DNA of 30,196 bases from Patescibacteria group bacterium (GCA_040384765.1 JAZKIQ010000002.1:16877-47072); one strand, 5' to 3'. Positions 1-30,196 are shown, counted from the stretch's first letter. Notes: generated by a model from the letters alone, not told the origin. Program-made: numbers and translations.

Positions 1-28
1 TCTCCACTTGCTCGGGGATATTAGCCAA
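1..28 (-). CDS. Possible 5' end of a gene running off the left edge (MANIPEQVE...)
   Basis: On the minus strand AGGAGG (37-42) lies 8 nt before a TTG at 28-26, and the frame is open to the window edge. Only 9 codons are visible. Confidence 0.3.
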
Positions 29-194
29 AGGTGGGTCCTCCTGTGAAAAACCCTGTTAGCACTGTATGAGTACAGGTTCTGTGCGAAGCCTTCTTGTTTT
101 CGTGTCTAACAAATATGATGGCACGTTTTTCCAAACTCAGCAATTGCCTGGAAAATCTCTCGGGAGTGAGGTATGTTACTATTTTAAGGACAAA

Positions 195-275
195 GCCGGA
201 GTGGCGGAATGGTATACGCGCATGACTCAAAATCGTGTGTCGCAAGACATGAGGGTTCGAGTCCCTCCTCCGGCA
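195..275 (+). tRNA. tRNA-Leu(CAA), CCA not encoded
   Basis: Acceptor stem GCCGGAG/CTCCGGC plus discriminator A, D-arm GGCGGAATGGTATACGC, anticodon arm CATGA-CTCAAAA-TCGTG, long variable arm TGTC-GCAA-GACA, T-arm GAGGG-TTCGAGT-CCCTC. Confidence 0.97.
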
Positions 276-278
276 TAA

Positions 279-309
279 AAAAAGAGTACCCTCACCGGGT
301 ACTCTTTTT
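279..309. terminator. Intrinsic terminator-like hairpin after tRNA-Leu
   Basis: AAAAAGAGTACCC-TCACC-GGGTACTCTTTTT, a perfect 13-bp stem including the A/T tracts. Confidence 0.75.
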
Positions 310-401
310 GCCGGAGGAGGGACTCGAAAGCCGGAGCGCGACGGCGCGAGGCGGGGTCGCGCAAAAATTCAGTAGAATTTTATGAGTGACCGAGTCCCTC
401 C
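309..401. repeat. tRNA-linked fold-back element containing antisense and direct copies of the tRNA-Leu 3' end
   Basis: 309-328 is the exact reverse complement of tRNA 256-275. 391-401 (CGAGTCCCTCC) repeats tRNA 258-268 and can pair with 316-326. Internal hairpin GGTCGC...AAAATTC-AGTA-GAATTTT...GTGACC. Confidence 0.8.
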
Positions 402-537
402 ATTTTTGTGTGAGCAAAGTGAAAATTGAAAAGTACCTGGCTGCGTAGCGAGCCGAGTCCTCGTCTTTAAAAACGGCGATCAGCCATACTCCACCACTTA
501 TAACTTTTCTGTTTTATGGAGCGTGCCACGTTGCTTC

Positions 538-957
538 TTAGAACCACATGGCAATAATTGTAGAAAGGAATATGAGCAAAGCGCATGTAGCGATTGCCTT
601 AGTAGGTTTCCAGTCCCGATCATGGATTCTCAGGAAACACCCTGTTAAAAGGGCGGCGGTTAAGCCGATACTAGTCAAAGAGTAGGTAAGCGAAATACCA
701 AGTTGTGTGCGCAGTACCATCGCAGCCACAATAATGATACCTACCTCAAGCGCAAGAGGAACAACGGTCCATAAAATCACAGAAAAATAGAAATTGACAG
801 GATCACGATCTTTAAAAATTTTAGTTACTGGCCCCCCATATCGTGGTCGATGAATATAACAGCCAGTTTTTAATGCTTTGTGAGTGTCGCGGAGGAACCC
901 TGAGAGGGCAATAATCGCAACGAGCACGAAAAGTAAGATAGATGGAAGTGTTAACAT
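538..957 (-). CDS. Hypothetical membrane protein (about 4 TM segments)
   Basis: ORF with several hydrophobic stretches. ATG at 957 chosen over the TTG at 975; start uncertain. Confidence 0.6.
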   Translation of the reverse strand: MLTLPSILLFVLVAIIALSGFLRDTHKALKTGCYIHRPRYGGPVTKIFKDRDPVNFYFSVILWTVVPLALEVGIIIVAAMVLRTQLGISLTYSLTSIGLTAALLTGCFLRIHDRDWKPTKAIATCALLIFLSTIIAMWF

Positions 958-988
958 TCTTTTATTATGACACAACCTATTTTTCTAC

Positions 989-1028
989 AATAAAAAACAG
1001 GCTGCCGCGCGGCAGCCTGTTTTTTATT
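989..1028. terminator. Bidirectional terminator-like 40-bp perfect palindrome
   Basis: AATAAAAAACAGGCTGCCGC|GCGGCAGCCTGTTTTTTATT, 5 nt past the stop of 1034..1960. Confidence 0.8.
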
Positions 1029-1033
1029 CCCTC

Positions 1034-1960
1034 CTAAATCCCGCTCTCTCCCTCCGGCACTGCTGTTTCTTCTATTGTTGACCCCGGTGTTCTGTTTAGC
1101 GCTGCATCGATGTCAAAGTTTTTAAGTACGGCAGGCCCGAACATAAAGGCGAGTACGGCAGCGATTATGTATCCGGCAATCGCAACGCCTACAACCGTCC
1201 TGTTTTCAAACGGTTCAGGTGCATTTCTTGCGTTTTTGTACTCTCGGAGATTTACGTACAGGCGATAGCTAAAAAGTATCGAAAGTGGGTTTATGAGCAG
1301 TGTTTGTACGAGCGTGTTGATGAAGTCTGCCGCTGCCTCACCTCCCATGCTTACGAGAATGTAGCCAAGAGGAAGTGCAATGACGAGATAGAGGACGAGT
1401 GTGACGAGCGCAAAAGCAAAGGTAAGTCCGAATGCGTGCCAGGCATCTCCTTTCACGTAGCGTGCACTCGTACGAAGCGCTTCCCATCCGCGCTTTCCTT
1501 CGGCCACAAATACAAAGTGAGAAAAGGTGAACAGCATCGCAAGGTAGATACCAGGAAGCATAAAGAAGAACAGCGCCCCCAGGATGATACACACTTCCAG
1601 TATTCCGATGATGGCATACGAGAGGAGACCGCTGGTTGCTTTTCCAAATGCATCAGTTCCAGAGAGCGAAGGTGTTGCAATGAAAAAAAGCAGCGCAAGC
1701 GTGGCGATCGCCATCACAAAAGCGCTGAGGGAAGTGGTGATATTTTCGAGCAGCTTTGGATCTGCGTTTGGGATGAAGAGGGCGATGACAAGCACTGCTC
1801 CCACTGTGGCAAGAAGAGGAATTCCGAGGATCGCTACGATCTTGCCCAGATGCATTTTGTAAAACTCCCACGCTTCACGAAAGAGAGTGCCGAAGCTCTT
1901 AAGGGCGGGTAAGGCTGTAGTTGCGCTCTCGGGCATGGGCGCTGATGTCATATTTTCCAT
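1034..1960 (-). CDS. Integral membrane protein (about 6-7 TM; DUF975/GDPD-membrane-domain-like)
   Basis: Pattern 'LFREAWEFYK...PGIYLAMLFTFSHFVFVAEGKRGWEALRTSARYVKG...LYVNLR' is typical of this membrane family. Confidence 0.75.
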   Translation of the reverse strand: MENMTSAPMPESATTALPALKSFGTLFREAWEFYKMHLGKIVAILGIPLLATVGAVLVIALFIPNADPKLLENITTSLSAFVMAIATLALLFFIATPSLSGTDAFGKATSGLLSYAIIGILEVCIILGALFFFMLPGIYLAMLFTFSHFVFVAEGKRGWEALRTSARYVKGDAWHAFGLTFAFALVTLVLYLVIALPLGYILVSMGGEAAADFINTLVQTLLINPLSILFSYRLYVNLREYKNARNAPEPFENRTVVGVAIAGYIIAAVLAFMFGPAVLKNFDIDAALNRTPGSTIEETAVPEGESGI

Positions 1961-2026
1961 TCACAAATCGTACCATAAAGGATGAGTTTGTTGCACCCTG
2001 CACGCGGGTGGTAGTATGTTCATATC

Positions 2027-3016
2027 ATGGCTCCCGAACTCACTGGCGAGATATATCGCAACTCGAGCGACTCCATTTTTTGGGTCGAAGTAGAGAAGAT
2101 CCGGCCAAATCCGTTTCAGCCACGGCGCGAGTTTGACGAGGCGCGTCTTCGAGACCTCTCTGAGTCTATTCGTCAGTACGGTATTCTCCAGCCTCTTGTG
2201 GTGACTCGAAAGGAGGTGCAGAAGGAGGACGGCGGTCTTGCTACTGAATACGAGCTTATCGCCGGTGAGAGGCGTCTGCGTGCTTCAAAGCTTGCTGGTG
2301 TGCGCGAGGTGCCGGTGCTTATCCGCATTGGTGACGACTCAGATAAGACCAAGCTTGAGCTTGCGATCATCGAAAATATCCAGCGCGAGGACCTTACGCC
2401 AATAGACCGCGCCCAGGCGTTTAAAAAGCTTGCAGAGGATTTCGGCTTCACTCATTCTGAGGTGGCAAAGAAAGTGGGCAAGAGCCGCGAGTATGTTTCA
2501 AACACGATCCGTATCCTTGCGCTCCCTGAGCATATTCTGACGTCGCTGCTTAAGAACGAGATTTCCGAAGGTCACACTCGGCCTATTCTCATGCTTGCCG
2601 ATCATCCGGCAGAACAGTCGACTCTCCACAAAGAGATCGTACTCAAGAAGATGACGGTGCGCGAAGCAGAGGCTATTGCTCGGCGTATTGCCCAGGATCG
2701 GGTGCGAAAAAAGGAGTACGCGGTAGACCCCGAGATTCTTCAGATGGAGGAGAAGCTTACCGCCCAGCTTGGTACGCGCGTGCAGATAGAGCGCAAAGAG
2801 TATGGTGGCAAGGTCGTGATCGACTTTTTTTCTCACGATGATCTGCGCAACCTTCTCGCCCTAGTATCTCAGGAGGTTGCAGCGCTCGAGGCACCCGCGC
2901 TACTCGCCGAGGCTCTCAGCCCAGATGCCCCGCTTGCAACAGATGAGCCTATTATTCCGCCTGATCCTCCGAGTGACGACCCTGATCTCTATTCTGTAAC
3001 ACATTTTTCAATTTAG
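2027..3016 (+). CDS. parB: ParB/Spo0J chromosome partitioning protein
   Basis: IRPNPFQPRREF, GILQPLVV, YELIAGERRLRA (GxRR CTPase box), ENIQREDL, HTH VAKKVGKSREYVSNTIRIL, EGH. Confidence 0.96.
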   Translation: MAPELTGEIYRNSSDSIFWVEVEKIRPNPFQPRREFDEARLRDLSESIRQYGILQPLVVTRKEVQKEDGGLATEYELIAGERRLRASKLAGVREVPVLIRIGDDSDKTKLELAIIENIQREDLTPIDRAQAFKKLAEDFGFTHSEVAKKVGKSREYVSNTIRILALPEHILTSLLKNEISEGHTRPILMLADHPAEQSTLHKEIVLKKMTVREAEAIARRIAQDRVRKKEYAVDPEILQMEEKLTAQLGTRVQIERKEYGGKVVIDFFSHDDLRNLLALVSQEVAALEAPALLAEALSPDAPLATDEPIIPPDPPSDDPDLYSVTHFSI

Positions 3017-3053
3017 GGGCTTTTTGGTACGATTTAGTTGGGAGGTGAGTACT

Positions 3054-3314
3054 ATGCAAGAGACGGTTATTCCGGCGAGTTGGTGGAGGGACGAGACTCG
3101 GAAGATGACTCTGCGGGCAGCGAAGGGTCTCTATGACCTCGCGCTGTGCGAGGCCTGGCTTTGCCAGTTTGGCAATGCGCGTTCTGCTGCATCCGAATAT
3201 GAGAAGTATTGCGTCGACAACTGTGTGCCGTGCAGCGTTGAAGAGCTGCACATGCGGATCGACGTAGCGGAGCACGAGCTGCGCACCCATCTCGCAAACG
3301 CCGCGAAAAACTAA
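3054..3314 (+). CDS. Small orphan protein (86 aa, 5 Cys)
   Basis: Strong SD GGAGGTGA (3041-3048) before ATG 3054; followed by a terminator hairpin. Confidence 0.65.
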   Translation: MQETVIPASWWRDETRKMTLRAAKGLYDLALCEAWLCQFGNARSAASEYEKYCVDNCVPCSVEELHMRIDVAEHELRTHLANAAKN

Positions 3315-3324
3315 CGCCAGAAAG

Positions 3325-3358
3325 AAGTCCGGGCCCGAGCCCCGGACTTTTCCTTTTT
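3325..3358. terminator. Terminator between convergent genes
   Basis: AAGTCCGGG-CCCGAGC-CCCGGACTT followed by T-rich sequence. Confidence 0.7.
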
Positions 3359-3381
3359 GCCCTGAATCAACTTAATACCCT

Positions 3382-4830
3382 TTATGGTCGAGCTTGATCC
3401 TTTTGATCATTGAGATACGAGCGAATATGCCGCCGTGCGAGCGCTGTTTTGCACGCCTCGAGCCATTTTGTACTTGGCTTTGCATTCTTGCGGGTTTCTA
3501 TCACCACCACGTCGCCGTTTTTGAGGCTCGAATCTAGTGACACCATCTTTCCATTTATTTTCGCGCCTGAGGTGTGGTTGCCAATGTCCGAGTGGATTGC
3601 ATACGCAAAATCGAGCGTTGTTGCCCCTTCGGGTAGCTCGATCACATCACCTTTCGGGGTAAAGCAGAAGATACGATCCTGAAAAAAGTCGGTCTTGAGT
3701 CCTTCGATAAACTCGTTTCCTTCCGCAAACTGTTTTTGCCACTCGATAAGTTGACGGACCCAGGCGAGCTTCTTTGAGAGCACGCCTCCGGTTTTTGGCT
3801 TGCCGGACTCGCGGTATGCAATATGCGCGGCGATACCGTATTCGGCTTCATCGTGCATCTCGCGCGTGCGTATCTGGATTTCGGCGATCTCGCCATCTCC
3901 GGCAAAAACGCTTGTATGAATACTTTGGTAGCCGTTTATTTTTGGGAGCGCAATATAATCTTTCACGCGCTCGGGTACTGGCTTCCAGAGTGAATGTACG
4001 ATTCCTAGAGCACTGTAGCAGTCAGCCACCGTGGGTACGATGATTCGCATGGCGGCGATGTCGCACACCTTGTCGATGTTCATGTCGTTCTTTGCGAGCT
4101 TCTTGTACAAGCTGTATACCCCCTTGGTTCGGTAGCTCACATCTGCATTTTGAATGTCGCTCTCTTTGAACGCTTCTTCGAGGAGACCAGACATATCACG
4201 AAGCGACTTTTCGCGAAGTGGCGCTTTTTCTTCAAGCAGCATCTGGGTGAGGGTGTACTCATCTGGGTGTGCATATCTAAAGGATCGAGCTTCGAGCTCA
4301 TCGCGGATCTTTCCGATACCGAGGCGGTTGGCGATCGGCGCATATATCTCGAGTGTCTCAAGTGCGATACGGTGCTGCTTTTCAGCGCGCACATGCTCGA
4401 GCGTGCGGATATTGTGCAGGCGGTCTGCAAGCTTTATCACGATCACGCGAATATCCTGCGCCATCGCCACAAACAACTTGCGGAGATTTTCTGCAAGCTT
4501 ATCATTGCCGCGATATTTGAGTGCGCCGAGCTTGGTGACGCCGTCCACGAGGAATGCGATATCTGGGCTGAACTCTTTTGAAAGCTGCTCGCTCGTCACA
4601 CCCACATCTTCGACAGAGTCGTGCAAAAGCCCTGCCGCGATCACCTCGGCATCCATGCGAAGCTCGGAGAGTATGAGGGCGGTGCTGTAGAGGTGTAGAA
4701 AATACGGCTCGCCCGAAAAGCGCTTCTGGTCCTTGTGCGCCTCTTTTGCGAAGTGGTACGCCTTCTCGATCAGCTTTTTATCTGTCTCCGAGAGGTTGGG
4801 ATTTGTTAAGAGGGAAGCGAGTTCGAGCAT
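3382..4830 (-). CDS. relA: RelA/SpoT family (p)ppGpp synthetase/hydrolase, short form (HD-SYNTH-TGS)
   Basis: HKDQKRFSGEPY, LLHDSVED (HD), KLADRLHN, RVKDYIA (RxKD), YQSIHT, EIQIRT and TGS FTPKGD...DFAYAIH. The protein ends after TGS. Confidence 0.94.
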   Translation of the reverse strand: MLELASLLTNPNLSETDKKLIEKAYHFAKEAHKDQKRFSGEPYFLHLYSTALILSELRMDAEVIAAGLLHDSVEDVGVTSEQLSKEFSPDIAFLVDGVTKLGALKYRGNDKLAENLRKLFVAMAQDIRVIVIKLADRLHNIRTLEHVRAEKQHRIALETLEIYAPIANRLGIGKIRDELEARSFRYAHPDEYTLTQMLLEEKAPLREKSLRDMSGLLEEAFKESDIQNADVSYRTKGVYSLYKKLAKNDMNIDKVCDIAAMRIIVPTVADCYSALGIVHSLWKPVPERVKDYIALPKINGYQSIHTSVFAGDGEIAEIQIRTREMHDEAEYGIAAHIAYRESGKPKTGGVLSKKLAWVRQLIEWQKQFAEGNEFIEGLKTDFFQDRIFCFTPKGDVIELPEGATTLDFAYAIHSDIGNHTSGAKINGKMVSLDSSLKNGDVVVIETRKNAKPSTKWLEACKTALARRHIRSYLNDQKDQARP

Positions 4831-4876
4831 CTGGCTAAGTGTCTCAAATTAGGCCTATTTTACAACGTATCTAGCA

Positions 4877-4904
4877 TTGACTTTTTACGAAAAAGTGATA
4901 TAAT
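4877..4904 (+). promoter_or_regulatory. Sigma70-type promoter for the alpha-CTD gene
   Basis: TTGACT-16 nt-(TGa)TATAAT; the -35/spacer carries the dyad ACTTTTT-ACG-AAAAAGT. Confidence 0.7.
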
Positions 4905-4946
4905 TAATCCTGGTACAACGGTGCGCGAATTGAAAGGAATACGAAT

Positions 4947-5498
4947 ATGTCGCTCGCAACGATCTGCAAGAACCTCGAATCTGATTTGAGGCGCCAGGGT
5001 CTCCTGTACGACATCGAGCAGTGCAGCTCGGAGTCTCAGGTGCAGGTCGCCGTCCGGTCTCTCGTTTTCGCCCTCGGTGGTCAGTTCGGGACGATCATCT
5101 TCGTTCCGGGGAAGGAGCCGGCTCAGGAAAGTAACTTCGGAGCAGGTGGTAAGATCACGGGACCGCAGAAGGCGCTGGTCTTCCCTGACGACTCCGCCCT
5201 TTGGGATCGAGAGGTTCTGGGCAGGGGCAGGTTCCATCGGATCGACGTTCCCGGTTTTGGGAGCGACGCAGATGTACCGGCGTGTTACTCGATTCATCGA
5301 GTCGAATTCTCGGCCCGCACAGTGCACTGTCTTGAGAATGGTCGCATCCCCACACTCGGCATGATCACCACTCACGCGTGCAATGAGTTGATGGGTATCA
5401 AGAACTTCGGCCGCAAGTGTCTCGAAGAAGTGGTCGAGAAGCTCCGGCCCTACAAGCTCACGCTCAAGTGCGAGCCGACCTGCAAGCACTTCGCTTGA
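4947..5498 (+). CDS. Protein with C-terminal RNA polymerase alpha subunit CTD-like domain (not rpoA)
   Basis: The C-terminus SIHRVEFSARTVHCLENGRIPTLGMI...ELMGIKNFGRKCLEEVVEKL matches the alpha-CTD consensus (LSVRSxNCL...IKNFGRKSLEEI). SD AAGGA; own promoter and terminator. Confidence 0.82.
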   Translation: MSLATICKNLESDLRRQGLLYDIEQCSSESQVQVAVRSLVFALGGQFGTIIFVPGKEPAQESNFGAGGKITGPQKALVFPDDSALWDREVLGRGRFHRIDVPGFGSDADVPACYSIHRVEFSARTVHCLENGRIPTLGMITTHACNELMGIKNFGRKCLEEVVEKLRPYKLTLKCEPTCKHFA

Positions 5499-5524
5499 GC
5501 GGTCGAACTTCGCACAATCTCCGT

Positions 5525-5565
5525 CCGTCTGAAGCCGTCTGGCTTTGGTCGGGCGGTTTTCTTTT
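5525..5565 (+). terminator. Probable intrinsic terminator
   Basis: CCGTCTGA...TCGGGCGG imperfect stem followed by TTTTCTTTT. Confidence 0.55.
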
Positions 5566-5618
5566 ACAAAAAATTCGCACGGAAATCGCTCCCGTTAGTT
5601 CTTTGAGGAAAGCTTGCG

Positions 5619-5751
5619 GAAGTTTTAGGCTCGTCGAGGGTGGTAGCTTTTTGGAGTGTCTAGCAGCGCGACGGCGCGAGAGTCAGCGCTGGGCGAGCAC
5701 GCCCAGACAGCGACTCCAAAAAGGTAACACCGGAGAAAGAGACTAAAATTC
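5619..5751. repeat. Intergenic fold-back (REP/MITE-like) element
   Basis: 5639-5657 pairs with 5713-5731 (17/19), outer arms TTTTAGGCTC/GAGACTAAAA, inner hairpin CTGGGCG-AGCA-CGCCCAG. Shares the 16-mer AGCGCGACGGCGCGAG with 335-350. Confidence 0.7.
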
Positions 5752-5758
5752 AAAGTCC

Positions 5759-7954
5759 CTACTCCTTTTTCTTTGGTCGTCCGCCGTGTTTTGAACACGC
5801 TTTGTTCGAGCAGCGGATAGGTATCGTTTTTGTACCAAGCATCATAAGCGAGCCGCACTCGGTACATTTTTCTCCCGTTGGCTTTCCGTTCATGGCGAAG
5901 TCGCACTTCGGATAGTTGGAGCAGCTGTAGAAAAAGCCGAAGCGGCCGCGGCGCTCGGCGATCATTCCGTCGGCGCATTTTGGGCAGTGTATTCCCGTTG
6001 ATCGCTTGGCGAGCTCTTCTGCCTCCTTTACCGGATCTTTTTTAATATATTTGCACTTTGGGTAGCGGTTGCAGGATATGAAGCTACCGTATTTCCCTGT
6101 GCGCTCTACGAGCTCGCCCTTTTCGCACTCGGGGCACTTTTCACCGATCTCCTTTGGCTTCTCCATTACATCGCCTGTCTCGGTGCGCGCTCCCTCACAC
6201 TCCGGATATTTCGCGCACGAAAGAAACTTGCCACCACGCCCAAGCTTCCAGATCATGGGGCCAGCGCACGTTGGGCACGGAAACTCTGCCGGGCCCGGGC
6301 CGAGGTCGGTTACCTTCGGTACGTCCTTCTTAGACTCTACGAGTTTGTGGAATGGGCCATAAAAGTCGGTAAGTGTTTTTGTGTACTCTTTTTCGCCGCG
6401 CGAGATCTCATCGAGAGATTCCTCCATCTCTGCGGTAAACGAATCGCTAATGATATCACCGAAATTTTTCTCGAGAAATTCTGACACGACCATCCCGGTG
6501 TCGGTAGGCTTCAAGGCGCGATCGAGCTTCTCCACGTAGCCGCGCACCTCGATCGTTTGAATGATCGATGCGTAGGTAGAAGGGCGGCCGATACCTCGCT
6601 TCTCAAGCTCTTTCACGAGGCCTGCTTCGGAGTATCGTGGCGGTGGAGTGGTCTGCTTCTGCTCGCTTGCGATATCTGCAAGCTCGAGCTTTTCGTCTTT
6701 TGTCACCTTTGGCAGCTCTACATCTTCACCGCGAGCTTTCGGGTCTGCGGCAAGCCAGCCATCAAAGAGAATCCGCGAACCGTTTGCGGCAAATACAGGG
6801 ATTGAGGGGTCGGAGGTGGCGGCAGAGATCTTGGTGCGGAGCATTTCCGCTGCTTTCATCTGGCTTGCCACAGCGCGCGTCCAGATAAGCTGATACAGCT
6901 TTTTCTCCTGGTCGTTTGCTCCGGCCGCGCGAACATCGAAATGCGTTGGGCGGATTGCTTCGTGCGCCTCTTGAGCGTTTTTGCTTTTTGTTTTATAGCC
7001 GTGCGGATCGGAATACTCTTTTCCAAATTGGCTCTCTACGATGCCAGTGATGGCTCCCATTGCGTCGGCGCCAAGATTCACGCTATCCGTACGCATATAG
7101 GTGATATGCCCCGACTCGTACAGCTTCTGAGCAAGGCGCATCGTGCGCGATGGGGCAAGGCCGAGCCGTGAGCTCGCTGCTTGCTGGAGGGTTGATGTGG
7201 TAAACGGCGCACGCGCTGCGCGTGATGCTTTTGTCTCCTCCACATCGGCTACATGCCAGGGCAGCTTTTTTGCTGCGGCAACGATGCGGTCCGACTCAGC
7301 CTGCGACTTCACTTCGCCCGTGCACTCTGCTTTAAATGTTTCGCCTTTGGGGGTTTTGAAATCGGCCGTGAGCACCCAGAAGTCCTCCGGAATAAATGCG
7401 TTGATCTCTCGCTCGCGCTCTACCACAATACGAAGCGCAGGGGACTGCACGCGCCCAGCCGAAAGGCCGTAGCGGACCTTTTTCCAGATGAGGCCCGAGA
7501 GATCATATCCCACGATGCGGTCGAGTACACGGCGGGCCTCCTGTGCTTTTACGAGCCGCTCATCGATCTCTCGCGGATTTTCGAGCGCTGCCTTGATCGC
7601 TTTTTCGGTAATTTCGTGAAATACGATGCGCTTCGGATGTTTGAGCTCAAGAAGCTCGGCGATATGCCAAGAGATCGCCTCGCCTTCACGGTCGGGGTCT
7701 GTCGCAAGGATCACTTCGTCTCCATCCCGTGAAAGCTTCGAGAGTTCTGCGACCACCTTTTTCTTTTCGGGGCTCACGACGTAGCGGGGGATGAAGCCCC
7801 CGGCAATATCGATGGCATCTTTGTTGGACTTGGGGAGATCGCGTACGTGGCCAACAGATGCGCGTACGGTATATCCTGCGCCAAGATATTTGGCGATTGT
7901 TTTTGCTTTTGAGGGAGACTCAACGATAACTAATTTTTCATGAAGTTTTGGCAT
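5759..7954 (-). CDS. topA: DNA topoisomerase I with C-terminal zinc ribbons
   Basis: LVIVESPSKAKTI, ATDPDREGEAI, SAGRVQS, ITYMRTDS (catalytic Tyr), AQEAHEAIRPT, GIGRPSTY, four C4 ribbons. Start moved to ATG 7954, which has SD GGAGG. Confidence 0.97.
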   Translation of the reverse strand: MPKLHEKLVIVESPSKAKTIAKYLGAGYTVRASVGHVRDLPKSNKDAIDIAGGFIPRYVVSPEKKKVVAELSKLSRDGDEVILATDPDREGEAISWHIAELLELKHPKRIVFHEITEKAIKAALENPREIDERLVKAQEARRVLDRIVGYDLSGLIWKKVRYGLSAGRVQSPALRIVVEREREINAFIPEDFWVLTADFKTPKGETFKAECTGEVKSQAESDRIVAAAKKLPWHVADVEETKASRAARAPFTTSTLQQAASSRLGLAPSRTMRLAQKLYESGHITYMRTDSVNLGADAMGAITGIVESQFGKEYSDPHGYKTKSKNAQEAHEAIRPTHFDVRAAGANDQEKKLYQLIWTRAVASQMKAAEMLRTKISAATSDPSIPVFAANGSRILFDGWLAADPKARGEDVELPKVTKDEKLELADIASEQKQTTPPPRYSEAGLVKELEKRGIGRPSTYASIIQTIEVRGYVEKLDRALKPTDTGMVVSEFLEKNFGDIISDSFTAEMEESLDEISRGEKEYTKTLTDFYGPFHKLVESKKDVPKVTDLGPGPAEFPCPTCAGPMIWKLGRGGKFLSCAKYPECEGARTETGDVMEKPKEIGEKCPECEKGELVERTGKYGSFISCNRYPKCKYIKKDPVKEAEELAKRSTGIHCPKCADGMIAERRGRFGFFYSCSNYPKCDFAMNGKPTGEKCTECGSLMMLGTKTIPIRCSNKACSKHGGRPKKKE

Positions 7955-8053
7955 ATCTGTTCCTCCATTAGTGACATAGCTCATTTTTTTTAGCAAATCG
8001 ACACTCGTTTTCATGAGCGTTGCTTTGGGGCAAGATGCCTATAAAAATGTCGA

Positions 8054-8084
8054 TGTCCGGGTTCCCCTACGGGGAACCCGGACA
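8054..8084. terminator. Terminator hairpin after 8091..8549
   Basis: TGTCCGGGTTCCCC-TAC-GGGGAACCCGGACA, perfect 14-bp stem. Confidence 0.7.
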
Positions 8085-8090
8085 GTTTTT

Positions 8091-8549
8091 CTAAAGTTCG
8101 TACCACCTCTTGAATTCACACGTTGCGAAGCGGATGCTTGCGAGCGACTGGCCTCGCGTTTCCTGCCCCTCTTCCGTCGAGGGCTCTTCCTCTTCGGATA
8201 CATCGTTGTTTTCTGTTGCCGGAGCGAGGGTGTCACTCGCAATGGCGACGAGCTCGTACGCGAGAGTTCCGGCAACCTGGCTGAGCGATCTCACGAGGTA
8301 GTCCGAGAGTGCTGAGAGCCGCTGCTCGGGACCTTCCCCCTCGCCGAGCTCGGGCAGAGGGTCGGGAGCGATCGACTCACGTATCTCCTCAAACGCTTCG
8401 TCTACCGGCTCCTCCAGAGAATCGTTCACCTCCGGAGCTCTCTCGTGGGCCACCTTCACTTTCTTGGATCGCTTGCGCACAGCGCCATCTGCTGGCGTAA
8501 CGCTCGTACACAAAACCAGTATTGAAATGAGTACTGCTATTCGGACCAT
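8091..8549 (-). CDS. Hypothetical secreted acidic protein
   Basis: N-terminal signal-peptide-like MVRIAVLISILVLCTSVTPADG, then a basic patch and Glu/Pro-rich segments. SD AAGGGGG; TTGACA upstream near 8622-8627. Confidence 0.65.
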   Translation of the reverse strand: MVRIAVLISILVLCTSVTPADGAVRKRSKKVKVAHERAPEVNDSLEEPVDEAFEEIRESIAPDPLPELGEGEGPEQRLSALSDYLVRSLSQVAGTLAYELVAIASDTLAPATENNDVSEEEEPSTEEGQETRGQSLASIRFATCEFKRWYEL

Positions 8550-8634
8550 GGTCCCCCCTTGGAAGCGTATGATGCTTCCGCGACTAACTTCTTTTTTTAC
8601 CGTACCGTACCAAACAGTAAGCTGTCAATGCTGA

Positions 8635-9477
8635 CTACCCGCGGCGGAGCTCACCCATCGATTCTCTGATAAGTCCCTTTATCTCCATCATGGCGAGTAT
8701 GCCGTTTGCTTCGGAGATAGGGAGTGCAAGCTCTTCGAGGACGAAATCTCGGGTCATGGGCACACTCAAAATCTCAAGCACCGTGTATTCGATCGGAAGG
8801 AGATTTTTGAGAGGGAGAGTTGTTTGTGTTTCTGGAAGAAGATCGTACGCGCGAATGAGATCGTCTGCAGAGGTGATTGGTGCTGCGCCTTGCGAGAGGA
8901 GCCGGTGAGGTCCGATGGAATTTTCAGAAAAGATCGAGCCGGGAAGCGCAAATACGTCGCGATTGTAGTCGAGGGCAAGGCGAGCGGTGATAAGGGTGCC
9001 TGATTTTTCGGAGGCTTCGATGATCACCACACCGCGGCAGAGCCCGGCCATGATTCTATTTCGCTGCGGAAAGCTCCAGGGGGTCGCCCGAAATGTCGGC
9101 TCGAACTCAGAAAGGAGCGCGCCGCCGCTTTGCACGATCTCGCGGGCGAGCTCTCGATTTTGGCTCGGGTAGATCACCTTTGGATCTATCCCTGAGCCGG
9201 GTACGGCGATGGTGGGCAGTTTTGTGCGCAGTGCCGCTCGGTGGGCGACAGAGTCTGCGCCTATCGCAAGGCCCGAGACGATTACAAAAGGGTATCCCGC
9301 AAGACCCGCAATGATCTTTTCGCACGCCTCTTTCCCGTAACTTGAAATCCTGCGGGAACCTACAAACGATACATATATATGGGTATCGGGGTCGGGAAGG
9401 GCACCCTCTATATACAGCTTCACCGGCGGCTGGGGAATTTCGCGGAGCGCTGGCGGGATCTCGGAGAGGAGTTTCAT
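8635..9477 (-). CDS. dprA: DNA-processing protein DprA
   Basis: VGSR, IVSGLAIGADSVAH, FPQRNRIMAGL, EASEKSGTLITA, ALPGSIF and a C-terminal winged helix; conserved dprA-topA neighbourhood. Confidence 0.96.
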   Translation of the reverse strand: MKLLSEIPPALREIPQPPVKLYIEGALPDPDTHIYVSFVGSRRISSYGKEACEKIIAGLAGYPFVIVSGLAIGADSVAHRAALRTKLPTIAVPGSGIDPKVIYPSQNRELAREIVQSGGALLSEFEPTFRATPWSFPQRNRIMAGLCRGVVIIEASEKSGTLITARLALDYNRDVFALPGSIFSENSIGPHRLLSQGAAPITSADDLIRAYDLLPETQTTLPLKNLLPIEYTVLEILSVPMTRDFVLEELALPISEANGILAMMEIKGLIRESMGELRRG

Positions 9478-9517
9478 CCCCCTATTTTAACACTAGAAGG
9501 GAGGGTAGAATCTATGG

Positions 9518-9545
9518 TTGACTTTTAATAAAAGAGTGTTATAAT
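9518..9545 (+). promoter_or_regulatory. Sigma70-type promoter
   Basis: TTGACT-16 nt-(TGt)TATAAT, same layout as 4877-4904. Confidence 0.7.
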
Positions 9546-9606
9546 ACAAAAGGCTAGTTACTCTCCAGTGTGCTCTGATCGGCCAATGGCCGAAGGGAAG
9601 CTCATC

Positions 9607-10293
9607 ATGGCAAATGCAAGGGTTCGCCTCGAAGACAGTGCCTATCAGCAGCAGAAGCCGGTGACCGGCATCGAGCCGATCATCGAGGAGCTGCTCGTGG
9701 AGGCGGGGATTGGCGATGAAACATTTTCCGTCACCGTGACGGAAGGGACCAAGGGCAGTCCCGCGCTCCAGCGCCGCCGTATCCGCCTTGTGGAGCCTCT
9801 TCACAACGGGATTCGGTTCAAGGTCCAGCCCGGTGACAACGACACCTCCCGAAAGTGCATCCTTGCTCTCGAGAGGAAGCGCGTGGATGACCTCTTCTCC
9901 CGACTGGCGAAGGTGCTCTCCGATCGGGAGGGTGATGACGACGAGGACGATGCTCCTGCGAAGCCGGCCAACGGCGCAGAGCTGATCGCTGGCATCGCCG
10001 GCGCTCGGGCAGTGCTTCGCGCGCTCCGGGAGAAGTCGGACACGTTCAAGGCGGCCGAACACAAGCTCCTCGAGGCGACCTACGGCCATGACGGCCTCGT
10101 GAAGCAGAAGGCCGAGATCGAGGAGAAGCTCAGGGCCTTCATCGAGGCCACTGAAGCGCAGATCGGTGAGATCGACGAGAAGATCGCCGACAACGCTCGC
10201 CAGAAGATCGAAGCGGAGAAGGTCCTCTCCGACCCCGAGTACAAGGACTCGGTTGCTCAGTTCGAGTCCCTGAAGAAGGATCTCGGGCTGTAG
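9607..10293 (+). CDS. Hypothetical protein: N-terminal globular domain, acidic linker, C-terminal coiled coil
   Basis: ATG 9607 preceded by GAAGGGA; strong G/C third-position bias; DDDEDD linker; E/K/A-rich heptad-like tail; own promoter and terminator. Confidence 0.8.
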   Translation: MANARVRLEDSAYQQQKPVTGIEPIIEELLVEAGIGDETFSVTVTEGTKGSPALQRRRIRLVEPLHNGIRFKVQPGDNDTSRKCILALERKRVDDLFSRLAKVLSDREGDDDEDDAPAKPANGAELIAGIAGARAVLRALREKSDTFKAAEHKLLEATYGHDGLVKQKAEIEEKLRAFIEATEAQIGEIDEKIADNARQKIEAEKVLSDPEYKDSVAQFESLKKDLGL

Positions 10294-10320
10294 CAGTCAG
10301 GCCGATCAGGTAGTTTTACG

Positions 10321-10353
10321 CCAGCGTCTCACATGGACGCTGGTTTTCTTTTT
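10321..10353 (+). terminator. Intrinsic terminator
   Basis: CCAGCGTC-TCACATG-GACGCTGG followed by TTTTCTTTTT. Confidence 0.8.
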
Positions 10354-10367
10354 CATCAAAGGAGTTG

Positions 10368-10399
10368 AGCCCGTTAGAGTATGCATACTCTAACGGGCT
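10368..10399. repeat. Perfect 32-bp palindrome abutting the -35 box (operator or REP-like)
   Basis: AGCCCGTTAGAGTATG|CATACTCTAACGGGCT. Confidence 0.8.
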
Positions 10400-10427
10400 T
10401 GACATTTTCTAAATTAAATGCTATACA
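10399..10427 (+). promoter_or_regulatory. Sigma70-type promoter for the leader + DGQHR gene
   Basis: TTGACA-17 nt-(TGc)TATACA; predicted start site near 10433-10434. Confidence 0.7.
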
Positions 10428-10432
10428 GTATA

Positions 10433-10620
10433 GGACGGAGCGTCACTTGGTTTGGATTTGTGGTACGTCAATGGGATTTCCATAATCTCGACGTGAAATG
10501 GGCTTTTACGGCCATTTAGGTTACTCCGAAAGGAAGCCCACCCGATCCACTTCTTTTGGCCTCTGTCACCTGTACCCTCACATTCCCAGACGTGCTCTTA
10601 CTTGGAGGTAAGGCATTCGT
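10433..10620 (+). ncRNA. Putative structured 5' leader / cis-regulatory RNA
   Basis: Nested helices found by eye: TGGAT/ATCCA and GTGG/CCAC close three hairpins (TACGTC..GACGTG, AAATGG..CCATTT, TCC-GAAA-GGA). An alternative hairpin overlaps SD GGAGGT. Not matched to a family I recognise. Confidence 0.5.
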
Positions 10621-11628
10621 ATGGAAAAAATCACTGGTGTTAACGTCGCGCTTCAGCGCGACGAGCGGATCTACTCATTCGTGCTGACGGGCGACCAGGT
10701 GCTCCAGCTCTGCCGCGTCGAGCGCTTCGGCGAAGACGTGGAGGGGGTGAATCGCCAGTTCGACCAGAAGCACGCGGAGGAGATCATGGCCGCGATGGCC
10801 AACGGCAAGAGCCTCTGGCTCGAGCCGATCCTCGGCGACCTCCGCTCCGGCTGGAAGTACAAGGACGGTGAGCTCCGCTACGATGAAGACGACTACATCT
10901 CCATCGACGACGGGCAGCACCGCTGGGGCGCGCTCAAGATGTTGAACGCGGAGGAGAGGGATCACCTCTCGTTCACGATCAACGCGACCATGAACCTGAG
11001 CTTCAACCAGCGGCTCGAGATCTTCCGGATGCAGATGCACCGGAAGCAGATCGACGCCCGGCTCGACCTCGCCCAGCGGCACAAGCTCGGCGACTGGAAG
11101 TCGCCGATCGATCGCGAAGCGTACGAGCTGGTGCTCAAGCTCCAGTCGGATCAGGCCTCGCCCCTGCGCGGCAAGATCCTGCTCAACGAGCAGGTGAAGC
11201 GCCCGTACGAAGCGCGGCACCGCCCCACTGGCATCAACGCCAAGGGGATGGTGGTCACGCTGCGGTCCGTGCTCGGAGGGAGGAGCCCGCTCCACGTGCT
11301 CTCCGCCGACCGGCGTGCGCAGGTCGTCATCACGATGATCAGCCTCGCGGCTGACATCTGGCCGAACGCCTGGGAGTCGGATCAGCACGTGCTGACGACG
11401 GCTCGGGGGATCAACGCGATCCTCTCGCTCCTCCTCTCTTCGCCCAACTTCAGGGCGCAGGTCGGCAACGACTTCACCCAGGAGTCGCTGCGGAAGGGGC
11501 TGCAGCTCGCGAAGAGCTTCCAGTGGAGCGTGACGAAGAACAAGAACGACGGCGTCAATAAGATCGTCGATCGCCTCGACCAGGCGATCGGCCGCAACCA
11601 CCAGGCAGCGGCTCGCGACGCAGCGTAA
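10621..11628 (+). CDS. DGQHR domain protein (DndB-like, ParB/Srx fold)
   Basis: ISIDDGQHRWGAL motif preceded by GVNRQFD (the typical xQR/NR motif); SD GGAGGT; strong codon bias. Confidence 0.88.
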   Translation: MEKITGVNVALQRDERIYSFVLTGDQVLQLCRVERFGEDVEGVNRQFDQKHAEEIMAAMANGKSLWLEPILGDLRSGWKYKDGELRYDEDDYISIDDGQHRWGALKMLNAEERDHLSFTINATMNLSFNQRLEIFRMQMHRKQIDARLDLAQRHKLGDWKSPIDREAYELVLKLQSDQASPLRGKILLNEQVKRPYEARHRPTGINAKGMVVTLRSVLGGRSPLHVLSADRRAQVVITMISLAADIWPNAWESDQHVLTTARGINAILSLLLSSPNFRAQVGNDFTQESLRKGLQLAKSFQWSVTKNKNDGVNKIVDRLDQAIGRNHQAAARDAA

Positions 11629-11655
11629 TAGTACGTAGCGCGCGGACGGTCATCG

Positions 11656-11689
11656 GCGGGACTAGATATCTAGTCCCGCTTTTTCTTTT
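11656..11689 (+). terminator. Intrinsic terminator
   Basis: GCGGGACTAGAT|ATCTAGTCCCGC followed by TTTTTCTTTT. Confidence 0.8.
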
Positions 11690-11751
11690 GCCAATATTCG
11701 AGATTCCATTTTTGAGTGCTCCCTGCTAGACTGAAAAAACAATACATTTCC

Positions 11752-13020
11752 ATGCTCGATATAAAGTTTATCCGTGAAAATCCGGATCTGATCAAAGAGG
11801 CAGCTCGAAAGAAGAAGGTCGACTTCAATGTTGATGCTCTTCTCGAGCTCGATGCGAAGCGGCTTGCGCTCCTTCAGGAGATCGAAGGGATGCGTACGGA
11901 GCAGAACAAGGTGTCGGACGAGATCTCAAAGACCGGCTCTGCTGGTGCGCGTGTCGGTATTATTGAGGAGATGCGCAAGCTCAAGGAGAAAATGTCTGGC
12001 AAAGAGGACGAGCACAAGGAGATCATGAAGGAGTGGAAGCTCGCTATGCTTGCGGTGCCAAACGTACCCGACATGTCGGTGCCCGAGGGCGAGTCTGATA
12101 AGGACAACCAAGAGGTGCGCCGATGGGGCGAGCCGACGAACTTTTCGTTTGCACCCAAAAGCCATGTTGAGCTTATGACCGCTCTCGGCATGCTCGATCT
12201 TGAGCGCGGGACAAAAGTTGCAGGCTTCCGTGGCTACTTTTTGAAAGGAGACGGTGCGCGCCTTCAGTTTGCGCTCTGGCGCTTCGTGCAAGATTTCTTC
12301 GCAAAGAAACAGGATTTTATTCCGATGATCGTGCCATCACTTTTGCGCAAGGAGCTTTTGCTCGGGACCGGCTACCTACCTCAGGGGGAAGAGGATCTCT
12401 ACAAAACCCAAGATGGAGAGTATCTCTCGGGTACGGCGGAGGTGGCTACGATGGGCTATTACATGGACGAGGTGATTGAGAAAAAAGATCTGCCGATAAA
12501 GTTTCTCTCTTTCTCAGATGCTTTTCGTCGCGAGGCAGGTAGCCACGGTAAAGATACCAAAGGTATCCTTCGCGTGCATGAGTTTTATAAATACGAGCAG
12601 GTGGTGCTGTGTGAGGCGTCGCATACGGAGTCGGTAAAGCTTCACGAGGAGCTCGAGCGCAATGCAGAGGAGATTACCGAGGCGCTTGGGTTGCCGTATC
12701 ATGTGGTGGCAAACTGTGGTGGCGATCTCGGGCTTGGCCAGGTGAAAAAGTACGATATCGAAGTGTGGCTGCCCTCGGAAAATACGTATCGTGAGACAGG
12801 CTCCGCAAGCTACTTTCACGATTTTCAGACTCGTAGGCTTAATATCCGCTACCGCGACGACGACGGCAAGCTCAAGTTTGTCCACTCGCTCAACAACACG
12901 GCGCTTTCAGGCCGGCCGCTTGTTGCTATTGTCGAGAACTACCAGGAAGAGGACGGCTCTATCCGTATCCCGCCAGTACTCGTGCCCTACTTTGGAAAGG
13001 AGAAGATTGTTAAATCTTAG
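11752..13020 (+). CDS. serS: Serine--tRNA ligase
   Basis: MLDIKFIREN start, N-terminal coiled arm, GTAE, FRREAGSHGKDTKGILRVHEF (motif 2), KKYDIEVW, VHSLNNT, ENYQ. Confidence 0.97.
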   Translation: MLDIKFIRENPDLIKEAARKKKVDFNVDALLELDAKRLALLQEIEGMRTEQNKVSDEISKTGSAGARVGIIEEMRKLKEKMSGKEDEHKEIMKEWKLAMLAVPNVPDMSVPEGESDKDNQEVRRWGEPTNFSFAPKSHVELMTALGMLDLERGTKVAGFRGYFLKGDGARLQFALWRFVQDFFAKKQDFIPMIVPSLLRKELLLGTGYLPQGEEDLYKTQDGEYLSGTAEVATMGYYMDEVIEKKDLPIKFLSFSDAFRREAGSHGKDTKGILRVHEFYKYEQVVLCEASHTESVKLHEELERNAEEITEALGLPYHVVANCGGDLGLGQVKKYDIEVWLPSENTYRETGSASYFHDFQTRRLNIRYRDDDGKLKFVHSLNNTALSGRPLVAIVENYQEEDGSIRIPPVLVPYFGKEKIVKS

Positions 13021-13047
13021 AGAGATTTAACGTGATATTCTGAGGGG

Positions 13048-13959
13048 GTGACAGAAACATCTCATCACAGGAAGAAAGAGCTTTTTTCCCAGGGACCGCG
13101 TACTGCAAGGGAGGATCGGCGGCCCCCGCTCTCCTTTTCGTACAAAATTTTGATCTGGTGCGCGCTTGCCGCTTCTTTCGTGCTCGGACTTTCATTTCTA
13201 GCACGCGCCGAAGGGCTACAGCTCACCGGTGTCCTCGTGCGCGGGAACAGCATCGTGCCCTCCGAAGAGGTTGCCCAGGTGGCCGAAGGGCACCTCGAAG
13301 GCTTTTACGGATATCTTTTCCCGCGCAGAAACTCTTTTTTGTACCCCAGGGAGTCGATGAGAGAAGATCTTCTTTCTCGCTTTTCCCGCTTTCTTTCGGT
13401 GTCGATCGAGAAAGATGACAAAAGAAATCTGGTTATCGACGTAGTAGAACGCAACTTGGCGTACCTCCTCTGTGATGGTGAGGGTTTTACCGCTCCTTGC
13501 TACGGCGTAGATCGTACAGGATACATATTTGACTCTGCGCCAGAGTTTTCGGGAGGGATTATCTTTGCCCTCAAAGACGAGCGTTCGCTCCTCGCCGCCA
13601 CTTCTACCCCCGTGGGCAGAGTCGTGCTTCCCGAAGAGGAGCTTTCGCGGCTACTTGGTATTCGTGATGCCCTAAGAGAAACACTCCGTGCGCATGGAGC
13701 AGAGACGACAGCTCTCGGTGTTCGCATTACGCAAGACAGCGACTATGTTCTGGTGCTCGATACAGGGGAAGAGCACCTTGAGCTTTTGTTTGCCGAAGGG
13801 GACGCCGCGACCTTTGCCTCAGCGCTTGACCTTGTCCTTCTGACTCCCCAGTTCGAGCGAAAGCGCGTCTCTCTCGGGCTTGCTGCTCTGCGATCGATCG
13901 ACCTTCGCTTCGGCAAAAAAGTGTATTATACGTTTGCTTCGACTACGCCGACAGAGTAG
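13048..13959 (+). CDS. FtsQ/DivIB-like cell division protein (TM + POTRA)
   Basis: Basic N-tail, single TM, 'LQLTGVLVRGN' POTRA start, 'LVIDVVER' and C-terminal 'IDLRFGKKVYY'. Confidence 0.75.
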   Translation: MTETSHHRKKELFSQGPRTAREDRRPPLSFSYKILIWCALAASFVLGLSFLARAEGLQLTGVLVRGNSIVPSEEVAQVAEGHLEGFYGYLFPRRNSFLYPRESMREDLLSRFSRFLSVSIEKDDKRNLVIDVVERNLAYLLCDGEGFTAPCYGVDRTGYIFDSAPEFSGGIIFALKDERSLLAATSTPVGRVVLPEEELSRLLGIRDALRETLRAHGAETTALGVRITQDSDYVLVLDTGEEHLELLFAEGDAATFASALDLVLLTPQFERKRVSLGLAALRSIDLRFGKKVYYTFASTTPTE

Positions 13960-13970
13960 GTATCTTTTCT

Positions 13971-16175
13971 ATGCGCCACGTTAGTACATATTCAAAACAG
14001 GCTGCGTTTGTCATTCTTTCATTCCTCTTCGGAGTGGGCTTTATCGCTGGACTTTTTTTTATCGTAAAAGGCCAGATGCCTGACCCGTTTCTCCCTTTGG
14101 TGCGGCTTTTTGATCGCGGCGCTTTTTCTCAAACAATTGCCCGCAGTGGGGACAACTCGATTGTCGTTGACCTCGAGACGAAAGAGATCCTTATTTTTGA
14201 AAAAGGTGTCCGCACGACGGCGCTCCCTATCCTCTCTCTTCCGCCAAAGGGCTCCACGTGGGAGCTTTCTCGAGGCACCTTTGAGATCGAGACGCGCGAG
14301 GAGCTCCACCGCTCAGCGCTCGCAAAAGGAACGTTTCCCTACGCTGTCTCTTTTGGGGGCAATATGTTTGCGCACGGTCCTCGATCTGCAGATGAAAAGA
14401 ATCGTGGAGTAGGTGGAGTCGAGCTCTCTCTCCCCGACGCGAAGAAGCTTTTTTCTTATGGCACTGTGGGGATGCCGGTGCGGATTATCGGCGACGGCAA
14501 GCTAGCAGCTTCGTCTCTTGGTGGTGCGCTCCTCTCTCCAAAGAAAGCGTTTGCAGAGACACTCCCAGCGGTTTTGCCAAAGGACGAGCTCCTTGCTGAT
14601 GCCTACCTTATCGGCGACCTCGATACCGGTGCCATTATTATGAGTGAGCATGCTACGGCCATTCGCCCGATGGCATCAGTCTCGAAGCTCTTTACGGGGC
14701 TTGTTGCTGAGGACGTACTTGCGAGCTCCACGCCTCAGGACTCGCGTACGTTTGGGCTCTCGTACAAAGAGCTCCTCTATCCGCTTTTCCTTCAGTCGAG
14801 CAATGTTGCCGCAGATGAGCTAGCTCGGCTCGGTGGCGGCAAGAAGTTTATGGAAGCGGTCAACAAAAAAGCGAAAGATCTTGGACTCACACACACCGCT
14901 CTTGCTGACCCAAGCGGCCTTTCTCCTAAAAATGTATCGACGGCAGAGGATCTCTTCGTGCTCGCTCAGGAGCTGTACAAACATCATCCAGATATTCTTG
15001 CACTCTCAAAGCTTCCGAAGTATGGAGGGTATCAGAATAACAACTTTTTTGTACGCACGGCCGACCCGCGCTATATCGGTGGCAAGATCGGCTACACGCC
15101 AGAGGCAGGTCAGACCTGGGTCGCTTTCTTCGAGCTTCCCCTTTCTGAGTTTAAGAGCAAACATCTTGCATTGATCCTTCTTCGTAGCCCCAACCGCTTG
15201 CGAGACGCGAAAAGTGCGCTCTCTCGCATTGAAGACGCGCTGTATGGAAAAGAGGGGGAGGGTGCGCTCCTAGCTGGCTCGATTGTGCATCCGGAAGTCG
15301 CTCGGGCCAAAGAGACTACGCTTCTTTTCGTTGGAGATATCATGCTCGACCGTGGCGTGAAGGCGTCGGTACAAAAAAATTGCGCTGGCGACTACACCTG
15401 TCTTTTTCGCGATGCGGGTTTTCTCAAAGCAGCTGACATTACCTTTGGCAACCTCGAAGGGCCGGCCTCTGACAAAGGGTACGATCTAAAAAATCTCTAT
15501 TCGTTTCGTATGGATCCGGCTGTGCTGCCGGTGTTGCGCTCGGCCGGGTTCGACGCACTTTCGGTGGCGAACAACCATGCGGGAGATTGGGGAAGGCCCG
15601 CCTTCGAGGATACGCTTGCCCGTCTCCGGGAAGCTGGAATCAGCGCGGTGGGTGGCGGACTATCGGGAAGCGAGGCGCGTGAGGTGCAGATTATCGAGAA
15701 AAACGGTTTGCGGTTCGGCTTCCTTGGATTTAGCGATGTTGGCCCAAAATGGCTTACTGAGCCAGAAGACATATCTACTATCCTCCCTGCCTCGCATCCG
15801 CGCTACAAAGAGATCATCAAAACTGCCAAGTCAAAAACCGATGTTTTGATTGTGTCGTTTCACTGGGGAGAGGAGTATAAAGATCTCCCTACCGACCGCC
15901 AGCGGATGCTCGCGCATGCGGCAGTAGATGCAGGTGCGGATATTGTGGTGGGGCATCACCCGCATACACGCGAGCCAATAGAGCGATATGGCAATGCGAT
16001 CATAGACTACTCTCTCGGCAATTTTATATTCGATCAGGATTTTTCGGACAAGACGACGGAAGGGGGTGTGCTCGCGATCACTCTTTCAGGTACGACTACT
16101 GTGGATGTATCTGAGCATATTTCTCGGCAAAATGAGTATTTTGTCCCATCTCTTACCGAAGACTACGAGTTCTAG
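13971..16175 (+). CDS. Membrane-anchored fusion: L,D-transpeptidase-like + peptidase S11 (DD-carboxypeptidase) + CapA/PGA_cap metallophosphoesterase
   Basis: YkuD-like IVVDLETKEI...FAHG; S11 motifs ASVSK (SxxK), SSN, KIG; CapA motifs GDIMLDR, NLEGP, ANNHAGD, HWGEEY, GHHPH, YSLGNFIFDQ. Confidence 0.85.
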   Translation: MRHVSTYSKQAAFVILSFLFGVGFIAGLFFIVKGQMPDPFLPLVRLFDRGAFSQTIARSGDNSIVVDLETKEILIFEKGVRTTALPILSLPPKGSTWELSRGTFEIETREELHRSALAKGTFPYAVSFGGNMFAHGPRSADEKNRGVGGVELSLPDAKKLFSYGTVGMPVRIIGDGKLAASSLGGALLSPKKAFAETLPAVLPKDELLADAYLIGDLDTGAIIMSEHATAIRPMASVSKLFTGLVAEDVLASSTPQDSRTFGLSYKELLYPLFLQSSNVAADELARLGGGKKFMEAVNKKAKDLGLTHTALADPSGLSPKNVSTAEDLFVLAQELYKHHPDILALSKLPKYGGYQNNNFFVRTADPRYIGGKIGYTPEAGQTWVAFFELPLSEFKSKHLALILLRSPNRLRDAKSALSRIEDALYGKEGEGALLAGSIVHPEVARAKETTLLFVGDIMLDRGVKASVQKNCAGDYTCLFRDAGFLKAADITFGNLEGPASDKGYDLKNLYSFRMDPAVLPVLRSAGFDALSVANNHAGDWGRPAFEDTLARLREAGISAVGGGLSGSEAREVQIIEKNGLRFGFLGFSDVGPKWLTEPEDISTILPASHPRYKEIIKTAKSKTDVLIVSFHWGEEYKDLPTDRQRMLAHAAVDAGADIVVGHHPHTREPIERYGNAIIDYSLGNFIFDQDFSDKTTEGGVLAITLSGTTTVDVSEHISRQNEYFVPSLTEDYEF

Positions 16176-16296
16176 AGCTTCCTGAGCCTCACCTCCTTCG
16201 TTGCCTTCGTCAGGAAAAACTTCAACGTACCCAATGTACGTCTCAGCTTTTCCTTCCTCGTCGTCTCGGATCTGAAGCCCAGGAAACTCTAGAACT
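16168..16296. mobile_element. MITE-like fold-back element with 24-bp imperfect terminal inverted repeats
   Basis: AGTTCTAGAGCTTCCTGAGCCTCA (16168-16191) versus TGAAGCCCAGGAAACTCTAGAACT (16273-16296), 21/24; CTAG at both ends; internal hairpin AGGAAAA..ACGTAC-CCAAT-GTACGT..TTTTCCT. Confidence 0.6.
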
Positions 16297-16322
16297 TGGA
16301 AGGAATTTGGTACACTAGGTAT

Positions 16323-16736
16323 ATGTTTCTGCCTATCGTGCTCGGTTCGCGATATCTTCTTTGGCACTATAGCGAAGGTGCTCGAGACCGTTTTCTCGCT
16401 GTGCGCGAAAGCTCTCGCGCCACACTCTCTTTTTTCTCGATACCGCTTCTTCTTACTACTTTTTTTGATCCGCTTTTACGGGAGCCCCCTCCAAAAGAGA
16501 CACAAGCCGCGCTTTCGGGCGTCGTAGGAGATGCTTCGTTCCTTTTCCTTCGAATCATCGGAGTAGCTCTGCGATCTGCAACGATCTCTATTGGTATCTG
16601 CACACTCTTTTTTGTGGTGATGCTTGAGCTTTTGTTTTCGGTCGTGTGGCTCTTCATTCCGATACTCCTCCCGCTCCTCTTTGTTCTCGCGATCCTCCTT
16701 CTCTTGTATGCCGGCCCTGCGGCTATATCACCATGA
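16323..16736 (+). CDS. Hypothetical membrane protein, coupled to the downstream Clp-like gene
   Basis: YLLWHY...FFSIPLLLTTFFDP...RIIG pattern, hydrophobic C-terminus; ATGA overlap with the next gene. Confidence 0.75.
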   Translation: MFLPIVLGSRYLLWHYSEGARDRFLAVRESSRATLSFFSIPLLLTTFFDPLLREPPPKETQAALSGVVGDASFLFLRIIGVALRSATISIGICTLFFVVMLELLFSVVWLFIPILLPLLFVLAILLLLYAGPAAISP

Positions 16737-17932
16737 GAGATCTTTTTTCTGACCTTTTTTGGGTAGAGTATCTTGTTCCTTTTGGGAAACGCGAAAAGGT
16801 ACAGCGCACACTTTCAGTGCTTTTCGCCGTATCGATCGGCCTTCTTTTTGTACTGTACCTTTTTGATCTCTTGGTGCTCTTTTCTCCGATTGCGCCGGCC
16901 ATCGCGCTTTTCCTCTTTCTGGCCTGGGCGAGTGGAGTGCTTCTGCGCACGTATCTTGCTTCTCGGGAGCGTGAGCTCTCGCTCTCGCACTTTTTTGCGG
17001 GAGTGCTTGCGCGAGGTGCAGATACTGACGCAGTGCTCGCATTTGTGGAAAGCGAGATCGGTCTTAAGATTCTTGCTCTTGCGCGGGTACCCCTTGCGGC
17101 CGTCGAAGGATTCAAGGAGCAGCGGGCGGGCTCGAGGGAGCTTGCCCCGCGAGTGCTTTCGCTCGCCGCCTCACGTGATCTGCGGGTACGCCTTTCGGAG
17201 ATGTATCGTGACGACTCCCGCTTCTCCGCATTTTTGGCGGTCAATGGAGTATCGCTTCCGGAGCTGCTTCTCGCGGCAGATCTTTTTTTGAAGGATGGAC
17301 GTCTCCGGAGAATGCCCCGTGCCCGCTTTATGCCCAAAGGCGCGTTCTATCTTCGGGGTATTGGGAAGCGATGGTCGATCGGTAATGCGCCAACGCTTCA
17401 TTCCTACGAGAAAGATCTCCCAAAGATGGTGTTCCCGCATAAAGATGAGCTGAAGGCCCTCTTGCCAGCGCTCGAAGAGGCGTATATCCATTCGAGGTCA
17501 GCAAAGGTTGCACTTCACGGAGAGGCAGAAAGGGTGCGCGAGCTTCTCGTGCTTTTTGCCGAAAAGGCGAAGCGTGGAGATGTGCACGCCTCGCTCGCGG
17601 CGCGCTATCCGCTCATCCTCGATACGAATATGATTGTGGGGCGTGCTCGCGATAGGGCTGCTCTCGAGGAGACCCTTGCACACACTGTAAACGAAGCTAT
17701 ACGCGCAGGCATTTTCCTTCTTATCATCGAAGATTGGGACCTCTTTCTAAAATCGTGCGCATCCTTTGGTGTCGAGGCGCGTCATATTTTTGATCCGCTC
17801 TTCACTTCTTCACGGGTTGCGATCCTTCTTTCGGGCTTCTCGGGAAGCGGTGCAGTTTCGTTTGACGTTACTCCCCGAGCGCCCGAGACTGCTTTCCAGG
17901 TACCAGATGCTTTGATAAGGTCAGGCCAATGA
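16733..17932 (+). CDS. Membrane-anchored, degenerate and truncated ClpA/ClpC-like AAA+ protein
   Basis: Two N-terminal TMs, then an NBD1-like sequence (VALHGEAERVRE at the Walker A position, GDVHASLA, ILD, EAIRAGIFLLIIED at the Walker B position). No second NBD. Confidence 0.6.
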   Translation: MRDLFSDLFWVEYLVPFGKREKVQRTLSVLFAVSIGLLFVLYLFDLLVLFSPIAPAIALFLFLAWASGVLLRTYLASRERELSLSHFFAGVLARGADTDAVLAFVESEIGLKILALARVPLAAVEGFKEQRAGSRELAPRVLSLAASRDLRVRLSEMYRDDSRFSAFLAVNGVSLPELLLAADLFLKDGRLRRMPRARFMPKGAFYLRGIGKRWSIGNAPTLHSYEKDLPKMVFPHKDELKALLPALEEAYIHSRSAKVALHGEAERVRELLVLFAEKAKRGDVHASLAARYPLILDTNMIVGRARDRAALEETLAHTVNEAIRAGIFLLIIEDWDLFLKSCASFGVEARHIFDPLFTSSRVAILLSGFSGSGAVSFDVTPRAPETAFQVPDALIRSGQ

Positions 17933-18882
17933 GCGAACGCGGATTTTGGGGCAAGCTCCCCACACCCTTTTTTGTATTGGCGCCGATGGCAGATGTCACG
18001 GACGCCTCTTTTCGACGTGTGATCGCAAAATACGGCAAGCCAGATGTGATGTACACCGAGTTTGTATCGTGCGATGGTCTGCAGTCTGCCGGGCGCGAGC
18101 GGCTTTTGCGTGATCTTTTGTATACAGAGCCGGAGCGGCCGATTGTCGCGCAGATCTTTGGGGCAAAGCCAGAGAATTTTGAAAAGACAGCTGCGCTTGT
18201 GCGCGAGCTCGGATTTGATGGAGTGGATATCAATATGGGATGTCCAGACCGCTCGCTCGTGAAATCAGGATCGTGTGGCGGGCTTATTGGAAACCCAAAG
18301 CTTGCCAAGGAGATTATTGAGGCGACGAAGCGGGGCGCAGGGCATCTGCCGGTGTCGGTAAAAACTCGTATCGGAAAGCAGAAGATTATTACCGAAGAGT
18401 GGATAGGGGCACTTGCAGAGGCAAATCCCGCGGTGATTACCGTGCATGGTCGCACGGTGAAGGAGATGTCCAAAGTGCCAGCTCATTGGGATGAGATCGG
18501 AAAAGCCGCGCGCGTGTGCCGCGAGAAAGGGATTTTGTGCATTGGCAACGGCGATGTGATGACGCTCGACGATGCGCGGATAAAAGCCGCCGAGTTTGGT
18601 GTAGATGGGGTGATGCTTGGCCGCGCGATCTTTGGGAACCCCTTTCTTTTTAACGAGAGTATCGAGAATCCTACGCTCACCGAAAAGCTCGCAATACTGC
18701 TCGAGCATGCGGAGCTGTACGAGCAACTGCTTGGAGATGTAAAAAACTTTGCCATTATGCGCAAGCATTTTGGCTCATATATAAAAGGGTTTGATGGAGC
18801 CAAGGACCTGCGCATGAAACTGATGAGCTGCGAAAATGCGGGGGAGATGCGGAAGATAATCGAGCATCCGGAAAGTTGGTGA
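17929..18882 (+). CDS. dusB: tRNA-dihydrouridine synthase (DusB/DusC-like)
   Basis: LAPMADVTD, YTEFVS, QIFG, DINMGCP, SVKTRIG, TVHGRT, GNGD, DGVMLGRA, RKH. Confidence 0.93.
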   Translation: MSERGFWGKLPTPFFVLAPMADVTDASFRRVIAKYGKPDVMYTEFVSCDGLQSAGRERLLRDLLYTEPERPIVAQIFGAKPENFEKTAALVRELGFDGVDINMGCPDRSLVKSGSCGGLIGNPKLAKEIIEATKRGAGHLPVSVKTRIGKQKIITEEWIGALAEANPAVITVHGRTVKEMSKVPAHWDEIGKAARVCREKGILCIGNGDVMTLDDARIKAAEFGVDGVMLGRAIFGNPFLFNESIENPTLTEKLAILLEHAELYEQLLGDVKNFAIMRKHFGSYIKGFDGAKDLRMKLMSCENAGEMRKIIEHPESW

Positions 18883-18892
18883 AAAAAGGATA

Positions 18893-18919
18893 CGGCCCGG
18901 AACAGAAGGTTCCGGGCCG
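18893..18919. terminator. Hairpin between convergent genes
   Basis: CGGCCCGGAAC-AGAAG-GTTCCGGGCCG, with an A-tract on the left. Confidence 0.65.
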
Positions 18920-18927
18920 CTGGGTGC

Positions 18928-19317
18928 TTAGTCATCTTCCTGCGGGATGTTGAACTCCGGCGGGATAAGACCGATGTGGACCAAGGGATCATCAACGGGG
19001 AGCTGAACCCCTCGCTTGATCAAACGGAGCACGTGCGTGCCGTTTTTCTTGGTGTCGACGTTGAACGCGGGATCGAGCCGAACTTCGCGAGAGTCGCAGA
19101 TGAGCGCTTGGATCACTCCGATGACTCTGCGCTTCAGGGTCCTGTCTTCTCGGAGCACGAGTACCTGAACTTCCACGCCAGCTTCCAGAGGAGTCTTGTT
19201 TCTGGTTTCTCGGTGCACGGCCTGAGGGGGCCACTGATCGCCTGAGTCCCCAATAACGCCCAAAGAAAGTTCCTCCTGATCCCTCGGTTTGCGCAAGTAG
19301 CGCGTACATACCGTCAT
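18928..19317 (-). CDS. Orphan hypothetical protein
   Basis: Fills the dus-pepA gap, has G/C-ending codon bias and ends just before a hairpin. Confidence 0.6.
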   Translation of the reverse strand: MTVCTRYLRKPRDQEELSLGVIGDSGDQWPPQAVHRETRNKTPLEAGVEVQVLVLREDRTLKRRVIGVIQALICDSREVRLDPAFNVDTKKNGTHVLRLIKRGVQLPVDDPLVHIGLIPPEFNIPQEDD

Positions 19318-19385
19318 TTACAATAACACGCATTTCCAAAATGGCAAACTTGGAACATGAGCAGTATTTAAGATAGAGTGGCCCC

Positions 19386-20834
19386 ATGGCAACTAATAAA
19401 GCATCTCAAGAATACGCAGGTATCCGCTTCGCGGTCGTAGAGTCTGTTTCTAAAGAGAGTCAGGCAGCGCGCGTTGTTTTTTCAACGAATGAGCAAGACG
19501 AAGTTATCGTGGAGGGATCAGGAAAAAAGGCGCTTTCATTTTCCATCGGCAAAGAGCCCCTTGGCCGTATTCCTCGGCATCTTTTTTTCCGAAAAGCTGT
19601 TCAGTTTGCAAAATCGCACAAAATAAAAAGTCTCGTTTTTTCGCTTCCAGAAATTTTGGAGCGATCGATCCCGGAGCTGAAGAGTGCAGATATGGTCGCA
19701 GATGAGCTTGCGATGAACGCCCTCCTTGCGCAGTTTGATTTCACGATATACAAGACTGCCCCTCGCGGGGGCTGGAGTACTGTGGAGGAGATTATCCTCG
19801 AGTCTCCGAAAGAGAGCCATGCGGAGATAAAAGCAGGCTTTGCCCACGGCAAGCTTATCGCTGAGAAGATCAATATCGCCCGTGCTCTTTCGAATACGCC
19901 AGGCGGAGAGATGACCCCTACGGTGCTTGCGAGGGAGGCAAAGGAGCTTGTTCGGGGCGCGAATACCAAGCTTACAGTGCTCGGGACTAAAGAGATGGCG
20001 AAGCTCGGTATGGGAGGCGTGCTCGGCGTTGCGCGCGGGTCTGATGAGGAGCCAAAGTTTATTGTAGCCGAGTACTGGGGTGGAAATAAAAAAGATGCGC
20101 CCGTAGTGCTCGTGGGCAAGGGGGTGACATTTGATACGGGAGGGCTCAATCTCAAGCCCGAGTCCGGTATTTATGAAATGCATATGGATATGTCTGGTGG
20201 TGCGGTGGTGCTTGCCGCGCTTTCAGCAGCCGCAGATCTGAAGCTCAAGAAAAATGTGGTGGCGATAGTGCCAGCCGTCGAGAACATGCCATCTGGCTCG
20301 AGCTACCACCCGGGCGATGTACTCCGTACTATGAACGGCAAGACGATCGAAGTGCTCAACACCGATGCGGAAGGGCGTGTCATCCTGTCAGATGCTCTTG
20401 AGTATGCAAAGAGGTACAATCCGTCGCTTGTGGTAGATGTCGCTACGCTCACGGGGGCTGCGATGTCGGCACTTGGCCAGCGCACCTCTGCGCTCTTCAC
20501 GAAAGAGGCTGATCTCGAAAAGATGTTCCGCGAGCTTGGAGAGGAGTCGGGCGACAGAGTATGGCCGCTCCCACTGTGGGATGAATACGAGCGCGAGATC
20601 AAAGGCACGTTCGGCGATTGGGCCAACCTTGGCAAGACTCGCTATGGTGGCGCTATTACGGGCGCGATGTTTCTCTATCAGTTTGTAAAAAATGCTGATG
20701 GCAAGGCTGCATATCCGTGGGTGCATATCGATATGGCTCCACGCATGACCTCGATTGAAGGGGACTATCTTGCGAAGGGTTCTTCAGGAGAGCCGGTGCG
20801 ATTGCTTGTAAAGCTTCTCGAGAAAATTATTTAA
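19386..20834 (+). CDS. pepA: Leucyl aminopeptidase (M17)
   Basis: VGKGVTFDTGGLNLK, DMSGGA, ENM, NTDAEGR, DVATLTGA, WVHIDMA. Confidence 0.96.
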   Translation: MATNKASQEYAGIRFAVVESVSKESQAARVVFSTNEQDEVIVEGSGKKALSFSIGKEPLGRIPRHLFFRKAVQFAKSHKIKSLVFSLPEILERSIPELKSADMVADELAMNALLAQFDFTIYKTAPRGGWSTVEEIILESPKESHAEIKAGFAHGKLIAEKINIARALSNTPGGEMTPTVLAREAKELVRGANTKLTVLGTKEMAKLGMGGVLGVARGSDEEPKFIVAEYWGGNKKDAPVVLVGKGVTFDTGGLNLKPESGIYEMHMDMSGGAVVLAALSAAADLKLKKNVVAIVPAVENMPSGSSYHPGDVLRTMNGKTIEVLNTDAEGRVILSDALEYAKRYNPSLVVDVATLTGAAMSALGQRTSALFTKEADLEKMFRELGEESGDRVWPLPLWDEYEREIKGTFGDWANLGKTRYGGAITGAMFLYQFVKNADGKAAYPWVHIDMAPRMTSIEGDYLAKGSSGEPVRLLVKLLEKII

Positions 20835-20875
20835 GAAAAAACCGCCGGCTGGTGGGCCGACGGCTACGTCTCTTT

Positions 20876-21298
20876 TCATCCCTGCGAGCGTTCCTTCTTC
20901 CTCGCGAGGGCCTTTTCGAGCCGGGCTGTGAAGGTTTCCGGAAGCTTTCGCTCCCGCTTGGCGATCTTCACTACGTACGAGGTCTGGCCTTCGTCTGGGT
21001 TGAGGTTCACCTCCACCTCGGCCACGAAGAGCTCCCTTTGGGGCCCGCCCTCCTTGTGGTAGAGAGTGGCGTTCCTCAGCTTGCCGATCCCCGTGGTGAT
21101 GCCACTCTTTCCTCTTTCGAGTCGTGAGAGGGTGCCCTTGTAGTAGAGCGGATGCCCTGCATCGCCTGAGCCAGGGAAGTTGTACACCATGATCTCATCT
21201 CCGACATATACCATGTCGTAAGCGAGAGGGTTGCGCGAGCAGATCACCCGGTACCCAATCGGGTTCGGTACAGGCGCTATCTTCTGTGCACTGGTCAT
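20876..21298 (-). CDS. Orphan hypothetical protein
   Basis: Strong SD GAGGAGGTGA, upstream TTGACT-17-CAAAAT, downstream hairpin near 20836-20868. Confidence 0.7.
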   Translation of the reverse strand: MTSAQKIAPVPNPIGYRVICSRNPLAYDMVYVGDEIMVYNFPGSGDAGHPLYYKGTLSRLERGKSGITTGIGKLRNATLYHKEGGPQRELFVAEVEVNLNPDEGQTSYVVKIAKRERKLPETFTARLEKALARKKERSQG

Positions 21299-21394
21299 TT
21301 TTCACCTCCTCGGTGAACTTGCCGAAGATATTTTGCAACTGAAAATCTAAAAAGTCAATGAGAGCCCTCGGGGTGTTTTGCTATACTCGACCAT

Positions 21395-23221
21395 ATGGCA
21401 GATAAGCTCGGGGAGCGCAATAATGCGCTTGCACAGAAAATTGAAGAGGCGCGGGAAAAAAGCGCCATGCGCCGCACGGCGCATGGCTATGTAGAGCGCG
21501 AACAATATCTTCTCGCCATGATTGCCGCATCGCTCGACCTCGAGAGCGCCAAGCTTGAGTTTATCGATCGCACCCAGTTTGGCGCCGATGTGGCCATCAC
21601 GGTGCCCGCACTTCTCAAAAAAGGGAGCAAAGAGTATATCAACGAACATCTTCCGAAGCTTCTCGCGAGAGTGCAAAAATCGGTCCCTGTGAAGGAGGGG
21701 TGGATTGTAAAGGCCGAACAGAAAGGCCTCTATCTCAATATCCTTCTTTCTGATGAGTATCTTTTTGATGTGGCGATTAAGTCCATCTCAGAGTTGAAAG
21801 AGAGATATGGTGAGACAGACGGGAGAAAGGAGAAGACGGTCGTCCTCGACTACTCGCACCCAAATGTTGCGAAGCATCTCCACGCGGGGCATATCCGATC
21901 GACCATCATTGGCCATATTCTGCGCAACATCTACGAAGCGGTGGGGTACACCGCTTTTGGGATGAACCATATCAATGACTGGGGTGGCTTTGGTTTTCTT
22001 ATGGAGGCGTATGCGCGATGGGGCAACGAGGAGAGTGGATATGAAAATAAAAACGATTTCCTCTACTCGCTCTATGTGCGGTATCGTCAGATGGAAAAAG
22101 AGGCCGAGCAGTATGACGGTGGGCCCTTTGTAGAGTTTAAAGAAAAAGCGGATGCGCGTTTTCGAGATCTCGAAGCGGGCAAGCCCGAGGCTGTAGAGCT
22201 TTGGCAAAAAATGGTTGCGTGGAGTCTCGAAGATTTCCAGCGCTTTTACGACCTTATCGATATCCACCTCGATGTTATTGCAGGAGAGAGCTTTTATGCT
22301 CGCCGCGGTGGCGAGATTGTGGAAGAGGCACTCAAAGCGAAAACGGCGACCATTGAAGATGGTGCCGCTGTGGTGCATGTCGGTGACGAAGTGGATTTTG
22401 TCATACGCCGATCCGATGAAAGCAGTATCTATGCAACGCGCGACCTTGCCGCCCTCGAGTATCGCTCCCAAAAGCTCGGCGCCGAGCGGATGGTGTATGT
22501 AGTGGGGCAGGAACAGACCGACTATTTTGCGCGTCTTTTTAAGGCGACAGATATGTTGGGTATCGTAAAGACGGGCACCGTGCTCGAGCATGTACCTTTT
22601 GGTTTTTATGTAAGCTCACACACCAAGAAAAAGCTCTCGAGCCGTGAGGGGGCACAAAATGTGATCAGCCTTATCGAGTCGGCTATCACCTATTTTCATA
22701 CGAAATATCCTGAGCTATCGGACGCGGATATCAAAAAGATTGCCGTGGGCTCGATCACCTTTAATGACATAAAAAAGAGCCGCATGGGTGCGGTAGAGCT
22801 CGATACGGGAAACGTACAGAAGATCATGCAAAGCTTCGAAGAGTCTGGTGCGGGGTATGTCATGTATGCTGCTACGCGAGCGCGGAGTATCGTGCGCAAA
22901 TATGGCAAGCCAGTGCCAGAAAGAGGCGAGGTGAGGACAAAGGATATGAAGCTTGCGCCTGCAGAGGTGCTGCTCCTCAAGCGCCTTGCCGAGCTGCCTA
23001 TTGCGATTGTGCGGGCAAGTGAGACCAACGAGCCTTCGGTGCTCGCGGAGTACCTTGTGCGGACAGCTCAGGACTACAACTCGTACTATGAGTCGTTTCC
23101 GGTGCTCGCAAAAGACGGAACGCTTCTGCACCCTGCAAGGTTGGTCATCACGAATGCTGTGGTGCAGGTGCTCATCAACGGGCTTCGGCTCTGCCATGTA
23201 GAGGTACCAGAGAAAATGTAG
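21395..23221 (+). CDS. argS: Arginine--tRNA ligase
   Basis: DYSHPNVAKHLHAGHIRST (HIGH-like), NHINDWG, YATRDLAA, YVVGQEQ, KLSSREG, and an anticodon domain with YVMYAATRARSI and YNSYYE. Confidence 0.96.
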   Translation: MADKLGERNNALAQKIEEAREKSAMRRTAHGYVEREQYLLAMIAASLDLESAKLEFIDRTQFGADVAITVPALLKKGSKEYINEHLPKLLARVQKSVPVKEGWIVKAEQKGLYLNILLSDEYLFDVAIKSISELKERYGETDGRKEKTVVLDYSHPNVAKHLHAGHIRSTIIGHILRNIYEAVGYTAFGMNHINDWGGFGFLMEAYARWGNEESGYENKNDFLYSLYVRYRQMEKEAEQYDGGPFVEFKEKADARFRDLEAGKPEAVELWQKMVAWSLEDFQRFYDLIDIHLDVIAGESFYARRGGEIVEEALKAKTATIEDGAAVVHVGDEVDFVIRRSDESSIYATRDLAALEYRSQKLGAERMVYVVGQEQTDYFARLFKATDMLGIVKTGTVLEHVPFGFYVSSHTKKKLSSREGAQNVISLIESAITYFHTKYPELSDADIKKIAVGSITFNDIKKSRMGAVELDTGNVQKIMQSFEESGAGYVMYAATRARSIVRKYGKPVPERGEVRTKDMKLAPAEVLLLKRLAELPIAIVRASETNEPSVLAEYLVRTAQDYNSYYESFPVLAKDGTLLHPARLVITNAVVQVLINGLRLCHVEVPEKM

Positions 23222-23231
23222 AAGGGTCGTC

Positions 23232-23332
23232 AGAACCATGTTCAATTTTGGAATACGGATAATTTCTTGCTAGAAATTTCCTCGAGATTCGGCCGGTCGC
23301 CTCATCTAGTTTCCAAAATTGAACATGGTTCT
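23232..23332. mobile_element. 101-bp MITE-like element with perfect 22-bp terminal inverted repeats
   Basis: AGAACCATGTTCAATTTTGGAA (23232-23253) and TTCCAAAATTGAACATGGTTCT (23311-23332); internal hairpin AATTTCT-TGCT-AGAAATT. Confidence 0.7.
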
Positions 23333-23379
23333 TCCTCTGGGGTTGGCAGAGGGAGCTGGTTGTAGGACTATATTGAGTT

Positions 23380-23853
23380 ATGACACAAACGAGAAAGATC
23401 TTAACTTTGTGTATTGTACACGAGGGTGAGAGAGTACTGCTCGGGATGAAGAAGCGTGGGTTTGGGGCCGGCAGGTGGAACGGCTTTGGCGGCAAGGTGA
23501 TGCCTGGCGAGTCGATCGAGGCGGCGGCTCGACGTGAGACTCGCGAAGAGGCAGTGATCGACCTCGTCGATCTCGAAAAAGTGGGAGTGCTTACCTTTTC
23601 ATTCGAGGGAAATCCTGAGTTGCTTGAGGTGCATCTTTTTAAGGCTCGCACGTTTCGCGGGGCGCCTACCGAGACCGAGGAGATGCGGCCAGCTTGGTTT
23701 GCGCAGAGCGAGATTCCGTTTGACGACATGTGGCCAGACGACCGATACTGGATGCCGCTTTTTCTTGCTGACAAAAAGTTTGAGGGAAGATTCCATTTCA
23801 GCGGGTCAGATGATATTCTCGAACATGAATTGCACGAGACCACTTCGCTTTAA
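23380..23853 (+). CDS. NUDIX hydrolase, MutT/MTH1-like 8-oxo-dGTP diphosphatase
   Basis: LLGMKKRGFGAGRWNGFGGKV...ARRETREE Nudix box; ETEEMRPAWF; MWPDDRYW. Confidence 0.92.
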   Translation: MTQTRKILTLCIVHEGERVLLGMKKRGFGAGRWNGFGGKVMPGESIEAAARRETREEAVIDLVDLEKVGVLTFSFEGNPELLEVHLFKARTFRGAPTETEEMRPAWFAQSEIPFDDMWPDDRYWMPLFLADKKFEGRFHFSGSDDILEHELHETTSL

Positions 23854-23867
23854 AATACTCACACTCT

Positions 23868-24911
23868 ATGTCTGATCTCGCCCTCTATCGCAAATACCGC
23901 CCGCAGAAGTTTTCTGAGGTAAAAGGCCAGGAGCAGGTGGTGGAGGTGATCATGCGCTCGCTCAAAGATGAGAAGGTAGCCCACGCATACCTCTTTGCGG
24001 GGCCGCGTGGCACCGGCAAGACCTCGATTGCGCGCATTTTTGCTGCAGAGCTGGGGACGGCCCCTTCTGATATCTATGAGATCGACGGTGCTTCGAACCG
24101 CAACATCGACGATGTACGGGCTCTTCGCGATGAAGTACGCACCCTTCCCTTCGATTCGAAATACAAGGTGTACATTATCGACGAGGTGCACATGTTCACC
24201 AAAGAGGCGTTCAATGCACTCTTGAAGACCCTTGAGGAGCCGCCAGCACATGTGATCTTTATCCTCGCTACAACGGAGCTCCACAAGGTGCCCGAGACGA
24301 TTGTGTCGCGCTGCCAGACGTTTGTATTCAAAAAGCCTTCACAAGATATTTTGCAGTTGGTCGTGGCTAGCGCTGCCAAGAAAGAGGGGTTTTCGATAGA
24401 AAAGGAGGCGTCAGCGCTCATCGCGCTCCTCGGAGATGGCTCATTTCGAGATACACTTGGCGCACTTCAGAAAGTGCTTTCAGGTGTTGCCGGTGAAAAA
24501 GTCTCTGTTGAGGATGTAGAGCGCATTACGGGCGCGCCGAGGGCAGAGCTGGTGCGCACACTCCTTCGGGCGTTTATCGAAAAGAATGCTGAAAAAGCGA
24601 TTCTTGCTGTGCGAAGTGCTACCGCAGAAAATATTGAGATGAAGACATATCTAAAGCTCGTAATGCACGAGCTGCGCCTCGGGCTTTTGTTCAAGTTTGC
24701 ACCGGCTCTCAAAAAAGAGATTGGCGAGGAGCTCTCGAAAGACGAGGCAGATTTTCAAGAGGAGCTCGCCCAAGCGATCGGTACAAAAGATACGATCATC
24801 AACTCGACCCTTCTCCGCGAGTTGATCGATGTGTATGCCGATACTGACAAGTCGCACATTCCCTCCCTCCCGCTCGAGCTTGCCATTATGAAGCTGTTGC
24901 CAAAATCGTAA
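23868..24911 (+). CDS. dnaX: DNA polymerase III subunit gamma/tau (short form)
   Basis: LYRKYRP, GPRGTGKTS, EIDGASN, IIDEVHM, AFNALLKTLEEPP, SRC, GSFRD. Confidence 0.96.
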   Translation: MSDLALYRKYRPQKFSEVKGQEQVVEVIMRSLKDEKVAHAYLFAGPRGTGKTSIARIFAAELGTAPSDIYEIDGASNRNIDDVRALRDEVRTLPFDSKYKVYIIDEVHMFTKEAFNALLKTLEEPPAHVIFILATTELHKVPETIVSRCQTFVFKKPSQDILQLVVASAAKKEGFSIEKEASALIALLGDGSFRDTLGALQKVLSGVAGEKVSVEDVERITGAPRAELVRTLLRAFIEKNAEKAILAVRSATAENIEMKTYLKLVMHELRLGLLFKFAPALKKEIGEELSKDEADFQEELAQAIGTKDTIINSTLLRELIDVYADTDKSHIPSLPLELAIMKLLPKS

Positions 24912-25561
24912 TGAACGAAGAGTCTCCGATAAAATATATCTACTGCGTCCGCCATGGCGAGAGTGAGAGCAATGCCGGGGCTGTGCGCCAGGGCCCGGAG
25001 ACTCCTCTTACCGAAAAGGGCATGGAGCAGGCAGAGGTTGTAGGGAAGCGGCTTAAAAACCTTCCGGTGGAGGTGCTCATTGCAAGCAGTATGGTACGGG
25101 CAAGGCAGACGGCAGAGATAATCAGCGGACATATAGAAAAGCCGCTCGAGTTTACCGATCTTGCCATTGAGCGGCAGATGCCCTCGGTCGTGTACTGGAA
25201 GCATCGCGAAGATCCAGAAACAAATGTTCTCATCGATAAGCTCAAAGAGGCTTTTGAGGTGCCAGGCTGGCGCCACTCGGATGAAGAAAATTTTGACGAT
25301 CTGCGCGCCCGTGCACAAAAGGCGCTCGACTTTCTTGCTGCTCGTCCGGAAACCCATATTGCTCTCGTGACCCACGCTCACTTCCTTATCACCCTTTTGT
25401 CGGTCGCCGCACTTGGCGATGCACTCACGGGTGCTGTATACAGAAAAATGATCGAATCTTTTCGACACGAAAACACCGGCATTACCATCCTTGAATATCA
25501 TTCTGGGGTCGCGTATCCCTGGAGGATAGTTACCTGGAACGACCACGCGCATCTTGGATAG
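24911..25561 (+). CDS. Histidine phosphatase family protein
   Basis: VRHGESESN, LTEKG, SSMVRARQTA, LVTH, NTGIT, WNDHAHL. Confidence 0.92.
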   Translation: MNEESPIKYIYCVRHGESESNAGAVRQGPETPLTEKGMEQAEVVGKRLKNLPVEVLIASSMVRARQTAEIISGHIEKPLEFTDLAIERQMPSVVYWKHREDPETNVLIDKLKEAFEVPGWRHSDEENFDDLRARAQKALDFLAARPETHIALVTHAHFLITLLSVAALGDALTGAVYRKMIESFRHENTGITILEYHSGVAYPWRIVTWNDHAHLG

Positions 25562-25597
25562 AAAACAAAAAGCCGGCAGAGCCGGCTTTTTGTTTTC
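25561..25597. terminator. Bidirectional terminator
   Basis: GAAAACAAAAAGCCGGC-AGA-GCCGGCTTTTTGTTTTC, perfect 17-bp stem between convergent genes. Confidence 0.85.
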
Positions 25598-25612
25598 CTG
25601 AAACTCCTTCGG

Positions 25613-25786
25613 CTATGCAGCCGACTTCTCAAGACACATCTTGCACTTTACGTCGCCTACGGCTACTTTGTTGCCACAGCTACATGAGCATTCCGTCCCT
25701 TCGCACTTCATACCGCTCTGGCACTTTGAGCACATTACATCTGCCTCGTGCATCTCCATGCCGCATCCTGCGCATTTCATCATCAT
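25613..25786 (-). CDS. 57-aa Cys/Met-rich protein (metallothionein-like or double zinc ribbon), absent from the ORF track
   Basis: Translated by hand: MMMKCAGCGMEMHEADVMCSKCQSGMKCEGTECSCSCGNKVAVGDVKCKMCLEKSAA*. It has 10 Cys as CxxC, CxxC, C, CxCxC, CxxC; TATACT lies upstream and a terminator downstream. Confidence 0.75.
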   Translation of the reverse strand: MMMKCAGCGMEMHEADVMCSKCQSGMKCEGTECSCSCGNKVAVGDVKCKMCLEKSAA

Positions 25787-25866
25787 CGTCTTTAAGGCTA
25801 GCTGCTAACGACACTAGTATACCTTTCCGGAGACGGCTGAGATATAGCCCCATTACGGTACAGAGT

Positions 25867-25912
25867 TTATCCACATTCCTGTGTACGATCGTACACAGGA
25901 ATGCTTTATAAT
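25867..25912 (+). promoter_or_regulatory. DnaA-box 9-mer, perfect 30-bp palindrome and -10 box upstream of the HTH-LAGLIDADG gene
   Basis: TTATCCACA (25867-25875); CATTCCTGTGTACGA|TCGTACACAGGAATG (25874-25903); TATAAT (25907-25912) 6 nt before the ATG. Confidence 0.65.
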
Positions 25913-25918
25913 TAAGCT

Positions 25919-26614
25919 ATGCATGCAAAAACTGAACTGAAAAAGAGGGCCGTTGAGTTGAGGTCGCTTGGAAAAACATATTCAGAAATTCGCAAAGAGG
26001 TTCCTGTGGCAAAATCCACGCTTTCGCTCTGGTTTCTTGATGTGGGTTTGAGTGAAGTTCAGAAGCAGAGGATAACGCAAAAGCGCGTCGATGCTCAAAA
26101 GAGAGGCGCTGCGCGCAGAAGAGAGCAGAGGCTTGAAATTACAAAAGAGATTAATGAACTTGCTAAACAGGATATCGCTGACATTTCTGACCGTGAATTA
26201 TGGTTAATGGGTGTAGCTTTGTACTGGGCTGAAGGATCAAAACAAAAAGAGTGGAATGTATCGCAGAGCCTACAACTTACTAACTCTGATCCCCGGATGG
26301 TCAAATTATTTCTCAAATGGCTTACCTATTCCTTGCGATTGCCTTACGATGACATTTTACTAAGTTTGGCAATACACGAAAACAACAAATATCGGCTCGA
26401 GAAAGTTAAGGAATTCTGGAAGGAACAAACTGGTAATCACTGGGATTTTTCTGATAGAGTATACTTCAAGCGCCACACACCCAAGCCAGGCAGGCATAAT
26501 CTCGGCGAGACTTATTACGGTGTATTGAGGATAACAGTTCGTAATAGTACAAATCTCAACCGAAAAGTTGCAGCTTGGGTCGAAACGATTTGTGGGCATT
26601 GCGGGGTCGTCTAA
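25919..26614 (+). CDS. HTH + LAGLIDADG-like endonuclease-fold protein overlapping tRNA-Gln
   Basis: N-terminal HTH (AVELRSLGKTYSEIRKEVPVAKSTLSLW), then MGVALYWAEGSK (LAGLIDADG-like helix), LTNSDPRMVKLFLKWL and YGVLRITV. The TAA stop lies in the tRNA D-arm. Confidence 0.8.
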   Translation: MHAKTELKKRAVELRSLGKTYSEIRKEVPVAKSTLSLWFLDVGLSEVQKQRITQKRVDAQKRGAARRREQRLEITKEINELAKQDIADISDRELWLMGVALYWAEGSKQKEWNVSQSLQLTNSDPRMVKLFLKWLTYSLRLPYDDILLSLAIHENNKYRLEKVKEFWKEQTGNHWDFSDRVYFKRHTPKPGRHNLGETYYGVLRITVRNSTNLNRKVAAWVETICGHCGVV

Positions 26615-26673
26615 CGGCAGGACTCCTCCCTTTGAAGGAGGCTATTTTGGTTCGAATCCAAACCCCGCAGCCA
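26600..26673 (+). tRNA. tRNA-Gln(UUG) with encoded CCA
   Basis: TGCGGGG/CCCCGCA acceptor stem + G + CCA; D-arm GTCTAACGGCAGGAC; anticodon arm CCTCC-CTTTGAA-GGAGG; T-arm TTTGG-TTCGAAT-CCAAA. Confidence 0.96.
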
Positions 26674-26702
26674 AGTTGAGATAGGTTCGGATTTAAAAGA
26701 GC

Positions 26703-27266
26703 ATGAAAGACAAAATTTTAGAAAAAGTTAAATTATGGTCACCGATAGTGATTGCGCTTTGTGCTCTCTTCCTGAGTATCTATCAAGGTAGTCAAACAAG
26801 GCAGCATAATCAATTGTCTGTAAAACCGAGCCTAGTCTCCACTTTCTACTACAACGATAAGAGCGTCGGGTATACTCTAGACTCTAGAGGTCTTGGCCCC
26901 GCGATAATCAAGTGGGTTGAGGTATTAGTTAACGGTAAAGCAAAAGGAAATTGGCTTGATGTTGAGTCTGCTTTGGACTTACCTGAATCAAGTGGAAGCA
27001 ATGGAATGCATTTTAATCCTTACGCGGGAGTTTCTTTGATGCCTGGTGACAAGGTGACATTGTATGCAGTTGGGTCAGATAAAAATATCAAGTATCTTCG
27101 AGATAGTTACCAGAAGGTTCGCATAAAAGTTTGTTATTGCTCAATATATGCTGAGCAAGATCAGAGGCAATGTTGGCAAGCCTCAAACTTCTTTGAGGAT
27201 ATAAAACGTACATGTGACGCAACGCCAACCACGGTATTTCCTAACACCTCTCAATCGACAAAATAA
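26703..27266 (+). CDS. Hypothetical membrane-anchored protein
   Basis: Single N-terminal TM followed by 'RQHNQLSVKP'; C-terminal CYCSIY...CW...C; AT-rich codon usage. Confidence 0.75.
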   Translation: MKDKILEKVKLWSPIVIALCALFLSIYQGSQTRQHNQLSVKPSLVSTFYYNDKSVGYTLDSRGLGPAIIKWVEVLVNGKAKGNWLDVESALDLPESSGSNGMHFNPYAGVSLMPGDKVTLYAVGSDKNIKYLRDSYQKVRIKVCYCSIYAEQDQRQCWQASNFFEDIKRTCDATPTTVFPNTSQSTK

Positions 27267-27310
27267 ACAGATTCCGAAGCATATCTATGAAATATATCTG
27301 CAACTGATCT

Positions 27311-27850
27311 ATGGTAACCATTATTTTTGTACCGCATAGCACAACTCTCGATAACGAGGCGCATCTCTCGTCGGGTCATAATGATGTAGCTCTCTCGCCA
27401 TTGGGCGAGCAGCAGTCTCGAAAGGATATTGGTGAGTACTACAAAGATGACCACTTTGATGCAATATTTTGTTCTGACTTGCAGCGTGCGTATAAAAGTG
27501 CAGAAATTGCTTTTGGCGATACATTGCCAATTATAAAAGACGCTCGTCTTCGAGAGTGCAATTATGGCGATCTCACGCAGCATCCGAGCGAGGAGGTAGA
27601 CAAGCAAAAACCGCTTCGTATTTCTGAACCCTTTCCGAATGGTGAAAGCTATACAGAGACAACTGCTCGAATGAAGAGCTTTCTCGAGGATCTTCTGAAG
27701 AACTACAATGGAAAACGAGTGATGGTTATCGGCCATCGTGCCACGCAGTACGGCCTCGACAATCTTATTAAGGGCATACCTTTAGAACAGCTCGTGTCAG
27801 CTCACTTTAAATGGCAGCCAGGGTGGGAGTATGAATTAAAAGTAGTTTAG
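27311..27850 (+). CDS. Histidine phosphatase family protein (variant PHS motif)
   Basis: FVPHSTTLDN in place of RHG, SDLQRAYKSA, RLRECNYGD, FPNGES, VIGH. Confidence 0.85.
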   Translation: MVTIIFVPHSTTLDNEAHLSSGHNDVALSPLGEQQSRKDIGEYYKDDHFDAIFCSDLQRAYKSAEIAFGDTLPIIKDARLRECNYGDLTQHPSEEVDKQKPLRISEPFPNGESYTETTARMKSFLEDLLKNYNGKRVMVIGHRATQYGLDNLIKGIPLEQLVSAHFKWQPGWEYELKVV

Positions 27851-27860
27851 TTGCCTCCTT

Positions 27861-27881
27861 GTTGGATGTTGAATGTCCAAC
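27861..27881. repeat. GTTGGAC-N7-GTCCAAC family palindrome, copy 1 (inverted)
   Basis: GTTGGATGTTGAATGTCCAAC; reverse complement GTTGGACATTCAACATCCAAC; 10 nt after the stop at 27850. Confidence 0.75.
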
Positions 27882-27889
27882 AGCGAAAT

Positions 27890-27917
27890 CAAAAACCACC
27901 CGTTTGGGTGGTTTTTG
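27890..27917. terminator. Intrinsic terminator
   Basis: CAAAAACCACCC-GTTT-GGGTGGTTTTTG. Confidence 0.8.
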
Positions 27918-27958
27918 CTTGCGTTGAAATTAAGGCCTAAAAATGGTAAAAACTACTG

Positions 27959-28492
27959 ATGAGTCTCTACTTCATTACGGGCAGTGCTTCAAAACTCTCA
28001 GAGGTCAAAGCTATTCTTGCAGATGTAGAACAGCTTGGTATCGATCTGCCTGAAATCCAGGATATTGATCCTCATACTATTATTCGAGCAAAACTGGAGG
28101 AAGCTCGAAAACATCAGGAGGGCGATTTTATTGTAGAGGATACTTCTTTGTACTTTGATGCACTAAACGGATTGCCAGGTCCACTCATAAAGTGGTTTAT
28201 GAAGACTGTTGGGAATGATGGGCTATACAAAATAGCTGAAGCCTATGGCAATTTTGGAGTAGAAGCCAAGACCATTGTTGGCTATTCAAGTGGAGATAAG
28301 ATTGAGTTTTTCGAAGGGTCTATTCGAGGATCTATTGTAAAACCACGAGGTGAAACTGGCTTTGGCTGGGACCCCATTTTTGAACCCACCGGGTACGATA
28401 AAACTTTTGCTGAGCTTGAACCGTCTCTAAAAAATAGTATCAGTATGCGTAAAGTGGCTGTAGAAAAACTTAAAACATATCTTCAGAATTAA
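27959..28492 (+). CDS. Non-canonical purine NTP pyrophosphatase (Ham1/ITPase/RdgB family)
   Basis: FITGSASKLSE, DLPEIQ, VEDTSL, LNGLPGPLIKW, FGWDPIF, TFAEL, KNSISMR. Confidence 0.93.
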   Translation: MSLYFITGSASKLSEVKAILADVEQLGIDLPEIQDIDPHTIIRAKLEEARKHQEGDFIVEDTSLYFDALNGLPGPLIKWFMKTVGNDGLYKIAEAYGNFGVEAKTIVGYSSGDKIEFFEGSIRGSIVKPRGETGFGWDPIFEPTGYDKTFAELEPSLKNSISMRKVAVEKLKTYLQN

Positions 28493-28495
28493 TGT

Positions 28496-28831
28496 ATGGA
28501 AATTATAAATTGGAATGACCTCGAAAAAGTAGAGTTACGGGTGGGGACGATCGTTGAAGTGCAGGACTTTCCTGAGGCTCGAAAGCCTGCATATAAGCTC
28601 GTGATCGACTTTGGAGAGTTCGGCCTCAAGAAGTCGAGTGCTCAGATTAAGGCACTGTATACAAAGGAAGAACTCGTTGGAAGACAGATTGTTGGTGTAA
28701 TAAACTTTCCCCCAAAGCAGATCGGCCCATTTATTTCGGAGTGTCTCACGACAGGGTTTGCGGACGAGAATGGTAACGTGGTTTTGACTCAACCTGAGCG
28801 TAAGGTGCCTAACGGAGCTAAGATTTTCTAA
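28496..28831 (+). CDS. csaA: tRNA-binding protein / CsaA (Trbp111 family)
   Basis: [51 protein letters not shown]. Confidence 0.9.
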
Positions 28832-28837
28832 GCAATG

Positions 28838-28858
28838 CTTGGACATTCGATATCCAAC
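28838..28858. repeat. GTTGGAC-N7-GTCCAAC family palindrome, copy 2
   Basis: CTTGGACATTCGATATCCAAC, 6 nt after the stop at 28831. Confidence 0.75.
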
Positions 28859-28916
28859 GCTCAAGATTTCTCTCTCGGGTATTGTTCCTTTATTGATCTA
28901 TCAAACAACCTAAACC

Positions 28917-29231
28917 ATGTATCAGGATTTTGATCGGTTAAGAGAAAAAATAAAAAAAGTTTTAGAAAGATATAAGGCAGATTTTCCTGAGGTAAAAGTA
29001 GATCGGGACTATTTTCCACTTAAGATCTCAGAAGAATGGGGAGAATGTATGCAGGCCTATCTTATGCTTACTGATCGTGGTCGGAATAAAGGTAAAACAA
29101 AAGAAGAAATGAGAGCCATGCTTTCTGACGAATTTGCTGATGTGCTAGGCTTTCTTCTCCTCTTTGGGGAAAGTGAGGGAATCGATCCAGCTGAGGCTCT
29201 CGCTAAAAAGTGGTTTAAGCATCTTGAGTGA
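28917..29231 (+). CDS. MazG-like all-alpha NTP pyrophosphohydrolase
   Basis: LKISEEWGE...DEFADVLG (EExGE / ExAD metal-binding motif), ending ALAKKW. Confidence 0.85.
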   Translation: MYQDFDRLREKIKKVLERYKADFPEVKVDRDYFPLKISEEWGECMQAYLMLTDRGRNKGKTKEEMRAMLSDEFADVLGFLLLFGESEGIDPAEALAKKWFKHLE

Positions 29232-29242
29232 TTCCAGTTATG

Positions 29243-29263
29243 GTTGGACATTCGATGTTCAAC
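29243..29263. repeat. GTTGGAC-N7-GTCCAAC family palindrome, copy 3
   Basis: GTTGGACATTCGATGTTCAAC, 11 nt after the stop at 29231; 25/29 identical to copy 2 including flanks. Confidence 0.75.
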
Positions 29264-29275
29264 GCTTAGACGTTT

Positions 29276-29569
29276 ATGAAATTTAAGACTGACAAATACA
29301 AGAGTGCGCGGGGTGGTTACTCTCGCTTTCTGAGAATCTCTTGTCAGAAATGTGGATCTTTGATTTGTACCTATCAAAAGGACGGTCCGGGGAATCTGCG
29401 GAGAATGTACCTAGATCGAATAAACGAGCCGGCGGTTCCTCTGTCCAGAAAAGATCTCACGTGCCTACAAGGTCATCTGTTGGGTATAAAAACCATCTAT
29501 GAAAAGGAGAATCGAACAGCATTTAGGCTTTTTGTCGATTCGGTAGTCAAAAAAATTGTTAAGAGCTAG
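29276..29569 (+). CDS. Small basic hypothetical protein with possible Zn site (CxxC...CxxxH)
   Basis: SCQKCGS, YQKDGPGNLRRMYLDRI, CLQGH. Confidence 0.75.
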   Translation: MKFKTDKYKSARGGYSRFLRISCQKCGSLICTYQKDGPGNLRRMYLDRINEPAVPLSRKDLTCLQGHLLGIKTIYEKENRTAFRLFVDSVVKKIVKS

Positions 29570-29575
29570 TGTTGT

Positions 29576-29594
29576 GTTGGACTTTGTGTCCAAC
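29576..29594. repeat. GTTGGAC-N5-GTCCAAC palindrome, copy 4
   Basis: GTTGGACTTTGTGTCCAAC, 6 nt after the stop at 29569. Confidence 0.7.
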
Positions 29595-29632
29595 TGCGGG
29601 TGAGTTCAACATTCTTTGCTAAGCTTTGAATA

Positions 29633-30196
29633 ATGGAGATGGACTATAAAGCGATTATCAGTCTGATAGTTATTATCCTTACCTTTGCTGGGTATATTCC
29701 ATACGTTCGAGATATTTTCCAAAAGAAAACAAAGCCCCACGCCTTTACCTGGTTTTCAGTATCACTTACCGCTCTGGTGGCGTTCGCGCTTCAGGTGGTC
29801 GGTGGGGCGGGGGTTGGGGCGTTCCCAATGCTGGTTGTTTCAGTTGTTTGTATATTCGTTTTTGGACTCAGTCTTTGGAGGGGCACTAGGGATGTAACAA
29901 AATCAGATCTCCTTTTTCTGATATTTTCAATCGTTGCGTTGTTCCTTTGGTTGGTAGTTAAGCAGCCAGTGCTTTCCATCATCCTCATCACCTGCTCAGA
30001 GGTTCTAGGTTTTGTACCTACGATTCGAAAATCCTGGAAAGATCCATATTCGGAAACTCTTTCTCTCTATCAAGTCAGTATGGTCAGGCATGGTCTGTCC
30101 ATATTCGCTCTTGAAAATATAAACATACTGACTGCTCTCTATCCTGCGGCGTGGGCTCTTATTAACGTTGTTATCACGGCTATCCTTGTAACTCGA
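29633..30196 (+). CDS. Multi-TM membrane protein (partial, runs off the right edge; absent from the ORF track)
   Basis: Open frame MEMDYKAIISLIVIILTFAGYIPYVRDIFQKKTKPHAFTWF...GFVPTIRKSWKDPYSETL...; two PQ-loop-like repeats; TGcTAAGCT 7 nt upstream. Confidence 0.8.
   Translation, partial: MEMDYKAIISLIVIILTFAGYIPYVRDIFQKKTKPHAFTWFSVSLTALVAFALQVVGGAGVGAFPMLVVSVVCIFVFGLSLWRGTRDVTKSDLLFLIFSIVALFLWLVVKQPVLSIILITCSEVLGFVPTIRKSWKDPYSETLSLYQVSMVRHGLSIFALENINILTALYPAAWALINVVITAILVTR

Follow-up and report, generated by a model that had tools for sequence, protein, structure and literature searches.

Four palindromes behind stop codons in a Patescibacteria genome are probably worn, orphan REPs of a family linked to RAYT genes in relatives

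Near one end of a 30,196-nt stretch of DNA from a Patescibacteria group bacterium (referred to below as the window), four short palindromes each follow a stop codon by a few nucleotides, and we consider it likely that they are worn, probably orphan REPs of a family present across the CPR order that is REP/RAYT-linked in relatives. The palindromes belong to a REP family whose stem covaries and which accompanies RAYT genes in other genomes of the order; the genome under study (G000; a 822-kb assembly in 12 contigs) has no detectable RAYT, and its copies are imperfect. The first-pass annotation had favored a gene-cassette system at these sites and mentioned REP substrates of HUH/RAYT transposases only in passing; it is the latter suggestion that has stood up, given that the same palindrome brackets a Y1_Tnp gene in eight relatives. 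The relatives considered here are 300 other genomes sampled from the same CPR order (301 with G000).

The palindromes lie in a compositionally distinct tail of the window. From approximately 25.5 kb onward, GC content is 0.41–0.45, as compared with 0.50–0.63 upstream, and GC3 is 0.31–0.50 in the tail genes versus 0.56–0.62 in six backbone genes, in agreement with the AT-richer region noticed at first reading; the shift begins about 0.7–1 kb ahead of a tRNA-Gln gene, and not at that gene itself. The tRNA-Gln (anticodon UUG, 26600–26673, plus strand; called by ARAGORN, Rfam tRNA 57.5 bits) heads an array of seven co-oriented small genes, all on the plus strand, whose presence was confirmed by ORF calls and a Pfam scan. 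Gene 1 (26703–27266) encodes a 187-aa protein that reaches the cut-off of no family in Pfam or NCBIfam, and has no palindrome after its stop. Gene 2 (27311–27850) encodes a histidine phosphatase (His_Phos_1; Pfam PF00300, E 2.3e-30) with approximately 70% nucleotide identity to genes of at least 10 genomes in the same order; gene 3 (27959–28492) a Ham1/ITPase-family NTP pyrophosphatase (PF01725, E 4e-42); gene 4 (28496–28831) a tRNA-binding-domain protein (PF01588, E 9.7e-15); and gene 5 (28917–29231) a possible MazG-like protein, the match to PF12643 being weak (24.9 bits, below the 27-bit cut-off). Gene 6 (29276–29569, 97 aa) and gene 7 (29633–30196), a membrane protein left open at its 3′ end by the end of the contig, are ORFs without a Pfam or NCBIfam family. 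The window ends where the contig ends, 600 nt beyond the last palindrome copy.

The four copies are GTTGGATGTTGAATGTCCAAC at 27861–27881, CTTGGACATTCGATATCCAAC at 28838–28858, GTTGGACATTCGATGTTCAAC at 29243–29263, and GTTGGACTTTGTGTCCAAC at 29576–29594; the preceding stop codons end at 27850, 28831, 29231, and 29569, so that the palindromes follow 10, 6, 11, and 6 nt later, matching the 6–11 nt originally reported. All are intergenic and clustered within 1.7 kb. The earlier description of three 7-nt blocks is better replaced by 9-bp arms around a 3-nt center, GTTGGACAT-TCG-ATGTCCAAC. Judged by its center, copy 1 is indeed inverted (minus strand), with three mismatches to the TTGGACATTCGATGTCCAA core; copies 2 and 3 (plus strand) have one mismatch each, copy 2 with a C-A mispair in the stem and copy 3 with a G-U pair in RNA at the mismatch; and copy 4, to which we assign no strand, is an exact match with perfect 7-bp arms around the center TTTGT, a spacer 2 nt shorter than in the others, as had been noted. 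A possible fifth, strongly decayed copy, GTTCAAC-ATTCTTT-GCTAAGC, lies at 29604–29624 (likewise without strand); by eye, and with corresponding uncertainty, about 16 of its 21 positions fit the form GTTCAAC-ATTCGAT-GTTGAAC. None of the four copies is a perfect palindrome. As RNA, the sense strand of copy 1 is predicted to fold into a 10-pair hairpin of -10.1 kcal/mol, two G-U pairs included, with values of -9.1 for copy 3, -10.7 for copy 4, and a weak -4.1 kcal/mol for copy 2, as compared with -15.5 in G020 and -22.1 kcal/mol in G046, two relatives. Just 3′ of copy 1 and separate from it, a plus-strand hairpin of typical terminator form, AAAAACCACCC-GTTT-GGGTGGTTTTT (27891–27916; read from the sequence and folded), has short, nearly identical counterparts in further genomes of the order.

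The exact GTTGGAC/GTCCAAC form with a gap of 5–7 nt was present in none of 100 shuffled sequences; a search allowing three mismatches is not significant by itself (three matches, with at least three also found in 10 of 100 shuffles). Neither search revealed a further copy in the window, consistent with the initial observation, and the palindrome is likewise absent from the rest of the 822-kb assembly: when all 12 contigs were scanned (arms with at most two mismatches, gap 4–9), 10 matches were obtained, comprising the four tail copies and six sites on other contigs with unrelated spacers. The G000 genome contains no other abundant palindrome family of the same build.

Across the order, the core TTGGACAY-YCG-RTGTCCAA (at most two mismatches) occurs in 39 of the 301 sampled genomes and 35 of 191 genera, while a reversed-pattern control matched once apiece in four genomes. 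Motif-bearing relatives carry between 1 and 19 sites, G020 having the most of all 301 genomes (19) and G046 having eight. Over 66 sites, 85.4% of the cells in the stem are paired, as compared with 71.6% in shuffles (the observed value was reached in 0 of 500), and sliding the pairing lowers the figure to 43.7% or less; 145 cells are altered on both sides, and the columns include flanks that were not used for site selection. The lower stem differs between relative genomes, altered by paired substitutions, and where a RAYT is present the copies are mostly perfect palindromes. By crude ORF calls, 21 of the 73 sites in other genomes follow the stop of an ORF (at least 90 aa) by no more than 25 nt, a placement shared by 7.4% of non-ORF positions, and 34 of the 73 lie inside naively called ORFs, so that "extragenic" is not strict for this palindrome family. 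In G020, a palindrome sits between a 218-aa and a 283-aa ORF, which, by eye only, we take to be L25 and fructose-bisphosphate aldolase. The palindrome is scattered genome-wide in relatives, beside housekeeping genes, an outcome that the first-pass annotation had itself taken as counting against its cassette system.

The link to a transposase comes from eight relatives (G020, G088, G067, G153, G150, G017, G046, and G290) in which the palindrome brackets an IS200-like Y1 (HUH) transposase gene within about 50 nt, the flanking copies being inverted by center in seven of the eight; the G046 flanks carry the same ATTCGAT variant as G000. Four of the proteins score 31.4–36.4 bits against Pfam Y1_Tnp (cut-off 23), and the genes of G153, G150, G017, and G290 were identified by homology or motif reading. 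The motifs LMPNHxHL and Y.H.NP are invariant across five aligned RAYTs; the protein carries an HUH motif and a catalytic tyrosine, whose assignment to a particular residue is putative. The G020 protein reaches 36 bits on the NCBIfam RAYT equivalog model, below the cut-off of 80, and has no sequence match in the PDB. Of 12 RAYT loci examined, 10 carry a 19–21-bp palindrome with a 3-nt center on either side, and the sequence of that palindrome varies along with the RAYT. Two RAYT clades only 31% identical nevertheless share one core, and copies also occur in frame within the RAYT gene in relatives. RAYT homologues were found in 32 of 38 other motif-bearing genomes (six had no match), in 141 of 262 motif-free genomes, and in all 15 genomes with at least three sites; this co-occurrence is weak evidence, since 173 of 300 genomes in the order carry such a homologue, and related genomes do not count as independent cases.

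Neither two RAYT protein queries nor PF01797 (Y1_Tnp) detected a RAYT in G000, and with only four (perhaps five) imperfect copies, all within 1.7 kb, the palindromes here are most likely orphan, decaying REPs. The master form in relatives is a perfect hairpin with the apical core conserved and the lower stem genome-specific; by analogy with E. coli TnpA-REP, the RAYT would cut and rejoin the single-stranded hairpin, thereby spreading the palindrome. The G000 copies may then be remnants of local proliferation around a RAYT since lost or unassembled, or alternatively may have arrived with the AT-rich segment. Any remaining role would most likely be passive, through sense-strand transcription of the co-oriented gene row: hairpins are probably still formed in G000 transcripts, where behind the four stops they may act as modest 3′-end or intercistronic mRNA structures. 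There is precedent for REPIN populations that shrink and decay once the RAYT has been lost (bioRxiv 10.1101/2021.07.10.451892), and tnpA-REP has been lost from certain strains of E. coli (PMC3333891). It sits less comfortably with this picture that the defining partner of a REP is missing from G000, and that decay alone does not account for clustering within a 1.7-kb segment of distinct composition. We regard as very unlikely a more active role, in which a RAYT, either acting in trans or lost by now, would use pairs of REP hairpins to cut out and reinsert the one- or two-gene segments between them; were it true, small house-cleaning genes (Ham1, MazG-like, and histidine phosphatase) would be shuffled, much like cassettes, in a zone bounded by REPs in the tail behind tRNA-Gln, and such a gene-mobilizing role has not been described for REP/RAYT systems.

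An unlikely, though better placed, explanation is that the tail belongs to a live REP/RAYT unit whose transposase lies past the contig end, or that it was mis-joined from another CPR organism of the sample. A neighboring RAYT is possible because the contig ends so soon after the last copy, and the public contigs of the sole sequencing run holding the stretch stop there too (at 30123, word depth about 6.5). In relatives, copies gather around the RAYT (five within 3 kb in G020, three within 0.8 kb in G088), and RAYT homologues occur in all three genomes of the same taxonomic family; the low GC3 of the tail relative to the backbone would suit a mis-join. However, all four G000 copies are imperfect where those of RAYT-bearing genomes are mostly perfect, and the remaining 820 kb of the assembly, whose completeness is rated at 99.83%, contains no copy. 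Further AT-rich islands also lie inside contigs of G000, so that composition alone is no proof of a chimera.

We give very little credence to the interpretation of the first-pass annotation, that the palindromes are capture or shuffling sites of a gene-cassette system, integron-like or served by another tyrosine recombinase, with each site marking the 3′ end of a mobile unit. The placement of the sites just behind four stops, bounding one- or two-gene units in a compositionally distinct region, counts in favor of such a system. Additionally, G006 shares the tRNA-Gln, the His_Phos gene, and, 3′ of both, a homologue of the 97-aa gene in the same order, with one different gene in the place taken in G000 by three genes lying between copies 1 and 3; G006 is, however, from a different taxonomic family, so that a difference in gene order there says little. 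Against a cassette system, the palindromes fail to accompany the genes: 30 other genomes yielded 36 DNA matches to array genes, and not one adjoins a member of the REP family, even in G006, G169, and G180, which possess that family, and on a metagenome contig (L100) the neighboring His_Phos and Ham1 genes are separated by 7 nt that hold no palindrome. No recombinase was found among the window ORFs scanned, the single PF00589 gene of the assembly being on another contig (C4); in relatives the palindrome instead brackets Y1 transposase genes and adjoins housekeeping genes. A 3′ duplication of the tRNA-Gln, as might mark an island, was also sought, and no second copy of the 3′ half of the gene is present in the assembly, in which this contig ends inside the tail. 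The gene order shared with G006 and the onset of the GC shift before the tRNA argue against insertion at the tRNA.

Equally improbable in our view is that the palindromes, without any mobile history, are operators for a DNA-binding regulator acting as a dimer or terminators that evolved locally: the 9-3-9 symmetry would suit a dimer, the sites lie between co-oriented genes, and an operator would also give symmetric two-arm changes, so that stem covariation does not exclude one, but the sites keep a constant distance from the stop whereas the gap to the next start codon ranges over 12–77 nt, none of the four is followed by a T-run (a terminator scan flags none), and the genome-specific lower stem with its paired substitutions, together with the occurrence of the element inside reading frames and around transposase genes in relatives, fits neither an operator nor an ordinary terminator.

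Among known systems, worn REPs have several near counterparts. A Rho-independent terminator is likewise a hairpin a few nucleotides past a stop codon; here, in contrast, the T-run is missing, sequence as well as shape is conserved across genera, and a separate hairpin of typical terminator type comes after copy 1. Integron attC sites also place an imperfect palindrome right after the stops of successive co-oriented small genes, and the arm words fit GTTRRRY/RYYYAAC, as first observed in the earlier annotation. An attC site spans approximately 57–141 bp, with two core-box pairs and extrahelical bases, whereas the sites here are far shorter, simple hairpins of 19–21 bp, with no integrase gene nearby and no tendency to accompany genes in other genomes. 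In IS200/IS605 elements, with their subterminal hairpins, and in PATEs, a Y1 HUH transposase recognizes hairpins and there are non-autonomous copies; in our case one short palindrome, present on either side of the gene, takes the place of distinct left and right ends, and neither defined element ends nor a target sequence could be identified.

The closest likeness is to the Proteobacterial REP/RAYT systems (E. coli REP/BIME with TnpA-REP, and the REPs and REPINs of Stenotrophomonas and Pseudomonas), which share short palindromes dispersed between genes, a Y1/HUH transposase-like gene flanked by the same, mostly inverted palindrome, hairpin sequence and gene changing together, local clustering of copies, and few, degraded copies in genomes lacking the gene. 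Classical REPs bear a GTAG/CGTC tag, whereas no conserved tetranucleotide was seen at the hairpin foot here; the arms are 8–9 bp around a 3-nt center, with the conserved part at the hairpin top. Copy number is also low, at four in G000 and at most 19 in relatives, when classical REPs usually exceed 100 copies per genome (PMC2817692). Cleavage and rejoining of a single-stranded REP by a RAYT is reported in vitro and only for E. coli TnpA-REP (PMC3333891). Relative to those systems, G000 differs in lacking a detectable RAYT, and the family as a whole differs in a protein that scores below the NCBIfam RAYT cut-off, in the presence of in-frame copies within the RAYT gene, and in one core common to many genera and to both divergent RAYT clades.

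The palindromes near the end of the window, which the first-pass annotation had read as the marks of a gene-cassette capture or shuffling system, are REP hairpins, worn and in a small cluster, and not a new cassette-capture system. Copies 1 to 4 lie, as first described, at 27861, 28838, 29243 and 29576, or 10, 6, 11 and 6 nt past stop codons, and scanning all 822 kb of the assembly (arms with at most 2 mismatches, gap of 4–9) returned 10 matches: these four copies, together with six that have unrelated spacers and lie elsewhere, on other contigs. All four sit within 1.7 kb at the contig end, in DNA of distinct composition. The palindromes are real, but the proposed geometry of two 7-nt arms around a 7-nt spacer is better replaced by 9-bp arms around a 3-nt centre, GTTGGACAT-TCG-ATGTCCAAC. 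None of the four copies is a perfect palindrome, and their hairpins have energies of -4.1 to -10.7 kcal/mol as RNA and -2.7 to -6.7 kcal/mol as DNA, compared with -15.5 and -11.3 kcal/mol in G020 and -22.1 and -15.9 kcal/mol in G046, two genomes of the same CPR order. Of the four stem positions that are mispaired in copies 1–3, three are still G-U pairs in the sense RNA; we considered arguing from these wobble pairs for selection on the RNA and dropped the argument, the cases being too few. No further abundant palindromes of this build were found in the genome under study (G000).

The surroundings of the copies are largely as the first-pass annotation had them. The end of the window is AT-richer (GC 0.41–0.45, against roughly 0.50–0.63 upstream, with the drop at roughly 25.5 kb), and ORF calls bear out seven co-oriented genes downstream of tRNA-Gln(UUG) (26600–26673, ARAGORN). 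In order, these encode a 187-aa protein of no assigned family, a histidine phosphatase (27311–27850), a Ham1-family pyrophosphatase, a tRNA-binding-domain protein, a MazG-like protein (a weak match), a 97-aa protein of no assigned family, and a membrane protein whose ORF is open at the window end. Their GC3 is 0.31–0.50, versus 0.56–0.62 in six genes of the upstream backbone, whose content includes ParB, RelA/SpoT, TopA, DprA, SerRS, Dus, ArgRS and DnaX-type genes. The shift in composition begins upstream of the tRNA, at a plus-strand ORF of 231 aa (25919–26614) that starts the AT-rich tail and whose 3′ end runs 15 nt into tRNA-Gln; it belongs to no assigned family, its sole HTH match is faint (14 bits), and by eye it contains what may be a LAGLIDADG-like stretch. 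Among Rfam families, the tRNA alone passes, all remaining matches falling far under the gathering score. Two other structures, both unrelated to REP, were noted at the composition boundary: a perfect palindrome of 13 pairs, CATTCCTGTGTAC-GATC-GTACACAGGAATG (25874–25903), just 5′ of the 231-aa ORF, and a hairpin region at about 25549–25597, just 3′ of an upstream histidine-phosphatase gene. That gene (24911–25561; GC3 0.57, backbone composition) and the one in the tail (GC3 0.44) are 1.7 kb apart and so diverged that neither finds the other at E 1e-10.

The identity of the palindromes emerges from their relatives. The core TTGGACATTCGATGTCCAA, allowing at most 2 mismatches, is present in 39 of 301 sampled genomes of the order, belonging to 35 of 191 genera; the reversed pattern, as a control on the same 301 genomes, gave one match each in 4. 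Common variants of the core are TTGGACATCCGATGTCCAA, TTGGACACTCGGTGTCCAA and CTGGACATCCGATGTCCAG, the second of which is a paired change from T-A to C-G. G020 holds 19 sites, and G046 holds 8 that carry exactly the ATTCGAT variant of G000 on longer stems (e.g. CCAAATGA…TCATTTGG). Across 66 aligned sites and a 14-pair stem, 85.4% of cells are paired, compared with 71.6% in shuffles (the observed value being reached in 0 of 500), and a slid pairing gives no more than 43.7%; in 145 cells both sides of the stem are changed. Inner pairs entered into the site definition; the six outer pairs did not, and among these the two closest to the centre form pairs at 56 and 60 of the 66 sites. By crude gene calls, 21 of 73 sites in other genomes lie at most 25 nt past the stop of an ORF of at least 90 aa (7.4% for non-ORF positions), and 34 of the 73 fall inside naively called ORFs; location just past stops is a trait of the REP family. 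Tandem, BIME-like arrangements of three arms with a 14-nt period (GTTCAAC-ATCCGAT-GTTGAAC-ATTCAAT-GTCCAAC) were seen in G041 (locus L044, 1465–1520) and G261 (locus L064), the former 13 nt past the stop of a 376-aa ORF that we read by eye as a glutamate dehydrogenase gene.

An exact scan of 596 Gb of genome contigs with the degenerate 20-mer TTGGACATTCRAYRTYCAAC returned 29 stretches in very diverse phyla and was uninformative, because by our own estimate about 17 are expected by chance; its one use lay in two records deposited as Candidatus Saccharibacteria, which led to G041 and G042, the latter being the same genome as G046 by its identical site coordinates. Niastella also gave matches, on five contigs of a single MAG and on two contigs of Niastella populi (L020, L031, L032, L036, L038, L040, L041), which suggests that the genus may have an unrelated repeat containing a similar word.

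The partner of the REP family is a RAYT, an IS200-like Y1/HUH transposase-type gene. In G020, an ORF inside the site cluster passes Pfam Y1_Tnp (36.4 bits against a cut-off of 23), with two sites upstream, one in frame within the gene and one 12 nt past its stop. Seven further genomes show the same bracketing (G088, G067, G153, G150, G017, G046 and G290; the genes of G153, G150, G017 and G290 being identified by homology and motifs), and the flanking copies are inverted by their centre in 7 of the 8. The G046 gene (L051 1521–2234) has the ATTCGAT variant on its flanks, as found in G000. Five aligned RAYT proteins keep LMPNHxHL and Y.H.NP and form two clades only 31% identical, with the hairpin core common to both. 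In four genomes of one clade, an in-frame copy encoding LDIGCP stands at an identical position in the gene (L083 3400–3438 in G020, L087 2942–2980 in G088, L090 1650–1688 in G067, and L091 666–704 in G153); the clade of G046 and G290 lacks it. A palindrome of 19–21 bp with a 3-nt centre stands on both sides of the gene in 10 of 12 fetched RAYT loci, and its sequence varies with the RAYT among flanked loci. A PDB sequence search with the G020 protein gave no match. RAYT homologues occur in 173 of 300 other genomes, including all three others of the G000 family (G001–G003), and neither two RAYT protein queries nor the Pfam family found one in G000 itself. The locus in G000 is an ordinary, degraded member of the REP/RAYT kind.

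Capture or shuffling of gene cassettes is not borne out. No recombinase was found among the scanned ORFs of the window, the sole PF00589 gene of the assembly sits on another contig (C4), and the 3′ half of tRNA-Gln has no second copy in the assembly. Nor do the sites travel with genes: matches to the array genes in 30 other genomes are scattered, at about 66–75% nucleotide identity, and 0 of 36 adjoin a REP-family palindrome; G006, G169 and G180 carry the REP family, yet their matches have no adjoining palindrome. G006 keeps the order of tRNA-Gln, the histidine phosphatase and the 97-aa gene with no palindromes. On one metagenome contig, the histidine-phosphatase and Ham1 genes are neighbours with a 7-nt gap, while in G000 the gap is 108 nt and contains copy 1 and a terminator hairpin. 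A metagenome scan with the Ham1 protein found best relatives 62–68% identical, and 80 Ham1 metagenome loci (666 kb) contained 0 palindromes. Tail DNA has no matches in G001–G003, which gave one partial histidine-phosphatase match, at a contig end. Backbone genes match other genomes of the order at the same level (64–72%), so nothing marks the tail as especially close to any genome in the sample. As a separate observation, several genes 3′ of the shared block in G006 (L011, 8560–8590, 9225–9255 and 10015–10035) carry near-identical copies of a GGGCTATAATACYTGGTATG motif immediately upstream, each ending at the start codon; this resembles a recurring -10 box whose transcripts would begin leaderless or with a very short leader.

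Other readings were dropped: a DNA-uptake sequence or dif site does not fit a few copies per genome (neither thousands nor exactly one), a mimic of the T-arm of the neighbouring tRNA-Gln (TTGG..TTCGA..CCAA) misfits in stem and loop lengths, and the resemblance of TTGGACA to a -35 element was set aside after a promoter scan gave fewer matches (3) than the shuffle mean (8.5).

A RAYT may be present just past the end of this contig (C2), where the window also ends, since in relatives the copies are grouped around that gene. The AT-rich tail may have been acquired, or mis-joined. The C2 end does not overlap other contig ends of G000. One sequencing run holds the stretch, and its contigs cover 27000–30123 without differences and stop short of the window end, at 30123, with a depth of about 6.5; two sister runs gave only short fragments unlike the stretch, and the look-up of runs turned up none of RNA. 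The end of contig C12 (~73 nt) and the start of contig C5 (~30–55 nt) have matches of 85–95% identity at many further sites of the genome, and G000 therefore has further repeat families.

REPs can stabilise upstream mRNA. Lying in a co-oriented gene row, the G000 copies would be transcribed and, by analogy with E. coli REPs, could act as 3′ or intercistronic mRNA hairpins. RNase R and PNPase are described as targeting REP-containing mRNAs (PMC12320835).

For the window, the result is mainly a correction of an apparent cassette-capture system. Of wider interest are a single REP core common to at least 35 genera of a CPR order and its tie to Y1 transposase genes with a hairpin at both ends, and sometimes within the reading frame. 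REP/RAYT systems are well known in Proteobacteria; a literature search found no papers on them in CPR/Patescibacteria bacteria. The palindrome with its bracketed Y1 gene is the REP/RAYT layout as defined in the accounts of Nunvar et al. (PMC2817692) and Ton-Hoang et al. (PMC3333891). G000 itself exemplifies the RAYT-less end state, with few, clustered and imperfect copies, as the REPIN decay model predicts and in line with what Bertels and Rainey describe for REPIN populations that decay once the RAYT is lost (bioRxiv 10.1101/2021.07.10.451892).
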